From Bacillota bacterium (lineage in GTDB: Bacteria; Bacillota; Dethiobacteria; DTU022; UBA8154), in NCBI GenBank assembly GCA_012728375.1, contig JAAYFF010000003.1, positions 5,427 through 69,426 of the forward strand: DNA of 64,000 nucleotides, in the 5' to 3' direction. The position numbers and the translations under genes were made by a program. Under the pieces are notes generated by a model. The model saw only the letters and a list, made by a program, of their open reading frames with translations, did not search any database and was not told the DNA's origin. This document shows positions 1 through 64,000 of the stretch, piece by piece. Every line of letters starts with the position of its first letter. Within the stretch, counting starts at the first letter, position 1.

Positions 1-289
1 GTAATAATAAGGGTTGGATAGATGGATGACATAAAGCACCTCTTTGAAATTTAATTAAAACAGAGTTATAATCCGGCGGTTTCGTATATTTACCGCATTT
101 AATAATGTATATGGCGTTTTGTTGCAAATAAAACCTTTTTGTCGCGTTAAAGCCGTTTGATGGATATAGTTTGTTTGGAAATGTCCGGTGTTTGGCAGTC
201 AGCAATTATTTTCAATTTCAAAGGGTTTTTCCCTGGGAAAGTCGAAATATTTTGTTGGCAGCATCAGAGAATTTTTGGAGGAATTGGCT

Positions 290-3200
290 TTGTTTATTCA
301 CCTTCATGTGCATACTGAATATAGCCTTCTAGACGGGGCAGCCCGCATTCGGAGCCTTGTGGATAAAGCAGCGGAATTAGGCATGCCGGCTGTTGCCATT
401 ACTGATCACGGAGCAATGTACGGAGTAATTGAATTCTATAAGGCGGCACGGGCCAAAGGAATAAAGCCTTTGATCGGGTGCGAGGTATATGTGGCTCCAA
501 AGGGCCGTTTCCGCAAAGAGGGAAACCGGGACAACCTTTATCATCATCTGGTTCTCCTGGCCAAAGATGAGGAAGGATACCGCAATCTAGTTAAAATTGT
601 CAGCGCCGGTTTCCTGGAGGGCTTTTATTATAAACCGAGAGTGGATAAGGAACTTCTCTTACAGTACAATAAAGGACTTATTGCTTTGAGCGCCTGCATG
701 GCCGGAGAAATTCCGGAACTGCTCCTAAGGGGCGAAGAAAAAAAAGCTTTGGAGACAGCGCTCTGGTATAGGGATACCTTTGGGGAAGGCAACTTCTACC
801 TGGAATTGCAGAACCAGGGTATCCCGGAGCAAAAAGAATTAAACCGCAAGCTTTTTGAGCTGGGCCGGGCGGTCGGAATACCCCTTGTTGCCACAAATGA
901 TGTGCATTATCTTGAACGGGAAGATGCAGAAGCTCATGACGTCCTGCTGTGCATCCAAACGGGTAAAAATATCGACGACCCGAAACGCTTGAAATTTGAA
1001 AGTGATAATTTTTATTTTAAATCGGAAAAAGAGATGCAGGAAGCATTTGACGGTTTTCCAGCCGAGGTTTTGGAAAACACCTGTAAAATTGCCGAGAAAA
1101 TAAATCTTGATTTTGAATTTAACAAAAGGTACCTGCCCCGTTACAAAATACCCCCTTCTTATTCAACTCCTGAAGAGTATTTAAGGGACCTCTGCCGCGA
1201 AGGCCTGGCAAAAAGGTATACAAAAATAACACCTGCAATACAGGAGCGCCTTGATTATGAGCTGCGCGTCATTGAACAAATGGGTTTTGCAGGCTACTTT
1301 TTAATTGTTTGGGATTTCGTCAATTTTGCCGTGAAAAAAGGGATCCCAGTAGGACCGGGAAGGGGTTCTGCTGCGGGGAGTCTGGTTGCTTATTCCCTTT
1401 TTATAACGAATATCGATCCTTTGCGCTATGGTCTGCTTTTTGAAAGGTTTTTGAATCCGGAAAGGGTAACCATGCCTGATGTGGATATTGATTTTTGCTA
1501 CGAGCGGCGGGATGAAGTAATCCGCTATGTAGTTGAAAAATACGGTGAAGATCGCGTTGCCCAGATTATTACCTTCGGTACTATGGCAGCCCGCATGGCG
1601 GTGCGGGATGTGGGGCGTGCCCTTAATTTTACCTACGCGGAGGCGGACCGCGTTGCCAAGGCAATTCCGGAAGAACTGGGGATGACGATTCAAAAGGCTT
1701 TGGAAATGAATCCAGAGCTCTTTGAACTCTACAACACCGATGAACGCTACCGGAAGTTGCTGGATATTTCCCGCAAAGTGGAGGGGCTACCCAGGCATGC
1801 TTCCACCCATGCGGCCGGCGTAGTCATCTCGGAGAACCCCCTGGTCGACCATGTTCCCCTTCAGAAGACAAACGGAACTCTGGTTACCCAGTTCCCAATG
1901 AATATTTTAGAGGAGCTGGGCCTTTTGAAAATGGATTTTCTGGGCTTGCGCACGCTGACAATTATGGAGGAGGCGGTCAGGCAGGTTAATCAGCGACGGG
2001 GAGAAGAAAAAAAAGAAAAGAAACTTGATCTTGCTGCCATTCCGCTGGATGATGCCCTCACTTTTTCTTTGCTTTCCCAGGGAGATACCGGGGGGGTTTT
2101 CCAGTTGGAAAGCAGCGGTATGCGTTCAGTTCTTCGGGAGTTGAAGCCCACATCGTTTGAGGATATTATTGCCGTTGTTGCCCTTTACCGGCCGGGGCCG
2201 ATGGAACAAATCCCTGTCTTTATTGAGAGCAAGCATGGAGATAAGGAGATAAGCTACCTTCATCCGGATTTGGAACCCATTCTTAAGGAAACTTACGGGG
2301 TTATCGTTTATCAGGAGCAGATTATGGAGATAGCTGCCAGGATGGCCGGCTTTTCCCTGGGACAGGCTGACCTTTTACGCAGGGCCATCGGCAAAAAGAA
2401 AAAGGAAATCCTGGATGAGCAGCGGCAGCTTTTTATTGGCGGGGTTGAAAAAAAAGGCTATAGCAAAAAACTTGGCGAGGACCTGTATGATCTGATCGTC
2501 AAATTTGCTTCCTATGGCTTTAACAAATCCCATGCCGCGGCATATGCCATGGTAGCTTACCAGACTGCTTATCTAAAGGCAAATTATCCTGTGGAATTCA
2601 TGGCTGCCCTTCTTACCGGGGTGATGTCCAATACTGCCAGAATTGCCCTATACATTGCCGATTGCCGGAGGCAGGGGATTGAAATCCTTCCCCCCGACGT
2701 AAATGAAAGTGAAACGAATTTTACTGTTGTCGGACCCAAGAAGATTCGTTTCGGCTTGGCCGCAATAAAAAATGTCGGGAAGGGCGCTATTGAAACGATT
2801 ATTGGAACCCGGAAGAAAGAGGGAAAATTTACCGGGCTGGGGGATTTTTGCAGAAAGGTGGATCTGCGCACCTGCAACCGGAAGGTTCTTGAAAGCTTGA
2901 TCAAATGCGGTGCTTTTGATTCCTTGGGGGGATTCCGTTCCCAGTATTTGAATTATCTCGACCAGGCATTACAATCAGGGCAGCAAATTCAAAAAGATAA
3001 AATGAACGGCCAGATATCCATGTTTTCTTACCTGGGAGAGGAAAAGTTTGCCGGGGAGCAAGGGGACGATCTTGCACCTTTACCGGAGTTTTCACAAAGG
3101 GAGAAACTTATTTTTGAAAAGGAGCTGACCGGACTTTATATTTCCGGACACCCATTGGATCAGTACCGTCAGATTCTGGAAAACTTAAAAGGCGCTACTC

Positions 3201-3721
3201 CTCTTGGTGAGCTGGCGGAATTGGATGACCGGAGCCGGGTTACAGTGGTGGGGATGATCAGTTCTGTAAAGACAATTTATACAAAAAAGGGCCGGCCCAT
3301 GTCTTTCCTAGATGTTGAAGATCTTACCGGAGAACTTGAAGTTGTCATCTTCAGCGATCTGTACGAACAGCATCAACAAGACCTGGAGGAAGGAAGAGTA
3401 ATCCTGGCCGGCGGCGTTCTGGACTTAAAAGAGGAAGAAACCGTTAAAATGCTTTGCGAGGAGATTACTTTTTTGCCGCGGGAACCCAGGCAGCTCTTAA
3501 TCACTATTAGCCGCGACAAGTCTTTCCGGGAACTGCTGGATCTGAAAAATATTCTTACTTCCTTTCGGGGAGGAACACCTGTTTATCTTTATTTAGAAGG
3601 AAGAGAAAAGCTTATTCTAACAGGGCAGGAGTGCTGGGTCAATGACCCGGAGAAAGTAAAACCAAAAATAGAGAATCTCCTTGGAACCGGGTCCGTAAAA
3701 ATAGAAGAGATAGAAAACTGA
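290..3721 (+). CDS. dnaE: DNA polymerase III subunit alpha
   Basis: PHP domain (HLHVHTEYSLLDG), GRGSAAGS, PDVDIDF catalytic motif, C-terminal OB fold. Start moved to TTG 290 behind GGAGG (ORF track starts at 188). Confidence 0.97.
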   Translation: MFIHLHVHTEYSLLDGAARIRSLVDKAAELGMPAVAITDHGAMYGVIEFYKAARAKGIKPLIGCEVYVAPKGRFRKEGNRDNLYHHLVLLAKDEEGYRNLVKIVSAGFLEGFYYKPRVDKELLLQYNKGLIALSACMAGEIPELLLRGEEKKALETALWYRDTFGEGNFYLELQNQGIPEQKELNRKLFELGRAVGIPLVATNDVHYLEREDAEAHDVLLCIQTGKNIDDPKRLKFESDNFYFKSEKEMQEAFDGFPAEVLENTCKIAEKINLDFEFNKRYLPRYKIPPSYSTPEEYLRDLCREGLAKRYTKITPAIQERLDYELRVIEQMGFAGYFLIVWDFVNFAVKKGIPVGPGRGSAAGSLVAYSLFITNIDPLRYGLLFERFLNPERVTMPDVDIDFCYERRDEVIRYVVEKYGEDRVAQIITFGTMAARMAVRDVGRALNFTYAEADRVAKAIPEELGMTIQKALEMNPELFELYNTDERYRKLLDISRKVEGLPRHASTHAAGVVISENPLVDHVPLQKTNGTLVTQFPMNILEELGLLKMDFLGLRTLTIMEEAVRQVNQRRGEEKKEKKLDLAAIPLDDALTFSLLSQGDTGGVFQLESSGMRSVLRELKPTSFEDIIAVVALYRPGPMEQIPVFIESKHGDKEISYLHPDLEPILKETYGVIVYQEQIMEIAARMAGFSLGQADLLRRAIGKKKKEILDEQRQLFIGGVEKKGYSKKLGEDLYDLIVKFASYGFNKSHAAAYAMVAYQTAYLKANYPVEFMAALLTGVMSNTARIALYIADCRRQGIEILPPDVNESETNFTVVGPKKIRFGLAAIKNVGKGAIETIIGTRKKEGKFTGLGDFCRKVDLRTCNRKVLESLIKCGAFDSLGGFRSQYLNYLDQALQSGQQIQKDKMNGQISMFSYLGEEKFAGEQGDDLAPLPEFSQREKLIFEKELTGLYISGHPLDQYRQILENLKGATPLGELAELDDRSRVTVVGMISSVKTIYTKKGRPMSFLDVEDLTGELEVVIFSDLYEQHQQDLEEGRVILAGGVLDLKEEETVKMLCEEITFLPREPRQLLITISRDKSFRELLDLKNILTSFRGGTPVYLYLEGREKLILTGQECWVNDPEKVKPKIENLLGTGSVKIEEIEN

Positions 3722-3851
3722 GTTAAGCCTTATTTGAGTATCCTAAAGTTTTCAATGACAATAATATAAAAGGCCAAATTCAAATGAGGTGCAATACATG
3801 GATACTGCTTTTAGCGATAAAGAAATTGGCCAATGGATGGGAGGGAAATAA

Positions 3852-4811
<960 letters not shown>

Positions 4812-4860
4812 GGGGGTTAGATTTTGCATTTTTCACATGGGAAAATGAGGTGTAAAAATT

Positions 4861-5283
4861 TTGAAACACAACGAAACAATCATGAGAGTACGTTATAAGG
4901 ATACCGACCAGATGGGGGTAGCCTATTATGCTAATTACTTTATTTGGTTTGAAGTTGGACGGGCAGAATTCATGCGGGCTATCGGGTTGACTTATAAACA
5001 ATTGGAAGAAAACCAGATTTTCCTTCCAGTAATAGAAGCATATTGCAAATATAAAAATTCCGCCCGCTATGATGATCAACTGCGCATTGTCACAACTTTG
5101 AAGTTTTTGCAGGAGGTAAAAATGGGGTTTCAATATGAAATTTTCCATCTGGAAAAAAATCTTTTGCTGGTTCAAGGTGAGACAGTGCATGCCTTCGTCA
5201 ATAAAGCGGGCAAACCCGTCGTTCTGCGCAAGAAAAACCCGTTCATTTGGAAGCTGTTAAGGGATAAACTCCAGGAAATATAG
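4861..5283 (+). CDS. YbgC/FadM family acyl-CoA thioesterase
   Basis: RVRYKDTDQMGVAYYANYFIWFEVGR hot-dog thioesterase motif; TTG start after GAGGTG. Confidence 0.88.
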   Translation: MKHNETIMRVRYKDTDQMGVAYYANYFIWFEVGRAEFMRAIGLTYKQLEENQIFLPVIEAYCKYKNSARYDDQLRIVTTLKFLQEVKMGFQYEIFHLEKNLLLVQGETVHAFVNKAGKPVVLRKKNPFIWKLLRDKLQEI

Positions 5284-5310
5284 GCTACTGTCCGGAGTGC
5301 AGCATTGATT

Positions 5311-6594
5311 TTAATGTTTAAGCATAATAAGTCCCGTGACCATTTTGGGATAAAAATAAGTAGTTTTCTGGGGCATGCGAATTCCTTTTTCGGCAAGATC
5401 AATAATTTTTTCGATGTGAGGCCTGTTCAAGAAAAATACATAGCGCGCCTTTCCGCTGTCAATATAATCTTTGGCTTCACACTCATCTTTCAAGTAGATG
5501 AGATTGGCTTGGTCTTTTCTTTCCGCTTCACCAAGGCCGAAGATTGTTTTTAGAATCAGCTCTTGCAGGACAAAGCTGTCCAGCATAGGGAAGGAAAAGT
5601 GCTTAGTATTTTTTAATTTTAGGCCCAACAGTTTTCTTTCCGCGGTATAAAGCCCGAGGGAAATTTCTTCCCGTTTTGCTGACTTGAAAAAATTTTCTAT
5701 CGTTGCTTGAAATTGTTTTTTATCGTCAGATATTTCCAGCTCTTGGAGAATAAAATTTTTTTCCAAATTGAAAAGGAGATCCTCGGTTTTTATATCGCTA
5801 TGCAGCACAAGGCGGTGCGTGGGGAATGAAAGCAAGCCTTCATCATAAATATTTACGAGCGCCATAAGGACGTGATTATACTTTTTTAAATCCGCGGTTT
5901 CTTTTCTTTTTTGCTGGTAAAATTGTAGTGCAGTTTCATAGCGATGGTGACCGTCGGCAATAAAGATCTTTTTTTCCTGAAAAAAATGCTGGGCTACAGC
6001 GATTTCATCAGGATCGGTCACAGCCCAGATCCTGTGAGTTTGACCTTCGTCGTCCGTAAAATCGATGATGGGTGAAGATCTTTTTTTTATATTCTCGCCA
6101 AGGTTTTCTATGAACATCTTTTTATCGCGATAGAGACCAAATATTGGGCTAAAATTGGCTTCGCAATAATTCATTAATTCCAATCTGTCTGCTTTTGGTT
6201 TGTCCATGGTTTCTTCGTGGGGAATGATCTTCCCTTCATGAAAGGGTGAGAGTTCAACACCGCAGTATAATCCCCTGCGAAGGTATTTTTTTCCTTCTTG
6301 TGAAAAGTACTGATCATAAAAGTAAAGAGCAGGTTTTTCTTCCTGATATAAAATTCCTTTTTCCAGCCATTCCTGAAAAGTGCGCGCCGCCCTACTGTAT
6401 TTATTGTTGAAATCGTTATCTCCAGGCAGGGATTTGCCATATTCCAGGCGTATTATATTAAAAGGACTTTTTTCGTAGTATTTTTCCTGCAGTTCAGGGT
6501 CAATAACATCATAAGGCTGGGTAATAATTTGTGAGTAATCCAACCCTGGAGATAATCGTAGCCCTTGAATGGGAGTGATATTGGTCATTTTCAA
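5311..6594 (-). CDS. DUF1015 family protein
   Basis: PYDVI, PHEET, IADGHHRYETA, PQKTTYFYPK motifs typical of DUF1015. Confidence 0.88.
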   Translation of the reverse strand: MKMTNITPIQGLRLSPGLDYSQIITQPYDVIDPELQEKYYEKSPFNIIRLEYGKSLPGDNDFNNKYSRAARTFQEWLEKGILYQEEKPALYFYDQYFSQEGKKYLRRGLYCGVELSPFHEGKIIPHEETMDKPKADRLELMNYCEANFSPIFGLYRDKKMFIENLGENIKKRSSPIIDFTDDEGQTHRIWAVTDPDEIAVAQHFFQEKKIFIADGHHRYETALQFYQQKRKETADLKKYNHVLMALVNIYDEGLLSFPTHRLVLHSDIKTEDLLFNLEKNFILQELEISDDKKQFQATIENFFKSAKREEISLGLYTAERKLLGLKLKNTKHFSFPMLDSFVLQELILKTIFGLGEAERKDQANLIYLKDECEAKDYIDSGKARYVFFLNRPHIEKIIDLAEKGIRMPQKTTYFYPKMVTGLIMLKH

Positions 6595-6894
6595 ACCTCC
6601 GAATTATTAGCTCATTTCTTCCTCGTCATTAGCACTCTATGGAGATTTTATTATAATAACCGGGAAAAGACAAGTGGACTACCATCTCTCTTTCAGATTC
6701 TCTTGCAAGAATGGAGAAAAATTAGATGTCTCAAAGATAGGGAAGTTCTTTAAAAAAGTTTAGAATCTTAAAAAAATTAAGCTGTGTGAGCAGTCCGGCC
6801 GCCAGGAGATGAGTATCGATAATTAGGATAATGATGCGCAAAGGGGTTGCCCGGGAAAGCTCAACCTTAACATTTATCTGCACGGGAGAAATAG

Positions 6895-7701
6895 ATGAAA
6901 AAGTTTCAGAAGAAAAGAGCCAATGATCTGGACGGAAAGACTTGGGTGAGATACAGCATCAGCGTGTGGAGCGATTTACAAAAAAATTTCCGGGAAAGGG
7001 CTTTGCAGCACCCTGCACTTTTTCCGGTAAAGCTGGTGGAAAGAATTCTTGAAATTTTTTCACGCCAAGGTGAAGTGGTTCTTGACCCTTTTATGGGCAG
7101 CGGCAGCACCCTCATTGGGGCGGGGCGGCTTGGAAGGAGGGCCATTGGCCTGGATATTTCCGAAGAGTATCTAACTCTTTTTAAAAACCGCCTGCAGGAA
7201 GAAAAAATATTTCCATCCGGTCTAAAGTTTTTCCGTGATGATGCCCGCAGGCTGCATAAATATGTCGCTCCCGGATCGCTGGATCTTTGTTTAACTTCTC
7301 CCCCTTATTGGAATATCTTAAAAGAAAAGCGCACTGCAGACCGTAAATCGATGCGAAATTACGGAGAGCGCTGTAATGATCTGGGTAACATTTCAGAGTA
7401 CCCTGCTTTCCTGGAAGCGATAAAAGAGATTTTCCTTCAAGTTTTTCAGGCTTTAAAAGATGGAGGTTATTGTATCCTGGTAGTCATGGACGTGCGAAAA
7501 AAAGATAAATTTTATCCGTTGCACATGGACCTGTCGGCAGAGCTGGTTTCCCTGGGCTTTCTTCTTGATGATATAATAATCTGGGATCGGAGGGCAGAAT
7601 ACAACCTGCTCCGTCCACTGGGCTACCCCTATGTCTTCCGCATTAATAAAGTTCACGAATATATTCTTATCTTTCGCAAGCCGGTCATAAGAAAGGGATG
7701 A
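6895..7701 (+). CDS. Orphan site-specific DNA methyltransferase (N4/N6 family, SPPY type)
   Basis: HPALFP, DPFMGSGST (motif I), then TSPPYW (motif IV); no adjacent endonuclease. Confidence 0.85.
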   Translation: MKKFQKKRANDLDGKTWVRYSISVWSDLQKNFRERALQHPALFPVKLVERILEIFSRQGEVVLDPFMGSGSTLIGAGRLGRRAIGLDISEEYLTLFKNRLQEEKIFPSGLKFFRDDARRLHKYVAPGSLDLCLTSPPYWNILKEKRTADRKSMRNYGERCNDLGNISEYPAFLEAIKEIFLQVFQALKDGGYCILVVMDVRKKDKFYPLHMDLSAELVSLGFLLDDIIIWDRRAEYNLLRPLGYPYVFRINKVHEYILIFRKPVIRKG

Positions 7702-8396
7702 TAAACAATATGGAGAGGCAGAAAATAAACTACGATTTTACAAAAATGAAAGGGATTTTCCAGAGACCTGAAGAATTAAATAACTTTGCCCTTGAAAGGA
7801 TGGAAAAGGTCGCATACTTGCTCAGGGATAAGGAAAAATACCATTGTCCGGCTGACTGCAACGACTGTTGCTATGGCTCCATTCTCATGTCCTACACAGA
7901 ATTCACCCTCATAATGCTTTATCTTCAGCATAATTGGACGCGCGAAGAAACGGCTGCTTTGTTTCGGGAAAGGGTCGGTCTTCTGCAAAATGATGAGTCG
8001 CTTCTTTGCCCTTTCCTGCAGGAGGAGGCGGGAGCTAGACATTGCCGTATTTATCCCGCCAGGCCCCTGATCTGCCGCGTTTTCGGAACGACGGCATCTC
8101 CCTGCAAAAAACCGGTAACGCCTTCTCCTCTTAATGACGAACTTTTTTATCAGGCTTACAATCTTTTTTATTATGGCAGCGGCCGGTTTATTGCCCTGGA
8201 CATCGACCGGAAATGGTCGGTTTATGAGGCTCCATTCGCTTTCTGGTGCCTGGCTGACGATAGTGAAGAAAGCCGCAGTTTTCTCCGTTCTTTTATTGAG
8301 GAAAAAGGAGACTCATTCCGGGCGGTTCTTTACGATCAGGAAGCCAAAATGTTCTTTTATTATTCCAAGGGCCACAAGGAGATTATCTCTACCTGA
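7698..8396 (+). CDS. YkgJ/FliB-like cysteine-cluster (CxxxCxxCC) protein
   Basis: CPADCNDCC and CPFL...CRIYPARPLICRVF motifs; ATGA overlap with the methyltransferase stop. Confidence 0.8.
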   Translation: MINNMERQKINYDFTKMKGIFQRPEELNNFALERMEKVAYLLRDKEKYHCPADCNDCCYGSILMSYTEFTLIMLYLQHNWTREETAALFRERVGLLQNDESLLCPFLQEEAGARHCRIYPARPLICRVFGTTASPCKKPVTPSPLNDELFYQAYNLFYYGSGRFIALDIDRKWSVYEAPFAFWCLADDSEESRSFLRSFIEEKGDSFRAVLYDQEAKMFFYYSKGHKEIIST

Positions 8397-8420
8397 AAAG
8401 CATACTGTCGGAGGTGCAAT

Positions 8421-8756
8421 ATGCTTCGCTTTATTATCTTTGCCCTGCCTTTCTTTGCCATACTAACAAATGTCAACTACTATCAGGTGAAGTACATACC
8501 CCCGGAGTGGAAGCCTGTTTTGCTATATTGCCTGGCCATGGTCCCTGCTTTTTTTCTGGCAAATTTAGGAATAAATTATCTTTTTAATATCGGCTACCGG
8601 CAGATCCATAATGTCTGGCATTTGAATATTTATTTCTGGATCGCCAACTTTATCAATATTGCTGTTTTTTCTTATATCTGGTTTCAGGAGCTTCCCAGCT
8701 TAAAAACTTTCATCGCCGCTATTTTAGTTATAATTGCCATCCTGCTGATTGTCTAG
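8421..8756 (+). CDS. Small integral membrane protein (about 4 TM)
   Basis: 111 aa, four hydrophobic segments, GGAGGTG RBS; loosely resembles half of a DMT/EamA unit. Confidence 0.6.
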   Translation: MLRFIIFALPFFAILTNVNYYQVKYIPPEWKPVLLYCLAMVPAFFLANLGINYLFNIGYRQIHNVWHLNIYFWIANFINIAVFSYIWFQELPSLKTFIAAILVIIAILLIV

Positions 8757-8785
8757 CATTAAAGAAATTGCTATTGTGGTACGGA

Positions 8786-10357
8786 TTATGGCACATTGGC
8801 AGCAGTTTTCCCCGTAATCCATACAGCCTGCAAAGCAGAATCCCAATGGACGTTTGCATCCAGGTACTCGCCCGTATAGCGCACCGGAATCATTGTCCTT
8901 CCCTTTTTAATAACCGGAGAAGTATCCATCTGCATTTCTTTACCGTTTAGTAAGGCCCGGGTGCTGTCTATCAGGAAAACAATGTTTGTTTCTTCTTTTT
9001 TTATGGTGACTGTTCTTTGCTCCGGGTTCCACTGGACTCCGGCCCCCAGCGCTTCAGCAACGCCGCGCAATGGGACCATAACGCGGTGGTTCGCGTCTAG
9101 AAACGGCGCCGCGTCGAAAAAAAGAGGGCGGCCGTTGACCATGATTACAATACCCGGGTTGTAGTCCGAAAGGAGATACTTTTTCCTTTCTTCTTTGAAT
9201 TTTTGCAGGGCAGGGGCATAATTTGTTTCAATTTGTTGAGGCAATAGCCCCTGTTCCAGGTACTGACCGATCTTATCAGTGCCCATAATTTTATCAAACA
9301 TGACGATTGTATCTCCACTTTTCGGCACCTTGAAATCTCCCTGCAAAAAGGCCAGTGAGAGCGCGTAAATGCCGGTTTTGGCAGGATTAAAAGTATAATA
9401 ATTGTTGATTTTCAAGCGAACCCCTCCTGCATCCCCTCTCTGTTCAGGGATAAAGCTTACTCCGGGAAGTTTTGCCTGGTTAAGGGTTTCCGCATATTTT
9501 GCAGCATTCAGCCCTTTGCCGCCGATCCATTTAAACTTGTCAGCCTGGAAGACACCCGTTCCTTCCCCCAGTCCTGTGGCCATGTACCCAAAAACAGACT
9601 GCAAATCGGGTATGTTGGGAGAAGTTGCGATCCAAGGAAGGCCTGTATCCTGATAAATCATATTTCTTTTATAGCCCTCCATGGGAATAACCGTCAAATC
9701 CGCATTGATCTTGCGGTTAAAGAAAAGGGCAAGTTCCCCGACAGTCATCCCATGTGCCTTGGGAAGATTGTCAATGCCCACAAAAGATTGAAAGGGATCT
9801 TCCAGGACAGGCCCTTCGACGATCATTCCTCCCAAAGGATTGGGGCGGTCCAGCACAATGATTGGTTTGTTATATTTTTTTGCGGCAACCATACAATAGT
9901 TCAGGGTGGATATATATGTATAGGTCCGCGCCCCGATATCCTGAATATCGTAAAGAAGAAGATCAATATCTTGAAGCATGGCTTTTGTCGGCATTCTCGT
10001 TGGCCCGTACAGGCTGTACACAGGGATATCCAGTTTTGGGTGTCTGGATGATTCCACGTATTCGCCGGCCTTGGCTTTACCGTCAAGGCCGTGTTCAGGA
10101 GCGTATAGCGCTACCAGGGTAACGAGTTCGTTTTCTGCAAGGAGATCGATTGTGCTGATGCCCCGGCTGTTTACCCCGCTTTGATTTGTTACAAGGCCTA
10201 CCTTTTTGCCCTTAATAAGGTGGAAATACCGGCTGAAAAGTACTTCGTTTCCCAGCTTAACAGGGGGAGATTCTGAAGCCAGAGCCGGGCTGAAAAGGAT
10301 TGCCGAGGCGACAGCGAAAAAAAACAGTACTGCAAAGATTTTTTTCATTTTTTTCAC
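8786..10357 (-). CDS. Secreted exo-beta-N-acetylmuramidase NamZ (DUF1343) with C-terminal copper-amine-oxidase N-terminal-like domain
   Basis: Signal peptide, VGLVTNQSG, APEHG, YDIQDIGARTYTY, LDRPNPLGG; C-terminal RVMVPLR...WNPEQRTV...RTMIPVRY. Confidence 0.88.
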   Translation of the reverse strand: MKKMKKIFAVLFFFAVASAILFSPALASESPPVKLGNEVLFSRYFHLIKGKKVGLVTNQSGVNSRGISTIDLLAENELVTLVALYAPEHGLDGKAKAGEYVESSRHPKLDIPVYSLYGPTRMPTKAMLQDIDLLLYDIQDIGARTYTYISTLNYCMVAAKKYNKPIIVLDRPNPLGGMIVEGPVLEDPFQSFVGIDNLPKAHGMTVGELALFFNRKINADLTVIPMEGYKRNMIYQDTGLPWIATSPNIPDLQSVFGYMATGLGEGTGVFQADKFKWIGGKGLNAAKYAETLNQAKLPGVSFIPEQRGDAGGVRLKINNYYTFNPAKTGIYALSLAFLQGDFKVPKSGDTIVMFDKIMGTDKIGQYLEQGLLPQQIETNYAPALQKFKEERKKYLLSDYNPGIVIMVNGRPLFFDAAPFLDANHRVMVPLRGVAEALGAGVQWNPEQRTVTIKKEETNIVFLIDSTRALLNGKEMQMDTSPVIKKGRTMIPVRYTGEYLDANVHWDSALQAVWITGKTAANVP

Positions 10358-10484
10358 CTTTCTTGTAACAATTGAACTTATCCTTACTGGTTATGACGAA
10401 TAACTTTGCCTTAAGTTCCTGTCGGATTGCCTTGAAATACTGACTAAATATTGGTAAAGTATTTTTAAAAAGGGGGTATAAGTT

Positions 10485-11264
10485 GTGCTTGGAGCCATTG
10501 CCGGAGATATCATCGGCTCAGTCTATGAATGGAATAGCATCAAAAGAACCGATTTCCCATTATTCTCCCCCAGTTCAAGGTTTACAGATGATACAGTCCT
10601 TACTATAGCGATTGCCGAATCGATTATGGAAGGTAAAGATTATGCCCGGACTGTGAAAGAATACGGGCTTAGATATCCAAATGCCGGTTACGGGAAAAGC
10701 TTTTTTAAATGGCTTTTCTTGGACAACCCGGCACCTTATTATAGTTTTGGCAATGGTTCGGCCATGCGCGTCAGCCCAGTAGGTTTTGCTTTTCATACAT
10801 TGCCGGATGTTCTGAAAGAGGCCGAAAAAAGCGCTTGCATTACGCACAATCACCCGGAAGGGATTAAAGGTGCACAGGCGGTTGCAGCAGCAGTATTCCT
10901 CGCGGGTTCGGGGGCCTCAAAAGAAGAGATAAAAGAGTACATCTCCAAAACCTTTGGCTACAATCTGGAGCAAACCCTGGAGGAAATACGTCCCCGTTAC
11001 AGCTTTGATGTAAGCTGCCAGGGGTCGGTACCTCAGGCTATTATTGCCTTTCTGGAATCGCGGGATTACGAGGATGCTGTCCGGAAAGCGGTCTCCCTGG
11101 GCGGGGACAGCGATACCCAGGCCTGTATTGCAGGAGGCATCGCACAGGCATATTACAAAGAAATTCCCGGTTTTATAATTGCAGAGACCCGTAAACGGCT
11201 GGATACAAAGCTGCTGGAGGTTATTGACCGGTTTAATAAATTTGCCGGAATTCATTATCTATAA
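10485..11264 (+). CDS. ADP-ribosylglycohydrolase family protein
   Basis: GAIAGDIIGS, TDDT, GNGSAMR, THNHPEG, GGDSDT. Confidence 0.92.
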   Translation: MLGAIAGDIIGSVYEWNSIKRTDFPLFSPSSRFTDDTVLTIAIAESIMEGKDYARTVKEYGLRYPNAGYGKSFFKWLFLDNPAPYYSFGNGSAMRVSPVGFAFHTLPDVLKEAEKSACITHNHPEGIKGAQAVAAAVFLAGSGASKEEIKEYISKTFGYNLEQTLEEIRPRYSFDVSCQGSVPQAIIAFLESRDYEDAVRKAVSLGGDSDTQACIAGGIAQAYYKEIPGFIIAETRKRLDTKLLEVIDRFNKFAGIHYL

Positions 11265-11274
11265 AGGAGAAAAT

Positions 11275-11739
11275 ATGAATAAATACATGAAAGCCGCGTA
11301 TGACGAGGCGTTGAAAAGTATTGAAACAGGTGAAGGCGGCCCCTTTGGTGCTGTTATTGTCAAAAACGGCGAAATTATAGCAGCTGCACATAATCAGGTG
11401 CTTGCCGCCTGCGACCCGACAATGCATGCCGAAATCGCCGCTATTCGCTTAGCAACCCGGAAACTTGGCCGGTTCAGGCTTAATGATTGTTCCATCTACA
11501 CAACGTGTGAACCGTGTCCCATGTGTTTGGGGGCTATTATCTGGGCGAAAATACCCGAAGTATATTTTGGTGCCAACCGGAAAGACGCTGAGAATGCCGG
11601 CTTTGACGACAACTACATATATGAATATATAAAGGGCACTGCTCCTGAAAAAAAGATTACTGTCAGAGGTTTAGACCGCGAAGAATGCCTGGAGCTGTTT
11701 GATAGATGGCTAAAGAAAAAAAATAAAATAATATACTAA
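11275..11739 (+). CDS. guaD: Guanine deaminase / nucleoside deaminase (CDA fold)
   Basis: GGPFGAVIV, HAE, TCEPCPMC zinc motif; ATG 11275 after AAAGGAG. Confidence 0.82.
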   Translation: MNKYMKAAYDEALKSIETGEGGPFGAVIVKNGEIIAAAHNQVLAACDPTMHAEIAAIRLATRKLGRFRLNDCSIYTTCEPCPMCLGAIIWAKIPEVYFGANRKDAENAGFDDNYIYEYIKGTAPEKKITVRGLDREECLELFDRWLKKKNKIIY

Positions 11740-11758
11740 CCTTTCACCGGGTAAACCT

Positions 11759-13633
11759 TTATTTTTTCAGTAAACTGCCTCTAAGAGGCTTTTTTTTGGC
11801 CGTGGTGACAATTTCTACCCGGAACCCTTTGCGGGTTTGACGTACCGTTGCTGCCATGAAGCTGAAAAAAACTGCCGACCAGATGCCAAGCGTAAAGGCA
11901 AGGCCTGAAAGAATTCTTGCAGGGGGCGGCCAGAGCAGAGGCCGGCTCAGTAAATAAAGAATAAAGAAAAAGGTATCCGGAAAACCCCAGCGAAAAGTAA
12001 CAGGAGGCAGTTCCGGCAGTATCTCCAGAAGCTCTGCCGGGGGGAAGACAAATAACAGGCTAAAAGCCATCAGAGCAATAAACAGCATGTTGATCAAATA
12101 CATCAGCAGGGAGGCACCGGGTGATATCCGCTGTTGAGGGTTGTCCGGGTTGTAACGGCAATTGTTAATGGAGTAATACAGGCCGATGGCGCTTGAACCA
12201 AGGGTTATGAATACTGCTCCAACTGCCAGGCCGATAGTAATTGTATGTGAAAGGCTGACAGCCAGTGCTGTTCCTGCCAGCAATGCTTCCATCAAGATAA
12301 GGGTCGGAAGAACGGCAGCTAAAAGTTTGCCCCATACTACCGGCCAGCCGGCAAGGGGAACGCTGTTGAGGATCCATTCTGATTCCCCTTCACGGCCGAA
12401 GGATTGCAGTGCCATGTTTCCGCTGAACATTATCGTGTAGAGAACAACAACCGTTACCATAGTTGTCCGGGTTGAATCCCCGGGTATAAAGAGAAACTGC
12501 CCGATAAAGAAAATCATAATAATCAAAGGGGTTAAATATCCAAACCACTCGCGGGTGTCCCTCCTCAAATAAAGAAGATCCTTTTTGGCTACAGACCACA
12601 TCCCCGGCCATGCCGACCCTGAACTTTTGTTGGCCGCCGCGGGCTTTAAAGCTTTTTCCAGTTGCTTGGAATCCGCAGCAGTGCTTAAAGGAGGACGCTG
12701 TTTTTTCCGGCGGGATCCTCCGGTTCCTTGGGTAAGGGAAATCCAACCCTGCCGGAATCCCCGTTTAACCAATAAAAAGGCAACCGCAAAAAGTGCGGCT
12801 CCAAGTAAAACCAGCGCCAGGCTCCAGCCCAAAGCAGCTAAATTATTGCCGGAGGCGCTGCTTGCCAGGGCTAAAGACCCCCAACCCCAGGGGAAAAAGT
12901 CCATTATGCGCAGGAGCTGCTGCTGACCGGACAGCCAAGCCCCGATGCCCGGGTATCCTCCGCTGGAGATAATCATGTTCGGGACCTGGAAGAGAAGGGC
13001 AATAATGATGCCGGCCAGGCCGCCTATGACGCCGATGGCCTCCCGGCTGCGGTGGGGAGGTACAATATGCATTACCAGCAGGTTCAGCAGTTCTGCCAGG
13101 GCAGTACCCGCGGTCCACAGGCCAAGGCCGACCAGAACAACCCAAAAGAAATAAATTATTCCTGTGCCGAAAAGCAAACCATAAAACACGCCCGGCACAA
13201 TGACGAAAAAGATAGCGGTCAAAAAATTGCTGCCTGCTGCTACCAGCGATTTAACGGCAAAGACTGCCGTAATGGAAACCGGCGCCATGAACAACAACTC
13301 CAGGTCCTCGGACATATAGAGCGCGGCAAAAGCAGCGGTAATGCCAAAAAATACTAGGCCGGCCGTTCCCGCCATAAAAAGCATGGCTAAAAACCCCCGG
13401 GCTACCTCGGGCTGCATTGTCTTCAGGGCGCCAAAAGCTAAAAAACCAAGACCTACAAGCAGGGAAAGAAGGCCGATTCCAAAGGCGATGAGCACAATCC
13501 ATGTCACCCGCGGCCAGTGGCGGATCTTATTCCAGGTTATACGCATCTGCGCTGCAGACAAGAGCTTAAAATCTTCCCAAAAAGACCGTGCCTGCGGTTT
13601 TTGCGAAAGAGGAGGAGGCAGTTTTATTTTCAA
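11759..13633 (-). CDS. Putative ABC exporter permease
   Basis: Many TM helices, S.DLELL...P motif; overlaps the stop of the upstream ABC ATPase. Confidence 0.82.
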   Translation of the reverse strand: MKIKLPPPLSQKPQARSFWEDFKLLSAAQMRITWNKIRHWPRVTWIVLIAFGIGLLSLLVGLGFLAFGALKTMQPEVARGFLAMLFMAGTAGLVFFGITAAFAALYMSEDLELLFMAPVSITAVFAVKSLVAAGSNFLTAIFFVIVPGVFYGLLFGTGIIYFFWVVLVGLGLWTAGTALAELLNLLVMHIVPPHRSREAIGVIGGLAGIIIALLFQVPNMIISSGGYPGIGAWLSGQQQLLRIMDFFPWGWGSLALASSASGNNLAALGWSLALVLLGAALFAVAFLLVKRGFRQGWISLTQGTGGSRRKKQRPPLSTAADSKQLEKALKPAAANKSSGSAWPGMWSVAKKDLLYLRRDTREWFGYLTPLIIMIFFIGQFLFIPGDSTRTTMVTVVVLYTIMFSGNMALQSFGREGESEWILNSVPLAGWPVVWGKLLAAVLPTLILMEALLAGTALAVSLSHTITIGLAVGAVFITLGSSAIGLYYSINNCRYNPDNPQQRISPGASLLMYLINMLFIALMAFSLLFVFPPAELLEILPELPPVTFRWGFPDTFFFILYLLSRPLLWPPPARILSGLAFTLGIWSAVFFSFMAATVRQTRKGFRVEIVTTAKKKPLRGSLLKK

Positions 13634-14412
13634 CGGTTGTCCACCTCTTCCAGGCTGCGGATCAGCTCAATATCTTCCGGGCTACCGGTAAGCTCAAGAA
13701 AAATATCTTCCAAACTTTCCTCGCCATGCCCAACTTTTTGCCGCAATTCTTCCGGGCTGCCCTGGGCTATCAATCGTCCTTCCTTTAAAATACCCACACG
13801 ATGACACATCCGCTCAGCGATTTCCAGGATGTGTGTGGAGAGAAAAACCGCCGCGCCCTGGCGAGCCATCTCTTGAAGCACATCTTTTAACAGGCGTGCA
13901 CTGCGGGGGTCAAGACCTACAGTGGGTTCGTCCAGCAAGATCACCCAGGGCTGATGGATCAGCGCCGCTGCCAGAACTACCTTCTGCCGCATGCCGTGAG
14001 AGTAGCTTTCCAAAAGATCATCAGCCCGGCTTTCCAGCCCGAACAAGAACAACAAATATTCCGCCCGTTCCCGGGAGATATCTTTCGGCATCCGGTAGAG
14101 GTTTGACATGAAGGAAAGAAACTCCCGCGCCGTCAACTTTCCGTATACTTTTGGCTGGTCAGGCACGTAGGCCATCAGCGCCTTAGCGGAGGATGGATCT
14201 TTGCTGATATCGTAGCCGCAAATGAAGGCGCTGCCAAAGCTCGGCTCCAGCAGCCCTGTCAGCATTCTGATCGTGGTCGTCTTGCCGGATCCGTTGGGGC
14301 CAAGGAATCCGTATATTTCTCCGCTCTTTATTTCCAGATTAAGATCGTTAACTACTGTTGCCGATCCAAAACGTTTTGTTAAGCCGCTGGTCTTAATCAA
14401 AATACTTTCCAA
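13630..14412 (-). CDS. ABC transporter ATP-binding protein
   Basis: Walker A GPNGSGKTT, signature YSHGMRQK, Walker B ILLDEP, H-loop STH. Confidence 0.95.
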   Translation of the reverse strand: MESILIKTSGLTKRFGSATVVNDLNLEIKSGEIYGFLGPNGSGKTTTIRMLTGLLEPSFGSAFICGYDISKDPSSAKALMAYVPDQPKVYGKLTAREFLSFMSNLYRMPKDISRERAEYLLFLFGLESRADDLLESYSHGMRQKVVLAAALIHQPWVILLDEPTVGLDPRSARLLKDVLQEMARQGAAVFLSTHILEIAERMCHRVGILKEGRLIAQGSPEELRQKVGHGEESLEDIFLELTGSPEDIELIRSLEEVDNR

Positions 14413-15013
14413 TTTAGCCCGTCCCTCTTCCGTTTTTTTTCAGCCATCTCATATTTTTATTCATTATATCAAAAACAGCGGAGCAGAATGAATGACAATT
14501 ATTTCTTATACCGGGACATTTACTATTAAAAATTTTTATCTCTGTCGCTCAAATCTGTCTATGTTTTATTAAAAATTCTTTGTTAATTCTGTCGAAAAAT
14601 AATTAGAAAAAATAATTAGAAAGGAAGGAACTTACGAAAAAATATAGAAATATAAAAAAGAAGTTTTATAATTTATATTTACAGATATTATTAGACATTT
14701 ATTTTACTTCCCCGTGTGGCGCGTTTTTATAAAACTTATCGTCTAAGCGAGGTACTCATCTTGCAAAAACACAGCGGGAAAATTATTTTAATAGTGCATT
14801 CTATTTTAAAGGGACACATTTGTGTCCCTTTAACTTGTATGAGTACTACAACTCCTTAATTTTGAGGATTAATCTTTAACCGAAAGCGAGGTCTTTAAAA
14901 TTTTTGTAATAGCGAGGTTTAAAAAAGAGCTACAGCCGGACGGTTGTTAAATGAGCTGTCTGGAGTATATTTGCCTCTTCTTGTTGTTTAAAAAATGTCA
15001 GGAGGTATAAAAA

Positions 15014-16132
15014 ATGTTCATTAATACCAGCGACACGGACAAGCTAATACAATCAATTTTAAATATGGATTTAGAAGATGATCAAATTCTTTTTATTATG
15101 CTTGGGGAAAAAAGCAGTATTGATATCCAAAGACTGATTAAAGCACTAAATGAATCCCAAAAAGATTTCATGGGAGGAATATTTCCCGGAATTATCTACG
15201 ATGAGCAAAAGTATGAAGAAGGTGCCATCATAACCAGACTTCCTTCTCTGGAAAGACCTTTAGTAATAACGGGGCTTGATACCGGAAATATCCAGCTGCC
15301 CGATTTGAAAAAAATAATTGCTAAATTTGATCAAAAATATGCAGCCATGATTCTGGTCGACGGTTTCAGCAGGAACATTTCCGGCTTCTTAAGCCTGTTG
15401 TTTAACAACCTCGCCGGTTCAGTTAATTATTTTGGCGGTGGTGCCGGTTCTTTATCTTTTAAACAGCAACCCTGTATCTTTACTTCAGAGGGGCTCTTTC
15501 AAGATGCTGCCATAATATCTTTTGTTAAGCTCAAGTGCCGGTTGGGAGTCCGTCATGGGTGGAAGAGAATCATAGGCCCCGTCGTGGCTACGAAAACTGA
15601 CAAAAATATAATTATTGAGCTTAACTGGAAAAAAGCTTTTGATGTTTATAAGGAAATTGTGGAAAGGGATTCAGGCAAAAAAATTACAAAGGATAATTTT
15701 TTTAATATCTCCAAAGGATATCCCTTTGGCATGCTCAAGGAATATGCCGAAACGGTTGCCCGCACCCCCGTTGCTGTAAATGATGCCGGGGCATTGATTT
15801 GTATTGGAGAGGTTCCTGAAAATTCCGTTTTAGATATTTTGAAAGGAGAAGTTGCTTCACTTGTAAACGCAGCGGGACAGGCTGCCGATGATTGCAAAAT
15901 ATACGAAGGGAAAAAGGTTACCCATGGTTTTGTAGTAGATTGCATTTCACGGGTTCTTTTTCTAGAAGATAATTTTTCCCTTGAATTACAGGCTGTTAAA
16001 ACAAAATTTCAGAGCATTGAACCACGTCTTGTGCCAATAGGGATGCTTTCCCTTGGAGAAATTTCATCTTGCGGTAATGGTTTTTTAGACTTTTTGAATA
16101 AAACAATTGTGGCTGGGATTCTGTATGAATAA
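15014..16132 (+). CDS. FIST N/C-domain signal transduction protein
   Basis: GGIFPG, ILVDG, GGGAG, HGW, YPFG, DCISR, SLGEI motifs of the FIST family. Confidence 0.88.
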   Translation: MFINTSDTDKLIQSILNMDLEDDQILFIMLGEKSSIDIQRLIKALNESQKDFMGGIFPGIIYDEQKYEEGAIITRLPSLERPLVITGLDTGNIQLPDLKKIIAKFDQKYAAMILVDGFSRNISGFLSLLFNNLAGSVNYFGGGAGSLSFKQQPCIFTSEGLFQDAAIISFVKLKCRLGVRHGWKRIIGPVVATKTDKNIIIELNWKKAFDVYKEIVERDSGKKITKDNFFNISKGYPFGMLKEYAETVARTPVAVNDAGALICIGEVPENSVLDILKGEVASLVNAAGQAADDCKIYEGKKVTHGFVVDCISRVLFLEDNFSLELQAVKTKFQSIEPRLVPIGMLSLGEISSCGNGFLDFLNKTIVAGILYE

Positions 16133-18461
16133 TAGCGCTAATTATTTTAGAGAAGTAATTCAGGAAATGTCCTTGCTTTTTGAAATGGCACTGGCAACCG
16201 GTCAATCAATGGATTTAAGGGAAAGCTGCGACCTATTTTTAAAACGCTTAATGGACCGCAAAGATCTGGTTTACAGCGCTGTTTGGATTAAGGACGCTTA
16301 TTTAACGGGAAAAGCTAATCAACGGACTGCTACTCTTGTCTATGCCTTTCCGGAATATTTGGCTGAAACAAAAAAACTTTCCCTAGACCATCCGCTCTTT
16401 AGCAGCATAAGTGAAAAAGAATATCTTGCCGTTCCGGCTTATAAAGAAGAATTTTGGGGACTGGTCAATGAAAAGGGAATTACCAACGGCACTTTTGTAC
16501 TGTTTTCACTGGATGAAATAGGCGTTCTCAAGCTGTTTTCCGCGAGAGACAATTGTTTTAGCAATTACGAGCTTAATCAGCTTAGAAAAGTGATTTCCAA
16601 GTTTGCCTATTCTTTAAAAGGATGTCTGTCTTATAAGCAGTTGTTGACAGAAATTGCGGAACGAAAAAAAACAGAAGAAGCCCTTAAACAATCAAAGCAG
16701 CAAATAGCTGATATTGTCAACTTCCTGCCGGTTGCCTCATTTGCTATTAACTTGGAAGGCAAGGTCATTGCCTGGAACCACACTTTAGAAGTAATGACAG
16801 ACGTTAAGGCAAAAGACATGCTTGGTAAAGGAAATTACGAATACGCTTTACCTTTTTTTAAAAAGAGGAGGCCGCTTTTAATCGATTTAGTTTTAAAACC
16901 GGAACTTAAAGATTTGATTAAAGAAGATTTTCTTTTCTTTCAAAGGTTTAATAATAATTCGATGGTCGCGGAAATTTTTCTTCCGGATCTAAAAGGTAAA
17001 CAAACTTACCTTCGGGCCAGAACTGCCCCGTTATTTGATCCCAGGGGCAGAATTATCGGAGCTATTGAATCCCTTCGCGATATTACAGAGAGTAAGAAAT
17101 TAGAAAAAAAACTTGAAAACGCCCGCATTGAACTGGAAGAGAAGGTCAAAAAGCGGACCTTTGAACTGTATGAAGTTAATAAGGCCCTTAGATCTGAAAT
17201 TGCCGAGCGGAAAAATGCCGAAGCAGCATTGGCCGAAGAAAAAGAACTCCTAACTGTAACCCTTCATAGTATTGCTGATGGTGTCATAACTACTGATACG
17301 CTGGGAAACATTTCCTCTATTAACCGGATGGGTGAAAAAATTATCGGCTGGAAGCAGGATGAAGTAAAGGATAAGCCCTTTGCAAGCGTTTTTCAAATCT
17401 TAACCGATGAAAGAATGTTAAAAATTTGCGATAATCCCCTTGAAAGAGTGTTGAATCAAAATGAAATGACTGATCCCATCAGGCTTCTTACAAAAAATAA
17501 CATTAGGAAAATTATTTCAGCCAATGCAGCTCCCATAAGAGATAAAAAACATAATACGGTTGGTTATGTAATCATTTTCAGGGATATTACGGAGCAAAAA
17601 AAGGTTGAAGCCCAGCTGGCTTTGTCTCAAAAACTGAAATCCATTGGTGAATTGGCAGCGGGGATTGCCCATGAAATAAATACACTCATGCAGTACATAG
17701 GTGATAATATCACATTCTTGCAAAGGGCAATTAAAGATATTGTTTATGATTTAATGGTGGACTATAAACAGCTGACAAATAAACCGGAAGATGACAAGAT
17801 TTTTGAGTCTTTGGTTAGAAAAATATTAAAAAAGGAAGAAAAATTGGGTGTAGCATATCTTCTGGAGGAAATTCCTAAGGCATTTGAGGAAACGCTTGAG
17901 GGAATTGAAAAAATAAAAAAAATAGTTTATGCCATGAAAGATTTTGCACATCCGGGGAAAAAGGAAATGAAACCGGCAGATATTAATAAAGCTGTTGAGG
18001 TAACAGCAACCATTTCCAGAAATGAATGGAAGTATGTCGCGGAACTGGAAACTGATCTTCAGCCGGGGCTGCCTTTAGTTTACTGTGTTATTGATGAGAT
18101 TAACCAGGTGTTGCTTAATATGATTGTTAATGCAGCGCAGGCCATTAAGGAAGCCCATATTACGAATCCTTTAATTAAAGGCAAGATCGCGGTAACAACA
18201 AAAGTGGATGGGGATAATGTAAGTATCTCTATAAGCGACAACGGGATTGGTATTCCAAAAAAAATAATGGACAAAATATTTGAACCCTTTTTCACGACAA
18301 AGGAAGTTGGCAAAGGCACAGGGCAGGGGCTTGCCATTGCCTATAATATTATTGTAAACAAACACAAAGGCACAATTGAAGTTGATTCAGAGGAGGGAAA
18401 AGGAACGGTGTTTACCATTCGTCTGCCGATAAATCCCGCATTACGAGGTAATAAAAGATGA
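16125..18461 (+). CDS. PAS-domain sensor histidine kinase
   Basis: Two PAS/PAC regions, H-box LAAGIAHEINT, N-box NMIVNA, DNGIG, FEPFFTTK, GTGQGL; overlaps the FIST stop. Confidence 0.93.
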   Translation: MNNSANYFREVIQEMSLLFEMALATGQSMDLRESCDLFLKRLMDRKDLVYSAVWIKDAYLTGKANQRTATLVYAFPEYLAETKKLSLDHPLFSSISEKEYLAVPAYKEEFWGLVNEKGITNGTFVLFSLDEIGVLKLFSARDNCFSNYELNQLRKVISKFAYSLKGCLSYKQLLTEIAERKKTEEALKQSKQQIADIVNFLPVASFAINLEGKVIAWNHTLEVMTDVKAKDMLGKGNYEYALPFFKKRRPLLIDLVLKPELKDLIKEDFLFFQRFNNNSMVAEIFLPDLKGKQTYLRARTAPLFDPRGRIIGAIESLRDITESKKLEKKLENARIELEEKVKKRTFELYEVNKALRSEIAERKNAEAALAEEKELLTVTLHSIADGVITTDTLGNISSINRMGEKIIGWKQDEVKDKPFASVFQILTDERMLKICDNPLERVLNQNEMTDPIRLLTKNNIRKIISANAAPIRDKKHNTVGYVIIFRDITEQKKVEAQLALSQKLKSIGELAAGIAHEINTLMQYIGDNITFLQRAIKDIVYDLMVDYKQLTNKPEDDKIFESLVRKILKKEEKLGVAYLLEEIPKAFEETLEGIEKIKKIVYAMKDFAHPGKKEMKPADINKAVEVTATISRNEWKYVAELETDLQPGLPLVYCVIDEINQVLLNMIVNAAQAIKEAHITNPLIKGKIAVTTKVDGDNVSISISDNGIGIPKKIMDKIFEPFFTTKEVGKGTGQGLAIAYNIIVNKHKGTIEVDSEEGKGTVFTIRLPINPALRGNKR

Positions 18462-18593
18462 AAAAAGCAATCAGCATACTACTTGGCGCTCAGTAGATTC
18501 AAAATATTATAAAAAAGCAATGAATAGTCAGTTTTCCGGAAATAAGGTTTAAGGAGAAAAGTTCTTAAAAGAAACAAAAGAGGGATTAATAAC

Positions 18594-19679
18594 ATGGCTG
18601 AGAAAATACTTCTGGTAGATGATGATAAAAACATCCTTGCTGCTTATCAAAGATATTTAAGCGATAAATTTACCGTGGTTACTGCCGAAAGCGGTGAAGA
18701 GGGAATTACTACTATGAAAAAACAGGAACCGTTTGCTGTTGTAGTGTCTGATCACCGTATGCCGGGAATGGACGGCATCCAGTTTTTGTCATTAGCTCGC
18801 CAAATAGCTCCCTACACCGTGCGTATTATGCTTACCGGGTACGCTGATACGGATAGAGTTATCAGTGCAATTAATGAGGGAAATGTATTTCATTTTCTTA
18901 CAAAACCTTGTTCCAGCCATGTTTTAGTGGAAGCCTTGAGAAAAGCGGTAGAACAGTATAGATTAGCAATAACTGAGCGTCAAATGTCAAATGAAGCTTT
19001 AAAACGTGTACAATTTGAAAAATCTATGAAAAAAATGGCGGAAGAAAAGCTTGCTAAGATGACAAACAAGTTAAGAAGTACGATAGAAAGCACTATTCAA
19101 TCAATGGCCGTAGTTATTGAAAAAAGAGACCCCTATACTGCCAATCATCAACGCCGGGTGGCAAAACTTGCAGTTGCTTTAGCTAAGGGGATGGGGCTTG
19201 AAGAAGAACAAATTAAAGGTCTTCAGATGGCTGCAACAATTCATGATATTGGCAAGATTTGTGTGCCGGCAGAAATATTGAATAAGCCCGGCATTTTAAG
19301 CGATCTGGAATTTGCAATGATAAGAAGCCATCCGGAAATAGGCTATGAGATCTTGAAAATGATAGATTTTCCATGGCCGATCGAACAAATTATAGTTCAG
19401 CACCATGAAAGGCTAGACGGTTCCGGTTATCCCAGAGGTCTTCTAGGTGAGGAAATCCTCTTACCTGCAAGAATTTTAACTGTAGCCGATGTTGTAGAGG
19501 CTATGACATCGCATCGTCCTTATAGGCAGGCTCTTGGTTTAGACAATGCATTGAAAGAAATTTCTCAGAATGCAGGAATTCTTTATGATGAAAAAGTTGT
19601 TGATGTCTGTTTAAAATTTTTTGGAAAAAAAACTTCCATTTACAAATTACAACATCCACACATACGGTATAATCCATAG
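18594..19679 (+). CDS. Response regulator with HD-GYP phosphodiesterase domain
   Basis: REC (LLVDDD, SDHRMPGMDG, LTKP) plus HDIGK and HHERLDGSGYP. Confidence 0.93.
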   Translation: MAEKILLVDDDKNILAAYQRYLSDKFTVVTAESGEEGITTMKKQEPFAVVVSDHRMPGMDGIQFLSLARQIAPYTVRIMLTGYADTDRVISAINEGNVFHFLTKPCSSHVLVEALRKAVEQYRLAITERQMSNEALKRVQFEKSMKKMAEEKLAKMTNKLRSTIESTIQSMAVVIEKRDPYTANHQRRVAKLAVALAKGMGLEEEQIKGLQMAATIHDIGKICVPAEILNKPGILSDLEFAMIRSHPEIGYEILKMIDFPWPIEQIIVQHHERLDGSGYPRGLLGEEILLPARILTVADVVEAMTSHRPYRQALGLDNALKEISQNAGILYDEKVVDVCLKFFGKKTSIYKLQHPHIRYNP

Positions 19680-19865
19680 AAGCAGATGCAGAAAATTAAT
19701 TCCATGCGGTTTATCTTTACATCCCCCAATATTATGGGGAAATTATAAGGACTTCAGCAATATGATAGACCAAGCTCCCGTATTAATTTGTGTGTCAAAA
19801 ATCTGCCCATTTTTTTATGGCAGGTTTTCATTTTTAAAGGGGTATTAAAAAGCACGAAGTAAATT

Positions 19866-19896
19866 CCCGTCTGCCAATTCCAGCACACCGGCATAT
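19866..19896 (-). repeat. 31-bp direct repeat: copy of the tRNA-Leu 5' end
   Basis: CCCGTCTGCCAATTCCAGCACACCGGCATAT identical at 19866-19896 and 20047-20077. Confidence 0.93.
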
Positions 19897-19986
19897 TATA
19901 GCTGAAATTGGTATTGGTTTTTTAAATAAAAAAACCGAACCATTCATCAACATAAATTACTGTCGTAATTGGTTCGGATTTTTGGT

Positions 19987-20073
19987 TGGTGCCGGTGGTG
20001 GGATTTGAACCCACACGTCCTTGCGGACAACGGATTTTGAGTCCGCCCCGTCTGCCAATTCCAGCACACCGGC
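19987..20073 (-). tRNA. tRNA-Leu (anticodon CAA)
   Basis: GCCGGTG acceptor stem, D-loop TGGAATTGGCAG, anticodon loop CTCAAAA, long variable arm, GGTTCAAATCC T-loop, encoded CCA; upstream TTGACA/TAGTAT promoter-like boxes. Confidence 0.96.
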
Positions 20074-20295
20074 ATATCCTTAGCTTAAATAATACTAACA
20101 AAAAAGAGGGTTGGTGTCAATAAGTCCGGCCTTAATTTTCTGGGAAGCCACTATCTATAAAATAATGACTAACAAATATACGCTTTAGATAAAGACATTC
20201 TTTTAGGTTTATGTTATAATATAAAAAAAGTTATATTAATTAATATCTAGTTTTATTATTCTTCGATTATTTTCTTGAAGGAATTGGTGGGGTTT

Positions 20296-20748
20296 ATGAT
20301 GAAATATTTAATTACGAAAAAAATTAAAAAGTTTAGTAAGGAGTTAAAAAATAAGCGGCTGGAGATTATTATTCCAGAGAATCAAATGATAGAACTGGCT
20401 TATAAAACGCCTGTCGGAGAAAATAAAAAAGAACAGATTGTGGGAGCGTACATTTATCTAAAAATAGGCGATACCGTCTATCCTTCCATTGTGGAATTTT
20501 CGGGTGATGAAGTGGAAATTGTCGGTGGTACAATTGAAAAAGAAAAGCTGATTGCAACAGCTGTGAATAAAGGCAAAATGTTTTTTTTAAATAGCAGTAT
20601 TTGTACGTGTACAGAATTTGTTCGAGCTCTTTTGGGCAGACCAAATGACCATCTTACAATTTTAAATGATAATGAAAAATATATACGGGTAGTTTCCGGA
20701 TATAAAAATTCCCTTTCAGAAAAACAGATAATGACTATAATTTTCTAG
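20296..20748 (+). CDS. Hypothetical protein (AT-rich)
   Basis: Open frame of about 150 aa, followed by a terminator-like hairpin; no recognisable motif. Confidence 0.6.
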   Translation: MMKYLITKKIKKFSKELKNKRLEIIIPENQMIELAYKTPVGENKKEQIVGAYIYLKIGDTVYPSIVEFSGDEVEIVGGTIEKEKLIATAVNKGKMFFLNSSICTCTEFVRALLGRPNDHLTILNDNEKYIRVVSGYKNSLSEKQIMTIIF

Positions 20749-21117
20749 CATCTCAGGACCTGTTCTGCATTAATAAAGAGATTAAAAGGGATGACACCCT
20801 TTTTAATCTCTTTTTTATTAACCTTTTCTTCCCTTTTGAATATATTAAATTAAATAGGAACTGAGCGGGGTGCTTATCTTGAGGAGGAGGCGTTGGGGAT
20901 CTTTTCTAAAAAAAAGCAGCGGTGTTGTGATAGCTGTTATTGGAATAACTTTATTTGTAAAAACATTGCCGGTTTTTTTCTGGACAATGCTGGCGGGATT
21001 GCTTTTAATCTGGCTGGGTTGGCAAATGTACATAGGGAGTGAATTTTAACCTTTAAGAAGCAAAGGTATAATTATTTATAATTATTTATTTATAATTATT
21101 AAGGAGGGGCTGTGGAG

Positions 21118-21189
21118 ATGAAATTTTATATAATTAAGCTGCCTAAAGCTCTTAGATTTTTAATAAAGGGACTCCTGGGAATTAAATAA
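21118..21189 (+). CDS. spoVM: Stage V sporulation protein M
   Basis: MKFYIIKLPKALRFLIKGLLGIK (23 aa) matches the SpoVM amphipathic peptide; next to rpmB as in Bacillus; too short for the ORF track. Confidence 0.88.
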   Translation: MKFYIIKLPKALRFLIKGLLGIK

Positions 21190-21226
21190 TAAGATGAAAA
21201 ATTGTGCGATTGCCCATCGCCTAAGC

Positions 21227-21258
21227 AAAAAGCGCAATATACATAATACTGCGCTTTT
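21227..21258. terminator. Bidirectional intrinsic terminator between spoVM and rpmB
   Basis: AAAAGCGCA...TGCGCTTTT hairpin between convergent genes. Confidence 0.6.
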
Positions 21259-21315
21259 ATTTTATACATAGTAAAGATAATGGCGTAAAAGAAAGCTTTT
21301 AAAGCTTGCCCCTGT

Positions 21316-21507
21316 TTAAAAAGCTCTTTTTATCTTCCCCGCTTTTAGACAACGCGTACATACCTTTATCCGTTGGGGAGTTCCGTTGATGAGAGCTTTA
21401 ATTTTTTGGATATTCGGCTTCCAATTACGTTTAGTCTTGATATGAGAATGGCTCACCATAAAACCACTACTTTTTTCACGACCACAAATAGCACACTTGT
21501 TGGCCAT
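21316..21507 (-). CDS. rpmB: 50S ribosomal protein L28
   Basis: MANKCAICG...VSHSHIKTKRNWKPNIQ...VCTRCLK; ATG after GGAGGTG. Confidence 0.95.
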   Translation of the reverse strand: MANKCAICGREKSSGFMVSHSHIKTKRNWKPNIQKIKALINGTPQRIKVCTRCLKAGKIKRAF

Positions 21508-21790
21508 TTTTCCCACCTCCTCATCAAAAACCAACAAAACATATTCTAACATAAATCATTATTAAAGACAAGGAAAAAAATATTATTAAGCTTAAAACCG
21601 GTTCAACAAGGGTTTAATTATTTTTATACCACGGGTAGTAAAAGGCAGACAATTACTTAAAAAAAACAAACTACCAAGGAATTATCTTTTAGAGATAGGT
21701 AATAATATTAGATCTTGGAGAAACTACTAAGTATATTCGCACCGGGAAGAGAAATACTATGACTACCCTGATACAAGGAGGTGAAAATAA

Positions 21791-22114
21791 ATGCCTAGCA
21801 ACAGAAGATCCGGACGTAATAGGGTATTAGTTCCCGGTGCTGCACAAGTTCTTGATACTTATAAGTATGAAATTGCCAACGAACTTGGTATCAATTATAA
21901 CGGTGACAAAGGGGAACTGTCTTCCAGACAAAATGGTTATGTCGGAGGATACATGGTAAGGAAAATGATTCAGCAAGTTGAAAACCAAATGGCCCAGGGA
22001 CAAATTCAACCAGCTCAGCTTGCGCAGCAAGCTGCGCCTCAAGTAACTCCTCCGGGTACATCTGGTTTTATGGATACTACAGCCCAGTATCCACAAAATC
22101 AAAATCAAATTTAA
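21791..22114 (+). CDS. Alpha/beta-type small acid-soluble spore protein with Gln/Pro-rich C-terminal extension
   Basis: KYEIANELG and SSRQNGYVGGYMVRKMI SASP motifs; AAGGAGGTG RBS. Confidence 0.9.
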   Translation: MPSNRRSGRNRVLVPGAAQVLDTYKYEIANELGINYNGDKGELSSRQNGYVGGYMVRKMIQQVENQMAQGQIQPAQLAQQAAPQVTPPGTSGFMDTTAQYPQNQNQI

Positions 22115-22127
22115 TAGCATTTACTCA

Positions 22128-22162
22128 ATAGCAGGAGCGGGTTTCGGCCCGCTTTTGCTGTT
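22128..22162 (+). terminator. Intrinsic terminator after the SASP gene
   Basis: AGCAGGAGCGGG-TTTCGG-CCCGCTTTTGCT hairpin. Confidence 0.7.
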
Positions 22163-22417
22163 AATATTTTTAAAAAGTCTCCCAAAAAAACTCCCCTATG
22201 GCAAACGGTTTATCCTGTTCGCACATAGGGGTTTGGGAGAGGAGAAACCGGAGGAAGAGCTTATGGGGAATATTGTTGATGCATTAGTATTATGGTACAG
22301 AAACTTGTAAAATATTCTTTTCTTTAATAAAAAAATAGTGTAAATAATTACCATTTCATTGCTTTTTACTTAGTAAAATGATAAAATACCTTCCGGCAAG
22401 TTTTTTGGAGGTAGCAT

Positions 22418-22969
22418 ATGAGAATTATTTCCGGCTCAGCCAAGGGCATGAATTTAAAATCTCCGCATGGGAAAAAAATTAGACCTACTTCGGAAAAAGT
22501 TAAAGAAGCTTTTTTTAACATAGTACAAGATAGAATTAAAGGATCTTGGTTTTTAGATTTATTTTCGGGAAGTGGGGGGATAGGCCTAGAGGCGTTAAGC
22601 AGAGGGGCAGAAAAATGTATATTTGTTGATAAGGACCGAAATTCAATTCAGTTAATCCGGGAAAATATTCAACTGACCGGAATGCAGGAAAAAGCGCGCG
22701 TCTGTCAAGGTGATGCCGGACGCGCCCTACTTGGTTTTTCAAAAGAAGAAATTTGTTTCGATATTGTTTACATAGATCCACCGTATAAGTATACAAAGAT
22801 AACCGATATTCTTTTTCTATTACATCATGGCAGATTACTTGTTGGAGGCGGTATTATAGGAGTGGAAAGGCCAAGCCGTAATGGCACGTGGGACTATTCT
22901 CCTTTTTCATTGCAGCAAAAAAAAAATTATGGAGACACAGAGTTATACCTTTTAGTCTCCCGGGAGTGA
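22418..22969 (+). CDS. rsmD: 16S rRNA (guanine966-N2)-methyltransferase
   Basis: MRIISG, RPTSEKVKEA, LDLFSGSG, DPPY. Confidence 0.93.
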   Translation: MRIISGSAKGMNLKSPHGKKIRPTSEKVKEAFFNIVQDRIKGSWFLDLFSGSGGIGLEALSRGAEKCIFVDKDRNSIQLIRENIQLTGMQEKARVCQGDAGRALLGFSKEEICFDIVYIDPPYKYTKITDILFLLHHGRLLVGGGIIGVERPSRNGTWDYSPFSLQQKKNYGDTELYLLVSRE

Positions 22970-22984
22970 GAGGGGGCATTTATT

Positions 22985-23476
22985 TTGGTTCGAGCCATAT
23001 ATCCCGGAAGTTTTGACCCCGTTACAAACGGGCATTTGGATATTATTGAACGCGCCAGCAGGGCGTTTGATCATCTTATTGTCGCAGTTCTTGAAAACCC
23101 CAGGAAAGTTTCCCTTTTTAAAATGGAAGAACGGGTTGCAATGCTTAAAATTATTACTAAAAAATTTTCCAATGTTAATGTAGACAGTTATAATGGGCTT
23201 CTTGTCGATTATGCGGATAAGGTAAATGCAAGTATTATAGTTAAGGGATTACGGGCGGTTTCCGACTTTGAAATTGAATTCCAGATGGCGTTAGCCAACA
23301 GAAAATTGAATAGCAAAGTTGAAACATTGTTTATGATGACAAATAACATTTATTCGTTTGTCAGTTCCAGTATTGTAAAAGAAGTTGCCGGATACGGAGG
23401 CAACATTCGTGATATGGTACCAAAGGAAGTTCACCAAATCATTGTGGATAAAATTAATTCGGTTAAAAATGCTTAA
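22985..23476 (+). CDS. coaD: Phosphopantetheine adenylyltransferase
   Basis: [33 protein letters not shown]. Confidence 0.96.
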
Positions 23477-24722
23477 ACCGTTTTTTATTTGCCTTTGCTC
23501 TTTCGGAGTAATAAATAAGCAATGAGAGAACGGCCATAATGAGCAGAATTATAATTAATCTGCCTCCCATAAATACTGTTCTGCTGTACCAGTAGGGCAA
23601 ATTTCCTCGGGGTATGGTTTGGAGGAAGACTTGTTGGTAGATAATTTCCGTTGCCTGGAATATTTTTAGGGGTCCCAGTAAAAGGGCCGTATACAGACCG
23701 GCAAGGATAGCATGCAGTATGCGGGCAAGCAGGTAAGGGAAAATACTGATATCTGTTGAACTGATAATACTTGCAACTTGCGCAAAAACTGAAAGGCCGC
23801 TCCAGGCAATTATTGCACTAACGATAATAAGCTTTTCATCCATGGCAACACCTTGAAGTGATCCGGCCGCCTGACAGCCCAGATCAAGTTCGAATATTCC
23901 TCTAATTAATGCCGAAGATAGAGAAGGGCTGATTCTTATAAAATTGAGCATTTTCGAGACAGGCGAGGCGATGATGGAAAAGATACCGGAAAGATCCATC
24001 ATCGTAAGGATAACTGAAAAAAGCATAATAAATCCTCCAACTAACAAAAGGGTATTTATTGATTGTATAACCGCTTCTCCAAGCATTTCCCCGAAAGGCC
24101 GGTTATCTTTTTGCCTCGCTCCAACAAGCGCTGCCATAGCACGGCTAATAATTCCCGCTTCCCGATTTGGCCGTGTTTTTTCTTTTTGCCGTATTTCCCC
24201 CCGAGCCCGGTAAAAGCGCATCAATAGGCCGACGGAAAGGCTGGAAGCGTAATGGGCAAAGGCGATGATCATGCCGGCATGAGGCGCATGTAACATTCCC
24301 ACGGCCACTGCACCGAACATGAAAAGGGGATCGGCTGTATTGGTAAAACTCAGCAGGCGTTCCGCCTCCACTTTGTTGCACAGGTTTTGCTCTCTGAGCT
24401 TTTTCGTTAATACCGCTCCTATGGGATAACCGGAAGCAAGGCCCATAGCCATGACAAATGATCCCGCACCGGGAACGTTAAAAATTGGGCGCATAATGGG
24501 CTCCAGTAAAACCCCCAGGAAATGGACAACCCCTAGGCCGATAAGTAATTGTGAAAAGATGAAAAACGGAAGCAAGGCCGGAAAAACAATATTCCACCAG
24601 ATAGCCAGACCGCTAAGGGAGGCTTCAAAAGCCTCTTTTGGGTAAAATACCATTCCAATAGTTAAAAAAACAGCAATAATTGCCGGAAGATAAAAAGAGA
24701 ATAGTTGTTTTTTTAGCGACAT
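23463..24722 (-). CDS. ylbJ: Sporulation integral membrane protein YlbJ
   Basis: [35 protein letters not shown]; coaD-ylbJ-ylbK-ylbL synteny. Confidence 0.88.
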
Positions 24723-24934
24723 GCCTTAACCCCCGCTTTTACATTAAATCCGCTTACAACAATATATATCGTTTCTTTTCTTAAGATAGACCTTTTCAGA
24801 ACAATTAAAACTGAAAACAAGAAGGGAAACAGTCAAAATATGGAGAATTAAATGCCATGGCATTTATCTCATTTTTAAGTTTAATTCTGCAATATTCATG
24901 TAAAATATATTATTTCATACAAAGAGGTGTAAGT

Positions 24935-25240
24935 ATGATTAAGGTAGAGAAAATGCAAATAGGAAAAGCAGTTGTTATCCTTCCCGAAAAAGTTAATATT
25001 GCCAATTCTCCGGACCTAAAAAATAAACTGCAATTGTTATTTGATGAAGGGATCAATGAAATTGTCATTAATTTCTCTCAGACAAAAATGATTGACAGCT
25101 CTTGTCTGGGGAAGTTGCTTATGTTTCAAAAGAAGCTGAAAGAACGTCAAGGAGAGTTAATTATAGAAGATGTAACCAGCGACTATATTAACAAACTGTT
25201 TAATATGATCCAGCTGCAAAAAGTTATTAAAATCAATTAA
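24935..25240 (+). CDS. STAS domain protein (anti-anti-sigma-like)
   Basis: INFSQTKMIDSSCLGKLL; ATG 24935 after GAGGTG. Confidence 0.8.
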   Translation: MIKVEKMQIGKAVVILPEKVNIANSPDLKNKLQLLFDEGINEIVINFSQTKMIDSSCLGKLLMFQKKLKERQGELIIEDVTSDYINKLFNMIQLQKVIKIN

Positions 25241-25399
25241 TTTGCCTAACTAATATTAGGAAACTAACCCCCCGGCCGGAAAAAAGCAGGGGGTTTCTTT
25301 TTAAAGATAAACAACATAGCAAAGAAAGAGTTTTTAATTAAGATACAAATGATTTATAATAAGAAGAAAGAGATAAACTAGAAAAGTCCGTAAAAAAAA

Positions 25400-26245
25400 T
25401 TGGAGGGCTTTTTAAATTTGTTCGCCAAAAACGATATAATAGAAAAAAGCGATGGTAAAGGGGAAAGGGGTAAAGTAAAGATTGGCCTTGCTTTAGGAGG
25501 AGGATCTGCCAGGGGCTTTGCCCATATTGGTGTTCTCAAAGTCTTTGAAGAAGCTGGGATTAAAATTGACTACCTGGCCGGCACTAGTATGGGAGCTCTT
25601 ATTGGGGCCGTCTATGCGTGCGGAACAAATATTCGCATGCTGGAAAAGTTGTCCTGGGCCTTAAAGCGCCGGAACTGGCTGGACTTTACCTTTCCCCGCA
25701 TGGGTTTTATCAGCGGCAAGAAAATTGAACGAATTATTTATCTTTTAACTCGCCGTTCTACTTTTGCAGATTTAAAAATTCCGCTGGCAGTTGTTGCCGT
25801 TGATCTTATAAGCGGAAAGAAGGTAGTTATTAAGGAAGGCATTGTTGCTTCGGCTGTAAGGGCTTCCATTTCCATTCCCGGTTACTTTGTTCCGGTTAAT
25901 TGGAAGGAAATGCTTTTGGTAGACGGAGGAATTCTAGATATAATCCCCGGTGATGTGGTGCGCGACATGGGGGCCGATTATGTAATTGCCGTTGATGTCG
26001 GTGCAAACCTGGATAACTTTAAAATAAATAATCTTTTGGACGTGATCAGCCGCTCATTTGAAATTATGGTGAAAGAGCTAGGCAGTCAGACCATTAATGA
26101 TGCAGATATTGTTATTAAACCTAAGCTTTCAGGGATAGCTCCTTCCCAATTCGACAGGGCGCGTGAGGCAATTCTAATTGGCGAAAAATATGCCCGCGAA
26201 GCGCTCCCTGCCATTCTTGGCGATCTTACCGCTTTGCAAAGGTAG
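25400..26245 (+). CDS. Patatin-like phospholipase (YlbK-like)
   Basis: GGGSARG, GTSMG nucleophile elbow, DGG. Confidence 0.92.
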   Translation: MEGFLNLFAKNDIIEKSDGKGERGKVKIGLALGGGSARGFAHIGVLKVFEEAGIKIDYLAGTSMGALIGAVYACGTNIRMLEKLSWALKRRNWLDFTFPRMGFISGKKIERIIYLLTRRSTFADLKIPLAVVAVDLISGKKVVIKEGIVASAVRASISIPGYFVPVNWKEMLLVDGGILDIIPGDVVRDMGADYVIAVDVGANLDNFKINNLLDVISRSFEIMVKELGSQTINDADIVIKPKLSGIAPSQFDRAREAILIGEKYAREALPAILGDLTALQR

Positions 26246-26254
26246 GTAAAGGTT

Positions 26255-27262
26255 TTGAAAAAACATTTAAGGTTTCCCATTATTATTTTTATTTTTATTT
26301 TAGCTTTCATGGGATCATTGATGCAAACCAACTACTACTTGATAAAACCCGGCTCTGTTGAAGAGCTTGGAGAAATGATTCAAGTTGAGGGAAAGGCAAG
26401 GGAAGAAGAAGGGCAGTTTTTTATGGTAACCGTTGCCCAGCAGCAAGCGAATCTTTGGCTTATGCTCTATGGTATCGTAAATCCGCTGATGGAGCTGCGT
26501 CCCATATCCAGGATGATACCACCGGATATGTCCTTGGAAGATTATAATAAGCTTATGCAAAGTATGATGCAGGAAAGTAAGTACATGGCTCAATTTATTT
26601 CCCTTCGCAAGGCAGGTTATGAGGTCCCCATCGTCAGCGACGGGGTAGAGGTCATTGAACTGATTCCAGGTAGCCCTGCCGAGAATATCCTGCAGTCCGG
26701 CGACATAATCAAATTTGTGGAAGGGAAAAAGGTAAACCTCGCTGAAGAAGTGATTTCTCTTGTTCAGGAAAAGAAAATTGGAGAACAGGTAAAACTTACT
26801 GTACAGCGCGAGAGGATGTTAAAAGATTTTTCTATTCCTACTGTTCCCCATACTGATTTTCCCGACAAATCCGCTCTGAAGATTTATGTGCGCACGAAGA
26901 ATTGGCAGCCGCTGTTACCTCTGGAAATTGAAATTGATACAGGTCCGGTTGTCGGGCCGTCAGCGGGGATGATGTTCGTCCTCGAATTACTGGATCGCCT
27001 TCTTCCTGAGAATTTAACTGGAGGCAAAAATATTGCAGGAACCGGTACCATTTCCCTGGATGAAAAAGTTGGAGCTATTGGAGGAGTTAGGCAAAAAGTA
27101 GTTGCAGCAGAAAATTCCGGGATTGAATATTTTTTAGTGCCTGAGGATAATTACGAAGAAGCCGCCGGCGTTGCACGAAAAATTAAAGTTGTTTCAGTGG
27201 CCACTCTGGATGAAGCCCTTGTCTTTTTACGCAACCTGGATACTGCTGCAGAAGGCAATTGA
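26255..27262 (+). CDS. PDZ / Lon-like S16 protease (YlbL-like)
   Basis: N-terminal TM, PDZ, GPSAG catalytic Ser, GTGTI, IGGVRQK. Confidence 0.9.
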   Translation: MKKHLRFPIIIFIFILAFMGSLMQTNYYLIKPGSVEELGEMIQVEGKAREEEGQFFMVTVAQQQANLWLMLYGIVNPLMELRPISRMIPPDMSLEDYNKLMQSMMQESKYMAQFISLRKAGYEVPIVSDGVEVIELIPGSPAENILQSGDIIKFVEGKKVNLAEEVISLVQEKKIGEQVKLTVQRERMLKDFSIPTVPHTDFPDKSALKIYVRTKNWQPLLPLEIEIDTGPVVGPSAGMMFVLELLDRLLPENLTGGKNIAGTGTISLDEKVGAIGGVRQKVVAAENSGIEYFLVPEDNYEEAAGVARKIKVVSVATLDEALVFLRNLDTAAEGN

Positions 27263-27283
27263 AGATCCTTGCAAACTGATGTT

Positions 27284-27312
27284 TTGACAGAGAGGATGAA
27301 TTATGTTACACT
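27284..27312 (+). promoter_or_regulatory. SigA-type promoter of rnpB
   Basis: TTGACA-N17-TACACT with extended TG. Confidence 0.6.
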
Positions 27313-27362
27313 AAGGTTGCTAACAAAGCATCAACAATTAAAGTATATTTTTGTTTACAAAT

Positions 27363-27724
27363 GAGTAAACTGGGCAGCCGCGGAGGTCGAGAAAAGGCCT
27401 TCGAGGAAAGTCCGAGCTCCGCAGGGCAGGGTGCTGGGTAACACCCAGTGGGGGCGACCCTAAGGAAAGTGCCACAGAAATTAAACCGCCCTTTAAGTAA
27501 AGGGTAAGGATGAAACGGTGCGGTAAGAGCGCACCAGCAGCCGGGCGACCGGCCGGCTAGGCAAACCCCACCCGGAGCAAGACAGAATAGGAGGGAGATG
27601 ACGTTGCCCGCCGAATCCCTCGGGTAAAGTCGCTGGAGGTGTCAGGCAACTGGCATCCAAGATAGATGGCTGCCGCTCCTTTTAGTTTTAATGGAGATAC
27701 AGAACTCGGCTTACAAGTTTGCTC
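27363..27724 (+). ncRNA. rnpB: RNase P RNA, bacterial type A
   Basis: GAGGAAAGTCCGAGCTC, AGTGCCACAGAAA, GGTAAGAG, GGCAAACCCC, ACAGAACTCGGCTTAC; terminal GAGTAAAC/GTTTGCTC helix. Confidence 0.97.
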
Positions 27725-27916
27725 ATTGTTAACTAATTAATACCGCATAAATGATTATGCGGTATTTTATTTTCAGGAGGAAGCCTTCCGTCTTTAGGAC
27801 TGAAGGCTTTAAAGTTTCGCTGCGCTGGGGGGATAGAATGGGTAGGCAACATATTTTTCTATCTTATGATATAATTATACTATATCAAGAAAACGCATGT
27901 TCAATAAGGGAAGGGG

Positions 27917-28618
27917 GTGAAGCTTATTAACCGGGTCAAGGAGGTATTTAAAGAAGTATGTTATGCCATGGTCCCCCTTTCCCTGGTCGTTATCTTTTTG
28001 CAGCTTATCCTTCTTAAACTGCCCGGAGAGGTCTTTTTACAGTTTTTAATAGGTGTTATTATGGTTGGTGGCGGCCTTTTTTTATTCCTAATCGGCGGAC
28101 AGGTAGCCCTTCTCCCTATGGGAGAGTTGATTGGGTCAGAACTGCCAAAGAGGGGAAATCTATGGGTAGTCCTTTTTTTTGGATTACTTTTGGGCTTTGC
28201 CGTTACACTGGCAGAGCCCCATGTCCGGGTGCTCGCTCTGCAGGTGGATATGGTTTCTCAGGGGGTAGTCAGCCAGAGTATGCTTATCTATGCGGTTGCC
28301 TCAGGCGTGGGCATTTTTCTTTCTATGGCTTTGTTGAGGATTTTATTTAGAGTATCAATTATTTATCTTCTTATTGCGGGGTATATCCTTATCTTTCTCA
28401 TCGCCTCTTTTTCTTCTCCGGAGTTTGTTCCGGTTTCCTTCGATGCGGGAGGCGTGATAACGGGCCCTCTGGTTGTTCCTTTTCTACTGTCCCTTGGCGT
28501 TGGCGTATCTTCAACCCTGGGGGGCAAGAGCAGTACTGCGGATCGTTTTGGGCTGGTAGCGCTGTCTTCTGTCGGACCTGTTCTGGCTATTTTGTTATTG
28601 GGGGTGTTTTATCGGTGA
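27917..28618 (+). CDS. DUF1538 family membrane protein
   Basis: TLAEP, FDAGGVITGPLVVPF, FGLVALSSVGP. Confidence 0.9.
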   Translation: MKLINRVKEVFKEVCYAMVPLSLVVIFLQLILLKLPGEVFLQFLIGVIMVGGGLFLFLIGGQVALLPMGELIGSELPKRGNLWVVLFFGLLLGFAVTLAEPHVRVLALQVDMVSQGVVSQSMLIYAVASGVGIFLSMALLRILFRVSIIYLLIAGYILIFLIASFSSPEFVPVSFDAGGVITGPLVVPFLLSLGVGVSSTLGGKSSTADRFGLVALSSVGPVLAILLLGVFYR

Positions 28619-29343
28619 AAATCCAGATCTTTGCAGGTTTTTTTCAGACTGTTGCCGAAGTTGCCCTGGCTTTGACACCATTGCTCCTTTTCTTTATCCT
28701 ATTCCAGATTTTTTTCTTAAAGCTTCCCCGAGAAAAGTTTCTTAATCTTTTAAAGGGAACTTTGCTCGCTTTCTTTGGATTAGTTTTTTTCCTGCAGGGA
28801 GTGAATATGGTTTTTTTCCCGGTTGGAGAAATAATTGGGTTCACTATTGCTTCCTTACATGATAACTGGCTCCTTATTCCTATCGGTTTTCTAATGGGGT
28901 TTACGGCTACTTTTGCCGAACCTACTGTGCGGATATTGAATTTAGAAGTAGATAAAGTCACCAGCGGTTCTGTTCCGCAAAAAGTGATGCTTTATACTCT
29001 TTCCATCGGCGTTGCTGTTTCTACAGCTCTTGCCATGCTGCGCGTTCTTACCGGATGGCATCTTTATTATTTTCTCGTACCGGGTTATCTTCTGGCGCTG
29101 GTGTTATTTCGTTATTCATCTCCTGCTTTTATTGCCATTGCCTTTGATGCCGGCGCTGTAAGTACAGGCCCTATGACCGTAACATTTATTCTGGCTATTG
29201 CGGTGGGAGCGGCTTCGGTGCTCGAAGGAAGAAATCCGCTCATAGATGGTTTTGGTTTAGTTTCGCTGGTTTTCATGACCCCGATCCTGACTGTCTTGAT
29301 CCTGGGGGTGCTTTTTAACAGGAAAAAGGAGGCTGAACTATGA
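28615..29343 (+). CDS. DUF1538 family membrane protein (second paralog)
   Basis: TFAEP, FDAGAVSTGPMTVTF, DGFGLV; overlaps the previous gene. Confidence 0.9.
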   Translation: MKIQIFAGFFQTVAEVALALTPLLLFFILFQIFFLKLPREKFLNLLKGTLLAFFGLVFFLQGVNMVFFPVGEIIGFTIASLHDNWLLIPIGFLMGFTATFAEPTVRILNLEVDKVTSGSVPQKVMLYTLSIGVAVSTALAMLRVLTGWHLYYFLVPGYLLALVLFRYSSPAFIAIAFDAGAVSTGPMTVTFILAIAVGAASVLEGRNPLIDGFGLVSLVFMTPILTVLILGVLFNRKKEAEL

Positions 29344-30035
29344 ATGACCCGCTTAAAAGTTATCTGGCCGGCCAAAAATTAATTGTTACCATTGTGCAAA
29401 AGGGAATAGCCTCCAAAATTGTCGGCATCACTAAGAAAGCCGGGGCGCAAGGCGGGACGATCCTGCTCGGCCGGGGGACAGGTATTCACGAATATAAAAA
29501 GCTTTTCGGCATTGCCCTCGATCCGGAAAAAGAAATTATACTAACTCTTGCTGATCAACAAAATATCGCCCCGATTTTAGATGCTATTGTTCAACAGGCA
29601 AAATTAAACAAGCCCGGTAATGGCGTTAGCTTCGTGCTGGATGTCCCCAGGGCGGCAGGTATGGTTCACTTGCTGCCTTTCGCAGGATTAAATAAAGGAG
29701 AGGATAGGCAGATGCAGGTTCCCCAGTACGACTTAATAGTGACCATCGTTGACAAAGGGTTTGGCGACCGGATCGTTGATATTAGCAAAGAAGCCGGTGC
29801 AGAGGGCGGAACGATTCTCTATGGACGCGGCACAGGAATTCATGAAAAGGCAAAACTCTTCGGCATTCCCATTGAACCAGAAAAGGAACTGGTTCTGACT
29901 TTAATTCCGCGAAAAAAAACCAGCTCAGTACTGGACGCTATCCTGAAAAAGGGTGAACTCTGCAAACCGGGCAAAGGAATCGCCTTTGTTTTAAATGTAG
30001 AAAAAACAGCGGGAATCAATCATCCTGCCGGCTAA
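29340..30035 (+). CDS. Tandem P-II-like regulator (two P-II domains)
   Basis: Two repeats of GAxGGTILxGRGTGIHE...FGIxxxPEKE...PGxGxxFVLxV. Confidence 0.88.
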   Translation: MNDPLKSYLAGQKLIVTIVQKGIASKIVGITKKAGAQGGTILLGRGTGIHEYKKLFGIALDPEKEIILTLADQQNIAPILDAIVQQAKLNKPGNGVSFVLDVPRAAGMVHLLPFAGLNKGEDRQMQVPQYDLIVTIVDKGFGDRIVDISKEAGAEGGTILYGRGTGIHEKAKLFGIPIEPEKELVLTLIPRKKTSSVLDAILKKGELCKPGKGIAFVLNVEKTAGINHPAG

Positions 30036-30093
30036 CTGCGGTTAAGACAAACGAAGTGATGGAGCCGGAAATCTTTGTGACGGAGGGTTCGGC

Positions 30094-31413
30094 ATGTCAT
30101 TTCCCATGCAGGTTTTTCTTCTGGTTCTCTTGTTATTAAACTTAGCTGTTTGTCTTTTTTTAATAACAAGAAGTTACAGCTCTTCCGGAGATCGTGAGCA
30201 GAAAGCAAGGTGGGAAGTGCTGGATAAAAACTGGCAGAGAATGGAGCATGGTTTCAGGGAAGAACTGGCGAAGATCCGCGAAGAACTGCATTCCGGAGCC
30301 AGGTCCAACCGCGAAGAACTGCAGTCTTCTTTGAAAGATTTTGGACAAACCCTCTCAGGGCAGGTTATGCAGATTGCTGCTTTACAAAAAAACCAGCTGG
30401 AAATATTCGCCGGACAATTGCAGAAGCTGACAATAACCAATGAAGAGAAGCTGGAAAAGATGAGGGAGACTGTTGAAGGCAAGCTGGCACGGCTTCAGGA
30501 GGAAAACAGCCGGAAGCTGGAAGAGATGCGGGTTACTGTTGACGAGAAGCTTCACATGACTCTGGAAAAACGGCTTGGCGAATCCTTCAAGCTTGTTAGC
30601 GACAGGTTGGAGCTCGTACATAAAGGCCTGGGTGAGATGCAGATGCTTGCTGCAGGGGTAGGGGATTTAAAAAAAGTATTGACCAACGTTAAGATAAGGG
30701 GGACCCTTGGAGAAATTCAGTTGGGCAGCATTCTGGAACAGCTTCTTTCTCCCGAACAATATTCAACTAATGTCGCCGTCAAGAAAGGGGGAGAGCGGGT
30801 CGAATATGCTGTAAAACTTCCCGGACCTTCAGAGGGCCGGCATGTCTGGCTTCCCCTGGATGCAAAATTTCCTCTGGAAGACTACCAGAGGCTTCTGGAG
30901 GCTTATGACCGGGCGGAATCTTCAGCTATGGAAGCAGCAGCCAAACAACTGGAAGTTAGGATTAAGGCCTGCGCCAGGGATATAAGCCAGAAGTACCTTT
31001 CCCCGCCCGAAACGACTGATTTCGGCATTATGTTTCTTCCGGTGGAGGGCCTTTTCGCCGAAGTGTTAAGACGCCAAGGACTTTTTGAAACCCTGCAGAG
31101 GGATTTCAGGGTTGTTGTAACCGGCCCGACGACCCTCGCCGCGTTGCTCAACAGCCTACAGATGGGTTTTAAGACCCTGGCTATTCAAAAACGCTCCGGG
31201 GAGGTCTGGTCCCTCCTGGGAGCTGTGAAGACGGATTTTGGGAAACTTGGAGAAATTCTGGAGAAAACCCATCGTAAAATAATGGAGGCAGGCCGGAATA
31301 TTGAAAATGCCACACGCAAAACCGGCGTCATTCAGCGTAAATTACAAGATGTCCAGGAACTTCCTGGCTCCGATGCGGGGAAACTTCTTGACATCGTCGA
31401 AGAAAAGGGATAA
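30094..31413 (+). CDS. rmuC: DNA recombination protein RmuC
   Basis: N-terminal TM, coiled coil, RGTLGEIQL, LPLDAKFPLEDY, MFLPVEGLF, GPTTLAALL. Confidence 0.93.
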   Translation: MSFPMQVFLLVLLLLNLAVCLFLITRSYSSSGDREQKARWEVLDKNWQRMEHGFREELAKIREELHSGARSNREELQSSLKDFGQTLSGQVMQIAALQKNQLEIFAGQLQKLTITNEEKLEKMRETVEGKLARLQEENSRKLEEMRVTVDEKLHMTLEKRLGESFKLVSDRLELVHKGLGEMQMLAAGVGDLKKVLTNVKIRGTLGEIQLGSILEQLLSPEQYSTNVAVKKGGERVEYAVKLPGPSEGRHVWLPLDAKFPLEDYQRLLEAYDRAESSAMEAAAKQLEVRIKACARDISQKYLSPPETTDFGIMFLPVEGLFAEVLRRQGLFETLQRDFRVVVTGPTTLAALLNSLQMGFKTLAIQKRSGEVWSLLGAVKTDFGKLGEILEKTHRKIMEAGRNIENATRKTGVIQRKLQDVQELPGSDAGKLLDIVEEKG

Positions 31414-31565
31414 ACTACCGAAAGGATTTATTTAAAAGAAGACGAATTAAATTAACTTGATAACATATTCTTCTTGCTTGCACCATTTCTCTGCCTAAAT
31501 GGCTGAACCTTATGGCATGCAGGTGCTTTTCTCCTTTACATAAACATAGAAAGGAGATGCATGTT

Positions 31566-32801
31566 ATGAGAAGAAAGGGAAATGGTGTTGTCGCGCAATC
31601 AGGCGGCCCGACCGCTGTCATAAACAATAGCCTCTGCGGTGTAATTCAGGGATGGCTGAACAACAATTTTGAGGGGATGCTCCTGGGGGCAGTTCACGGT
31701 ATCAGGGGAGTGCTGGAAGAAGACTTTATTGACCTTTCCCGCCAGAAGCGGGAAACTATTAAGGGATTAAGGTTTACTCCCGGCTCTGCGCTTGGTTCGT
31801 GCCGCTATAAACTCAAGGAAGAGGATTATAGGAAGCTGCTGAATGTCTTTCAAAAAAACGATATCAGGTTTTTCTTTTATATCGGCGGCAATGATTCCAT
31901 GGATACAGCCAACAGGGTCCACCAGCTGGCGATGGAGGAAAATTATGAGATGACAGTGGTGGGAATACCGAAAACCATAGATAACGACCTGCCCTGTACC
32001 GACCACTGTCCCGGTTACGGAAGCGCTGCCAAATTTTTGGCGGCAACGGTTCTGGAGACGGGAATTGATTTAAAAGGGGTTCTCAACAATAACCGGATTA
32101 AATTATTGGAAGTAATGGGCCGCAATGCCGGCTGGCTGGCCGCGTCCACGGCTTTGGCCAAGCGCGCGGAAGAGGATGCGCCCCACTTGATTTATCTTCC
32201 CGAAGTGCCTTTCAGCAAAGAGCAGTTTTTGCTGGATGTGCAAAAAACTTATAATAAACTGGGTTATGCTTATATTGTTGTATCTGAAGGGATTGTGGAC
32301 AAGTCCGGGCGTTATATCGTTTCGTCAAGCAGCAGGGATTCCTTCGGCCATCGCGAATTGGGCGGTCTCGCCGGCGTCTTAAAAGAGCTAATCGAAAACG
32401 AAGTAGGGATTAAGGTGCGCTGCAATGTTCTCGGTACTGCACAGCGCTCCGCCATGCATTTTGCTTCCCGGACCGATGCCGATGAGGCGTACATGGCCGG
32501 AGAAGAAGCAGTCCGGCTCGCTGCCCGAGGGGAGTCGGGATTTATGGTAACATTTATCAGGGATGAAGGGTTGGAATATAATTGTAGTACCGGCAAAGTG
32601 GAGTTGGACCGGGTTGCCAATGTGGAGAAAAAAGTTCCGGTAGAATGGATCAATGCTGATCATAATTTTGTTAACGAAAAGTTTATCCGCTATGCGAGGC
32701 CGTTAATACAGGGAGAGGTTGTGGTTCCCACCCGGGACGGACTTCCCGATTATCGGGAATTGGAAAAATTAACAGATACCCTCTATGCGGCCAAAAGCTA
32801 A
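31566..32801 (+). CDS. Phosphofructokinase, predicted PPi-dependent type
   Basis: QSGGPTAVIN, GGNDSMD (Asp) and PKTIDND (Lys) PPi-type signature, EVMGRNAGW. Confidence 0.85.
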   Translation: MRRKGNGVVAQSGGPTAVINNSLCGVIQGWLNNNFEGMLLGAVHGIRGVLEEDFIDLSRQKRETIKGLRFTPGSALGSCRYKLKEEDYRKLLNVFQKNDIRFFFYIGGNDSMDTANRVHQLAMEENYEMTVVGIPKTIDNDLPCTDHCPGYGSAAKFLAATVLETGIDLKGVLNNNRIKLLEVMGRNAGWLAASTALAKRAEEDAPHLIYLPEVPFSKEQFLLDVQKTYNKLGYAYIVVSEGIVDKSGRYIVSSSSRDSFGHRELGGLAGVLKELIENEVGIKVRCNVLGTAQRSAMHFASRTDADEAYMAGEEAVRLAARGESGFMVTFIRDEGLEYNCSTGKVELDRVANVEKKVPVEWINADHNFVNEKFIRYARPLIQGEVVVPTRDGLPDYRELEKLTDTLYAAKS

Positions 32802-32876
32802 ATGCAAAAACGGGTCGCAGCAGAACTATTACTTCTCTGAAGTATCTATTAATAATGAACTCAATAATGAACCAGC

Positions 32877-32913
32877 AAAAAGGGGCTGTAACTCAGTTAC
32901 AACCCCTTTTTTT
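32877..32913. terminator. Bidirectional intrinsic terminator
   Basis: AAAAAGGGG(C)TGTAAC-TCA-GTTACA(A)CCCCTTTTTTT between convergent genes. Confidence 0.75.
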
Positions 32914-32992
32914 ATGATAAGACATGCTGTGGCGGTCTCTTTCATTTTTAACGAAATGTTTTTGTGGGGAGAAGTGACAAATTGATCCGTAC

Positions 32993-33769
32993 TTAGATTT
33001 GTTGAGGCAGTTTGGAAAAGAGGGTGATTAATTGTTCAACTTTATCTCCGTCAAGGCCCAAGGAGGCAGCCCTTTGGACAGCATTCTGCCACTTGGTATC
33101 AGCATTTTCCTTGACAATTAAGAAGTTTTTATATGCCTGTAGGGAAGGCGGATCCTTGTAGATGCAAACCACATGGCCGATGATCCGGTGATCGGGGCCG
33201 ACGGGTATATCCTTGTAGTTCGGGTTGGCGGAACGGAGAAAAGTTCCTCCGCTTTCCTGCACAAAAAATTTTAAGGAAGCCGACCAGAACAGCTCTTCAA
33301 CGCCTGCCGCAACAATCATGCCATGGACGGGGTTCTCTGTTTTTTTTAGGATGGCGATGTCTCCCTCGTGAATCCCTACCCAGGACATGGAATCACCTAT
33401 AATGCGAAGGGCAAAGTCCGCATTAAGGCCTTCTGCTACTTCTATTTCCCCCTCCCAATTATCAAAGGCCAGAAGGGGCAGCCCGGCACGAATAGTGCCG
33501 ATAAGGGGAATTTTCTTTTGCTTTCCGCCGACCGGAACTGTTCGATCTTCCGGCCGGGGAAGATCAGTCCTGCCAAAGAGGTAGTCGATAGAGACATCGA
33601 GAAGATCTGCTATTTTTTTTACCTGTTCAAAAGTACTCGGCTCCCTGTAATTTCTTTCCCATCCCGAAACTGTTCCAATCTCTACGCGGAGAAGATCGGC
33701 AAGTTCTTTTTGTGTCCAGCCTTTTTGCTTTCGGGCAGCTTTTAAGCGCGTTGCAAATATATTGCTCAA
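32993..33769 (-). CDS. XRE-HTH / S24 peptidase repressor (LexA/CI-like)
   Basis: HTH (RLKAARKQKGWTQKELA...WE), Ala-Gly cleavage site IRAG, catalytic Ser GDSM and Lys ASLKF. Confidence 0.92.
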   Translation of the reverse strand: MSNIFATRLKAARKQKGWTQKELADLLRVEIGTVSGWERNYREPSTFEQVKKIADLLDVSIDYLFGRTDLPRPEDRTVPVGGKQKKIPLIGTIRAGLPLLAFDNWEGEIEVAEGLNADFALRIIGDSMSWVGIHEGDIAILKKTENPVHGMIVAAGVEELFWSASLKFFVQESGGTFLRSANPNYKDIPVGPDHRIIGHVVCIYKDPPSLQAYKNFLIVKENADTKWQNAVQRAASLGLDGDKVEQLITLFSKLPQQI

Positions 33770-33789
33770 AAAAAACCCTCCCTGGGATA

Positions 33790-33818
33790 ATTATACCAAT
33801 AATTAAGCGCTTTGTAAA
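33790..33818 (-). promoter_or_regulatory. SigA-type promoter of the repressor, overlapped by an operator-like site
   Basis: TTTACA-N17-TATAAT with TG extension on the minus strand; CGCTTA half-site in the spacer. Confidence 0.65.
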
Positions 33819-33833
33819 TTACGGGAAGCTTTC

Positions 33834-33863
33834 TTGACAATTATAAATAAGTATTTATATAAT
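33834..33863 (+). promoter_or_regulatory. SigA-type promoter of the Mrr-like gene
   Basis: TTGACA-N18-TATAAT. Confidence 0.6.
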
Positions 33864-33896
33864 GCAATAGGTAAAAATAGCAAAGGGGTTCAGGAC

Positions 33897-34562
33897 ATGA
33901 TTTTTGAGACAATCACAAATGTTCTTTCAAAGATAATAGATATTCTTGCCCTTATAGGTGCTGCTGCCAGAGAACTGGTAATTCTTATTCCTTTTATTCT
34001 GGCAGCTGTTTTCTGGGTATTGATTGGAAATTACCGCGATGAATTGTCCTATAGGCGCCTCCGGCTATCGCGTATCGGAGAGATTGATGAGCTAAATTAT
34101 CAAAAATATTATCTTTTTTTGAAAGCGTTTCTCAGTGCAATGGATTTTCATGAAGAAATTTTGCCTGCTGAAGAGGAAGAAGAAAATGAGGATGATGGTT
34201 ATCTGGGAAAAAACACAAAAAAGGAAAAAAAGGAAACAGATATTGACGAGCCTTTGGTATTCATCAAAGATGGCATACGCTACGGGGTGTTGCTGGAAAA
34301 AAAGAAGCTGGGGGTAGGACCTCTTGCTTTTAATAAATTGGAGAAGGTTATGGGAGAGCGCGAATGCCAAGAGGGGATCATTATTAATAATGGCCTTTTT
34401 TCTAAGGCTGACCTGGCAGAAGGGAAAGCAAGGGATATTAAGTTGTGGGATCGGGAGTGGCTAATTAAAGAACTCCTGGAGATGCAGGGATTCGAGGACA
34501 CAAAAGGGAAAGATTTTAATTATTATTTTTATGATTTTTGGAGATGGGCCCTGTGGGGTTAG
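33897..34562 (+). CDS. Membrane-anchored Mrr-like (restriction endonuclease fold) protein, degenerate
   Basis: N-terminal hydrophobic helix, acidic linker, then KDGIRYGVLLEK...GIIINNGLFS...IKLWDREWL resembling Mrr_cat; ATG 33897. Confidence 0.6.
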   Translation: MIFETITNVLSKIIDILALIGAAARELVILIPFILAAVFWVLIGNYRDELSYRRLRLSRIGEIDELNYQKYYLFLKAFLSAMDFHEEILPAEEEEENEDDGYLGKNTKKEKKETDIDEPLVFIKDGIRYGVLLEKKKLGVGPLAFNKLEKVMGERECQEGIIINNGLFSKADLAEGKARDIKLWDREWLIKELLEMQGFEDTKGKDFNYYFYDFWRWALWG

Positions 34563-34573
34563 CGAAAGTCTTA

Positions 34574-34659
34574 TAAGCGCAACGCTTAATATTTTAAAAT
34601 ATTCCTTGACTGACTAATACAAAACGCTTATAATACTTTTAAGGTAAACGAAATGCTTA
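34574..34659 (+). promoter_or_regulatory. SigA promoter with three operator-like sites upstream of the comK-like gene
   Basis: TTGACT(34606)-N17-TATAAT(34629); TAAGCG-CAA-CGCTTA (34574), AATACA-AAA-CGCTTA (34616), TAAACG-AAA-TGCTTA (34645). Confidence 0.75.
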
Positions 34660-34671
34660 TGTAGGATTGGA

Positions 34672-35295
34672 GTGAAAGGAATGCCCAGGAAGGAAGAGAG
34701 GATTCAGCAGTACCTGGAAGAAACAATTCAGGCTCTGTTACCTGTTTATGACGGGGACGGAAGCGGTTCCCTCGTTTATACGCGCAAAAACCGGTTCAGG
34801 GACTCGCGAAGTTTGCCGTGGCTTGTCAACAGGCTTGCTCATTATTTCAGCCTCGATCTGGCGGTACTGCGGAAAAGAAGCGCGTCATTGCTGAACCAAA
34901 AGCACCATCTTTCTATTCCCCTTAGCCCTGATCTGATTCTTCTGCCGGTCAAAGTGCGCCAAGCTGCTCTGCAGGGTGAGACAACAATAGCGTATATAAG
35001 CTTGACGGAAATAGAGAATTTGCAAGAAATCAAAGACAACCCCCCTTACAAGTCGGCGATCCTTTTGCACGGGGGACGGGTTATTAAAAGTCTGCACGGG
35101 GTGTCCTCTCTCCGGGAACGAATCCGACAGGGAGAGCTTGTGGGGGAAGACTTTAGAAGCCGTAGAAAAAGTACTGCTGCTGTGACAGGGCTTGATTCGT
35201 CTGAACTTCTTTCTGCACTGCCCGGTTGCACATGTTTTTTGAAGGATCTTTTTACTGCGGTTGTTTCTCTGGCTGCTAAAGCCGGGAGTTTTTGA
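34672..35295 (+). CDS. ComK family protein
   Basis: LLPVYDGDG, LAHYFSLDLAVLRK, IPLSPDLILLPVKVR pattern recalled from clostridial ComK-family proteins. Confidence 0.7.
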   Translation: MKGMPRKEERIQQYLEETIQALLPVYDGDGSGSLVYTRKNRFRDSRSLPWLVNRLAHYFSLDLAVLRKRSASLLNQKHHLSIPLSPDLILLPVKVRQAALQGETTIAYISLTEIENLQEIKDNPPYKSAILLHGGRVIKSLHGVSSLRERIRQGELVGEDFRSRRKSTAAVTGLDSSELLSALPGCTCFLKDLFTAVVSLAAKAGSF

Positions 35296-35362
35296 CCGGA
35301 GTGATATTTTCGCTGTTATTGTAGTATTAATACCTGAAAGTTTATAACCGGTAGAGAAGGGG

Positions 35363-35632
35363 ATGGTCGGGATGTACAAAACGCTTCTCGGCATTGTTCT
35401 TTTACGGTTATTTTCAGGAACAGTGGAAATTATCTCCGCGCTAATTATTTTTCGTTTAAACAGCTTGGAACAAGCCTTAAAAATAAATGCAATACTTGCC
35501 TCAATAGGCCCCTTGGTTTTTTTGGCAGCCATGTATCTTGGGCTGACAGGCCTGGCCAGGGAACTGCCTCTGCAGAAAATGATTTTCGTGTATCTGGGGG
35601 TGGCTTTAATTTTTATCGGCCTAAGGCGTTAA
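35363..35632 (+). CDS. YqhV (DUF2619) family membrane protein
   Basis: LRLFSGTVEIISAL...ALKINAILASIGP. Confidence 0.8.
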   Translation: MVGMYKTLLGIVLLRLFSGTVEIISALIIFRLNSLEQALKINAILASIGPLVFLAAMYLGLTGLARELPLQKMIFVYLGVALIFIGLRR

Positions 35633-35650
35633 AAGAAAGGATGATCCTAA

Positions 35651-36406
35651 GTGAAGAACAGGTCTTGTCCTGCTGAAGTAATTGAGCGGGTCCGGGGAGA
35701 AGAGGGAGAGTTGCAGCTTCAGCGCCGGGGGCAGGAGTTTGAGTTCATTTTTAACGGTGTTTTTCTGATGGCCAGTTATAATGGTGTTTCGGAAAAAGAA
35801 ATGGTTTCAGCCGCTCTGAACATTCAGCCTCAGTCTTTTCCGGTGCCCCCATTCAGCGGGGGTGAAGATACTGTTGCCGCTGCTGCGAAGAAAGACTGTG
35901 CGCTGCGGGTTTTAATGGGGGGCTTGGGTATGGGTCTGGGTTTGCAGGAAGCCCTTCGTTTTCCCGGTGTGGCCAGAGTTGATGTTTTTGAGCTGGAGGA
36001 GGCGGTTGTCCGCTGGAACAGGGGGCCTCTCAAAGATTTAAACGGCGGAGCCCTGGAAGATCCCAGGGTAAACGTTTTTATCGGCGACATCGTTGAATAT
36101 CTGCGCAAGAAAGAAACAACCCTGAAAAGTGAAGTTGAGCAATATGATGTAATAATTTTGGATACCGATAACGGGCCGGGGTGGTTAAGCCGCCCGAAAA
36201 ATGAATTTCTTTACAGCTTTCAGGGAACGCGGCTGCTTAAAAAATTGCTCCTTCCTGGGGGACGCCTTTCTGTCTGGTCATCGTCACCCGTACCGTTTTA
36301 TCTGTCCTTGTTGAAGTCGCTTTTTGACAATGTCTGGGAAAAAGAACTTTTAGAAAAGACGGGACAAACATCCTATTATTACCTGGCAGTGAAGCAGGCC
36401 CTGTAA
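35651..36406 (+). CDS. Spermidine-synthase-like SAM-dependent methyltransferase
   Basis: NGVFLM, VLMGGLGMG, FELEEAV, DVIILDTDNGP. Confidence 0.8.
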   Translation: MKNRSCPAEVIERVRGEEGELQLQRRGQEFEFIFNGVFLMASYNGVSEKEMVSAALNIQPQSFPVPPFSGGEDTVAAAAKKDCALRVLMGGLGMGLGLQEALRFPGVARVDVFELEEAVVRWNRGPLKDLNGGALEDPRVNVFIGDIVEYLRKKETTLKSEVEQYDVIILDTDNGPGWLSRPKNEFLYSFQGTRLLKKLLLPGGRLSVWSSSPVPFYLSLLKSLFDNVWEKELLEKTGQTSYYYLAVKQAL

Positions 36407-36518
36407 GTTAAATTAAATGCACAATTTGATTTGAAAGGAATAATATGCGAGAGATGGCAGGGAATAGATCCTGCTATCTCTCGCGTTGGCTTTTCTCGGA
36501 TTGATAATATCCCGGATT

Positions 36519-37292
36519 TTATCTGAAATGGCTTTTTAGCTCGTGCACATATGCCGGAAGCGCGGTCCGCCAGTTTTTTCCCGAGAGGTGGCAAATGATG
36601 CTGCTGCCGACAATAACCCCGTCCACAAGTTGTGCTATCCGGCCTGCCTGTTCCTTTGTCGAAATGCCGAAACCCATGCACAGGGGCAGTGAAGCATGTT
36701 TTTTAACCCTTTTCACAAACTCCGGCAGTCCGGGAGGAAGGCTTTCCCTCATACCTGTCACTCCTTCTACTGAAACGAGATAGAGAAAGCCCCTGGAGCG
36801 TTCGGCTATATATTTGACCCTCTCATCAGGTGTATTGGGGGCGACAAGATAAATTAGGTCGAGCCCCCGTGAAAATGCACTTTTTTCCAGCATCCCGGCT
36901 TCCTCGGGAGGAAGGTCGGGGATGATGAATCCGTCCACACCCGCAGAGGATGAGTCTGCACAGAAATCTTCCAGCCCGTATTGCAGAATGGGGTTGTAAT
37001 AACCCATGAAGATAAGGGGAATGGATGAACTTTTCCGTATCAGACGAACGGCATTGATGCACATCTTTATGTTGACGCCGTTTTGCAGAGCTTTGTTTGC
37101 AGCCTGCTGAATTGTAACCCCGTCAACAAGAGGGTCAGAGAAGGGGATACCCAGCTCAATAATATCCGCTCCGCTTTTCTCCAGCAGCAGCACTGCTTCC
37201 ACCGTTTCCTGCAAAGAGGGATAGCCTGCGGTGAGATAGGGGATAAGAAGGGTACCTTTTTTATTGTCAAAAACAGAACTGATGCGGCTCAT
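36519..37292 (-). CDS. trpA: Tryptophan synthase alpha
   Basis: [31 protein letters not shown]. Confidence 0.96.
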
Positions 37293-38491
37293 CTTTTTCC
37301 CTCCATTTGCTCCCGGATAATCTCCAAGTCTTTATCTCCCCGGCCGGAGAGGTTGACGACAACAATCTGCCCTTCTTTAAGGGAAGGGGCCAGTTTCATA
37401 GTGTAAGCCAAGGCGTGTGCGGACTCCAGGGCGGGGATAATCCCCTCGGTGAGGCTGAGAAATTCTACGGCCTGTAGCGCTTCTTTGTCCAGTACGGCCG
37501 TGTAGTCGGCGCGGCCGCTTTCTTTCAGGTAGCTGTGTTCCGGACCGACGCCAGGGTAATCAAGACCCGCGGAAATGCTGTGTACCTCTGCAATATTGCC
37601 GTCTGCGTCCTGAAGAAGCAGCGACCTGGCACCGTGAAAAACTCCCGGCCTGCCCATGCTCAGTGTCGCGGCATGCCGTCCGCTTGCCGGGTCCTGCCCT
37701 CCGGCTTCCACCCCGACCATTTTTACTGTTTGCTCCTTCACAAAGGGGTAAAAAAGACCCATGGCATTGGAGCCGCCTCCCACACAGGCGATCAGATAGT
37801 CAGGCAGCCTGTTGTAGCGAGTTTTCAGCTGCTCTTTAACCTCTCGCCCGATGACAGACTGAAAATCCCGTACCATCATGGGAAAAGGGTGGGGCCCCAC
37901 CACAGAGCCCAAAAGATAGTGAGTCTCCCTTACGCTCGCTACCCAGTCCCTGAAAGCTTCGTTAACAGCCTCCTTCAGTGTTCCGTTTTCACCGCCCGCG
38001 GGTTTTACTTCAGCTCCCAGGAGCTGCATGCGGGCGACGTTGGGAGACTGGCGGGCCATATCCTTTTCGCCCATGTAGATAACGCACTCCATCTTGAGCA
38101 TGGCGCAGACCGCTGCCACAGCAACTCCGTGCTGTCCGGCCCCCGTTTCAGCAATAATGCGTTTTTTTCCCATCTTCACGGCCAGCAGCCCCTGTCCCAG
38201 CACATTGTTGATCTTGTGGGCTCCCGTATGCAACAGGTCCTCTCTTTTAAGAAAAATACGGGCTTTGCTCCCTAGCTTCTCTGCAAAGTTTACCGCCTCA
38301 TAAAGGGGTGTGGGGCGTCCCGCCCACTCGGCTAAAAGGCGGTAAAGTTCCCTCTGAAAATCCGGGTCTTTCTTCGCCTGCCGGTAGGCTTCCGTGAGCT
38401 CATCTAAAGCGGGAGCCAGTATTTCCGGCACGAAACGGCCGCCGAAGCTGCCGAAATATCCTTTTTCATCGGGTACCATATCATCTGTCAT
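37289..38491 (-). CDS. trpB: Tryptophan synthase beta
   Basis: [17 protein letters not shown] lysine, [22 protein letters not shown]; probable ATG at 38491. Confidence 0.97.
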
Positions 38492-39200
38492 TTCGGTTGT
38501 TTCCTTTCGCTGCGGAAGCATCCGCATGATATTTTGCCGGCAGATCCATGACTGCTCGCAAAAAACAAATTACTTTTTTTCTTTCCAGCCGTCCCGCGGT
38601 AGTAACCGCGCTAAAGGCATCAACAGCAAAAGGCTGCACTGTAGCGAGAGCATTTTTAATATTATTTTTATTTAACCCGCCTGCCAGAATAAGGGGGGAA
38701 GGATAGATTGCTTTGCGTATCCGCCTGGCAACCTCCAGGGGAAACTGTAGCCCGGTTGAGCCCACTTTTTCCGCTGTCATTGTATCCAGCAAAATAGCAT
38801 CGGCACCTGCCTCCACGTACTCCCTGGCACAACGCTCCGGGTCTGCCCCTTCCGCTAAACCTTTTTCCATCCAGTGCAGTGTTTTAATAATGGCTGTCTT
38901 AAGCTTTCTTTTTAAGAAGGCCACCTGTTCCACCGCATTAAAACCATGAAGCTGCACAGCATCAGGATTCACTTCTTTTGCCATGAAGATTACCCGTTCT
39001 GCTTGTTCCTCGGTAATGATTAAAATGGAGGTCACCAGAGGAGGAATCAGCCGGCGGAGGCCTCGTGCCTGTTCCAGGGAGAGGCGGCAGGGAAGTTTTT
39101 GCCTTACTTCCGTAATCAGGCCGATTCCATGGGCGCCTTCTTCCACCAGCATTTTTATATCGGAAGGCTCATAGCTTCCGCAAAGCATAACACGGGTCAT
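38481..39200 (-). CDS. trpF: Phosphoribosylanthranilate isomerase (divergent)
   Basis: MLCG, VQLHG, ILLD, LAGGLN, PFAVD; position in the trp operon. Confidence 0.85.
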
Positions 39201-39964
39201 GAAATTCTCCTCCCCCCAGGCATACTTGCCCTGACAAAGGAAGCCACTTTTTCTGCGGGCTTCCGGGAAAGCATAAAGGCCGTCCCTACGAGTACTGCAT
39301 CAGCACCGCATGACAGGGAAAAAAGGGCGTCGTCCGGGCTTCGGTGTGCGCTCTGGCAGACAAGAAGGGCGTCTCCTATTACTTGCCGGTAAGCCTCTGC
39401 TGTTTTTGGCGTTAGTCGTATTATATCCTCTTCTTTTTCCAATTTGTCGATATCTTTGTTATTAAAGCCCACACCGGTTAACTTTCCAGCGATTTCTTTT
39501 AAGCAGGGGATGTCTTCCGTTCCCCGCGTCTCTACCAAGGCTTCCATTCCATAGCTGTACACCTGCTCAAGCACCGCGGGGAGCTTCTCCTTTAGGAGGT
39601 GAGCGATGAGGAGGATGGTGACGCGGGATTTCCGGCTGTCTCCCAAACGGTCCAGTAATTCGGCGTAATAATCGATCCCTGTCTCATCAAAAATAAAGTC
39701 TTTGATAAGCAAAGGCAGAGTTGAAGCCCGCAGGACCGCAGGGATGTCTTCTTCCGGGTTTCCCCCGAAAAAGCGTTTTTCCGTAACGAGGGAGATCCCG
39801 GCTGCTCCGCCGTTTTCGTAATCTTTTGCCAGAAGCCCCGCATCCCGGCTGTCAGGGAGGTAATGATCCTTATCCGCCAGCTTGGGAATCAAGCGCTTTA
39901 TTTCCGCTATGACAGGGACAATACCTGCAGCTTTTGCTTTAATTAATGACTGTGCCAGGTTCAA
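39197..39964 (-). CDS. trpC: Indole-3-glycerol phosphate synthase (divergent)
   Basis: IAEIK, ISLVTE, LLIKDF, LVE, GFNN, VLVG; position in the trp operon. Confidence 0.82.
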   Translation of the reverse strand: MNLAQSLIKAKAAGIVPVIAEIKRLIPKLADKDHYLPDSRDAGLLAKDYENGGAAGISLVTEKRFFGGNPEEDIPAVLRASTLPLLIKDFIFDETGIDYYAELLDRLGDSRKSRVTILLIAHLLKEKLPAVLEQVYSYGMEALVETRGTEDIPCLKEIAGKLTGVGFNNKDIDKLEKEEDIIRLTPKTAEAYRQVIGDALLVCQSAHRSPDDALFSLSCGADAVLVGTAFMLSRKPAEKVASFVRASMPGGRRIS

Positions 39965-40994
39965 AAGCTTTACCCTCCTTTAACTCTTTTGATCTCCTGC
40001 TTATCTCTTCAACTTTAGCCATGGCGAGGCCTGAGTCCAGGGTATGCCGGGCAAGCTCAAAGCCTGCAAAAAGATCCTCGGCTTTTCCTCCTACCACCAT
40101 GGTGGCCGCCGCATTAAGCAGGAGCATATCACGCCTTGGGCCTTTGTCTTTCCCGCTGAAAATGTTTCTGATGATATTTGCGTTGTAAACAGGGCTGCCT
40201 CCCTTGATATCTTGGAGCGAACAACGGCGAAGCCCGAAATCTTCTGGAAATACACTGAAAGTCCTTATCTTGCCGTTTTTTATTTCTGCGATCTTTGTTT
40301 CACCCAGGAGAGACAATTCATCCAATCCGTCGGTGCCGTGAAGAACCATGACATGCTCAAAGCCAAGCATGGCCACCACTTCAGCCATCATATCCACAAG
40401 CTGGGGTTGATATACTCCCAGGACATGGCGTTTGGCACCGGCAGGATTAATTAGCGGTCCGATAATCGTAAAAAAAATTGTTTTGATACCCAGTTCATTT
40501 TCAGGTGAAAAAACTTTGAGCATGACGGGATGAAAAAGGGGGGCATAAAGGAAGGAAAAACCGGTTTCTTCGATGAGGAGCTCTGCCTGGCGGGGCTCCA
40601 GTTCTACTTCGATTCCCAGTGCCTCCAGGACATCAGCGCTTCCGGAAGAGGCAGATATAGAGCGGGAGCCGTGTTTCGCTATTTTAACTCCTGCAGCAGC
40701 AGAGAGGAGGGCGTTTGCACTGCTGACATTAAAGGTGGTCAAGCCGCCTCCTGTTCCGCAGGTGTCAGTTAACTTCCCGTTAACCCGGGGCCTGAGAGGA
40801 ATGCAAACCTGCTGCATAGAGCGTGCGATAGCAGCGATTTCACCCACTGTAGGCCCTTTCATTAACAGGGCCATTAAAAAGCCGGCAATTTGTACTTGAG
40901 AAAAACGATTCTCCGCAAGGCCTGTAATAACTTCATTTATTTCAGGCTGGCCCAGTTCTTCTTTCCGGGCAAGCTGCTTTAAAATTTCTTTCAT
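39939..40994 (-). CDS. trpD: Anthranilate phosphoribosyltransferase
   Basis: DTCGTGG, KHGSRSIS, GSADVLE, GPLINP, GLDE. Confidence 0.95.
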   Translation of the reverse strand: MKEILKQLARKEELGQPEINEVITGLAENRFSQVQIAGFLMALLMKGPTVGEIAAIARSMQQVCIPLRPRVNGKLTDTCGTGGGLTTFNVSSANALLSAAAGVKIAKHGSRSISASSGSADVLEALGIEVELEPRQAELLIEETGFSFLYAPLFHPVMLKVFSPENELGIKTIFFTIIGPLINPAGAKRHVLGVYQPQLVDMMAEVVAMLGFEHVMVLHGTDGLDELSLLGETKIAEIKNGKIRTFSVFPEDFGLRRCSLQDIKGGSPVYNANIIRNIFSGKDKGPRRDMLLLNAAATMVVGGKAEDLFAGFELARHTLDSGLAMAKVEEISRRSKELKEGKAFEPGTVIN

Positions 40995-41136
40995 GTGTTA
41001 AAATCTCCCTTCTTTTCGGTAAAAATAACAGATAAAATTCCGGGCAATGAATGCACCGGTTGAAAACGGTTAATTTAGCCCTTGCGGGCCATCTCCAGAG
41101 CCAGGTCTTATTTTTAAATATGCAGCTTTGCAACAT
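40942..41136 (-). CDS. Putative Trp-rich leader ORF (TrpL-like) overlapping the trpD start
   Basis: AAGGAGG RBS, ATG 41136, W-L-W-R-W codons at 41103-41089; lies between the T-box terminator and trpD. Confidence 0.7.
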   Translation of the reverse strand: MLQSCIFKNKTWLWRWPARAKLTVFNRCIHCPEFYLLFLPKRREILTHERNFKAACPERRTGPA

Positions 41137-41164
41137 GATAAAATTTCCTCCTTAGTTTTTTAAA

Positions 41165-41470
41165 ATAAAAATGCCCTTCGCCTTGAAAAGGGCGAGGGGC
41201 AAATATGCCTTCGCGGTGCCACCTTAACTTACCGGGCCTGTAGGCCGGTATCTCTTTGAACAGGTACGGAAACCCTGCCGCTTCTGCCGGCAAAGTATCG
41301 ATACCCCGAGCTCTATTAACGGTGCTCTATCCGTCAGGAGCTACTTGACCAGCCGTTCGCCCTTGCATCTTCCAGGTCCATTCACCGCCTGCGCTAGGAC
41401 CGGGTTCCCACCTTTCCCGGTTCTCTGGGCCTCCGCTTTGCCGGCTACTCTTCCCGTGCATCGATTTTAA
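41165..41470 (-). promoter_or_regulatory. T-box riboswitch, Trp specifier
   Basis: AGTA and AGAGA stem I motifs, GAA-TGG specifier (41380-41378), T-box AAGGTGGCACCGCG (41225-41212), terminator GCCCCTCGCCC-TTTTCAA-GGCGAAGGGC plus U tract. Confidence 0.93.
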
Positions 41471-41548
41471 TAATATTAATTTTCTTTATATCTTAGATTT
41501 ATATCTTAAATTTCTGTTTTTGTCAATTCATTTTTAGACCTAGATAAT

Positions 41549-41625
41549 AAAAAAGCGGAGAAACACTTTGCCGAAGATCCTCTCTTCATTCTCTATACCT
41601 CCGGGCAAAAAGGTGCATTCTCCGC
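41549..41625 (-). terminator. acsA terminator-like hairpin with an unusual 31-nt loop
   Basis: GCGGAGAA/TTCTCCGC, CAC/GTG and TTTGCC/GGCAAA pairing, U tract on the minus strand; loop encodes AEDPLFILYTSG on +. Confidence 0.7.
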
Positions 41626-41695
41626 GTAAATAACATAATCAATTATTTTGCTCTTGTTGAATTATTATCGAATTATAATCAGATTATTTTCCTTT

Positions 41696-43417
41696 TTAAT
41701 CATCTTCAAGGGTAGACAAATCGCCGACCGGCAGACCCATTTCCTGTGCTTTGAGAACCCGGCGCATAATCTTGCCGCTGCGGGTTTTCGGCAGCTTGTC
41801 CACGACTTCGATTTCTCTTGGTGCGGCGTGAGCAGCCAAACCTAATTTAACAAATTGCTTTAGTTCTTTGTCGAGCTCTTCGCTCCAGGTGTAACCAGGG
41901 GCCAATGTGATGAAGGCCTTAATAATATTGCCGCGGACTTCGTCCGGTTTGCCGATAACGCCGGCCTCGGCTACGGCCGGGTGTTCGACCAGCTTGCTTT
42001 CAACTTCAAAGGGGCCAACCCTTTCCCCGGCGGTTTTAATCACGTCGTCGTTACGTCCCTGGAACCAAATATATCCGTCTTCGTCCATAAAGGCCTGGTC
42101 ACCGGAAACATACCAGGGGTCGTTTTTGAAATACTCGTTGTATTTCTCGGGATTTCTCCATATTTCTTTCATCATTCCCGGCCAGCCTTTTTTCAAAGAG
42201 AGGTTGCCCATTTGCATCGGCGGCAGGACATTCCCGTCGTCATCGGTAATGGCTGCTTCCACGCCGGGAATCGGTTTGCACATGGAGCCCACACGGATCG
42301 GTTCGCAGGGGTAGCAGCAAACCATATTGACACCGGTTTCCGTCATGAACCAGGTTTCGTGAATGCGCACATTGAAAACGCGCATGGCCCACATGATCAC
42401 TTCCGGGTTTAAGGGTTCGCCGACGCTGGTAATGTGTCTTAATTTTGACAAGTTATATTTTTTCACAACGTCGTCCCCGGCAGCTGCCAGCATTCTAAAT
42501 GCGGTGGGCGCGCTGTACCATACGGTTACGCCGTATTTTTCCAAAGTGGAATACCAGTCTTCAACGCTGAAACGGCCGCCTCTGACTATGGTAGCTTTTC
42601 CGACCAGCCAGGGGCCCCATACGGAATAGGAAACGCCGGTGATCCAGCCCGGGTCAGCAGTGCACCAGAAAACGTCGTCATCCTGCACATCGTGAGCAAT
42701 TCTCATGGTAAAGTATTGACCCACCATGATGTTGTGGGTATGGAGTACCCCTTTGGGTTTCCCGGTGGAACCGGAGGTGTATAGCAGGAACATGGGATCG
42801 TCCCTGGTCAGCCATACCGGCGTAAAATCAGCTGAAGCTTTGGCCATTTCCTTTTCGTAGGAAAGTTCGCCGGGTTCCAGACTGTTTTCATCCGCGCCGA
42901 TGACGATGACGTGTTTCAAGTGGGGCAGTTCATCCTTTTTAATGCGGCTTTTTTGGCCGACGGTGGTGACAATGGCAACAGCTTCGCTGTCCAGCATCCG
43001 GTCTTTGACTGCTTCTTCCATAAACGCTTCAAAAAGGGGACCGGCAATAGCGCCCATTTTTACGATTCCGGCAAAAGAGATAAGCATTTCCGGGCTTCTT
43101 GGGATAAATAGAAATACCCGATCGCCTTTTTTGATTCCCAGATTGGTCAGGACATTAGCGAATTTATTGCTCTGCTCTTTGAGTTCGGCAAAAGTAACTT
43201 TTACATCTTTTTCGCTGTCACTATAAAGTATTGCAGGCTCGTCGCCCTTACCCCTTTCAACCCAGCGGTCGATGGCCTCGTAGGCAATGTTTACTTTGCC
43301 GGTAGTATACCAGCTAAATTCTTTTTCAACGTCTTCCCAGGAAAAGTTCTTGCGGAATTCTTCATAGTTTTCCATGTTGTGTTTACCTGGTGACGGCGGC
43401 AGTACTTCATATTTCAT
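41696..43417 (-). CDS. acsA: Acetate--CoA ligase (Bacillus AcsA type)
   Basis: YTSGSTGKPKG, WCTADPGW, SVGEPLNP, LPKTRSGKIMRR with the acetylatable Lys. Confidence 0.93.
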   Translation of the reverse strand: MKYEVLPPSPGKHNMENYEEFRKNFSWEDVEKEFSWYTTGKVNIAYEAIDRWVERGKGDEPAILYSDSEKDVKVTFAELKEQSNKFANVLTNLGIKKGDRVFLFIPRSPEMLISFAGIVKMGAIAGPLFEAFMEEAVKDRMLDSEAVAIVTTVGQKSRIKKDELPHLKHVIVIGADENSLEPGELSYEKEMAKASADFTPVWLTRDDPMFLLYTSGSTGKPKGVLHTHNIMVGQYFTMRIAHDVQDDDVFWCTADPGWITGVSYSVWGPWLVGKATIVRGGRFSVEDWYSTLEKYGVTVWYSAPTAFRMLAAAGDDVVKKYNLSKLRHITSVGEPLNPEVIMWAMRVFNVRIHETWFMTETGVNMVCCYPCEPIRVGSMCKPIPGVEAAITDDDGNVLPPMQMGNLSLKKGWPGMMKEIWRNPEKYNEYFKNDPWYVSGDQAFMDEDGYIWFQGRNDDVIKTAGERVGPFEVESKLVEHPAVAEAGVIGKPDEVRGNIIKAFITLAPGYTWSEELDKELKQFVKLGLAAHAAPREIEVVDKLPKTRSGKIMRRVLKAQEMGLPVGDLSTLEDD

Positions 43418-43514
43418 TAATTTCCCCTCCGTATATTAAAATGTTATATTGTTATGAGGCCGTAAAAACTCACCTCCTGGCGGCCTTAAATTTCTTTCTG
43501 CAATGGTTGCTGCT

Positions 43515-44129
43515 TTAATCCAGCTGTTCTCTGGCCCGGGGCCGGAAAGGGATCGGCTCGGCAATGGTATTTACCAGGTTTTTAGCCATTTCCCGGAAGA
43601 TATTCTCCATCATTTTAAGAGAATAAGCCTGATCAAGACGGTAGGGATGATAAAGAACAGTAATCCCCGATTTGCTTACCACAGGATTTAAAGAGAAAAA
43701 ATTAAGATCTATCGGGAGGCAACCCTGTTTGAGAAAAAATGCTTTTCTTTTTTGGTAATTATCTTTTTCGCGGCCCACTTCGAGTATATGGCCGCTGCAC
43801 TTCGGGTAAAGTTCCTTTAAAAAATCGACCGTATGGCAATATAACTGGGAGCCGATACCCCGGTTGCGGTAGTCTTCCAGCATAACCAATGCTTCAATGA
43901 ATCCCACTTGATTCTTGGGGAAATGGTAGAATATGGAAAAACCTACCAGCTCTCCCAGGCAGTCAGCATAAATAATGTGGGCTTTAGCCTGTTCAGGTTT
44001 GTTGGATTGCAGTTTGCTGACCAGGGAATTTATCTCCTTGATGGAATAGTGAAAGGTCTCTATGCAATATTCAATAACGGTCTTGAAGTAAAAGGAATTA
44101 AGGTTACGCAATTCAAGGAACCTGAACAT
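43515..44129 (-). CDS. GNAT family N-acetyltransferase
   Basis: IEALVMLEDYRNRGIGSQL acetyl-CoA motif A; probable ATG 44129. Confidence 0.8.
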   Translation of the reverse strand: MFRFLELRNLNSFYFKTVIEYCIETFHYSIKEINSLVSKLQSNKPEQAKAHIIYADCLGELVGFSIFYHFPKNQVGFIEALVMLEDYRNRGIGSQLYCHTVDFLKELYPKCSGHILEVGREKDNYQKRKAFFLKQGCLPIDLNFFSLNPVVSKSGITVLYHPYRLDQAYSLKMMENIFREMAKNLVNTIAEPIPFRPRAREQLD

Positions 44130-44169
44130 ATTCCTTCCCTCATCTCCCACAGATCCTATATACTAAACC

Positions 44170-44185
44170 TGCAATTTGCGTGCCA
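44170..44185 (-). promoter_or_regulatory. Sigma54 (-24/-12) promoter for GNAT-acsA
   Basis: TGGCAC-GCAAA-TTGCA consensus about 40 bp before the GNAT start. Confidence 0.88.
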
Positions 44186-44268
44186 TCGTTGCCTGTAAAG
44201 TTAAAAGCCCCGTATTTGGGGCATCTTTGCGTCAAATGGCCGGTCATTTTGTCTGCAATGTGAAAAAA

Positions 44269-44293
44269 ATTGCCTGCAAAAAATGCAGGCAAT
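44269..44293. promoter_or_regulatory. Candidate upstream activator site for the sigma54 activator
   Basis: Perfect inverted repeat ATTGCCTGCA-N5-TGCAGGCAAT about 85-110 bp upstream of the -24 box. Confidence 0.55.
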
Positions 44294-44355
44294 AAGAATA
44301 AAATGACCGAATATGAAATATTTACATATGAATATATTTCAAATAAATTGTTACT

Positions 44356-46110
44356 TCAGGCCAATCCGTGTTTTTCCAGTTTGTAATATAGGCTTCTGAC
44401 AGCAATACCGAGCAGGCGTGCTGCCTTTGTTTTATTGCCCTTTGTCTGTTGCAGCGTTTCCATCAAGATGTTTTTTTCGGTGAGATCCAGTATCTTGCTG
44501 AGGCTTCCTGCGGGGTTGTCTTCTAGGGCCGGCTTGGCAAGATAGTTTTCTGCATTTATTCCGGTTTTTTTTCTTTGTTCGGTAAGGTTTTCCGGCAAAT
44601 GCCGGGGCAAAATTATTTCTTCATTTTTATCCATTTGAATCATCGCCCGGCCCAGAACATTTTCTAATTCCCTCACATTGCCCGGCCAATCATAATTCAT
44701 CAGCAATCTAAAAACAGCAGGGGAAATTTTAATTACTTTCCGTTTATACTCCTGCTGCAGTTTTTTACAGAGAAAAGCGGAAAGTAAAGGGATGTCATCT
44801 TTGCGGACCCGAAGCGGCGGCACGAAAATGGGGACAACATTGAGGCGATAATACAAATCTTCACGAAAGGTGCCTTCACTGATGCGCTGTTCCAGATTGG
44901 CGTTAGTTGCGGCGATTACCCGTACGTTTACAGGTATTGGCCGGGTACCCCCGACCCGGATAATCTCTTTTTCCTGCAATACTCTGAGGAGTTTCGCCTG
45001 CAAAGCAAGGTTAATGTCGCCAATCTCGTCAAGAAATATAGTGCCCCCGTTGGCTTCCTCAAAGTACCCCTTTTTGCCGCCCCGGACAGCCCCGGTAAAA
45101 GCTCCTTCTTCGTAGCCAAACAACTCGCTTTCCAGCAAGGACTCTACAATAGCCACGCAATTTACCCTGATAAAAGGTCCCTTGCTCCTACCGCTGGCAT
45201 TATGGATGGCATGGGCGAATAATTCTTTTCCGGTACCGCTTTCCCCGCGAAGAAGTACGGTAGCGGGTGTGTCGGAGGCGTGCTGTGCCTGCGCGATGGC
45301 TGCCTGCAAAGGTTCACTTTCGCCGATTATGTCGTCAAAGGTATATTTGGCCTGCAAATGCCTGATTAGCTTTCTGGCGTTGGCCAGTTCCTCAGACAAC
45401 TGTATAATTTCCGTAATGTCATGGATAACCCCGACACTGCCGCGTAGTTTGCCGTCCACGATGACAGGGGCCACATTGACCACGACTTCTTTTTTTGCAG
45501 GGCCCATCTTCAGCCGGACCCCGCGCACCTGTTGTCTGGTTTTAAGCACTTTTAAATGCATGCTTTCTCCTTCTGTTACAGCTACGGAGGCAGGTTTGTG
45601 CAAAACATCCTCTTCCGTGAGACCGGTAATTTTTGTGTACGCCGGATTAATTAAAATCCCGTTTCCTTCTTCATTGACCACTGTGATGGCATCGTCTGTG
45701 GCGTGAAGAATGGCTTCCAGCAGTGACCTTGTTTCTCTTAGTTCAGCTACCTGTTGTTCAAGATTTTTTATCCCGGTGATATCGCACATGATTGCCGCGG
45801 CGCCGGTGATTTTACCCGGTTGGTTTTTCAGCGGAATGCAGCCGGCGACAACGGTGAAATCGCCGATCTGTAATTGTTTGTTGAATTCAGGAACACCTGT
45901 TTGCATTACGGTCTGCAACATTTGTTTCAGGGCAGGTACAGGGAAAGTCTCCGGCAGTGAAGTGCCAATCACGTCGGCTCCTTTTATACCGGTGATTTTT
46001 TCCGCTGCATGATTGAATATGGTTACTTCACTTTTTTCATTTATTGTGATTACGGCATCGCTTGAAATTTGAAGTATGGCATGGTAGCTGTCATGATTTA
46101 TTTTTTCCAA
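44356..46110 (-). CDS. PAS-PAS sigma54-dependent Fis family activator
   Basis: GESGTGKELFA, GAFTGA, FLDEI, RVIAATN, WPGNVRELEN, C-terminal HTH. Confidence 0.95.
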   Translation of the reverse strand: MEKINHDSYHAILQISSDAVITINEKSEVTIFNHAAEKITGIKGADVIGTSLPETFPVPALKQMLQTVMQTGVPEFNKQLQIGDFTVVAGCIPLKNQPGKITGAAAIMCDITGIKNLEQQVAELRETRSLLEAILHATDDAITVVNEEGNGILINPAYTKITGLTEEDVLHKPASVAVTEGESMHLKVLKTRQQVRGVRLKMGPAKKEVVVNVAPVIVDGKLRGSVGVIHDITEIIQLSEELANARKLIRHLQAKYTFDDIIGESEPLQAAIAQAQHASDTPATVLLRGESGTGKELFAHAIHNASGRSKGPFIRVNCVAIVESLLESELFGYEEGAFTGAVRGGKKGYFEEANGGTIFLDEIGDINLALQAKLLRVLQEKEIIRVGGTRPIPVNVRVIAATNANLEQRISEGTFREDLYYRLNVVPIFVPPLRVRKDDIPLLSAFLCKKLQQEYKRKVIKISPAVFRLLMNYDWPGNVRELENVLGRAMIQMDKNEEIILPRHLPENLTEQRKKTGINAENYLAKPALEDNPAGSLSKILDLTEKNILMETLQQTKGNKTKAARLLGIAVRSLYYKLEKHGLA

Positions 46111-46302
46111 CGGGTATTCACCTCACCAGATCTATTCGAGGTATATATGAAAGGTCCTGCATGCTTTTTTACTAAAAATGAAATAACTTGCAGAAGGTAC
46201 AGTTGATCGTTTTCGCATAATAGGGATCTTGCCGGGGAAATCTAAGAGAGCGGGTTTGTTTAGAGCATATTGATGCTTGGATTTTTTGATAAGGGGTATT
46301 AA

Positions 46303-48231
46303 ATGAAAAATATTTATGTTATATTTGCTTTTTACGTCCATGAGCTGCTGTGGGAGCTGCCGCGCACCATGCTTTCCTACCTGGAGGATGACAATCCCAT
46401 GAGACATTCAGCGCTGGAGGAGAACCATATTAAAAAAAGGAAAGAGAAAGACCTTTATGCTCTTTGTATCCAGTTCGGTGAAAACTTCGGCGTTCCTTTA
46501 TGCATAGGGTTCTCTAATGAACTGCTCTTTCAGATCAGGGAAGTACTGCCGACTGCTTTCCAGCAGATAAGCGAGGCATATGCCGGAGGGCGACTTTATC
46601 CTCTGTACGGCTTTGCACATCATACTCATGTTGCGTTACTGCGCACGGAGGAAATCACTCAGGAGATTCAGTGGAATATGCACTTTCTGCATAATTACAT
46701 GAATGTCCCCTATCCCAAATATAACGGCTTGTTTTCCCCTGAAGCATCTTATATCTCTGCCAAGATGCCGGGTATCTCCCGGGCAAACATTGACTATGTT
46801 ATTTTCCCTCATTTAAGCGAAGATAAAATGCCCTTTCATATTAAAGGAAAGGGCGACTTCCAATATAAACCTTTTCTGCTCAGAACCGAGCATCATAATA
46901 TCCTTGCTTTTCCGCGGAATTTTCCCGCCTCCCAGGAAATATGGCGTCCTATTACGAAGATGAAACGTGATGAGGTAAAATTTCAGGGATACATGCTCGG
47001 TAAATATCCGGTTTTTCAAAATGAATATATGTATAACACTACCGAGGAGTATCCCATCGATATAAAGGAAGGGGTACAGCTTTATAAGGAAGTGTTGCTG
47101 CGGGAGCTGGAAAAAGCCCCCAATAACGGTGTTATCGTGTATATTCAGGACCTGGAACTGATGGATTTCGGAGATATCGCCCTGGAAATCATGGATAAGG
47201 CCTGGAGGGAGATTCTGGAGGAACAAAGGGAAGAATACATTTTTCAGTTTGTTACGCCGGATCAATACATTGACCTGGTTCTTAAGCCCGAAGGCTTGGA
47301 AGATCTTCCTGAGCTGGAGTTTGATCAGGCGACCTGGGCGCCGGAGATTCGGCTGGTGCTGAGGGCTGACGGTCATTATCCGCCCCTTGGCGTGAATAAC
47401 GACCGTTACAGTATAGAAAAAACGGGGCTTTATGAACATCCCTTGATCTTTTGGGAAAACGGCAAGTACTTTTGCGGCATCTTCGATACCCTTGTGGACA
47501 ATTTTAATATTTCCCTCCACGTCTCCGGACACGGGGAGCGTTTCAACGACATAAAATACAACCTGGGACGGGAAAATCTTGATATACAGGCCATTATCTG
47601 CCTCAGGCTGATGAAAAGGGCATGCAATTGGGGCTGGAGGCCTACGGAAGGCCGGCAAAAGCTTTCCTGCCTGAAGGGTTTTCTTTTATGTTCCGTTCTG
47701 CTCAAGCGGCTGAAGGATTACCCTTGGGAAATAGTTTTTAAGCGCCGCCTGAAGCGTCTTGAAGAAAGAAATCTGGTCGGCCTGGTGGAACTGCTGGATG
47801 TTTTTATCGATCAGCGCGTTAATTACCTGAAGTACGGTCTCGAAAAACTTGCCGCTGTTACATCGATTGATCAGGATGGCATTTTAAGGGAAACGGAAAA
47901 TGTTTTCAAATGGAAAGATGTAGCCGTACAGCGGGCAGTGGAGCTTTTTGAAGTGAACCGGTCAACTGAAGAGGAGAGGCAGCGTATGAAAAAGAGTATT
48001 GAACTGATGCGCGACTACTGCCAGGCGGTTTTTATGTCTACGGAGCATCTCCGGCGTATTTGGGCCAAAGCCGGCAACAGCGAATTTATGGTGGAAAAAA
48101 TGTACGAATATCTTTATAATGTCTACCCTCCGTCCTTTCCCGGGACGATCAGCCGTATCGATGCCATGGGAGAAGAGGAGATCGAAAAGTACTTTGCCGG
48201 GCATAAAAAAGAAAGTCCGGTTGTTGTTTAA
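46303..48231 (+). CDS. Divergent glycoside hydrolase family 57-like protein
   Basis: N-terminal barrel with FAHHTHVALL, FSPE (nucleophile-like) and DLELMDFG (acid/base-like); helical C-terminus; adjacent to treT/treZ. Confidence 0.55.
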   Translation: MKNIYVIFAFYVHELLWELPRTMLSYLEDDNPMRHSALEENHIKKRKEKDLYALCIQFGENFGVPLCIGFSNELLFQIREVLPTAFQQISEAYAGGRLYPLYGFAHHTHVALLRTEEITQEIQWNMHFLHNYMNVPYPKYNGLFSPEASYISAKMPGISRANIDYVIFPHLSEDKMPFHIKGKGDFQYKPFLLRTEHHNILAFPRNFPASQEIWRPITKMKRDEVKFQGYMLGKYPVFQNEYMYNTTEEYPIDIKEGVQLYKEVLLRELEKAPNNGVIVYIQDLELMDFGDIALEIMDKAWREILEEQREEYIFQFVTPDQYIDLVLKPEGLEDLPELEFDQATWAPEIRLVLRADGHYPPLGVNNDRYSIEKTGLYEHPLIFWENGKYFCGIFDTLVDNFNISLHVSGHGERFNDIKYNLGRENLDIQAIICLRLMKRACNWGWRPTEGRQKLSCLKGFLLCSVLLKRLKDYPWEIVFKRRLKRLEERNLVGLVELLDVFIDQRVNYLKYGLEKLAAVTSIDQDGILRETENVFKWKDVAVQRAVELFEVNRSTEEERQRMKKSIELMRDYCQAVFMSTEHLRRIWAKAGNSEFMVEKMYEYLYNVYPPSFPGTISRIDAMGEEEIEKYFAGHKKESPVVV

Positions 48232-48254
48232 TCCGGTTATCAATGAGGGGAACT

Positions 48255-49496
48255 ATGGAACTTGTAAAAACGGAACAAAAAAAGTTTGCCGATTATCTGG
48301 AATTTCTTGATCCGGAGGATATTAACGAATTTAAAACAGTGCTGCAACAATTGCAAGGCAAAAAAGCAGCCATGGTCAGCGCCACAGGTTATGGGGGCGG
48401 AGTGGCGGAGAAACTCCATTCCCTTGTTCCTTTGCTGAATGATCTGGGGGTGAAAGTGGACTGGTGGGTGCTCAGCAGCTGCCCAAACCAGTTCTTCAAT
48501 ATCACCAAATCCTTTCATAATTGTCTGCAAGGGCAGGAAGGGTGTTTACTGCAGCGCGATATTGATATTTACCTTCATTATAATGAATTAAATGCCTTTC
48601 AAATGCAGGACTGGAATTATGATTTTATTGTCATCCATGATCCACAGCCTGCCGCACTGCTTCATTACAGGGGGAAAAAACCCGGCGAAAAATGGATCTG
48701 GCGCTGTCATATTGATACCTCCGCTCCCAACATGGATTACTGGAATTTTCTATACCGTTACATCTCTCTCTATGATGCCTGTATCTTTACATTAGAGGAT
48801 TACGTTAAAGAAAACCACAATCTGCAAAATATCACATTTATGACCCCCTCCATCGATCCGCTCAGCTTTAAAAACATACCCTTAACCCAGGAGCGGGCGC
48901 AGGAGATCGTTGCCAGCTTCGGCATTGATGTTAACAGGTATCTCATTACCCAGATTTCCCGCTTTGACCCCTGGAAGGACCCCCTTGGGGTGGTCGATGT
49001 TTACCGTATAGTTAAAAAAGAACTGCCGGAGGTTCAGCTTGCCCTCGTGGGTTCCATGGCCTCCGATGATCCAGAGGGCTGGGATTATCTTTACAGAACC
49101 CTGCGCAAGGCCGGTGAAGATTATGATATTAAAATTGTAACGAATTTCAACGGTATTACCGGATTGGAGGTCAATGCCTTTCAAACGGTTTCGGATGTGC
49201 TGCTGCAGAAATCTCTCAGAGAAGGATTTGGACTGACAGTGACGGAAGGACTTTGGAAAAGCAGGCCTGTAATCGGGGGCAATGTGGGAGGCATCAGACT
49301 GCAAATCGAAGACGGTGAAAACGGTTACCTGGTGAATACGGTGGAAGAATGTGCCGAAAAAGTGCTGCACTTGTTGCGCAATCCTTTGCTGGCCCAGGAG
49401 ATGAGCAAAAAGGGCAGGGAAAAAGTAAGAAAGGAATTCTTAGTAACTAAGAATGTGCTCCGGTATCTAAAACTTTTTTTAAAACTTGCTAAATGA
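48255..49496 (+). CDS. treT: TreT-like trehalose synthase (GT4 glycosyltransferase)
   Basis: GGGVAE, HDPQP, WRCHID, RFDPWKDPLG, EGFGLTVTEGLWK. Confidence 0.85.
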   Translation: MELVKTEQKKFADYLEFLDPEDINEFKTVLQQLQGKKAAMVSATGYGGGVAEKLHSLVPLLNDLGVKVDWWVLSSCPNQFFNITKSFHNCLQGQEGCLLQRDIDIYLHYNELNAFQMQDWNYDFIVIHDPQPAALLHYRGKKPGEKWIWRCHIDTSAPNMDYWNFLYRYISLYDACIFTLEDYVKENHNLQNITFMTPSIDPLSFKNIPLTQERAQEIVASFGIDVNRYLITQISRFDPWKDPLGVVDVYRIVKKELPEVQLALVGSMASDDPEGWDYLYRTLRKAGEDYDIKIVTNFNGITGLEVNAFQTVSDVLLQKSLREGFGLTVTEGLWKSRPVIGGNVGGIRLQIEDGENGYLVNTVEECAEKVLHLLRNPLLAQEMSKKGREKVRKEFLVTKNVLRYLKLFLKLAK

Positions 49497-51303
49497 TTTC
49501 TTCCAGGATGATTATATTGCCCCTGTAAAGTACCTTAGAGTCGTCCTCTAAATTCCCGCCGTACTGTTTCCATTCTGAATTCAAAATTTGTTTTCCTGAA
49601 TATTTTTCTATGTTAATCTCTTTATCTCCCAGGTTGCAAAGACCCCGCAGAAGAAGCCCTTCTCCCCGCCTTTCAATCTCCACCAGGCGGCTATCCGCAT
49701 GGACTTTTACAGAGGTTGCTTTTTTGTCGGGACGGCGAAGAACAGGATTGGTTTTACGCAAGTTAATTATGTCCTTATAAAAAGCAAACATCTGCCTGTT
49801 TTTTTCGTCCCAGTTTTCCCGGACGGTTAACTTGGAGCGATAAAACGTCTCTTCATCCACCGGATCCGGGAAGTCATTCCAGCCGAAAGAACGAAATTCA
49901 TCCTTTCTTCCTTTTGATACGGCTTCCCGCAACTTTGGATCCAGGTAATCCGCGAAAAAAAGAAAGGGTTGTTTTTCCGCGTATTCCTCTCCCATAAAGA
50001 GGAGGGGAAGGTAGGGAGCCATAAAGAGCAAACCAGCGGCAGCTTTGAGAAAGGGAAAGTCCACCAGTGCGCTGAGCCTCTCCCCCCAGGCGCGGTTGCC
50101 AACCTGATCGTGATTTTGTACGGAAACAACAAATTGGTAACCGGGGTTTTCGGAGGCATCGGTGCCGCGGTTTTTCTGCCAAAAACGGGAAAATTGCCCG
50201 GTATATAAAAAATTACTATAGACCTTCTCCAGGTCTTCCAAAGGGCCGTAATCTATATAGTAACCCTGATTTTCCCCGGTTAACGCGGTATGGATACAGT
50301 GGTGAAAGTCGTCCATCCATTGGGCGTCGAGATTGGCTCCGCCTTTTTCTGGCGGGTTGATTATTTTGATATTGTTTTCATCTGTTTCTGCAATCACATA
50401 AATTTTTCGCCCTTCTGCGGAGGCAACTGCCTTTGCTGTTTCAGCAATCTCTTGCAAAATATGTTTGGGACTCTGATCATAGATCGCGTGCACTGCATCC
50501 AGACGCAAACCATCAAAGTGGTATTTTTCCAGCCAGTAGCGAACATTTTGCAGCACAAGCCTGCGGGCTGCTTCACAGTGTTGATCATCATAATTTATGG
50601 CCTTGCCCCAGGGGGTGCTGTACTTGGAAGTAAGGTACGGCCCGTATACGGGAAGATAATTGCCTTCAGGCCCAAAATGATTGTACACAACATCAAGAAA
50701 AACGGCTATCCCTTTCTGGTGGCAAAGGTCAACAAGTTCTTTGAGATCATCGGGAGTGCCGTAATTATGTTGAACGCTGAAAAGGCAGGTTCCGTCATAT
50801 CCCCAGTTCCATCGACCCGGGGTTTGCGCTACCGGCATCAGCTCAACAGCATTTATTCCCAATTCCTGCAAGTATTCCAGCTTACCCGTGACGCCTTTAA
50901 ACGTTCCTTCCCGAGTAAATGTTCCCACGTGAAGCTCATAAAAAATCAGCTCTGATAATTCCTTTCCTTTCCAGCCGCTGTCTTTCCATGAATAGCTTTC
51001 GTGGTCAACTACTCTGGAAAAGCCGTGTACTCCTTTCGGCTGGTAATAGGAAAAAGGATCGGGGAAATCTCCTTCTTCCTCCAGGTGAAACTTGTATTCC
51101 AGAGGCGGTCCCAAACCCTCTGTTTCAACTTTATAAATGTTCGGTTCTTCTTCCTCCATGGGAATTAACCTGGTTTCTCCTCCTTGTTTGAGGAGCAGGC
51201 TGACGCCCTTTTTCTCAAAGGCATACACTCTAAATTCAATCCGCCATTTTTCTCGGTCTATAATATTTGCGCCCATTATCTTCATAGTATTAATATATCC
51301 CAT
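49489..51303 (-). CDS. treZ: Malto-oligosyltrehalose trehalohydrolase
   Basis: YELHVGTF, WGYDG, DVVYNHFGPEGNYL, GLRLDAVH, QNHDQVGNR. Confidence 0.93.
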   Translation of the reverse strand: MGYINTMKIMGANIIDREKWRIEFRVYAFEKKGVSLLLKQGGETRLIPMEEEEPNIYKVETEGLGPPLEYKFHLEEEGDFPDPFSYYQPKGVHGFSRVVDHESYSWKDSGWKGKELSELIFYELHVGTFTREGTFKGVTGKLEYLQELGINAVELMPVAQTPGRWNWGYDGTCLFSVQHNYGTPDDLKELVDLCHQKGIAVFLDVVYNHFGPEGNYLPVYGPYLTSKYSTPWGKAINYDDQHCEAARRLVLQNVRYWLEKYHFDGLRLDAVHAIYDQSPKHILQEIAETAKAVASAEGRKIYVIAETDENNIKIINPPEKGGANLDAQWMDDFHHCIHTALTGENQGYYIDYGPLEDLEKVYSNFLYTGQFSRFWQKNRGTDASENPGYQFVVSVQNHDQVGNRAWGERLSALVDFPFLKAAAGLLFMAPYLPLLFMGEEYAEKQPFLFFADYLDPKLREAVSKGRKDEFRSFGWNDFPDPVDEETFYRSKLTVRENWDEKNRQMFAFYKDIINLRKTNPVLRRPDKKATSVKVHADSRLVEIERRGEGLLLRGLCNLGDKEINIEKYSGKQILNSEWKQYGGNLEDDSKVLYRGNIIILEEII

Positions 51304-51575
51304 CTAAATCAAAAATACTATTTTAAAAAAAGACGGGTCCGGTTTGTTTGGGTATAAAATGATTTGACCCGGTAATAATGGAATTATCAGGCATTTAATT
51401 TTAGCTAAAGAAAAGTACTTTGCTTTGGAATGATGGAGGAAACCGGTTGAATTTAGCGAATATGTATATGTCAGAAAATACAAGGTCTTTGAAAATAAGA
51501 ATTGCTTGAAAAAGGAAAAAGGAAAAGCGGCATGTTATATATTTTCGCTGAAAGATTTTACTAGGAGGATCATCG

Positions 51576-52034
51576 ATGGCCTTAGACACTATCAAACAGC
51601 AGATCTCCGAAGCGTCATTACGTGAAGAAAAATTGGTTATTCTCGTGGGCCCCCCGGGCAGCGGGAAGAGCCGCATCCTTCGTCAACTTAGCAAAAAAAA
51701 TAATTATCTTAATTTAAGCGAGGAGCTGTCCAGGAGATTGCTTTCTATTCCTCGGGAAAAACGTCCTGAACAGGTCTTTTACTTGTTGCAGGAGATTGTA
51801 GAATCTCAACAAGAGTCTGTATTGCTTTTTGATAATATTGAAATTCTCTTTCTTCCGGAGCTGGATCTGGAACCGTTAAAGGTCCTGTCCAAACTAAGCC
51901 GGGAGAAAACTATTGTTGCGGCATGGGTAGGGTCTTTTGACGGTTCTCAGCTCATCTGGTCCGAACCGGGAAGACCGGACTACAAAGTGTTTTCCACAGA
52001 TAAGGATTACTTAATAACGCCGATTTTGGATTAA
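51576..52034 (+). CDS. brxF: BREX-3 system P-loop protein BrxF-like, orphan
   Basis: ILVGPPGSGKS, DNIEILFLPEL..EPLKVL..LSREKTIVAAW.G, SEPGRPDY. Confidence 0.8.
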   Translation: MALDTIKQQISEASLREEKLVILVGPPGSGKSRILRQLSKKNNYLNLSEELSRRLLSIPREKRPEQVFYLLQEIVESQQESVLLFDNIEILFLPELDLEPLKVLSKLSREKTIVAAWVGSFDGSQLIWSEPGRPDYKVFSTDKDYLITPILD

Positions 52035-52140
52035 TAATTGTTGTTTGCCGCTGATTTGGTTAAAAAAAAGGGAGGCAACATTTAGTTTTTTGTCCTCCCT
52101 TTAATATTTTAATCTTAGCGTTGAGCAAAGAAACTAATTG

Positions 52141-52971
52141 CTAACGGAAAAAGACATGATTACCGATTACGGTAGTTACCTGCTGTTGCCGTACCCATTG
52201 ATTGCCGGTCTTTTTAGGATTGTAAAATCCAAGGGCATTTCCCGAGGGATCCCATCCCTTCAAGGCATCATAAACAGCATTATAAGCCGTCTCTCCGGCA
52301 GGCAGATTAATGCGACCGTCAAGCACCGGGCTGTACTGATAATAACCGTTGATAACCTGATTAATAACGCCGCTGAGGGTATTGGGATAAAGATGGCTTT
52401 CAAGACGGTTTAAAACCGTTGCTGCGACGGCAACTTGTCCAATGTAAGGTTCGCCGGCAGACTCGGAATGGACCAGTCTGGCGAGCAAATCAATTTCCTG
52501 CGCTGAAAAACCCCATGATGTAGCCGTTCTTCCCCCACGGGAAGCCAGGTTGCTGCTCAGGGGCTTCTGCGAACTTTGTTTAGGGAGCACAATTTTTTGA
52601 CCGGGTAACAGATAATAAGGATCAATGCCCGGATTTGCCTTGAGGATATCCTGCAGATCAATGTTATACCTAATAGAGAGATGCCATAAAGTTTCTCCTT
52701 TTTGTATTATATGTACTCCTTCTCCTTCGGGTATAGTCAGGACTTGTTCCGGGTAAATTATCCAGGGAGAACTTAAATTATTTGCCGCGGCAATTTCCTG
52801 GACAGTGCTATTATACCTTCGGGCCAGCAGCCAGAGGTTATCGCCCGGCATGACCCGGTGAGTAGCACCCTGGGCAATACCTTCTTCCAGAAACAAAATA
52901 AGTAAACCCAGAATTACAAAAATCGCTACTTTTTGCTTGGTGCCTCGAAAGAAAAGCCGTCGTAATTCCAT
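52141..52971 (-). CDS. LysM-LysM-cell wall hydrolase (SleB/CwlJ-like)
   Basis: Signal/TM, two LysM repeats, LARLVHSESAGEPY.GQVAVA, IGNHVF. Confidence 0.9.
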   Translation of the reverse strand: MELRRLFFRGTKQKVAIFVILGLLILFLEEGIAQGATHRVMPGDNLWLLARRYNSTVQEIAAANNLSSPWIIYPEQVLTIPEGEGVHIIQKGETLWHLSIRYNIDLQDILKANPGIDPYYLLPGQKIVLPKQSSQKPLSSNLASRGGRTATSWGFSAQEIDLLARLVHSESAGEPYIGQVAVAATVLNRLESHLYPNTLSGVINQVINGYYQYSPVLDGRINLPAGETAYNAVYDALKGWDPSGNALGFYNPKKTGNQWVRQQQVTTVIGNHVFFR

Positions 52972-52985
52972 ATTTAACCTCCTGT

Positions 52986-53092
52986 AATATTATGTTAACT
53001 TTTTTTAATTATATAAAAAAAAAAGAACTTGGCAACTTTGGTAATCCATGCCCAGTCCTTCTTATTAAGAACGGCAAATATTATGTTAACTT
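52986..53092 (-). promoter_or_regulatory. Tandem duplicated sporulation-sigma-type promoter elements
   Basis: 16-bp direct repeat AATATTATGTTAACTT (52986, 53077); on minus each reads TTATATA/TTTATTT-N15-CATAATAT, resembling sigE/sigG promoters. Confidence 0.45.
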
Positions 53093-53138
53093 ATTTTAAT
53101 AAATAAATAAAAATTCAGGGTAATGGTAAATACCGGGA

Positions 53139-53270
53139 TTAAAATAACGAGCGGATAAAGGGGAAAAGATGGCGGCTGATAAAGTAAAGGACAATAATTA
53201 TTCCCAGTAACCAGGCGCCATAGCGGATGGCTGCATAGCTGATAGCCTTTGTTTCCTGTCTGTCATCCAT
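53139..53270 (-). CDS. Small single-TM membrane protein (43 aa)
   Basis: MDDRQETKAISYAAIRYGAWLLGIIIVLYFISRHLFPFIRSLF with AAGGAG RBS; absent from the ORF track. Confidence 0.7.
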   Translation of the reverse strand: MDDRQETKAISYAAIRYGAWLLGIIIVLYFISRHLFPFIRSLF

Positions 53271-53300
53271 AAAAACACTCCTTAATTTAAGAAGTAATTT

Positions 53301-53415
53301 TAAATTTGTTTTTACACCTTGCTCTGGAACAAAACCGTGGTGAAGCGCTTTCTTGTGCGTAATGGCACTTAAGGAAGCGCATCACCTGCGGCCAAGAAGA
53401 GGAGCTTAAAATTTA
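53301..53415. ncRNA. Candidate structured RNA (long imperfect hairpin)
   Basis: Core 53335-53391 pairs CCG/CGG, GGTGA/TCACC, GCGCTTT/GAAGCGC, CTT/AAG, GTGC/GCAC; outer GCTC/GAGC and TAAATTT/AAATTTA. Confidence 0.4.
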
Positions 53416-53477
53416 TCTGGAAAGGGAAAATAACTACTAAATGCCTAATTTAAAAGCAGGTGAAAGGCGCCTGGTTG

Positions 53478-53660
53478 TTACTTTCTTAAGTCTCTACTGC
53501 ATAACGAGGAATCGCTGTCGCAGATGTTATTCTTTTCCTGGCGAAGTTTTTCTTCAAAATCAAAATCTCTGCTTGCTTCCATTTTCGTATTATCAATACG
53601 TTTTCCTCTCTTGCTGTAGTTTGGTTTTTGCTCTCTGCCTTTATTATATTTTTTGGCCAA
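53478..53660 (-). CDS. Small hydrophilic protein (60 aa), possibly spore-associated
   Basis: TTG after AAAGGAGG; MAKKYNKGREQKPNYSKRG...MEASRDFDFEEKL. Confidence 0.55.
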   Translation of the reverse strand: MAKKYNKGREQKPNYSKRGKRIDNTKMEASRDFDFEEKLRQEKNNICDSDSSLCSRDLRK

Positions 53661-53805
53661 TTTTATCCCTCCTTTCGTTACCTTTATTTTTTGCGAAAAT
53701 AACACTTCTATTCCCCAGTTTTTATGGTAAGATATATTAAAAGAAAATTTTTTTATTTTCCTTAGACTCCACAGGGAGATTGTTATCCCGGAAGGGGGGA
53801 TGTTT

Positions 53806-54246
53806 ATGCTGTTGGAAATGAAAGTGAAAACCGTAACAGTAGACAGGAGCGGCGGCTTTCTTGTTTTATTAACCGATAATGAGGTTAAGAAAGTCTTGCC
53901 AATTTCCATCGGACCATTTGAGGCGCAATCCATTGCCCTTGTTTTAGAGGGTGTTCAGCCGCCGCGCCCACTATCTCATGATCTGTTGAAAGTTCTATGC
54001 GAACAATTGGGGGGAGAATTAAAGAAGGCAGTAATCACCGATATCCGGGAAAACACTTTTTATGCCGAACTTTATATACAGAAAAATGATGAATTTATTG
54101 TGATCGATTCCAGACCGAGCGATGCTATTGCTTTTGCTCTTCGCTGCGGTGCATCGATTTTTATGGCGCCGAAATTAGTTGAATTTACTTATGATTACGA
54201 AGATCTTATACGGGCAGACAATCAAGAAAATGAAGAAACTCATTAA
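53806..54246 (+). CDS. Bifunctional nuclease family (DUF151) protein
   Basis: LPISIGPFEAQSI, PRPLSHDL, DSRPSDAIAFALR. Confidence 0.92.
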   Translation: MLLEMKVKTVTVDRSGGFLVLLTDNEVKKVLPISIGPFEAQSIALVLEGVQPPRPLSHDLLKVLCEQLGGELKKAVITDIRENTFYAELYIQKNDEFIVIDSRPSDAIAFALRCGASIFMAPKLVEFTYDYEDLIRADNQENEETH

Positions 54247-54261
54247 AAAGGAAGTGTTCTA

Positions 54262-55053
54262 ATGACAGGGAGAGAGAATACTGGAAATGAAAAAATTGCC
54301 GCTTTGGCACGCTTTTTAGCTGAAAGCCGGGAGACGGTAATTTTTACAGGTGCCGGGATCAGTACTGAATCCGGTTTGTCTGACTTTCGCAGTCCCGGTG
54401 GGATTTGGGATCGTTTCGATCCCGACGAACTTTCCTATCCAAGGTTTATCTCCAGCCAGGAGAGCAGACGAAATTACTGGAAATTTTACCGTGAGTACTG
54501 GAAGGAGGCCCTGGGCGTTGAACCAAATCGCGCCCACCTCGCCGTGGCAAAATTGGAAAAGTTGGTAAATTTATCGGCTGTTGTCACCCAGAATATTGAC
54601 GGCTTGCATCAGAAAGCGGGGAATAGTCCGGAAAAGGTATTTGAACTTCACGGAAATATGTGGGAAGTCCGCTGCCTTTCCTGTAACGATCTTTATCCCT
54701 GGGAGGATATCCTTAAGCTTCTGGAAGAGGGAAAAGAAGTTCATAACTGCCGACTTTGCGGCGGCCTTTTAAAACCGACAACTGTTTCCTTCGGCCAGTC
54801 GCTGCCGGAGGGCGCGCTCAGGGAAGCCCAGAGACTGAGCGGGCGCTGCGATCTTTTACTTTGTATCGGTTCGTCCCTCGTCGTTTACCCCGCGGCTTAT
54901 CTCCCGGAACAGGCGAAAAGAGGAGGAGCAAAGTTGGTTATCCTTAACAGGGAGCCGACACCCCTTGACAGGATTGCAGACCTCGTCATCCACGGCGAAG
55001 CGGGGGATGTCTTGTCTCGGGTTGTCGAAGCCGTAGAAACAAAAAGCTATTAG
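54262..55053 (+). CDS. NAD-dependent protein deacylase (sirtuin)
   Basis: TGAGISTESG, TQNIDGLHQKAG, ELHG, CxxC...CxxC, GSSLVVYPAA. Confidence 0.95.
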   Translation: MTGRENTGNEKIAALARFLAESRETVIFTGAGISTESGLSDFRSPGGIWDRFDPDELSYPRFISSQESRRNYWKFYREYWKEALGVEPNRAHLAVAKLEKLVNLSAVVTQNIDGLHQKAGNSPEKVFELHGNMWEVRCLSCNDLYPWEDILKLLEEGKEVHNCRLCGGLLKPTTVSFGQSLPEGALREAQRLSGRCDLLLCIGSSLVVYPAAYLPEQAKRGGAKLVILNREPTPLDRIADLVIHGEAGDVLSRVVEAVETKSY

Positions 55054-55075
55054 CTGGAAGACGGCTTGCTACTAT

Positions 55076-56923
55076 TTAGTTAGCAAGCCTTTTCTTTGAA
55101 ATAAAAATGTCATGCCAGAGAAGGAAAATAAGGATGGTCCACAGTTTTCTGCTGGCGTCTTTTTTCCCGTTAACATGATCAACTAATAGTTGTCTTACGT
55201 TTCTCCGGTTGAACCAGTTTCCCCCTTCACCAGCCAGGAGATCCTGAAAGAGTTCCTGGAAGTCAGGACGCTTCATCCACTGCCTTGTCGGCACGGGAAA
55301 GCCCCGTTTGGGCCGGTTCAGGGCTTCCGGGGGCAGAATCCCCTTGAAAGCTTTCCGCAGCGCGGCTTTGGTTGTCTTGCCTTGAATTTTATATTTTGAG
55401 GGAATTGTTGCTGCGAATTCAAAGACGTGGTGGTCCAGATAGGGGACGCGGAGTTCCAGGGAATTGGCCATGGTCATTTTATCGGCCTTGGCCAGAATGT
55501 CTCCGGGCATCCAGGTATTAAGATCGATATACTGCATACGGGTTACATCGTCAAGATGGGATGATTCCCTGTAAAGACGATCCGTAATCCGGAAGGGCGA
55601 GGAATTTTTATGCAGTTGTGCAATTGACAGCTTTTCCAGCGGTGTAAAGATATAGGCATTGCCTAGAAACCTTCTCTCAAGGGGGCGCTTCGTTCTGGCA
55701 AGGTAGTTTTTTCCGGGAATTCCCGGAGGCAGCAGCCTTTCCGCAAGGTGGAAAGTTTTTTGAAGCGGTGACGGCAGTTTCTGGAAAATGTCCAGAGCCT
55801 GAGGTTCACGGTAAATGCCGTACCCGCCAAAGACTTCATCGGCACCTTCCCCGGAAAGGGTTACGGTAATCTTTTGTTTAGCCATGCGCGCGACAAAAAA
55901 CAGGGATATCGCGGCCGGGTCAGCTACCGGTTCGTCAAAATGCCAGATCAGGCGGGGAAGATGTTGCAAAAAATCATTTGGGGTGATGATGTATTCGTGG
56001 TGGTCTGTTTCCAGAAACCTTGCCGTTTCCCTGGCTTCTTTCAGCTCGCTGTACGCTTCTTCGCTGTAACCCACACTAAAGGTGGAGATGGGCTCCAGTT
56101 CCCGGGCTAGCGCGGCAATGATGGCAGAATCAACGCCGCTGCTTAAAAAAGCACCTCTTTGAACATCGCAGTTCAAGTGGAGTTTAACTGATTCTCTGAG
56201 TTTTTCCCTGATTCCTTCCAGGTAATATTCTTCCTGCTCCTCTGATGGTGCGAAGCGGATCTGCCAGTAACGGGATATTTGCAAAGGCCTTCCGGATGAT
56301 TTAAGGAAGAAATGACCCGGCGGGAGGCGGTAAATTCCTGAAAACATTGTTTCCGGTTCGGGAACATACTGGTATGTAAGGTAATCCCAAAAGGCATCTT
56401 CGCTAACCTGGGCCGAAAAAAAAGGCAGTTCCAGCAAGGCCTTAATTTCGGAGGCAAAGGCCAGGGTTCCGTTTTTTTCAAAGTAATAAAAGGGTTTAAT
56501 GCCAAAGCGATCCCGGGCTCCAAAAAGCTGCCTTCTCTTTCTGTCCCAGAGGACAAAGGCAAACATGCCCCGCAAGTCATCAAGGCATTTTGTATTTTTC
56601 TCCTCGTACAGATGGACAATAACCTCAACATCGCTGCGGCTGGAAAAACGGTGTCCCTTGTTCGTCAGTTCCTTTCGCAGGGACTTGAAGTTGTAAATTC
56701 CCCCGTTGCAGAAAAGGCAGATACTCCGGTCTTCGTTATATATGGGCTGACTACCTGTCAGCAGGTCGATGATTTTAAGCCGGCGAAATCCTATTCCCAC
56801 ATTTTCTGCCAGCAGATGAGTGCCTTCGTCGGGTCCCCGGTGAAGCATTTTGTCCCGCATTTTTAAAATCAGGTTTTCTTCAACCCTGCCCGTCTCCCGG
56901 AAAAATCCACAAAAACCGCACAT
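55076..56923 (-). CDS. asnB: Asparagine synthase (glutamine-hydrolysing)
   Basis: MCG N-terminal nucleophile at 56923, HRGPD, RDRFGIKP, LSSGVDS, SGEGADE. Confidence 0.93.
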   Translation of the reverse strand: MCGFCGFFRETGRVEENLILKMRDKMLHRGPDEGTHLLAENVGIGFRRLKIIDLLTGSQPIYNEDRSICLFCNGGIYNFKSLRKELTNKGHRFSSRSDVEVIVHLYEEKNTKCLDDLRGMFAFVLWDRKRRQLFGARDRFGIKPFYYFEKNGTLAFASEIKALLELPFFSAQVSEDAFWDYLTYQYVPEPETMFSGIYRLPPGHFFLKSSGRPLQISRYWQIRFAPSEEQEEYYLEGIREKLRESVKLHLNCDVQRGAFLSSGVDSAIIAALARELEPISTFSVGYSEEAYSELKEARETARFLETDHHEYIITPNDFLQHLPRLIWHFDEPVADPAAISLFFVARMAKQKITVTLSGEGADEVFGGYGIYREPQALDIFQKLPSPLQKTFHLAERLLPPGIPGKNYLARTKRPLERRFLGNAYIFTPLEKLSIAQLHKNSSPFRITDRLYRESSHLDDVTRMQYIDLNTWMPGDILAKADKMTMANSLELRVPYLDHHVFEFAATIPSKYKIQGKTTKAALRKAFKGILPPEALNRPKRGFPVPTRQWMKRPDFQELFQDLLAGEGGNWFNRRNVRQLLVDHVNGKKDASRKLWTILIFLLWHDIFISKKRLAN

Positions 56924-57092
56924 TATGTATCTCTCCTCTTTGCCTTCCCCTTTGGGAAGGGGGTTAACCAACGTTTTATGATATGAAAACAGCAGAATTT
57001 TGGTTACGAATTTGACCCTAGTTGGGGCAAAAATAAACCTGCTTGTAAAAAGCAGGTTTATTGTCTTTAAGAGCCGAGGAGCGTTGTGCAGA

Positions 57093-58184
57093 TTAATAAA
57101 CAGCAGTTTTTTCCGGAGCCTTGCCTGTTTGTATGCTGTGCGGTTCCTCATCTACGGGAATAATGGCTTCCTCGCTGATTGATTTAAGGAGATCCAGAAC
57201 TGTTTTTGTATCTCCGTAACCCATTTCAGGCGTAACGAAAAGGGGTTCACCATGGAATTTAGAGTTGTAAAAATTTAAAAGCTCATTGTAATATCCTCGT
57301 TGCGGTGTATAGGGAACTTGTTCCGAAGTACCGTTGTTGTAGGCGATGTTAATGACCCCGCAATCCCTATTTTCCAGGTATATCATCCCTTCAGTGCCAA
57401 AAATGCGCAAGCCGATAAAGGGGGCTTGTGCTTCTTTTCCCGCGCAAAAAAATGAAAATAACCCGGGGATACCGTTTTTAAAGAGCAGGTTTACTGTGAC
57501 GACAGAATAAGGGGAGTAAGGTGCCTCCTGCGGCTTACCAAAAGCCTGCAGCCTGTCAATGGCACCGAAAATGTGCCTGAGCGCAGCCAGATCATGTATT
57601 CCGGAATCAAGTATGGCTCCCCCCGGATATTCCGGATACTGCCGCCATTCTCTGGCAGGAAATTTATCTTGTGTCATTTCATCAGGGAAATTGAGAATGC
57701 GGTTGTAGATAAAATAGTAGATATCGCCGATTTTCTTTTCCCTGACCATATCCCTGATCATGTTGGTTTCATCATTATAACGATAGTTTTCTGCGATCAT
57801 GATCGACACATTATACTTCTCCGGCAGTTTTTTATGGGCTTCTGCATCTTTAAGATTGCTGGCTGACGGTTTTTCACAGATAATGCCTTTTCCTGTTCCG
57901 GAAATTCCACGGGCTACTTCTTCAGTTACAATATAGTTGAGGGGAATGGGAACCATGATATCAAAAAGATCAATATCTTTTCGACCGATCATGTCATGGA
58001 AGTCTTCGTAAATATTTTCTTCCCCCAAGCCCAAAATTTTTCCCCAGTAGTAAGCTTTTTCCAGATTGGTATCGCAAAGAGCGACAATTTTAAAGCGGTC
58101 AGACAGTTCTTTTAAAGCGGGGTAGTGCAGTTTTTCGAAGGCCATGCCTACACCAATAATGCCCACATTTAGCTGTTGTGCCAT
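57093..58184 (-). CDS. Gfo/Idh/MocA family oxidoreductase
   Basis: VGIIGVG Rossmann motif, CEKP, AENYRY, GGAILDSGIHD. Confidence 0.9.
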   Translation of the reverse strand: MAQQLNVGIIGVGMAFEKLHYPALKELSDRFKIVALCDTNLEKAYYWGKILGLGEENIYEDFHDMIGRKDIDLFDIMVPIPLNYIVTEEVARGISGTGKGIICEKPSASNLKDAEAHKKLPEKYNVSIMIAENYRYNDETNMIRDMVREKKIGDIYYFIYNRILNFPDEMTQDKFPAREWRQYPEYPGGAILDSGIHDLAALRHIFGAIDRLQAFGKPQEAPYSPYSVVTVNLLFKNGIPGLFSFFCAGKEAQAPFIGLRIFGTEGMIYLENRDCGVINIAYNNGTSEQVPYTPQRGYYNELLNFYNSKFHGEPLFVTPEMGYGDTKTVLDLLKSISEEAIIPVDEEPHSIQTGKAPEKTAVY

Positions 58185-58323
58185 CAGTTTCCCTCCAGTC
58201 ATAAACTCGTTATCAAAGAGGCGCAAGTTTATTATTTGCTTTAGAGGCGTAAGTATTCGGCCTTAATTATCTTCTTTGAAATAAGGCGCATATTTTACGA
58301 AGGAAAAGTTAAAGACTAGTAAA

Positions 58324-58971
58324 ATGGAAAGAAGCAACATCGGGGATAGAAACATAAACAAAAAAGCAGCTAAGACCTTTATTAAGCAAAGGGACCGTTT
58401 CAGCGGAAAGGATTATCTCTTCAGCATTATCGGGTATCATCTGGCAGCTGTCCTGGAAAAACAAAAACCTGCGGTCCTTCTTTCATTTAATAATACCAGG
58501 CGCAATTTGTTTCATTTGTGGAACAAGTATAAAGCAGCATTTCCTTCTTCCGGTCGGTTAAAATACTTTGAAATAAAATCGAGCCCGCAAAGGATTTGTG
58601 TATTATTCTATAATCCGCTCATTTTACATCTTACTTTGAAGCAAGAAAAGACAATAAGTTTATTAAAGGAATATGGTTATTCCGAACAAATGACCATTGA
58701 TGAATATCTCCTTCATTTAAAAACCCGCTTTAACACAACGGGCTTCCCCCACGAGATCGGTGTTTTTTTGGGTATTCCAGCGGAGGATGTGCTAGGCTTT
58801 ATCACAAATAAAGGAAAAAACTATAAATCCTGCGGTTATTGGAAAGTTTATGTTGACCCTTTCGGAGCAAAAAAAATTTTTAACCGTATTGCAGAGGCAA
58901 AAAGCCGCTACACTCAATTCTTACAACGTGGGATTTCCCCAGGTGATTACCTGGAACGCTACTATTATTAG
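58324..58971 (+). CDS. DUF3793 family protein
   Basis: KPAVLL, FPHEIGVFLGIPAEDVLGFI, CGYWKVY. Confidence 0.88.
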   Translation: MERSNIGDRNINKKAAKTFIKQRDRFSGKDYLFSIIGYHLAAVLEKQKPAVLLSFNNTRRNLFHLWNKYKAAFPSSGRLKYFEIKSSPQRICVLFYNPLILHLTLKQEKTISLLKEYGYSEQMTIDEYLLHLKTRFNTTGFPHEIGVFLGIPAEDVLGFITNKGKNYKSCGYWKVYVDPFGAKKIFNRIAEAKSRYTQFLQRGISPGDYLERYYY

Positions 58972-59048
58972 TGAAGCATGGGGACGGTTCTTCTGCTTCA
59001 TTTTTAGAATGAAGCAGAAGAACCGTCCCCATGCTTCACATGCTTCAC
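58971..59048. repeat. 32-bp perfect inverted repeat (REP-like) with a 9-bp terminal tandem duplication
   Basis: Arms 58971-59002 and 59008-59039 around a TTTAG loop; ATGCTTCAC repeated at 59031 and 59040. Confidence 0.9.
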
Positions 59049-59095
59049 TGTTGACTCTGAAATATTTATTTTGTAATATTAACTTGTACCGTTAA

Positions 59096-59110
59096 TGCAA
59101 ATCATTTGCA
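59096..59110 (+). promoter_or_regulatory. Fur-family (Zur-like) 7-1-7 operator
   Basis: TGCAAAT-C-ATTTGCA just downstream of TTGACT-N17-TAATAT and upstream of znuC. Confidence 0.7.
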
Positions 59111-59136
59111 ATAACAAATTGGGAGGTTTGCCGTGC

Positions 59137-59895
59137 ATGCTGAGCAGCCCGGTTGTGGAAACGATTAATATGAATGTTATACTGGGAAAGCACCGGGTCC
59201 TGGAAGATATCAACCTTGTTATCGAGTCCGGAGAGATGGTCGGCATTATCGGCCCAAATGGTGCAGGAAAGACAACTCTCATGAGAGTGTTATTAGGCCT
59301 GTTGAAACCCACTTCAGGACAGGTTAAATTATTTGGCGCAAGTCCGGACAGAATGGGAAAAAAACGCGATCGCGTCGGGTATATGCCCCAAAGTCCGGTT
59401 TTTAGCCGCCACTTTCCCCTTTCCTGCCTGGATGTTGTGACAATGGGTTCGTTTACAGCAACGTCTCTGGGCAGGCTGTTTACCGGTCAAATGCGGGAAA
59501 AGGCCCTCCGCTGCCTTGAAATGGTTGGTTTGCTTCCTCTAAAAAATAAACCCTTTGCTGAGCTTTCGGGTGGACAGCAACAGCGGGTTCTTCTGGCCAG
59601 AGCCCTGGTCAAAGACCCTCTTCTTTTACTTCTGGATGAACCTAATGCAGGCCTGGATCTGCCCACGCAAAATCACTTTTTTGCCCTGCTGAAAGAGTTA
59701 CAGTCCCGTTACGGCCTGACTGTGGTCATAGTATCACATGACCTGGTAATGATCTCCCGTTATGCAGGGCGTTTAATCTGTATTAACCGGACAATGCATC
59801 TACACGGAGAACCCCTGGATGTTCTTCAAAGTTCTGACCTGGGAAAAGCATACCGCTGTGAATTAGATTTTCTTTGTGGAAAAGTGGGGGTCTAG
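59137..59895 (+). CDS. znuC: Zn/Mn ABC transporter ATP-binding protein (ZnuC-like)
   Basis: GPNGAGKTT, LSGGQQQR, LDEP, C-terminal HLH. Confidence 0.88.
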   Translation: MLSSPVVETINMNVILGKHRVLEDINLVIESGEMVGIIGPNGAGKTTLMRVLLGLLKPTSGQVKLFGASPDRMGKKRDRVGYMPQSPVFSRHFPLSCLDVVTMGSFTATSLGRLFTGQMREKALRCLEMVGLLPLKNKPFAELSGGQQQRVLLARALVKDPLLLLLDEPNAGLDLPTQNHFFALLKELQSRYGLTVVIVSHDLVMISRYAGRLICINRTMHLHGEPLDVLQSSDLGKAYRCELDFLCGKVGV

Positions 59896-59899
59896 AGCA

Positions 59900-60757
59900 G
59901 TGGAAATTTTTCAGTATGGTTTTATGCAGAGAGCATTTATCGCAGTAATTATGGTCAGCCTGCTTTGTTCCACGTTGTCTTTTTTTGTTGTTCTGAACAG
60001 GCTTGCTTTTATGGGAGCAGGAATCTCCCATGCCATACTCGGCGGAATGGCTATCGGGGTGCTAACAGGAATTAATCCTCTTTATACGGGAAGCATCCTT
60101 GCTGTTTTGCTGGCGCTTTTAATCGGTTACATGAGCCGTTATGGCAATATACATGAGGATACGTTAATCGGCATTTTTTTTGCTGCGGGGATGGCTTTCG
60201 GGATAGCGCTGATCAGTTTGAAGGATGGTTATTACCCAGAATTATTCAGCCTCTTATTTGGAAATGTGCTGGCAGTTTCCGGGCAGGACTTGTGGTTCCT
60301 GGCAGGGGTGATGCTGCTGATACTCCTTTTTATATCATTTTTTTTTAAAGAACTTTTAACCATATCTTTTGATGAAGAACTGGCCAGGGCTAACGGTCTT
60401 CCTTCCACCGCTCTCTACCTGGGTCTTCTGGCATCGCTGGCCCTCACTGTAGTGGTTTCTGTTGTTGTGGTGGGAGTGGTTCTTTCTTCCGCGCTGCTGG
60501 TAATCCCCGCTGCCTCCGGATTCAGGTTCAGCAGAAACTACCGCTTGATGCTCTTCTTTTCGGTAATTACGGGCCTATCCAGCGGCCTGGCGGGTTTAAC
60601 AGCTTCTTATTATTACGATATTCCCTCTGGTGCTTCCATCGTTCTTTGCGCAGCAGCCATTTTTTTTAGTTCCTTTTTGCCGCTTCTTTTCCGGAAGATA
60701 TGCTTCATCTTTCGTAAAATTTCATTCAGCCTTTCCAACAAAAAAACATTGACTTAA
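59900..60757 (+). CDS. znuB: Zn/Mn ABC transporter permease (ZnuB-like)
   Basis: GAGISHAILGG, LLFGNVL, SFDEELARANG. Confidence 0.88.
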   Translation: MEIFQYGFMQRAFIAVIMVSLLCSTLSFFVVLNRLAFMGAGISHAILGGMAIGVLTGINPLYTGSILAVLLALLIGYMSRYGNIHEDTLIGIFFAAGMAFGIALISLKDGYYPELFSLLFGNVLAVSGQDLWFLAGVMLLILLFISFFFKELLTISFDEELARANGLPSTALYLGLLASLALTVVVSVVVVGVVLSSALLVIPAASGFRFSRNYRLMLFFSVITGLSSGLAGLTASYYYDIPSGASIVLCAAAIFFSSFLPLLFRKICFIFRKISFSLSNKKTLT

Positions 60758-60829
60758 TATTTTCCTTGACGCAGGGTTTTCTTACTGATACGGTATAATC
60801 AGATATCAAAATTGTAAAGGTGACCGGAT

Positions 60830-61255
60830 ATGGGAACTAATTTAGAGAAAACAGCTTGTGATCTTTTAACGGGGAGTGGTTTGAAGAAAACTACCGGTAG
60901 GATCGCCTTGCTTAAACTGCTTCTCAAGGCCAAAAAGCCCCTTACGCAACAGGAAATCTCCAACAGCCTGTCCGGTGTAAATTTTAATTACGTCAGTATT
61001 TACCGTTCTCTGGATGCATTTCTTAAAGCCGGAATCGTCCATAAGGTTGAAGCCGGAGACGGAAACCGGCGCTTTGCTGTCTGCAGTTGCGGCAGCAGCA
61101 GCCATTGCCACCCGCATTTTATTTGCCGCTCGTGCGGGATGGTGGAGTGTCTCAGAGAGCTCAAAATTCCGGAGCTGAGAGAGCTGAAATCCGGATATGT
61201 GGCTGAAGAGCAGGAAATTTATATTAGGGGTATTTGTGCCAATTGCTCATCTTGA
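60830..61255 (+). CDS. Fur family regulator (Zur-like)
   Basis: SIYRSLDAF, HPHFICRSCG, RGICANC; follows znuCB. Confidence 0.88.
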   Translation: MGTNLEKTACDLLTGSGLKKTTGRIALLKLLLKAKKPLTQQEISNSLSGVNFNYVSIYRSLDAFLKAGIVHKVEAGDGNRRFAVCSCGSSSHCHPHFICRSCGMVECLRELKIPELRELKSGYVAEEQEIYIRGICANCSS

Positions 61256-61267
61256 TTTTTTTAAAGC

Positions 61268-62051
61268 ATGAGGGAAAAATTGCGTTCACTTCTGCAGGGT
61301 TTTTTAATCGGCCTTTCCATTGTCCTGCCCGGAATGAGCGGGGGAACGGTTATTCTTATTCTGGGATTATACGAAAAAAGCATAAGAGACCTTTCCCGGC
61401 TCAATTTAAAACCTTATATCATCATAGGGCTGGGAGTGCTGGTTGGAATATTTGCAGGCGGTCAGGTATTTGCCCAGCTCTTTATCTTATACAGGGATCC
61501 GACGGCTGCCTTTTTTTTAGGGATTATACTCGCTTCAATTAAAGCGCTTTTTAGAGGTCGTCCCACCCTGAATCCTGCCCGCGTCTTTATCGTGCTGGGG
61601 GGGCTTCCTCTTGGTGCAGGAACCCGTCTTTATTATGGGCAAAAGCGAAGTTCTCTGGCCGGTACTTATTGTTGCCGGCGCGCTATCCACTGCAACAATG
61701 CTGCTTCCAGGCGTCCCGGGAAGCGCTGTCCTTATCGTGATGGGCATGTACGATGATATACTCTTTTATCTTAAAGAATTTTTACTGGTAGAACTCCTTC
61801 TTTTCGGAGCAGGGTCTGTAGTGGGTATTCTTTTATTTGCCCGTGTCCTTGAAAAGGTATATTTTAAGCATCAGGTTTTCTTTGCCTTTTTGTTTGCCGG
61901 TCTTATTGCAGGTTCGTCGTGGGCTGTTTTCCCAACAGTCTGGGGGCTTCTGGAAGTTTTGCTCTTTTTGGCCGGTTTTGGCCTGATCTGGTTTTGGGAA
62001 GGGAAAGAACGAGTTAACAGGAGCAGGGATGGGGAACACGGAAAAAATTAA
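61268..62051 (+). pseudogene. DUF368 family membrane protein, frameshifted at a G7 tract
   Basis: PGMSGGT in the first frame, LPGVPGS in the second; removing one G from 61597-61603 gives a continuous LGGFLLVQEP frame. Confidence 0.8.
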
Positions 62052-62160
62052 CAATTAGCCGGAAAGCCTGCGGCCGGCTGAGGCAATGTTATTTGACACT
62101 TTATCTGCAAAAGTATAAAGTGTAAATGTTATATAAATGGTTAAAGGAGGCATTTGTTAT

Positions 62161-62577
62161 TTGAAATCTTTTCGGGAATACCTCTATTTTGAAACAGCTA
62201 ACAGGGTTGAGTTTATCAACATTACACCCCGCGTCCAAGAAATCGTAGATAAAAGCGGAATTAAAGAAGGCCTTTGCCTTGTCAATGCGATGCATATAAC
62301 CGCGAGCGTATTTATTAATGATGATGAGAGCGGTCTGCACAGGGATTTTAAGGTTTGGCTGGAGAAACTTGCCCCCCATGAGCCTGTTTCGCAATATGCC
62401 CATAACGGTTTGGAAGACAATGCAGATGCCCATTTAAAAAGACAGATCATGGGCAGGGAGGTAGTTGTTGCCATAACAGAGGGCAAACTTGATTTTGGGC
62501 CTTGGGAGCAGATCTTTTACGGCGAATTTGACGGGCAGCGTAGAAAAAGGGTGCTGGTAAAAGTAATTGGCGAATGA
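62161..62577 (+). CDS. YjbQ / UPF0047 family protein
   Basis: [31 protein letters not shown]; TTG after AAGGAGG. Confidence 0.92.
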
Positions 62578-62604
62578 CCGGGGGAGGGTATCTACTCAGC
62601 TCTT

Positions 62605-63354
62605 ATGATTACGATCAAAAGTAAAAGGGAAATACAGTTGATGCATGAGGCAGGGAAACTCTTGGCCTCCTGTCATAAGGAGATTGCAAAAATAATAAAG
62701 GCAGGTATTACCACATTAGAAATAGATGCTTTTGTAGAAGAATATTTGGCAAAACATGGTGCCACACCGGAGCAAAAAGGTTATAAAGGTTATCCTTATG
62801 CAACATGTGCATCAGTTAATGATGAAATATGTCATGGGTTTCCTACAGATAACCCCTTAAAAGAGGGGGATATTGTAACTATTGATATGGTTGTCAATTT
62901 GAACGGAGGGCTGGCGGACTCTGCCTGGACACATGTTGTCGGCAATATTTCCGAAATCGCCAAGCGTCTCCTCAAAGTAACTAAAGAATCTTTATATTTA
63001 GGCATAAAACAGGCTTTACCCGGAAATAGAATCGGAGATATCGGGCATGCCATACAAACATATGTTGAAGCAGAAGGTTTTTCTGTTGTAAGAGATTTTA
63101 CCGGCCATGGAATAGGCCACAATATGCACGAGGATCCACATGTTCCTCATTATGGTGTAAAGGACAGGGGCCCCCGTTTAGATGAGGGAATGGTTATTAC
63201 AATCGAACCGATGGTTAATGTGGGTACCTGGCGCTGCAAAATAGATGCCAACGGGTGGACCGCTAGAACGGCCGATGGAAAACTTTCTGCCCAATTTGAG
63301 CATACCGTCGCTATAACAAAAAATGGACCGCTAATTTTAACTGAGCAATTATAA
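62605..63354 (+). CDS. map: Methionine aminopeptidase type I
   Basis: CASVNDEICHGFP, DSAWT, GHGIG, HEDP, TIEPMVN, AQFEHT. Confidence 0.97.
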   Translation: MITIKSKREIQLMHEAGKLLASCHKEIAKIIKAGITTLEIDAFVEEYLAKHGATPEQKGYKGYPYATCASVNDEICHGFPTDNPLKEGDIVTIDMVVNLNGGLADSAWTHVVGNISEIAKRLLKVTKESLYLGIKQALPGNRIGDIGHAIQTYVEAEGFSVVRDFTGHGIGHNMHEDPHVPHYGVKDRGPRLDEGMVITIEPMVNVGTWRCKIDANGWTARTADGKLSAQFEHTVAITKNGPLILTEQL

Positions 63355-63524
63355 CAAATGAAAGAGGAATGTTAGTCTAATGTGCGGGGACACACCTCTT
63401 GCAGAGGAATGTCCCCAATAAGATGACACAATATTTAGTTAAATCGGGTGTTTTTAAGACCGGTGAAGCCCGCTACTGTATTCGAAAAGTCTGTTCCAAA
63501 AGTGTAAAGAAAAGAGAAATTTTT

Positions 63525-64000
63525 GTGAAAATATATTTAATCCGTCACGGTAGAACAAAAGATAATGAAGAAAAGCGCTTTGTGGGCTGGCAGGACACCG
63601 ATCTGTCCGAAGAGGGTTGCCTGCAGGCGGAAAAGCTGGCTCTGCGGTTTCAAGACAAGAAAATAGGCGCTCTCTACAGCAGCGATTTACTCCGGGCTAT
63701 CAAAACCGCGGAGATTTTAGGGAAAAAACAGGGGATTAAACCGAGAAAAAGTAACATGCTGCGCGAGATAAATTTTGGAGAGTGGGAAGGTCTTACCTAT
63801 GAAGAAATTATGCATTCTTACAAAAAAGAGGCGCAAAAGTGGCTTAAAAACCCTTTATTATATTCCCCTCCCGGCGGAGAATCCCTTTTGCAGGTTTATG
63901 CCAGGATGGAAAAATTCCTGAATTCTCTTTCTCCGCCGGAGAATAATGATGAGGCGATTGTTCTTGTAAGCCATGGAGGTGCTATTCTTTCAGTTCTTCA
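63525..64000 (+). CDS. Histidine phosphatase family protein (runs off the window end)
   Basis: GTG start, IYLIRHG, YSSDLLRA, EINFGEWEG, PGGES, VSHGG. Confidence 0.9.
   Translation, partial: MKIYLIRHGRTKDNEEKRFVGWQDTDLSEEGCLQAEKLALRFQDKKIGALYSSDLLRAIKTAEILGKKQGIKPRKSNMLREINFGEWEGLTYEEIMHSYKKEAQKWLKNPLLYSPPGGESLLQVYARMEKFLNSLSPPENNDEAIVLVSHGGAILSVL

Follow-up and report, generated by a model that had tools for sequence, protein, structure and literature searches.

In Pseudomonas aeruginosa, the PrtR-PrtN (pyocin) and AlpR-AlpA (self-lysis) systems are built on chromosomal, RecA-cleavable CI/LexA-like repressors that are present beside a real LexA (PMC9578287). The regulons of PrtR and AlpR are tiny, and the main target of each is the gene for a second-tier regulator, which then activates the output genes (PMC9578287). 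HdiR of Lactococcus/Streptococcus, a host regulator in the Bacillota, combines an XRE helix-turn-helix (HTH) with an S24 domain and self-cleaves with RecA-ssDNA; it is the SOS regulator of the Streptococcaceae and mainly controls error-prone polymerases (PMC9578287).

The DNA analysed here, hereafter called the window, is a 64,000-nucleotide stretch from a Bacillota bacterium. An initial annotation of the window had described a LexA/CI-like repressor gene divergent from an Mrr-like gene and a ComK-family gene, and each element of that description was found at the position given for it (Table 1). ComK is the textbook competence switch. Its known controls in B. subtilis are MecA/ClpCP/ComS, AbrB, CodY, Rok, DegU and autoactivation and, to our knowledge, include no LexA-type repressor; DNA damage induces competence in streptococci and Legionella, but only by an indirect route. 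Searches of the literature found no description of a ComK-type protein placed behind an S24 repressor or a LexA box.

The locus probably constitutes a two-gene, chromosomally fixed SOS-type switch, in which the repressor would gate the ComK-like gene as well as its own gene and would be released by DNA damage. The annotation had proposed that the repressor autoregulates and gates the ComK-like gene in a damage-inducible manner, and this proposal gained support from conservation of the predicted operators in orthologues, from the shared pattern in which the two genes occur or are missing within the genus, from genus g7, where another repressor and another operator are found in the same layout, and from canonical LexA boxes at the ComK-like promoters of relatives that lack a private repressor.

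Table 1 Genes, promoters and candidate operators of the locus, in window coordinates.
Feature	Position	Strand	Remarks
XRE-S24 (CI/LexA-like) repressor	32993..33769	-	258 aa, TTG start
Mrr_cat-like membrane-anchored protein	33897..34562	+	221 aa, hydrophobic N-terminus
ComK-superfamily protein, clade C	34681..35295	+	204 aa; proposed switch output
Repressor promoter TTTACA-17-TATAAT	33818-33790	-	11/12 consensus
Mrr-like gene promoter TTGACA-18-TATAAT	33834..33863	+	12/12 consensus; no conserved operator
ComK-like gene promoter TTGACT-17-TATAAT	34606..34634	+	11/12 consensus
Site 1 TAAGCG-CAA-CGCTTA	34574..34588	+	Perfect palindrome 5' of ComK-like -35; proposed auxiliary operator
Site 2 AATACA-AAA-CGCTTA	34616..34630	+	Over spacer and -10 of ComK-like promoter
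Site 3 TAAACG-AAA-TGCTTA	34645..34659	+	10 nt past -10, over expected transcription start; main proposed operator
Site 4 TTTACA-AAG-CGCTTA	33823-33809	-	Spans -35 and spacer of repressor promoter; proposed autoregulatory operator
Site 5 TTTGCA-ACG-CGCTTA	33757-33743	-	Within first repressor codons

The repressor belongs to the XRE-S24 class (CI / HdiR / PrtR type). Pfam searches matched its N-terminus to HTH_3 (52.9 bits) and its C-terminus to Peptidase_S24 (71.8 bits), and repeated predicted operators overlap both its own promoter and that of the ComK-like gene. The Ala-Gly cleavage site and Ser/Lys dyad recognised in the annotation were upheld: Ala95-Gly96, Ser127 (in the motif GDSM) and Lys167 occupied invariant columns of an alignment that included the genome's true LexA. 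This canonical LexA is encoded elsewhere in the genome and scored 241.8 bits on the LexA equivalog model TIGR00498. An identification of the repressor itself as LexA was ruled out, as its score on the same model was 62.9 bits, over the S24 part only and below the cut-off of 110.95, its N-terminus is HTH_3 rather than a winged helix, and its predicted operator is non-Cheo. The genome also encodes RecA, and a perfect LexA box precedes dinB; with RecA, canonical LexA and a LexA-boxed dinB present, the RecA-LexA machinery that a switch of this kind would need is encoded. In the proposed mechanism, DNA damage would give rise to RecA-ssDNA filaments, which would promote self-cleavage of the repressor at Ala95-Gly96 by Ser127/Lys167, and cleavage would free both promoters. 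Binding of the repressor to the sites in Table 1, RecA-triggered cleavage and the function of the ComK-like protein are steps that we infer from sequence.

A response to RecA is not universal among XRE-S24 proteins, and the repressor might gate the ComK-like gene while sensing another signal (by way of its C-terminal extension, a protease or heat) or while being stable. The extension, of ~50 aa, was kept across about 100 homologues and is missing in LexA and in the g7 repressors; it could supply an extra or a substitute input signal. According to work cited in PMC9578287, HdiR of Lactococcus, the best-studied XRE-S24 host regulator of the Bacillota, is also heat-inducible and involves ClpP. 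An input other than RecA nevertheless appears unlikely, given the strict conservation of the Ala-Gly site and Ser/Lys dyad and the position of the relatives' ComK-like genes behind canonical LexA boxes, which is in keeping with DNA damage being the physiological input inherited by a private repressor.

All three related sites that had been described at the ComK-like promoter were present, as were the CGCTTA half-sites in the spacer of the repressor promoter (site 4) and just inside the repressor coding start (site 5). CGCTTA/TAAGCG occurs 854 times in the 2.38-Mb genome, or about once per 2.8 kb, and five copies were located within 888 bp at the locus against ~0.3 expected. The perfect 15-mer of site 1 was found only once in the 2.38-Mb genome. 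The hexamers of the ComK-like promoter were invariant in three orthologues, with a variable spacer, and site 3 appeared in the same three at the same position as the block GTAAACG..A.GCTTAT, its flanks having diverged. Site 4 was retained as TTTACA-AAR-YGCTTA in both orthologues (G004 and G001), in which the whole repressor promoter, including the spacer, was conserved. Since site 4 overlaps the -35 hexamer, part of its conservation is expected anyway; the conservation of the spacer goes beyond this, because promoter function alone would not require it. The annotation had suggested recurrence of the motif upstream of orthologues as a check, and recurrence was seen at sites 3 and 4 and in part at site 1, which reads TAAGCT-TTT-CGCTTA in G001 and is degenerate in G004. 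Site 2 was not seen in G004 or G001 and is particular to this genome. Site 5 was conserved in the orthologues, where it overlaps conserved R-L-K codons, so that its conservation is uninformative on binding.

The repressor would bind a 15-bp operator of roughly the form WWRCR-N3-YGCTTA, with site 3 acting over the start of the ComK-like gene, site 1 as an auxiliary copy upstream, site 2 as an extra copy across the -10 and site 4 in the repressor's own promoter. As operator copies lie in both promoters, the repressor is predicted to repress the ComK-like gene and itself. The geometry of binding is uncertain, since the left half-sites are weak, most sites contain a single good half-site and only site 1 is a true palindrome. 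When the genome was scanned with a position weight matrix (PWM) of the operator, site 3 was the top match, in a ranking that is circular in that the matrix was built partly from the sites it scores. No convincing intergenic target was found genome-wide outside the locus, the other matches being in coding sequence together with one decent match in the dnaA-rnpA (origin) region. A global regulon for the private repressor was rejected on the basis of these matches and of the uniqueness of the perfect palindrome. The regulon appears to be local, consisting of the ComK-like gene and the repressor gene itself.

A parallel arrangement was identified in genus g7 and on one metagenome contig, where an XRE-S24 repressor of ~30% identity is divergent from a clade-C ComK-like gene. 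Two of the four g7-type loci (L032 and L051) contain three TTGCR-N3-YGCAA palindromes, found only in that intergenic region and spaced 37-40 bp apart, which are positioned in the repressor promoter spacer, at the ComK-like -35 and just past the ComK-like -10; the palindromes of the other two (L030 and L037) are degenerate. LexA-type boxes were found at other members of the family. Among clade-C genes that lack a private repressor, three g10 loci have a perfect GAAC-N4-GTTC within the spacer of the promoter and five G019 paralogues have CGAAC-N4-GTTGG directly past the -10; the clade-A promoters that were read carry CGAACA..TGTRCG between the -35 and -10. Across 348 kb of relatives' loci, perfect LexA boxes numbered seven, five of them upstream of the ComK-like family, and the boxes of this family are similar to those at which lexA of this lineage is autoregulated, CGAACC(R)TTGTTTG. 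At the clade-C loci L028, L029, L039 and L045, no private S24 repressor was seen and no LexA box could be recognised. In the window, positions 33600-34800 contain no GAAC-N4-GTTY box, and an action of canonical LexA at this locus was rejected for want of a Cheo box.

The type of operator tracks the adjacent regulator: g1 has the TAAGCG type and g7 the TTGCG type, and loci lacking a private repressor have a LexA box. The ComK-like proteins of the g1, g7 and LexA-boxed loci form one clade. The private repressor would here take the role that, in the majority of related genera, canonical LexA has towards this gene family. The CGCTTA-type sites could instead belong to ComK-like autoregulation or to an unlinked factor, or be chance AT-rich promoter sequence, in which case the repressor would control only itself or something else. 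B. subtilis ComK is known to self-activate its promoter, the presence of one good half-site in most of the sites also suits such an origin, and site 1 fits a weak terminator-like pattern. This explanation is considered very improbable. If the sites were autoregulatory, their sequence would be expected to go with the ComK-like protein and not with the neighbouring regulator; instead, it differs from one adjacent regulator to the next while the ComK-like proteins remain one clade, which disfavours autoregulation. In addition, each system has one copy in the repressor's own promoter. The hairpin at site 1 was no stabler than shuffled sequence (z = -0.76). Nor is there support for termination of the Mrr-like gene at site 1, and the orthologues have terminators of their own upstream of site 1.

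The ComK-like gene had been annotated from a GTG at 34672. That codon is in the correct frame, and the preferred start is the ATG at 34681, which lies 8 nt after GGAG and matches public gene calls. Assignment of the product to the ComK family failed at the level of direct HMM matches and held at the level of a distant superfamily. No match to Pfam ComK (PF06338, gathering score 22.3 bits) was obtained with the protein even at E<=10, with a six-frame scan of the whole genome at E<=10, or with the orthologous genes of 60 relatives. A profile search with the ComK-like clade yielded 590 cluster representatives, and 21 of the 109 representatives sampled matched PF06338. The relatives P0114, P0105 and P0159 scored 40.5, 28.3 and 22.4 bits, respectively, all above the cut-off, and P0105 is annotated by NCBI as 'competence protein ComK'. 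Alignment of the clade by hhalign with proteins passing the ComK cut-off gave 99.8% and an E-value of 5.7e-28 over 154 columns. These profile-profile comparisons, the level at which the relationship is detectable, provide solid support for the 34681-35295 product being a distant member of the ComK superfamily.

The ComK-like protein had no match in NCBIfam, PHROGs or PADLOC, among 50,697 phage records and 72,556 plasmid records, or in a sequence-profile search of the PDB. The clade has a conserved C-terminal LPxCxCFL motif. An AlphaFold2 model of the protein (pLDDT 94) gave no match at E<0.001 in fold searches against the PDB and BFVD, and resembled LytTR, PH-like and FlbD-like beta domains only weakly and in part. 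The likeness to the LytTR DNA-binding fold is weak, and it is the distant homology that points to DNA binding; the product would most likely bind DNA and run a second-tier response. In ComK itself, K-boxes mediate the activation of genes for DNA uptake and recombination. ComEC and RecA are both encoded in the genome, and both are near-universal; the analysis yielded no target motif for the ComK-like protein.

Of the five genomes of the genus, three (G000, G001 and G004) had both the ComK-like gene and an orthologue of the repressor, and the other two (G002 and G003) had neither. PFK, the Mrr-like gene, DUF2619 and the spermidine-synthase-like gene are syntenic in all five. The divergent arrangement of the repressor with the Mrr-like and ComK-like genes was as annotated; a part for the Mrr-like gene in the circuit was rejected on its phyletic pattern, since it is present in all five genomes, including the two without the repressor and ComK-like gene. 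On this pattern, the Mrr-like gene is a bystander outside the switch. Its promoter lies at differing distances from site 4 in the orthologues, and in G004 a further gene has been inserted at this point. The protein itself matched Mrr_cat (PF04471) marginally, at 22.6 bits against a cut-off of 21 and over profile positions 40-113 of 115. A (D/E)-x9-10-E-x-K pattern was conserved in seven homologues, and no match was found in NCBIfam, PHROG or PADLOC.

The locus is flanked by RmuC and PFK on one side and by DUF2619, the spermidine-synthase-like gene and trp genes on the other. The annotation had remarked on the lack of phage genes nearby, and no integrase, recombinase or phage structural gene was found within ~8 kb on either side. 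This finding bears on whether a decayed prophage or integrative element has left the module behind as a remnant of its immunity region, merely inherited and with no host function. The best viral family of the repressor is phrog_4 (transcriptional/CI-type repressors; E 4.7e-36, residues 3-206), and its relatives at ~45-50% identity in Desulfitobacterium and Formimonas are divergent from small Cro-like HTH genes, one such locus having a serine recombinase and many small ORFs close by. The genomic setting of clade C also varies, with several copies in G019 and none in two of the five genus genomes. Such a phage remnant is nonetheless judged quite improbable. Besides the absence of mobile-element genes within ~8 kb, the ComK-like protein lacks any match in the phage, plasmid, PHROGs and PADLOC collections, and three species, at protein identities of 65-79%, have undamaged copies of the two genes with near-consensus promoters. 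The pair does not make up a single insert but sits on either side of a resident host gene, and sister clades of the ComK-like family, themselves behind LexA boxes, occupy a housekeeping locus (dnaJ / X / rsmE-mtaB). The G019 paralogues, for their part, are unlikely to represent a transposable element, the copies being ~84-86% identical and the repeat consisting of the gene plus ~110 bp of promoter.

Beyond the preferred reading of the locus as a damage-released switch, the uncharacterised ComK-like protein seems to be a standard component of the SOS response in related bacteria, judging from the boxes at its promoters. A wider reading, put forward tentatively and regarded as doubtful, is that throughout this order of uncultured anaerobic-digester Bacillota the sole ComK-superfamily protein is a direct SOS-regulon member and the second-tier regulator of a ComK-like programme. 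It might consist of DNA uptake/recombination or of the control of restriction/defence, and the LexA box would have been swapped in several lineages for a private CI-like repressor and, possibly, in others for XRE plus metallopeptidase pairs. Approximately six clade-C loci, mostly G019 paralogues, adjoin type III R-M, methylase, ResIII or DUF499 genes. The ComK-like copy of the window adjoins the Mrr-like gene, a further hint of defence. The neighbours of the family suggest restriction/defence as an alternative theme to competence.

With a ComK relative under direct SOS-type control, whether damage licenses DNA uptake or changes in restriction would become a testable question, and if the output is competence, the locus would represent a hard-wired LexA-to-ComK link from DNA damage to transformation. 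Control of one output gene appears to have passed between canonical LexA, two private S24 repressors that are unrelated to each other and possibly XRE/metallopeptidase pairs, a series that would be useful for studying evolutionary swaps of regulatory connections. SOS induction would also provide a first functional handle on ~590 unannotated protein clusters.

Among known systems, the canonical Bacillota LexA regulon (Cheo box CGAACN4GTTCG, divergent lexA-yneA) shares its S24 chemistry with the locus, and Cheo-type boxes are present in the core promoters of the relatives' ComK-like genes; the repressor of the window differs in its XRE HTH and its operator, and no Cheo box is found at the locus. 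B. subtilis ComK resembles the output protein in length and by superfamily-level homology, and its alignment with ComK was collinear over nearly the whole length, which is taken as a lead only. In contrast to B. subtilis ComK (PF06338), the ComK-like protein has no direct match to that family and falls in a separate clade with the LPxCxCFL motif, and promoters here and in relatives carry predicted S24-repressor operators or LexA boxes. As in the lambda-type CI/Cro immunity region with its tripartite operator, an HTH plus S24 repressor is divergent from its proposed target, with spaced predicted operators over both promoters, but the locus is not in a prophage, and a 204-aa ComK-like protein is found at the 'cro position' or beyond a host gene in place of a small Cro HTH protein. 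HdiR is likewise an XRE-type HTH plus S24 protein of a Bacillota host; unlike in the HdiR system, this genome retains canonical LexA, and its private repressor appears to act on a single gene besides its own. PrtR-PrtN and AlpR-AlpA are the closest match to the most likely working of the locus, which is known here from sequence alone. The present locus differs in that it occurs in another phylum, its second tier is a ComK-superfamily protein and not PrtN or the AlpA antiterminator, and no pyocin, tailocin or lysis genes are nearby. By analogy with these systems, the locus would extend PrtR/PrtN-type cascades to a ComK-like second tier.

The locus comprises three genes, each with a near-consensus sigma-70-type promoter. 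Its neighborhood is ordinary, with DUF1538, P-II, RmuC and PFK genes on one side and DUF2619, a spermidine-synthase-like gene, trpA/B/F/C/D and acs on the other. A prophage module was rejected as the identity of the locus. The Mrr-like protein has a conserved (D/E)...ExK motif. At the orthologous locus of G004, a genome of the same genus, an added gene (L026 5967-6350) was observed between the repressor and Mrr-like genes; it is directly divergent from the repressor promoter and encodes a 127-aa multi-pass membrane protein with no family match.

Coordinates of genes, candidate operator sites and other features at the locus (window positions)
Feature	Position	Strand	Description
XRE-S24 repressor gene	32993-33769	-	258 aa; N-terminal HTH_3 (52.9 bits) and Peptidase_S24 (71.8 bits)
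Repressor C-terminal extension	32993-33150		after the S24 domain; DPPSLQAYKN...LGLDG..VEQL
Site 5	33757-33743	-	
Site 4	33823-33809	-	
Mrr-like gene	33897-34562	+	221 aa; hydrophobic N-terminus; Mrr_cat 22.6 bits against a cut-off of 21, marginal
Site 1	34574-34588		
AT-rich overlapping palindrome	34588-34603		AATATTTTAAAATATT; between site 1 and the ComK-like -35 (entry 34509-34603)
Site 2	34616-34630		
Site 3	34645-34659		
ComK-like gene	start 34681		ATG, 204 aa; GGAG 8 nt before; same start in public gene calls

The Ala-Gly cleavage site and Ser/Lys dyad that the initial annotation had read in the XRE-S24 protein were borne out. Ala95-Gly96, Ser127 (within GDSM) and Lys167 were invariant in an alignment of the window protein with its orthologue, four repressors from a second genus, two distant homologues and the genome's own true LexA. 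Identity of the window protein as LexA was rejected, as it scored 62.9 bits against an equivalog cut-off of 110.95 and matched through its S24 part only; the canonical LexA of the genome scored 241.8 bits. The best viral family for the window repressor was phrog_4, which contains CI-type repressors. Its C-terminal extension of ~50 aa is common to ~100 full-length homologues (44-50% identity) from Clostridia-like genomes (Desulfitobacterium, Heliophilum, Formimonas and many MAGs); neither LexA nor the second-genus repressors have it. The extension could be an extra input or oligomerisation module.

The third gene had been placed in the ComK family, an assignment that stood as remote homology by profile but not as a direct match. 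Pfam ComK did not match the protein even at E<=10, and nothing was matched across the whole genome or among the orthologous genes of 60 relatives. A profile from the nine closest homologues of the ComK-like protein was run against 1.84 billion representatives and returned 590 proteins at E<=0.001, and PF06338 was matched by 21 of 109 proteins sampled from these. Three family representatives, P0114 (40.5 bits), P0105 (28.3) and P0159 (22.4), exceeded the PF06338 cut-off of 22.3 bits with nearly the whole model covered; P0105 is the 'competence protein ComK' of Thermovenabulum in NCBI naming. Alignment of the window clade with the ComK-positive proteins by hhalign gave a probability of 99.8% and an E value of 5.7e-28 over 154 columns. 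The AlphaFold2 model of the ComK-like protein was confident (pLDDT 94, pTM 0.82); it had no significant match in PDB and BFVD, and the sole lead was a weak similarity to the beta fold of LytTR DNA-binding domains. On profile evidence, the third gene is a divergent ComK-superfamily member and not a Pfam-level ComK. ComEC and RecA are encoded in the same genome.

All five candidate operator sites were confirmed at the positions initially assigned to them. Genome-wide, one CGCTTA/TAAGCG is found per ~2.8 kb; the locus has five within 888 bp, and the perfect palindrome TAAGCGCAACGCTTA (site 1) is found nowhere else in the genome. The operators were compared with the orthologous loci of two same-genus genomes, G004 and G001, whose proteins are 65-79% identical. 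Conservation in the ComK-like promoter was confined to four blocks. Three are the -35, -10 and ribosome-binding site; the fourth, GTAAACG..A.GCTTAT, is site 3 and lies ten bases past the -10. The repressor promoter was conserved in all three genomes across its entire spacer, TTTACAAAGCGCTTAATTATTGGTATAAT, which holds site 4. Site 1 was conserved in part, and site 2 was not found at the G004 and G001 loci. Conservation of site 5 is uninformative for binding because the site overlaps conserved R-L-K codons. The stability of a predicted RNA hairpin at site 1 was no better than that of shuffled sequence. The orthologues do not share the AT-rich palindrome downstream of site 1, which could therefore be due to chance or be an UP-element-like tract.

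The Mrr-like gene was present in all five genus genomes. Three of them have both the ComK-like gene and an orthologue of the repressor (77-79% identity); the remaining two lack both and show the gene order PFK - typA - Mrr-like - DUF2619. Because the two partners flank the resident Mrr-like gene yet are gained or lost jointly, the Mrr-like gene is a bystander.

ComK-like homologues were identified in 45 of 61 related genomes and formed three groups in a maximum-likelihood tree. Clade A belongs to the window's family, its gene flanked by dnaK-dnaJ and rsmE-mtaB; this copy has been lost from the window's genome, where dnaJ and rsmE are adjacent (contig C27). Clade B represents three other families of the order, and clade C (support 100/99) includes the window's ComK-like gene. 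In a second genus, g7 (three genomes), and in one metagenome contig, a clade-C gene is divergent from a full-length XRE-S24 repressor ~30% identical to that of the window. Two of these four loci (L032 and L051) contain three TTGCR-N3-YGCAA palindromes, confined to the repressor/ComK-like intergenic region and spaced 37-40 bp apart, in the repressor promoter spacer, at the ComK-like -35 and immediately past the ComK-like -10. The palindromes are degenerate at the remaining two (L030 and L037). A GCG-N3-CGC core is common to the window-type and g7-type operators. The g7-type system is a second, independent case of the window's architecture, with another repressor and another operator. Separately, in Heliophilum (L078 2582-3738) a DUF1659-DUF2922-YvrJ small-gene cluster lies divergent from an XRE-S24 repressor homologue, and the g7-type metagenome contig has the cluster right downstream of its ComK-like gene (L051 3398-4156); the cluster may be another recurrent partner of XRE-S24 repressors.

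Clade-C genes without an adjacent private repressor, in a further genus (g10) and in the genome G019, carry LexA (Cheo) boxes within their core promoters. A perfect GAAC-N4-GTTC occupies the promoter spacer at three g10 loci, and five G019 paralogues have CGAAC-N4-GTTGG immediately past the -10. Readable clade-A promoters follow TTGACA-..CGAACA..TGT(A/G)CG.-TATAAT, and the clade-B families f5 and f2 have the boxes CGAACATATGTTCG and CGAACACATGTTTG. Across 348 kb of fetched loci, seven boxes were perfect, and five of these precede genes of the ComK-like family. The family's boxes are similar to the CGAACC(R)TTGTTTG boxes of lexA autoregulation in the same lineage. A LexA box was looked for at the window's locus and none was found; in the same genome, a perfect box lies past the -10 of a dinB/Pol IV gene. 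The regulated gene is thus constant across relatives and the operator type goes with the available regulator, which argues that the adjacent repressor is the binder, rather than the ComK-like protein or an unrelated factor. The LexA boxes and the operator-regulator match also point to DNA damage as the usual input of the family.

A core copy, reversed in orientation and flanked by dnaK-dnaJ and rsmE-mtaB, is found in many of the family's genomes (clade A: L059, L061, L062, L064-L068, L071 and L073; clade B: L043 and L041). As the core copies have a LexA-type box, CGAACA..TGTRCG, between the -35 and -10, the family looks like an undescribed SOS-regulon member. Two near-identical promoters, TTTATAAT..., were also observed on contig C4 of the window's genome, near 3506 and 10030; a perfect LexA box and a second half-box lie downstream of each. 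They precede genes for small proteins of 99 aa and 131 aa, the latter cysteine-rich, which are likely uncharacterised SOS genes.

A weight matrix derived from the conserved sites was scanned genome-wide and gave no credible intergenic target beyond the locus and only one other decent match, in the dnaA-rnpA region. The ranking is circular in part, since the sites scored also supplied the matrix. In the mechanism judged most likely, the XRE-S24 protein would be a private self-cleaving repressor, sitting on an operator over the ComK-like start site, on an upstream auxiliary site and on an operator in its own promoter; in this genome only, an added operator would lie across the -10 of the ComK-like promoter. 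RecA filaments on damaged DNA would bring about cleavage at Ala95-Gly96, and the ComK-like protein would then be made. The sequence comparisons show the domain architecture, the catalytic residues, the positions and conservation of the operator sites, the g7 parallel, the co-inheritance of the two genes and the LexA boxes of relatives; operator binding, RecA dependence of cleavage and activity of the output protein are steps that we infer. The initial proposal that the repressor autoregulates and gates the ComK-like gene gains support from the conservation of sites 3 and 4, the g7 parallel, co-inheritance and the LexA boxes of relatives.

Possible outputs of the ComK-like protein are competence, restriction control or another damage response. 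The window's gene adjoins the Mrr-like gene, and several clade-C paralogues have restriction or defence genes as neighbours, namely type III R-M, ResIII, DUF499 or a large methylase that is accompanied by a Schlafen-type ATPase. G019 contained 13 matches to the ComK-like protein over approximately nine loci (including L031, L033, L034, L035, L037, L074 and L075); the copies are ~84-86% identical in DNA, and the repeat comprises the gene and ~110 bp of promoter only. Several copies in G019 and G016 (L045) lie beside type III R-M, helicase, ResIII fragments or a DUF499 protein, and the accompanying methylase is 928 aa with a Schlafen/AlbA_2 ATPase. At three other clade-C loci an XRE HTH gene precedes the ComK-like gene; its partner is a Peptidase_M78 (IrrE/ImmA-like) protein in L038 (1714-2900), a 274-aa protein in L040 (413-1662) and a 'PhageMetallopep' protein in L039 (663-2122). 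In L038 and L040 the pair coexists with a perfect LexA box in the ComK-like promoter. The XRE and M78/metallopeptidase pairs look like a second class of switch with a cleavable repressor.

A literature search turned up no ComK-type gene described as lying behind a LexA box or as controlled by an S24 repressor. In the PrtR-PrtN and AlpR-AlpA systems of P. aeruginosa, a LexA-like repressor beside a true LexA gates one second-tier regulator (PMC9578287). These are the closest working analogues of the window locus, and HdiR is the Bacillota relative closest in kind to its repressor (PMC9578287).

Follow-up and report, generated by a model that had tools for sequence, protein, structure and literature searches.

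To our knowledge, a T-box combined with a Trp leader peptide has been characterised in one case only, in Bacillus, where the gene under control encodes a regulator, anti-TRAP. Tandem T-boxes in the trp operon leaders of Firmicutes were reportedly described by Gutierrez-Preciado, Yanofsky and Merino in 2007. In eukaryotes, upstream ORFs (uORFs) of the ATF4 uORF2 type overlap the main start out of frame, so that ribosomes bypass the main ORF, and amino-acid stress relieves this block. In the B. subtilis at operon, complete translation of the three-Trp leader peptide RtpLP, encoded behind a Trp T-box, prevents translation of RtpA (PMC2311275). In E. coli, Trp codons of the trpL leader peptide lie in the 5′ arm of a pause hairpin, segment 1:2 (PMC8346122).

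The locus described here shares with rtpLP a Trp T-box and terminator followed by a short ORF with its own Shine-Dalgarno (SD) sequence and clustered Trp codons. It differs from the rtpA system in that the genes concerned are the biosynthetic trpDCFBA genes rather than a regulator, in genomes without TRAP, and from rtpLP in that the leader is 64 rather than 10 codons long and passes, out of frame, across the SD and ATG of trpD. It also has an invariant GC hairpin that starts inside the last UGG, the comparison being made with the published description of rtpLP. As in E. coli trpL, a leader Trp codon lies in a 5′ hairpin arm; unlike trpL, the leader has no 2:3 antiterminator, 3:4 terminator, Trp_leader match or stop right after the Trp codons, and transcription control comes from the upstream T-box. 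As with tandem T-boxes, two serial sensors of tRNATrp charging would precede the trp genes, the second being in this case a candidate translated ORF. The likeness to ATF4 uORF2 is by analogy only and consists in the out-of-frame overlap of the main start; bacterial initiation is SD-directed and internal, with no scanning, and relief would come from codon stalling, not eIF2 phosphorylation.

Results

All elements considered lie on the minus strand of the window, the 64,000-nt stretch of DNA that was analysed, and sequence reading together with RNA and ORF scans confirmed every detail of the layout described in an earlier interpretation made from the letters of the DNA (the sequence-only reading). 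The features, in the order of transcription, are as follows.

41498..41526, minus strand: putative σA promoter, TTGACA-17 nt-TATAAA, inferred from the sequence
41185..41470, minus strand: T-box leader RNA (RF00230), with the Trp specifier UGG at 41380..41378 and the T-box sequence at 41227..41212
41161..41200, minus strand: intrinsic terminator of the T-box, stem 41200..41173 and then a U-run to about 41161 (terminator scan; kept in relatives)
41147..41153, minus strand: leader SD, AAGGAGG, with the ATG 10 nt further on at 41136 (read from the sequence; GGAGG core and ATG invariant in all relatives)
40942..41136, minus strand: leader ORF of 64 codons, MLQSCIFKNKTWLWRWPARA..., crossing the trpD ribosome binding site (RBS) in the −1 frame (ORF list; frame open in relatives)
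41089..41103, minus strand: Trp cluster UGG-CUC-UGG-AGA-UGG (WLWRW), codons 12, 14 and 16 (read from the sequence)
41076..41091, minus strand: hairpin 1, U-GGCCC-GCAA-GGGCU-A, its 5′ arm starting inside the last UGG (predicted fold, −10.1 kcal/mol)
41040..41059, minus strand: hairpin 2, CCGGUGCA-UUCAU-UGCCCGG, then a U-rich tract (read from the sequence; not conserved)
41005..41011, minus strand: trpD SD, AAGGGAG (read from the sequence; AAGGGAG or AAAGGAG block invariant in alignment A1)
40942..40994, minus strand: 53-nt out-of-frame overlap of leader and trpD (ORF list; leader-frame comparison)
39939..40994, minus strand: trpD, anthranilate phosphoribosyltransferase (NCBIfam TIGR01245, 360 bits), ATG at 40994
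36519..39964, minus strand: trpC, trpF, trpB and trpA, 3′ of trpD and mutually overlapping or abutting (NCBIfam TrpC, TrpF, TrpB TIGR00263, TrpA TIGR00262; ORF list)

The hexamer pair TTGACA and TATAAA is likely the σA promoter of the operon; it was absent from the list produced by the consensus scan because its −10 hexamer has A at the end. Behind the T-box and leader ORF in Dethiobacter the gene order is trpDCFBA.

The T-box with a Trp specifier and terminator claimed by the sequence-only reading was recovered by an Rfam scan, matching the full RF00230 model (model positions 1-219) at 96.9 bits, above the gathering score of 93. The T-box sequence, with its UGGN bulge, is UUAAGGUGGCACCGCG. 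The specifier, GAA-UGG-A in the Stem I loop, fits the regulated pathway, and GAA-UGG-AC is invariant in seven relatives. Among ten relatives with the T-box, eight scored 93.6-116 bits, while L126 (84.3 bits) and L123 (recognised by eye) did not rise above the cut-off. These features confirm a genuine T-box with specificity for Trp. The genome has 13 other T-boxes, none with a downstream ORF in which codons matching that T-box's own specifier are clustered, and homologous Trp T-boxes upstream of trpB (L123) and of a TrpB-like gene lack such a leader ORF. A tandem T-box as the second sensor was ruled out, since a permissive Rfam scan found only one T-box and none in the 175-nt spacer.

The strong RBS and the 64-codon ORF with three Trp codons in five positions were located as the sequence-only reading had them. 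With 63 occurrences of TGGNNNTGGNNNTGG on the two strands of the 2.38-Mb genome taken together, about 0.002 triple-UGG motifs are expected in a 175-nt leader. Homologous leaders were compared in a set of 13 from uncultured Dethiobacteraceae and more distant lineages (14 with that of the window), one of which, in L130, is annotated by the ENA gene caller as a 67-aa gene. All 13 keep the SD, the ATG, one to three Trp codons within codons 8-16 and a GGCCC-N3-5-GGGCC hairpin whose 5′ arm begins in the last UGG. In 13 of the 14 leaders the first Trp codon is found between codons 8 and 12; the hairpin follows, and the remaining peptide diverges, so that Trp codons are conserved and the rest of the leader peptide is not. 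Conservation of the Trp cluster, which the sequence-only reading had named as a check, holds at the level of two or three Trp codons (WxW, WxWxW or WW at codons 8-16) in 12 of the 13 relatives but fails in one, L133, which has a single Trp codon. A scan of 115 genomes of the order for the motif TGGNNNTGGCCCNNNNGGGCY gave matches outside the known loci about as frequently as a reversed-pattern control, and no T-box was found near any of the 20 such matches that were checked.

The same reading had placed two hairpins directly after the Trp codons. Both are present, and hairpin 1 recurs in the 13 related leaders, but hairpin 2 has no counterpart in relatives, not even within the genus, and was not called by the terminator scan. 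Across the 14 leaders the stem of hairpin 1 is invariant and its loop variable (10 distinct loop sequences), and the peptide that it encodes varies as well (PARA, PVRA, PVGA, PFGA, PSGP, PRRGP). By this comparison hairpin 1 is the invariant element, under-weighted in the earlier reading, and it belongs to the Trp-codon leader module. Candidate roles for it are those of a pause hairpin for RNA polymerase (as trpL 1:2 is), of a brake that makes stalling sharper and of a stabiliser.

Evidence for translation of the leader was sought in its frame. The ORF runs in the −1 frame across the trpD RBS and ATG, as originally described, and ends at a TGA (40944..40942) 53 nt inside trpD. In the Dethiobacteraceae-type group the frame is open to the trpD RBS in all nine complete relatives (10/10 leaders with the window). 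The seven tested spacers hold no stop in the leader frame, whereas the other frames contain 15 and 19; individual shuffle probabilities of an open frame are 0.05-0.23, and their product is 1.2e-7. The distance from the last UGG to the trpD ATG is 88, 91, 97, 106 or 166 nt, all congruent to 1 mod 3, and length changes by whole codons, as in these spacers, are the mark of a translated frame. A frameshift at hungry codons into the trpD frame was rejected, as that frame contains stops in six of the seven spacers.

The position of the leader stop is more variable. It lies at or beyond the trpD SD in 11 of 13 complete leaders, at +83, +50 (six leaders), +29, −6, −20 and −21. The six stops at +50 are a TGA shared by G000 and five relatives; since leaderless trpD genes carry the same stop, it is incidental to trpD coding, and selection on it was rejected. 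A stop beside the downstream SD, the rtpLP-type geometry, is absent from the window and occurs in L135 (−20), L137 (−21) and G005 (−6), and perhaps in L126/L127, where a minimal and doubtful ORF ends just past the trpD SD. The comparison with B. subtilis rtpLP/rtpA, drawn in the sequence-only reading, is an apt one. Since the window's leader stops 53 nt inside trpD, a ribosome translating it would pass over the RBS rather than terminate there. Conservation of the overlap, another of the checks suggested at the outset, thus holds in part: leaders of the Dethiobacteraceae-type group keep the frame as far as the trpD RBS or past it, but the leaders of the distant relatives L133 and L136 stop 53 nt upstream of the trpD ATG, so that crossing of the RBS is not universal.

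Control by RNA structure or by TRAP was also considered. The terminator scan and the relatives gave only the T-box terminator, with no conserved second terminator after the Trp codons; Rfam Trp_leader had no match in the window; and the best duplex of the hairpin 1 3′ arm with downstream RNA was at shuffle expectation in 13 of 13 leaders, indicating no antiterminator partner. Classical attenuation was rejected on the lack of such a terminator and partner. Folding with the footprint of a stalled ribosome constrained, which the sequence-only reading had recommended, lent no support to a switch that hides the SD: in seven sequences, folded unconstrained or with the footprint, accessibility of the trpD SD or ATG did not change consistently. 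No conserved structure covers the SD that trpD itself possesses. A three-segment relay in the short-leader relatives L133 and L136 appeared plausible by eye and in a truncated fold, but constrained folding was inconsistent, and the relay is at most a tentative lead. TRAP control was ruled out because the window, unlike B. subtilis-type TRAP leaders, lacks GAG repeats (GAGnnGAG pairs do not occur upstream of trpD) and a TRAP gene is missing from the genome. In a search with PF02081 the gene was absent from G000 and eight relatives and was found only in G192, G334 and G427, whose trpD leaders carry GAG repeats. Orthologous trpD-first operons of other Bacillota families (67-68% TrpD identity) have GAG-repeat TRAP sites and a terminator in the same position, and the genomes checked among them, G192, G334 and G427, encode TRAP.

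Discussion

With the anatomy of the leader and its conservation established, we favour a reading, to which we give a probability of roughly 0.5, in which two tRNATrp sensors act in series, full translation of the leader occluding the trpD start and stalling at the UGG codons freeing it. This reading was chosen because the frame is open, leaders stop at or past the SD, the frame leading to an ATGA overlap is unused, the trpD SD is unhidden and rtpLP provides a precedent. The T-box, recognised by its sequence, would act as is known for its family and let RNA polymerase through the terminator only with uncharged tRNATrp bound. The read-through transcript would carry the leader ORF with its strong SD, which would hence be well initiated. 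With charged tRNATrp available, codons 12, 14 and 16 would be read quickly, and ribosomes would then cross the spacer and the trpD SD and ATG in the −1 frame before terminating 53 nt inside trpD; their transit would repeatedly occupy the trpD initiation site or clear initiation complexes from it, and would deliver no ribosome to the trpD ATG. With charged tRNATrp scarce, a ribosome would stall at the UGG cluster, ∼100 nt upstream, leaving the trpD RBS ribosome-free, and the good SD of trpD itself could initiate. The effect of the leader would multiply that of the T-box, in the manner of T-box-rtpLP-rtpA in B. subtilis.

We infer that the leader is translated and that ribosomes stall at UGG, and analogy together with regulatory logic suggests that read-through ribosomes would repress rather than activate trpD. 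Passing ribosomes may exert only weak steric occlusion, and ribosomes terminating near a start often activate that start by coupling. The module of Trp codons and hairpin cannot act by occlusion throughout, since in L133 and L136 the leader ends 53 nt short of the ATG. The hairpin, the most conserved element, has no part in the occlusion model, and this counts against it.

An effect on mRNA stability is an unlikely explanation, but the best placed of those that compete with occlusion. A ribosome stalled at UGG, or the hairpin when ribosome-free, would block 5′-to-3′ decay of the RNase J type and yield a longer-lived trpDCFBA mRNA in Trp starvation; the ermC mRNA of B. subtilis is stabilised by a stalled ribosome. 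It would account for the fact that only the SD, ATG, Trp codons and stand-alone hairpin are common to all 14 leaders while the stop varies from −53 to +83, a hairpin without an alternative pairing partner is what one expects from a simple roadblock, and the direction of regulation is right. However, it does not account for the open frame maintained over 30-55 codons as far as the trpD RBS in the Dethiobacteraceae group, and the T-box terminator hairpin could already act as a 5′ stabiliser.

The stops at −6, −20 and −21 are within reinitiation distance of the trpD ATG, and some predicted folds pair the trpD start region with mid-leader (L137) or local (L135) sequence. Both would suit positive translational coupling, the way in which many plasmid rep leaders work, with leader translation opening or feeding the trpD start and the Trp codons damping or braking the T-box response instead of providing a second inducer. 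Such coupling appears less likely again, as its sign would be wrong in a biosynthetic operon that uncharged tRNA already induces, the SD of trpD itself is strong and is sequestered by no conserved structure, and most leaders end 29-83 nt past the trpD ATG. Furthermore, the +1 leader frame would end at an ATGA overlap ideal for coupling, and this frame is never used.

Control at the level of transcription ranks slightly lower. Here the hairpin would be a pause site like E. coli trpL 1:2, combined with weak factor-dependent termination in the U-rich spacer, and the position of the ribosome at UGG would decide on read-through into trpD. A Trp codon in the 5′ hairpin arm, as in E. coli trpL (PMC8346122), U-rich tracts preceding the trpD SD (in G000 and G017 a hairpin and then a U-rich tract) and the occurrence of leader-peptide attenuation in Bacillota at yfmH (PMC7491331) are consistent with it. 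Neither a conserved terminator past the hairpin, nor an antiterminator partner for its 3′ arm above shuffle level, nor an Rfam Trp_leader match was seen, however, and the leader would be translated on through the supposed terminator, unlike in the classical scheme. It is very improbable that the frame is a chance, untranslated ORF with Trp codons as a by-product of a conserved RNA hairpin (UGGCCC...), since, although L133 has a single Trp codon and part of the conservation of the last UGG may be at the RNA level because that codon overlaps the stem, the upstream UGG codons are conserved in frame outside the hairpin, the SD and ATG do not vary, indels by whole codons leave the frame open, and a triple UGG is expected only 0.002 times.

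Building on the occlusion reading, a wider and tentative proposal is that the locus holds a 'ribosome-traffic' gate, a Trp-codon-gated uORF lying out of frame over the trpD start, through which the flow of ribosomes, and not RNA refolding, would set TrpD synthesis, in series with a T-box and directly on a biosynthetic (anthranilate-salvage) operon. The stand-alone GC hairpin in the last UGG would then be an element not described before, with a role in tuning stalling or in keeping RNA polymerase and ribosome in step, and the family would present evolutionary steps between leaders of the rtpLP type, stopping at the SD, and long overlapping ones.

A full-text literature search returned no description of a T-box combined with a Trp leader on a trp biosynthetic operon; the reviews of Yanofsky and Merino fall outside its scope, so a prior description is possible. 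The leader reading frame is apparently translated, and the locus probably contains a second, ribosome-based Trp sensor behind the T-box, related to that of B. subtilis. In these Bacillota, which belong to a different class and have no TRAP, the same two-sensor logic is apparently applied directly to the Trp biosynthesis genes. With its long out-of-frame overlap of the start, the geometry is closer to that of inhibitory uORFs in eukaryotes than to that of known bacterial attenuators, and since natural variants (stops at −53, −20, −6, +29, +50 and +83) and an invariant hairpin are at hand, the mechanism is directly testable with simple reporters. Orthologous trpD operons alternate between TRAP, a plain T-box and a T-box with a leader, and thus form a compact example of regulatory turnover.

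Structure of the trpD leader

The leader lies downstream of an acetate-CoA ligase gene and is followed by trpD, trpC, trpF, trpB and trpA (NCBIfam matches). The elements listed by the sequence-only reading were all found, at unchanged coordinates on the minus strand. From 5' to 3' the leader comprises:

Elements of the trpD leader in the window
41526..41498, minus: likely promoter, TTGACA-17-TATAAA (read from the sequence)
41470..41185, minus: full T-box leader, 96.9 bits against a gathering score of 93
41200..41173, minus: T-box terminator, then a U-run (terminator scan)
41153..41147, minus: leader Shine-Dalgarno sequence (SD), AAGGAGG (sequence)
41136, minus: leader ATG (sequence)
from 41136, minus: leader ORF of 64 codons, MLQSCIFKNKTWLWRWPARAKLTVFNRCIHCPEFYLLFLPKRREILTHERNFKAACPERRTGPA (ORF list)
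41011..41005, minus: trpD SD (sequence)
40994, minus: trpD ATG (sequence)
40944..40942, minus: leader stop TGA, 53 nt inside trpD in the -1 frame

The T-box has the specifier GAA-UGG-A and the T-box sequence UUAAGGUGGCACCGCG. It is the only one of 14 T-box matches in the source genome (G000) with an ORF behind it that is rich in the cognate codon. G000 has another Trp T-box (contig C61:11669-11982, outside the window; specifier GAA-UGG-G), which directly precedes a TrpB-like (TrpB2-type) gene without an intervening leader ORF. Also outside the window, at C62:18796-19311, a weak T-box match (46 bits) is immediately followed by a strong one (129 bits), and the gene behind them looks like an ACT-domain DAHP synthase; the pair may represent a tandem T-box or a degenerate double one. 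A permissive Rfam scan detected no second T-box before trpD. Elsewhere in the window, Rfam matches marked an RNase P RNA of the bacterial class A type (27362-27729, plus strand, 319 bits) and a tRNA gene with a long arm (19990-20073, minus strand).

Conservation of the leader and its reading frame

Six species-level relatives, spread over four genera of the same family and with TrpD identities of 88-68%, share this layout, and seven further examples came from a metagenome pattern scan (L125) and from contigs encoding TrpD homologues (L128, L130, L133, L135, L136 and L137). A GGAGG-type SD and the ATG are invariant across these leaders, and the first Trp codon falls within codons 8-12, except in the rearranged L136, where it is codon 24. 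Each leader keeps one to three Trp codons as WxW, WxWxW or WW, with a single W in L133; conservation of the Trp cluster was a check put forward with the original proposal. The upstream UGG codons lie outside the hairpin and are kept in frame, and the remaining peptide is not conserved; retention of Trp codons in an otherwise diverging peptide is the signature of a leader in which the act of translation matters, not the product. In L130 (650-853) the homologous leader is annotated by the ENA gene caller as a 67-residue gene overlapping trpD, and such ORFs may already be in protein databases, unnoticed. A GC-rich relative (L126/L127, -60 to +3 relative to trpD) has a T-box of 84 bits, below the cut-off, and then a minimal ORF, MDQRGCGGAMGWGSKGG, with one Trp codon, no hairpin and a TGA just past the trpD SD, 5 nt before the GTG start; this may be a leader in reduced form or an ORF that arose by chance.

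Between the hairpin and the trpD SD, the leader frame of seven genome sequences contains no stop codons, against 15 and 19 in the other two frames; by shuffling, the chance of an open frame is 0.05-0.23 per sequence (product 1.2e-7). The last UGG lies 88, 91, 97, 106 or 166 nt from the trpD ATG, distances all congruent to 1 modulo 3, so that indels are confined to multiples of three, as expected of a translated frame; the exception is the genome G005 (93 nt), in which the leader ends at a TAG 3 nt before the trpD ATG. Relative to this ATG, the leader stops fall at +83, +50 (six leaders), +29, -6, -20, -21, -53 and -53, and the +50 stop arises from trpD coding itself, since leaderless trpD genes have it too. 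From these positions, every complete leader of the Dethiobacteraceae-type group would take the ribosome onto or across the trpD ribosome binding site (RBS). Two leaders fall short: L133, from the more distant 'MII...' group, and L136 both end 53 nt before the trpD ATG. L135 and L137, also of the 'MII...' group, stop directly against the trpD SD, which is the geometry of the rtpLP leader peptide of B. subtilis. The leader is well supported as a Trp sensor that is conserved and probably translated.

Possible action on trpD

Of the documented systems, the B. subtilis at operon comes closest: a Trp T-box and rtpLP precede rtpA, and RtpA is not translated when the three-Trp RtpLP is translated to its end (PMC2311275). 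Here the same two sensors stand before trpD. We infer, with a probability of about 0.5, that leader ribosomes occlude the trpD start when charged tRNA(Trp) is plentiful and that a stall at UGG frees it. Ribosomes that initiate from the strong leader SD would then run over the trpD initiation region or, in some relatives, terminate on it, keeping it occupied while delivering no ribosomes to the trpD ATG; with charged tRNA(Trp) scarce, they would stall some 100 nt upstream, at the UGG cluster, and leave the trpD RBS free. Occlusion would fit a leader frame that is kept open among relatives, a coupling frame that is avoided and a trpD with its own SD, and its sign is the one to be expected of a biosynthetic operon. 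Occlusion leaves the hairpin and the two short-stop relatives, L133 and L136, unexplained.

The hairpin, GGCCC-N3-5-GGGCC in related leaders, begins its 5' arm at the second base of the last UGG. Its stem is identical throughout except in G000 (closed by a G-U pair), L135 (both arms longer by one base, which is paired) and the truncated contig L131 (one mismatch). The loop has 10 different sequences among 14 leaders, and the encoded residues vary (PARA, PVRA, PVGA, PFGA, PSGP, PRRGP); because the stem is constant while these change, the constraint is at the RNA level. The second hairpin of the sequence-only reading (41059..41040) lacks a counterpart even within the genus, and a mechanism relying on it was rejected. 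Stabilization of the mRNA by the hairpin or by a stalled ribosome is the foremost alternative to occlusion, though an unlikely one. Positive coupling of leader and trpD translation is slightly less likely still; none of the leaders uses the +1 frame, which ends at a reinitiation-favouring ATGA overlap. Pause-based or weak-terminator control of transcription would draw on the Trp codon in the hairpin 5' arm, as in the 1:2 structure of E. coli trpL (PMC8346122), and is doubtful: a classical attenuator was rejected, as terminator scans yielded only T-box terminators and one weak hairpin-plus-U-tract in the relative G017, and no downstream partner for the hairpin 3' arm scored above shuffled sequence in 13 of 13 leaders. 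Chance is very improbable: with both strands counted, the 2.38-Mb genome contains 63 instances of TGGNNNTGGNNNTGG, so that about 0.002 would be expected in the 175-nt spacer.

An RNA switch was also rejected, since folding with the ribosome footprint fixed on the Trp codons, a check put forward with the original proposal, did not consistently alter the predicted accessibility of the trpD SD and ATG. Relay pairings in L133 and L136 appeared possible by eye and in a truncated fold, and were inconsistent under constrained folding. TRAP control was discarded, GAG repeats being absent from the leader and TRAP from these genomes. A full-text literature search, with the main trp-regulation reviews outside its reach, returned no description of a T-box plus Trp leader on a trp biosynthetic operon, so an earlier description is possible.

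Regulatory turnover and operon context

In orthologous trpD-first operons of other Bacillota families (67-71% TrpD identity), a terminator follows runs of GAG repeats, which are classic TRAP sites (L103 2520-2700, minus; L104 2700-2830, minus; also L129, L132 and L134). TRAP (PF02081) is encoded in the genomes checked (G192, G334 and G427) and absent from Dethiobacteraceae. Another trpD-first ortholog, L112, has a plain T-box. The metagenomic L136 (180-700) is a combination of TRAP with a leader of the WW-plus-hairpin type: a TRAP-type GAG-repeat attenuator with terminator is followed by an apparent T-box Stem I remnant and, 3' of it, by a leader ORF that ends ...FNRWWPLGAERK and has the shared hairpin, here GGCCC-UUGG-GGGCC. 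L123 (1650-2010) has a UGG-specifier T-box from this sequence family immediately before trpB, and no leader ORF comes between them, which argues that the leader module is an add-on tied to trpD.

No chorismate-binding protein (PF00425), and hence no TrpE, PabB or MenF, was found in the 96%-complete G000; the domain is likewise absent from the relatives G002 and G017, and in G003, G005, G012 and G016 trpE lies at a separate locus together with a second trpD. The operon behind the leader is thus trpDCFBA, a unit starting from anthranilate, which in G000 would have to be supplied externally.

Follow-up and report, generated by a model that had tools for sequence, protein, structure and literature searches.

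The acsA terminator and its fold

The locus raises the question of why the terminator of one acetyl-CoA synthetase gene should hold, in antisense orientation, a piece of the coding sequence for the AMP-binding motif of such an enzyme. The window, that is the whole stretch of 64,000 nucleotides that was analysed, contains the following features at the 3' end of acsA.

41696 to 43417, minus strand: acsA, a Bacillus-type AMP-forming acetate--CoA ligase of 573 aa (NF003313, 871 bits against a cut-off of 729)
41672 to 41699, minus strand: promoter-like sequence TTAAAA-16-TATAAT from a promoter scan, overlapping the acsA stop codon and not clearly conserved in other species
41636 to 41642, minus strand: UUGAUUA motif about 10 nt 5' of the hairpin, conserved in Dethiobacter
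41555 to 41625, minus strand: intrinsic terminator hairpin of acsA, identified by folding, with an architecture kept in 6 copies and an inserted acs fragment as its apex
41569 to 41604, minus strand: 36-nt stretch complementary to codons 267-278 of the acs mRNA (match at G000:C62:29533-29568)
41579 to 41596, minus strand: predicted open loop of 18 nt, AUAGAGAAUGAAGAGAGG, without base pairs in the MFE structure or the centroid structure
41543 to 41554, minus strand: U-tract UUUUUUAUUAUC, which completes the acsA terminator, with TTTTTT invariant in 6/6 copies

The plus strand from 41570 to 41605 reads GCC GAA GAT CCT CTC TTC ATT CTC TAT ACC TCC GGG and translates to AEDPLFILYTSG. This translation and the minus-strand fold confirm the preliminary description, according to which an Acs AMP-binding motif is encoded here, antisense at the acsA terminator. 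Read on the minus strand from 41625 to 41555, the hairpin has a basal stem, GCGGAGAA/UUCUCCGC, and then UUUUUUAUUAU; a middle stem is present between the basal stem and the inner one, CCGGAGGU/AUCUUCGG. The free energy is -28.6 kcal/mol (z = -3.4), and equally good folds were found in 0/200 shuffles. The open loop had been described as 31 nt long; it is predicted to be only 18 nt (41579-41596) because the ends of the fragment pair together (CCGGAGGU/AUCUUCGG).

A stem-loop followed by U6 is thus found on the gene strand, 70 nt past the acsA stop, and as modelled it is a textbook intrinsic terminator except for its oversized apex. It was missed by a simple terminator scanner because the loop limit of the scanner is 8 nt. 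None of the Rfam 15 covariance models matches the hairpin when positions 38000-46000 are searched at E<=1; the sole match in that interval is a T-box at 41185-41470, at the start of the next operon, trpDCF. The hairpin lies in the acsA 3' UTR and has its terminator in common with acsA, which is the location of a 3' UTR-derived sRNA. From the promoter-like sequence at 41672-41699 on the minus strand, a transcript of its own, about 115 nt long, could arise. The UUGAUUA motif (41636-41642, minus strand), which also precedes the Pelotomaculum acsA terminator, one without an insert, is a possible processing or binding site, and if it marks processing it could likewise yield a separate RNA from the acsA 3' end.

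Source of the apical sequence

The apical sequence comes from a second synthetase gene of the same genome. In the window's genome (G000; 2.38 Mb, 88 contigs), positions 41569-41604 of the plus strand equal the sense strand of a canonical acs at 35/36 bases, with an exact 32-nt core at 41573-41604. The only other match to the 36-mer in the 2.38 Mb is at G000:C62:29533-29568, within a gene whose 664-aa product scores 953 bits with TIGR02188 and has the domains ACAS_N, AMP-binding and AMP-binding_C. The chance expectation for an exact 32-mer match in such a genome is about 1e-12. The corresponding motif region of acsA itself agrees with the core at 24/32 positions, the same count as had been given at the outset, and the early suggestion that the fragment derives from another acs, to be checked by a genome search for a near-perfect match, is borne out by the 35/36 identity to the canonical gene on C62.

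The lone mismatch in the 36 nt is GCC in the hairpin against GCU in acs, which between two RNAs makes a G.U pair. The duplex predicted between hairpin and acs mRNA is 36 bp long, and once the unfolding of both partners is counted its net cofold ddG is -32 kcal/mol; the motif of acsA itself pairs with the hairpin much worse than the acs target does. In the predicted fold, the 18-nt loop (41579-41596, minus strand) is the likely nucleation site for pairing with the acs mRNA.

Two exact 32-bp repeats on different contigs could also act at the DNA level, as a recombination site for inversion or for phase variation that splits acs, or the plus strand could be a sense decoy; a promoter-like TTGTCA-17-GATAAT ends at 41548 on that strand. 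However, repeats of only 32 bp are very short substrates for homologous recombination, no recombinase gene is adjacent to the hairpin, the plus-strand promoter-like sequence is not conserved in other species, and no U-tract follows the hairpin on the plus strand. Such a role is considered very improbable. A plus-strand peptide was also tried as a candidate and rejected: the frame crosses the hairpin to a TAA, and there is no start codon after the upstream TAA.

When G000 was searched genome-wide for coding fragments in non-coding DNA, the results were for the most part REP-like palindromes and CRISPR-like arrays, with one further two-copy pair and no sign of a general family of terminators with coding fragments. 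The pair (G000:C18:3076-3133 and G000:C69:1012-1069) is 58 nt long and 98% identical; the C69 copy lies within a 578-aa ORF on a 2-kb contig and the C18 copy is inverted and non-coding. The CRISPR-like arrays have repeats of 30-34 nt with a period of about 67-68 nt and include G000:C67:24850-25295 and G000:C86:200-310. A family of tandem 44-nt repeats (G000:C86:77190-77365) is found on several contigs, among them a copy at about 63376-63418 of the window (C58:68802-68844).

Insertion into an older terminator

Outside the genus Dethiobacter, the terminators of acsA orthologues have the form (A/G)CGGAG..(C/G)CACC-short loop-GGTG..CTCCGC-Un, with an apical loop of a few nucleotides. The Dethiobacter acsA terminators have the same skeleton but are longer by about 43 nt, precisely at the apex; this stretch was therefore inserted in Dethiobacter. 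The insert of G003 can be read as 40 nt, identical at 38/40 to the acs of G003. The sequence at the outer ends of the insert has since drifted, and today it forms part of the middle stem.

The element is found directly 3' of acsA in 5/5 of the Dethiobacter species analysed, and the JGI and Logan metagenome contigs L224, L225, L227 and L228 are further carriers. Presence in related genomes had been named as a check at the outset, and the loop is conserved in all five species (5/5). Between these five species the intergenic DNA that flanks the element is unalignable, and their acs genes are mutually 77-86% identical in nucleotide sequence. A pseudogene or decaying remnant was rejected as a description of the element: the core is invariant save at co-varying sites, while the flanks cannot be aligned.

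An assembly chimera had been raised as an alternative. It would have in its favour that a 32-mer confuses k-mer assemblers and that L227 and L228 end inside the repeat, and against it the long contigs of five species and of further samples, from different groups and assemblers and with species-specific flanks and variants. Contigs that end within the 32-mer, as these two Logan contigs do, reflect the behaviour of a k=31 assembler at a true 32-bp repeat, and k=31 assemblies will often break here. The recurrence in independent assemblies leaves a chimera next to no probability, and it was rejected.

In G003 there is a second copy of the whole module (about 100 nt), at 1501-1609 of L013 (G003:C11), 3' of sufS-sufU, with a gene for a molybdopterin oxidoreductase in convergent orientation. 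At least once, therefore, the module was copied to the end of another gene.

Co-variation between hairpin and acs

The 32-nt core of each acsA-linked hairpin is identical to the acs of its own species, except in G002, where 26 identical nucleotides are followed by a 1-nt bulge and 7 more identical ones. Within Dethiobacter only two substitutions are found in the core of acs, both synonymous: CTC to CTT in G003 and ATT to ATC in G002. Each is mirrored in the hairpin of the same species, and just outside the core a change from ACA to ACT in G001 is mirrored in the G001 hairpin as well. When all were compared with all, every acsA-linked hairpin was closest to the acs of its own species. If one substitution per partner in the 32-nt core is assumed, the two would coincide by chance in both position and base with a probability of about 0.01-0.02 in each lineage, and this coincidence occurred twice; the evidence consists of two core sites and one flanking site in five species. 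The complementarity to acs is conserved and co-varies across species, as is looked for between a trans-acting sRNA and its target. An inversion relic, another of the alternatives in the preliminary description, is rejected on these grounds, the hairpin following the synonymous changes of acs and being conserved in 5/5 species.

The suf-linked copy of G003 behaves differently from the acsA-linked one. Its acs-derived part is rearranged and is 5 edits from the G003 acs; at the position where T is found in acs and in the acsA-linked copy alike, it has retained the ancestral C. Identity to acs is therefore not automatic throughout the genome and has been maintained at the acsA-linked copy, the suf-linked one having decayed.

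Identity between hairpin and acs could also be kept up without any RNA function, if the insert were a neutral relic of filler DNA or template switching in which occasional non-allelic gene conversion restores the acs sequence. Concerted evolution likewise gives hairpin cores that match the acs of their own species, and captured short fragments do occur elsewhere, the C18/C69 pair of G000 being an example. However, the longest identity left after the substitution is only 20 nt in G003 and 17 nt in G002. RecA-dependent exchange usually requires a longer minimum of identity than these 17-20 nt. In every species the core is directly abutted by a fixed difference, GCC in the hairpin and GCT in acs, and the suf-linked copy in G003 has not been homogenised. 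Survival of the element in 5/5 species despite unalignable flanks is left unexplained by a neutral relic, and we regard this reading as unlikely.

It might also be that only the structure matters, the insert lengthening and stabilising the acsA terminator or 3' end by whatever sequence, to the benefit of mRNA stability or of termination efficiency, or, in a variant, that pairing with the acs mRNA acts on acsA through destabilisation or read-through. The terminator architecture is kept in all copies, and the whole module is reused behind sufSU in G003, both of which fit such a role. An effect of structure alone requires neither an invariant 18-nt loop nor a loop that follows the synonymous changes of acs, and the stem positions are far more variable than the loop. 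The genes downstream of acsA vary, with the trp operon in G000 and a convergent gene in L224; because they differ between species, control of read-through is not a conserved function. A purely structural role, with its variant, is judged distinctly unlikely.

Synonymous constraint on the acs target

The target codons in acs were compared in the four complete Dethiobacter acs genes, with codon columns restricted to invariant, degenerate amino acids. Among the codons for EDPLFILYTS, 2/10 vary, against 71% over the whole gene (binomial P=0.0013). The divergence of the EDPLFILYTSG window is 0.056, the gene mean being 0.189, and this places it among the least divergent of 654 windows of 11 codons. 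The lowest of all (0.030) is shifted one codon upstream, where it takes in the codon for Ala that is part of the 36-nt duplex.

In an equally divergent control genus from the same family, 5/8 codons at the acs motif are variable (P=0.42). The outgroup G046 has an Acs with 81% identity and, in its assembly, neither acsA nor the hairpin; it differs from G000 at 6/10 target codons, while G000 and G004 differ at 0/10 (P=0.002). Since the control genus and G046 vary freely, the amino acid motif alone is insufficient to account for the nucleotide conservation. To judge from these codon comparisons, synonymous change in the acs target is constrained only in species that have the hairpin. Gene conversion leaves this depletion, confined to hairpin-bearing species, unexplained.

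The 26-mer core string is not unique to Dethiobacter and is found in the acs of many unrelated taxa, so that part of the target conservation is due to the amino acid motif and codon usage. A metagenome scan with the 26-mer core gave 89 matches, all of them inside acs genes of diverse taxa, and no new hairpins. In the metagenome contigs L122, L142, L157 and L178 the acs frame breaks right after ...EDPLF(I/M)LYT, which may reflect a eukaryotic intron or an insertion.

The acsA locus and a possible regulatory role

Upstream of acsA the window contains three further features.

43515 to 44150, minus strand: GNAT acetyltransferase, co-oriented with acsA and directly upstream of it, an AcuA-like position
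44171 to 44185, minus strand: sigma-54 promoter TGGCAC-N5-TTGCA (TGGCACGCAAATTGC) before GNAT-acsA, a perfect motif match
44356 to 46110, minus strand: PAS-domain sigma-54 enhancer-binding protein, directly upstream of GNAT-acsA

The PAS-domain protein is the likely activator of GNAT-acsA; promoter, activator and the two genes would form a sigma-54-controlled AcuA-like/AcsA module. The GNAT-acsA order is repeated in contigs L223 and L227. The canonical acs has a promoter of the near-consensus TTGACA-17-TATAAT type. It is followed on its 3' side by a gene for a 689-aa ADP-forming acetyl-CoA-synthetase-like protein (L229 6412-8481, G000:C62) with the domains ATP-grasp_5, Succ_CoA_lig and CoA_binding, and with acs, acsA and this gene G000 therefore has three acetate/acetyl-CoA routes. 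Both RNase III and Hfq are encoded in G000.

In the family of the window, a Bacillus-type acsA and a canonical acs occur together only in Dethiobacter. The closest AcsA proteins outside the genus, at 88-92% amino acid identity, are those of Pelotomaculum and Desulfotomaculaceae MAGs, which belong to a different class. Dethiobacter is the sole genus of its family with acsA, and identity to Pelotomaculum proteins reaches 92%; both observations suggest a recent horizontal acquisition of acsA, probably along with the terminator skeleton and UUGAUUA. We infer that the acs insert in the terminator postdates this acquisition.

Taken together, the conservation, the co-variation and the synonymous constraint make it fairly probable that the 3' end of the acsA mRNA is a trans-acting antisense element which down-regulates acs upon sigma-54-driven induction of GNAT-acsA; transcription of the element, its pairing in vivo, and both the direction and the sign of its effect are what we infer from these patterns. 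The chances are about even for the fuller history, in which the riboregulator was born in the manner of a plant miRNA, by capture of an inverted piece of its target in a terminator loop, and has co-evolved with that target since, the acquired acsA silencing the resident acs so that the two are expressed in a mutually exclusive way.

The steps would be as follows. In the Dethiobacter ancestor about 40-45 nt of acs (codons ~266-279, the AEDPLFILYTSGST region) would have been inserted, inverted, into the apical loop of the acsA terminator. Each acsA transcript, or a stable 3' fragment made by processing or from a local promoter, would then end in a hairpin with an 18-nt loop and 32-36 nt antisense to acs. 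When the sigma-54/PAS activator switches on GNAT-acsA, abundant 3' ends would bear the antisense loop, and the terminator RNA would pair deep in the coding region of the acs mRNA, itself made from a sigma-A-type promoter. Pairing would begin at the loop and proceed until about 36 bp had formed, a duplex which RNase III would cleave or which would block elongating ribosomes. Both partners might be degraded together, making the acsA and acs mRNAs mutually exclusive. The constitutive Acs would be turned down as the acetylation-controlled AcsA takes over, leaving one AMP-forming acetyl-CoA synthetase at a time. The efficiency of pairing in vivo is uncertain, because the target lies deep in a coding region and much of the antisense sequence is held in stems, with the 18-nt loop free.

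If this is true, the locus is a natural example of the birth of a trans-acting antisense regulator, in which a terminator loop supplies transcription, a stabilising structure and a 3' end at once. It would also be a simple way to wire a newly acquired paralogue into the regulation of its host, so that two isoenzymes are not made together. A search recipe would follow, namely to look for terminator loops with perfect antisense to distant coding regions, and more such regulators are possible in poorly studied Bacillota.

Comparison with known systems

A literature search in a limited collection found no precedent for a terminator loop with a captured antisense piece of a paralogue, and returned only general work on 3' UTR-derived sRNAs. 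Among these, SdhX from sdhCDAB-sucABCD represses ackA (PMC6393394), and FarS, GlnZ, RsaC and RsaG are 3' UTR-derived sRNAs that link metabolic operons (reviewed in PMC9438474). The acsA hairpin resembles them in that regulator and metabolic mRNA have one 3' end and one terminator in common, and it would couple the expression of one enzyme to repression of another in the same pathway; SdhX likewise acts on acetate metabolism. The known 3' UTR-derived sRNAs pair through short and imperfect seeds of 7-12 nt, which arose where they now stand and are usually found 5' of the terminator, whereas in acsA a perfect pairing region of 32-36 nt was captured from the coding sequence of the target and lies in the terminator loop. 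The target also differs, being a paralogue (isoenzyme) of the host gene.

Other bacterial RNAs share part of this arrangement. Cis-encoded antisense RNAs, and likewise the trans-acting ones to multicopy genes, among them type I antitoxins and transposase antisense RNAs, have long perfect complementarity and probable RNase III-dependent processing, as would the acsA hairpin. Such cis-encoded or multicopy antisense RNAs are transcribed opposite the target locus or its duplicate, whereas at acsA a 36-nt piece has been transplanted into the 3' end of another mRNA. In RNAIII of Staphylococcus aureus, 3' hairpins including the terminator H14 pair with mRNAs and trigger cleavage by RNase III. Here too the loop of a terminator or 3' hairpin would start pairing with an mRNA in a Firmicute, with RNase III cleavage to follow. 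RNAIII uses short C-rich loops against Shine-Dalgarno regions and has many targets, while the acsA hairpin has one long, perfect match deep in one coding region.

Allen et al. are said to have described in 2004 how plant miRNA genes are born by inverted duplication of fragments of their target genes. The likeness is that a locus able to form a hairpin takes up an inverted copy of a piece of the future target, and this piece and the target then evolve together. The differences are that plants belong to another domain of life and use Dicer/AGO, as against a bacterial terminator with RNase III, and that in the acsA hairpin only one arm or loop derives from the target. From the bacterial examples found, the acsA hairpin differs in pairing through a long, perfect, captured piece of the coding sequence of its target, in carrying it in the terminator loop itself, and in being directed at the paralogue of its host gene.
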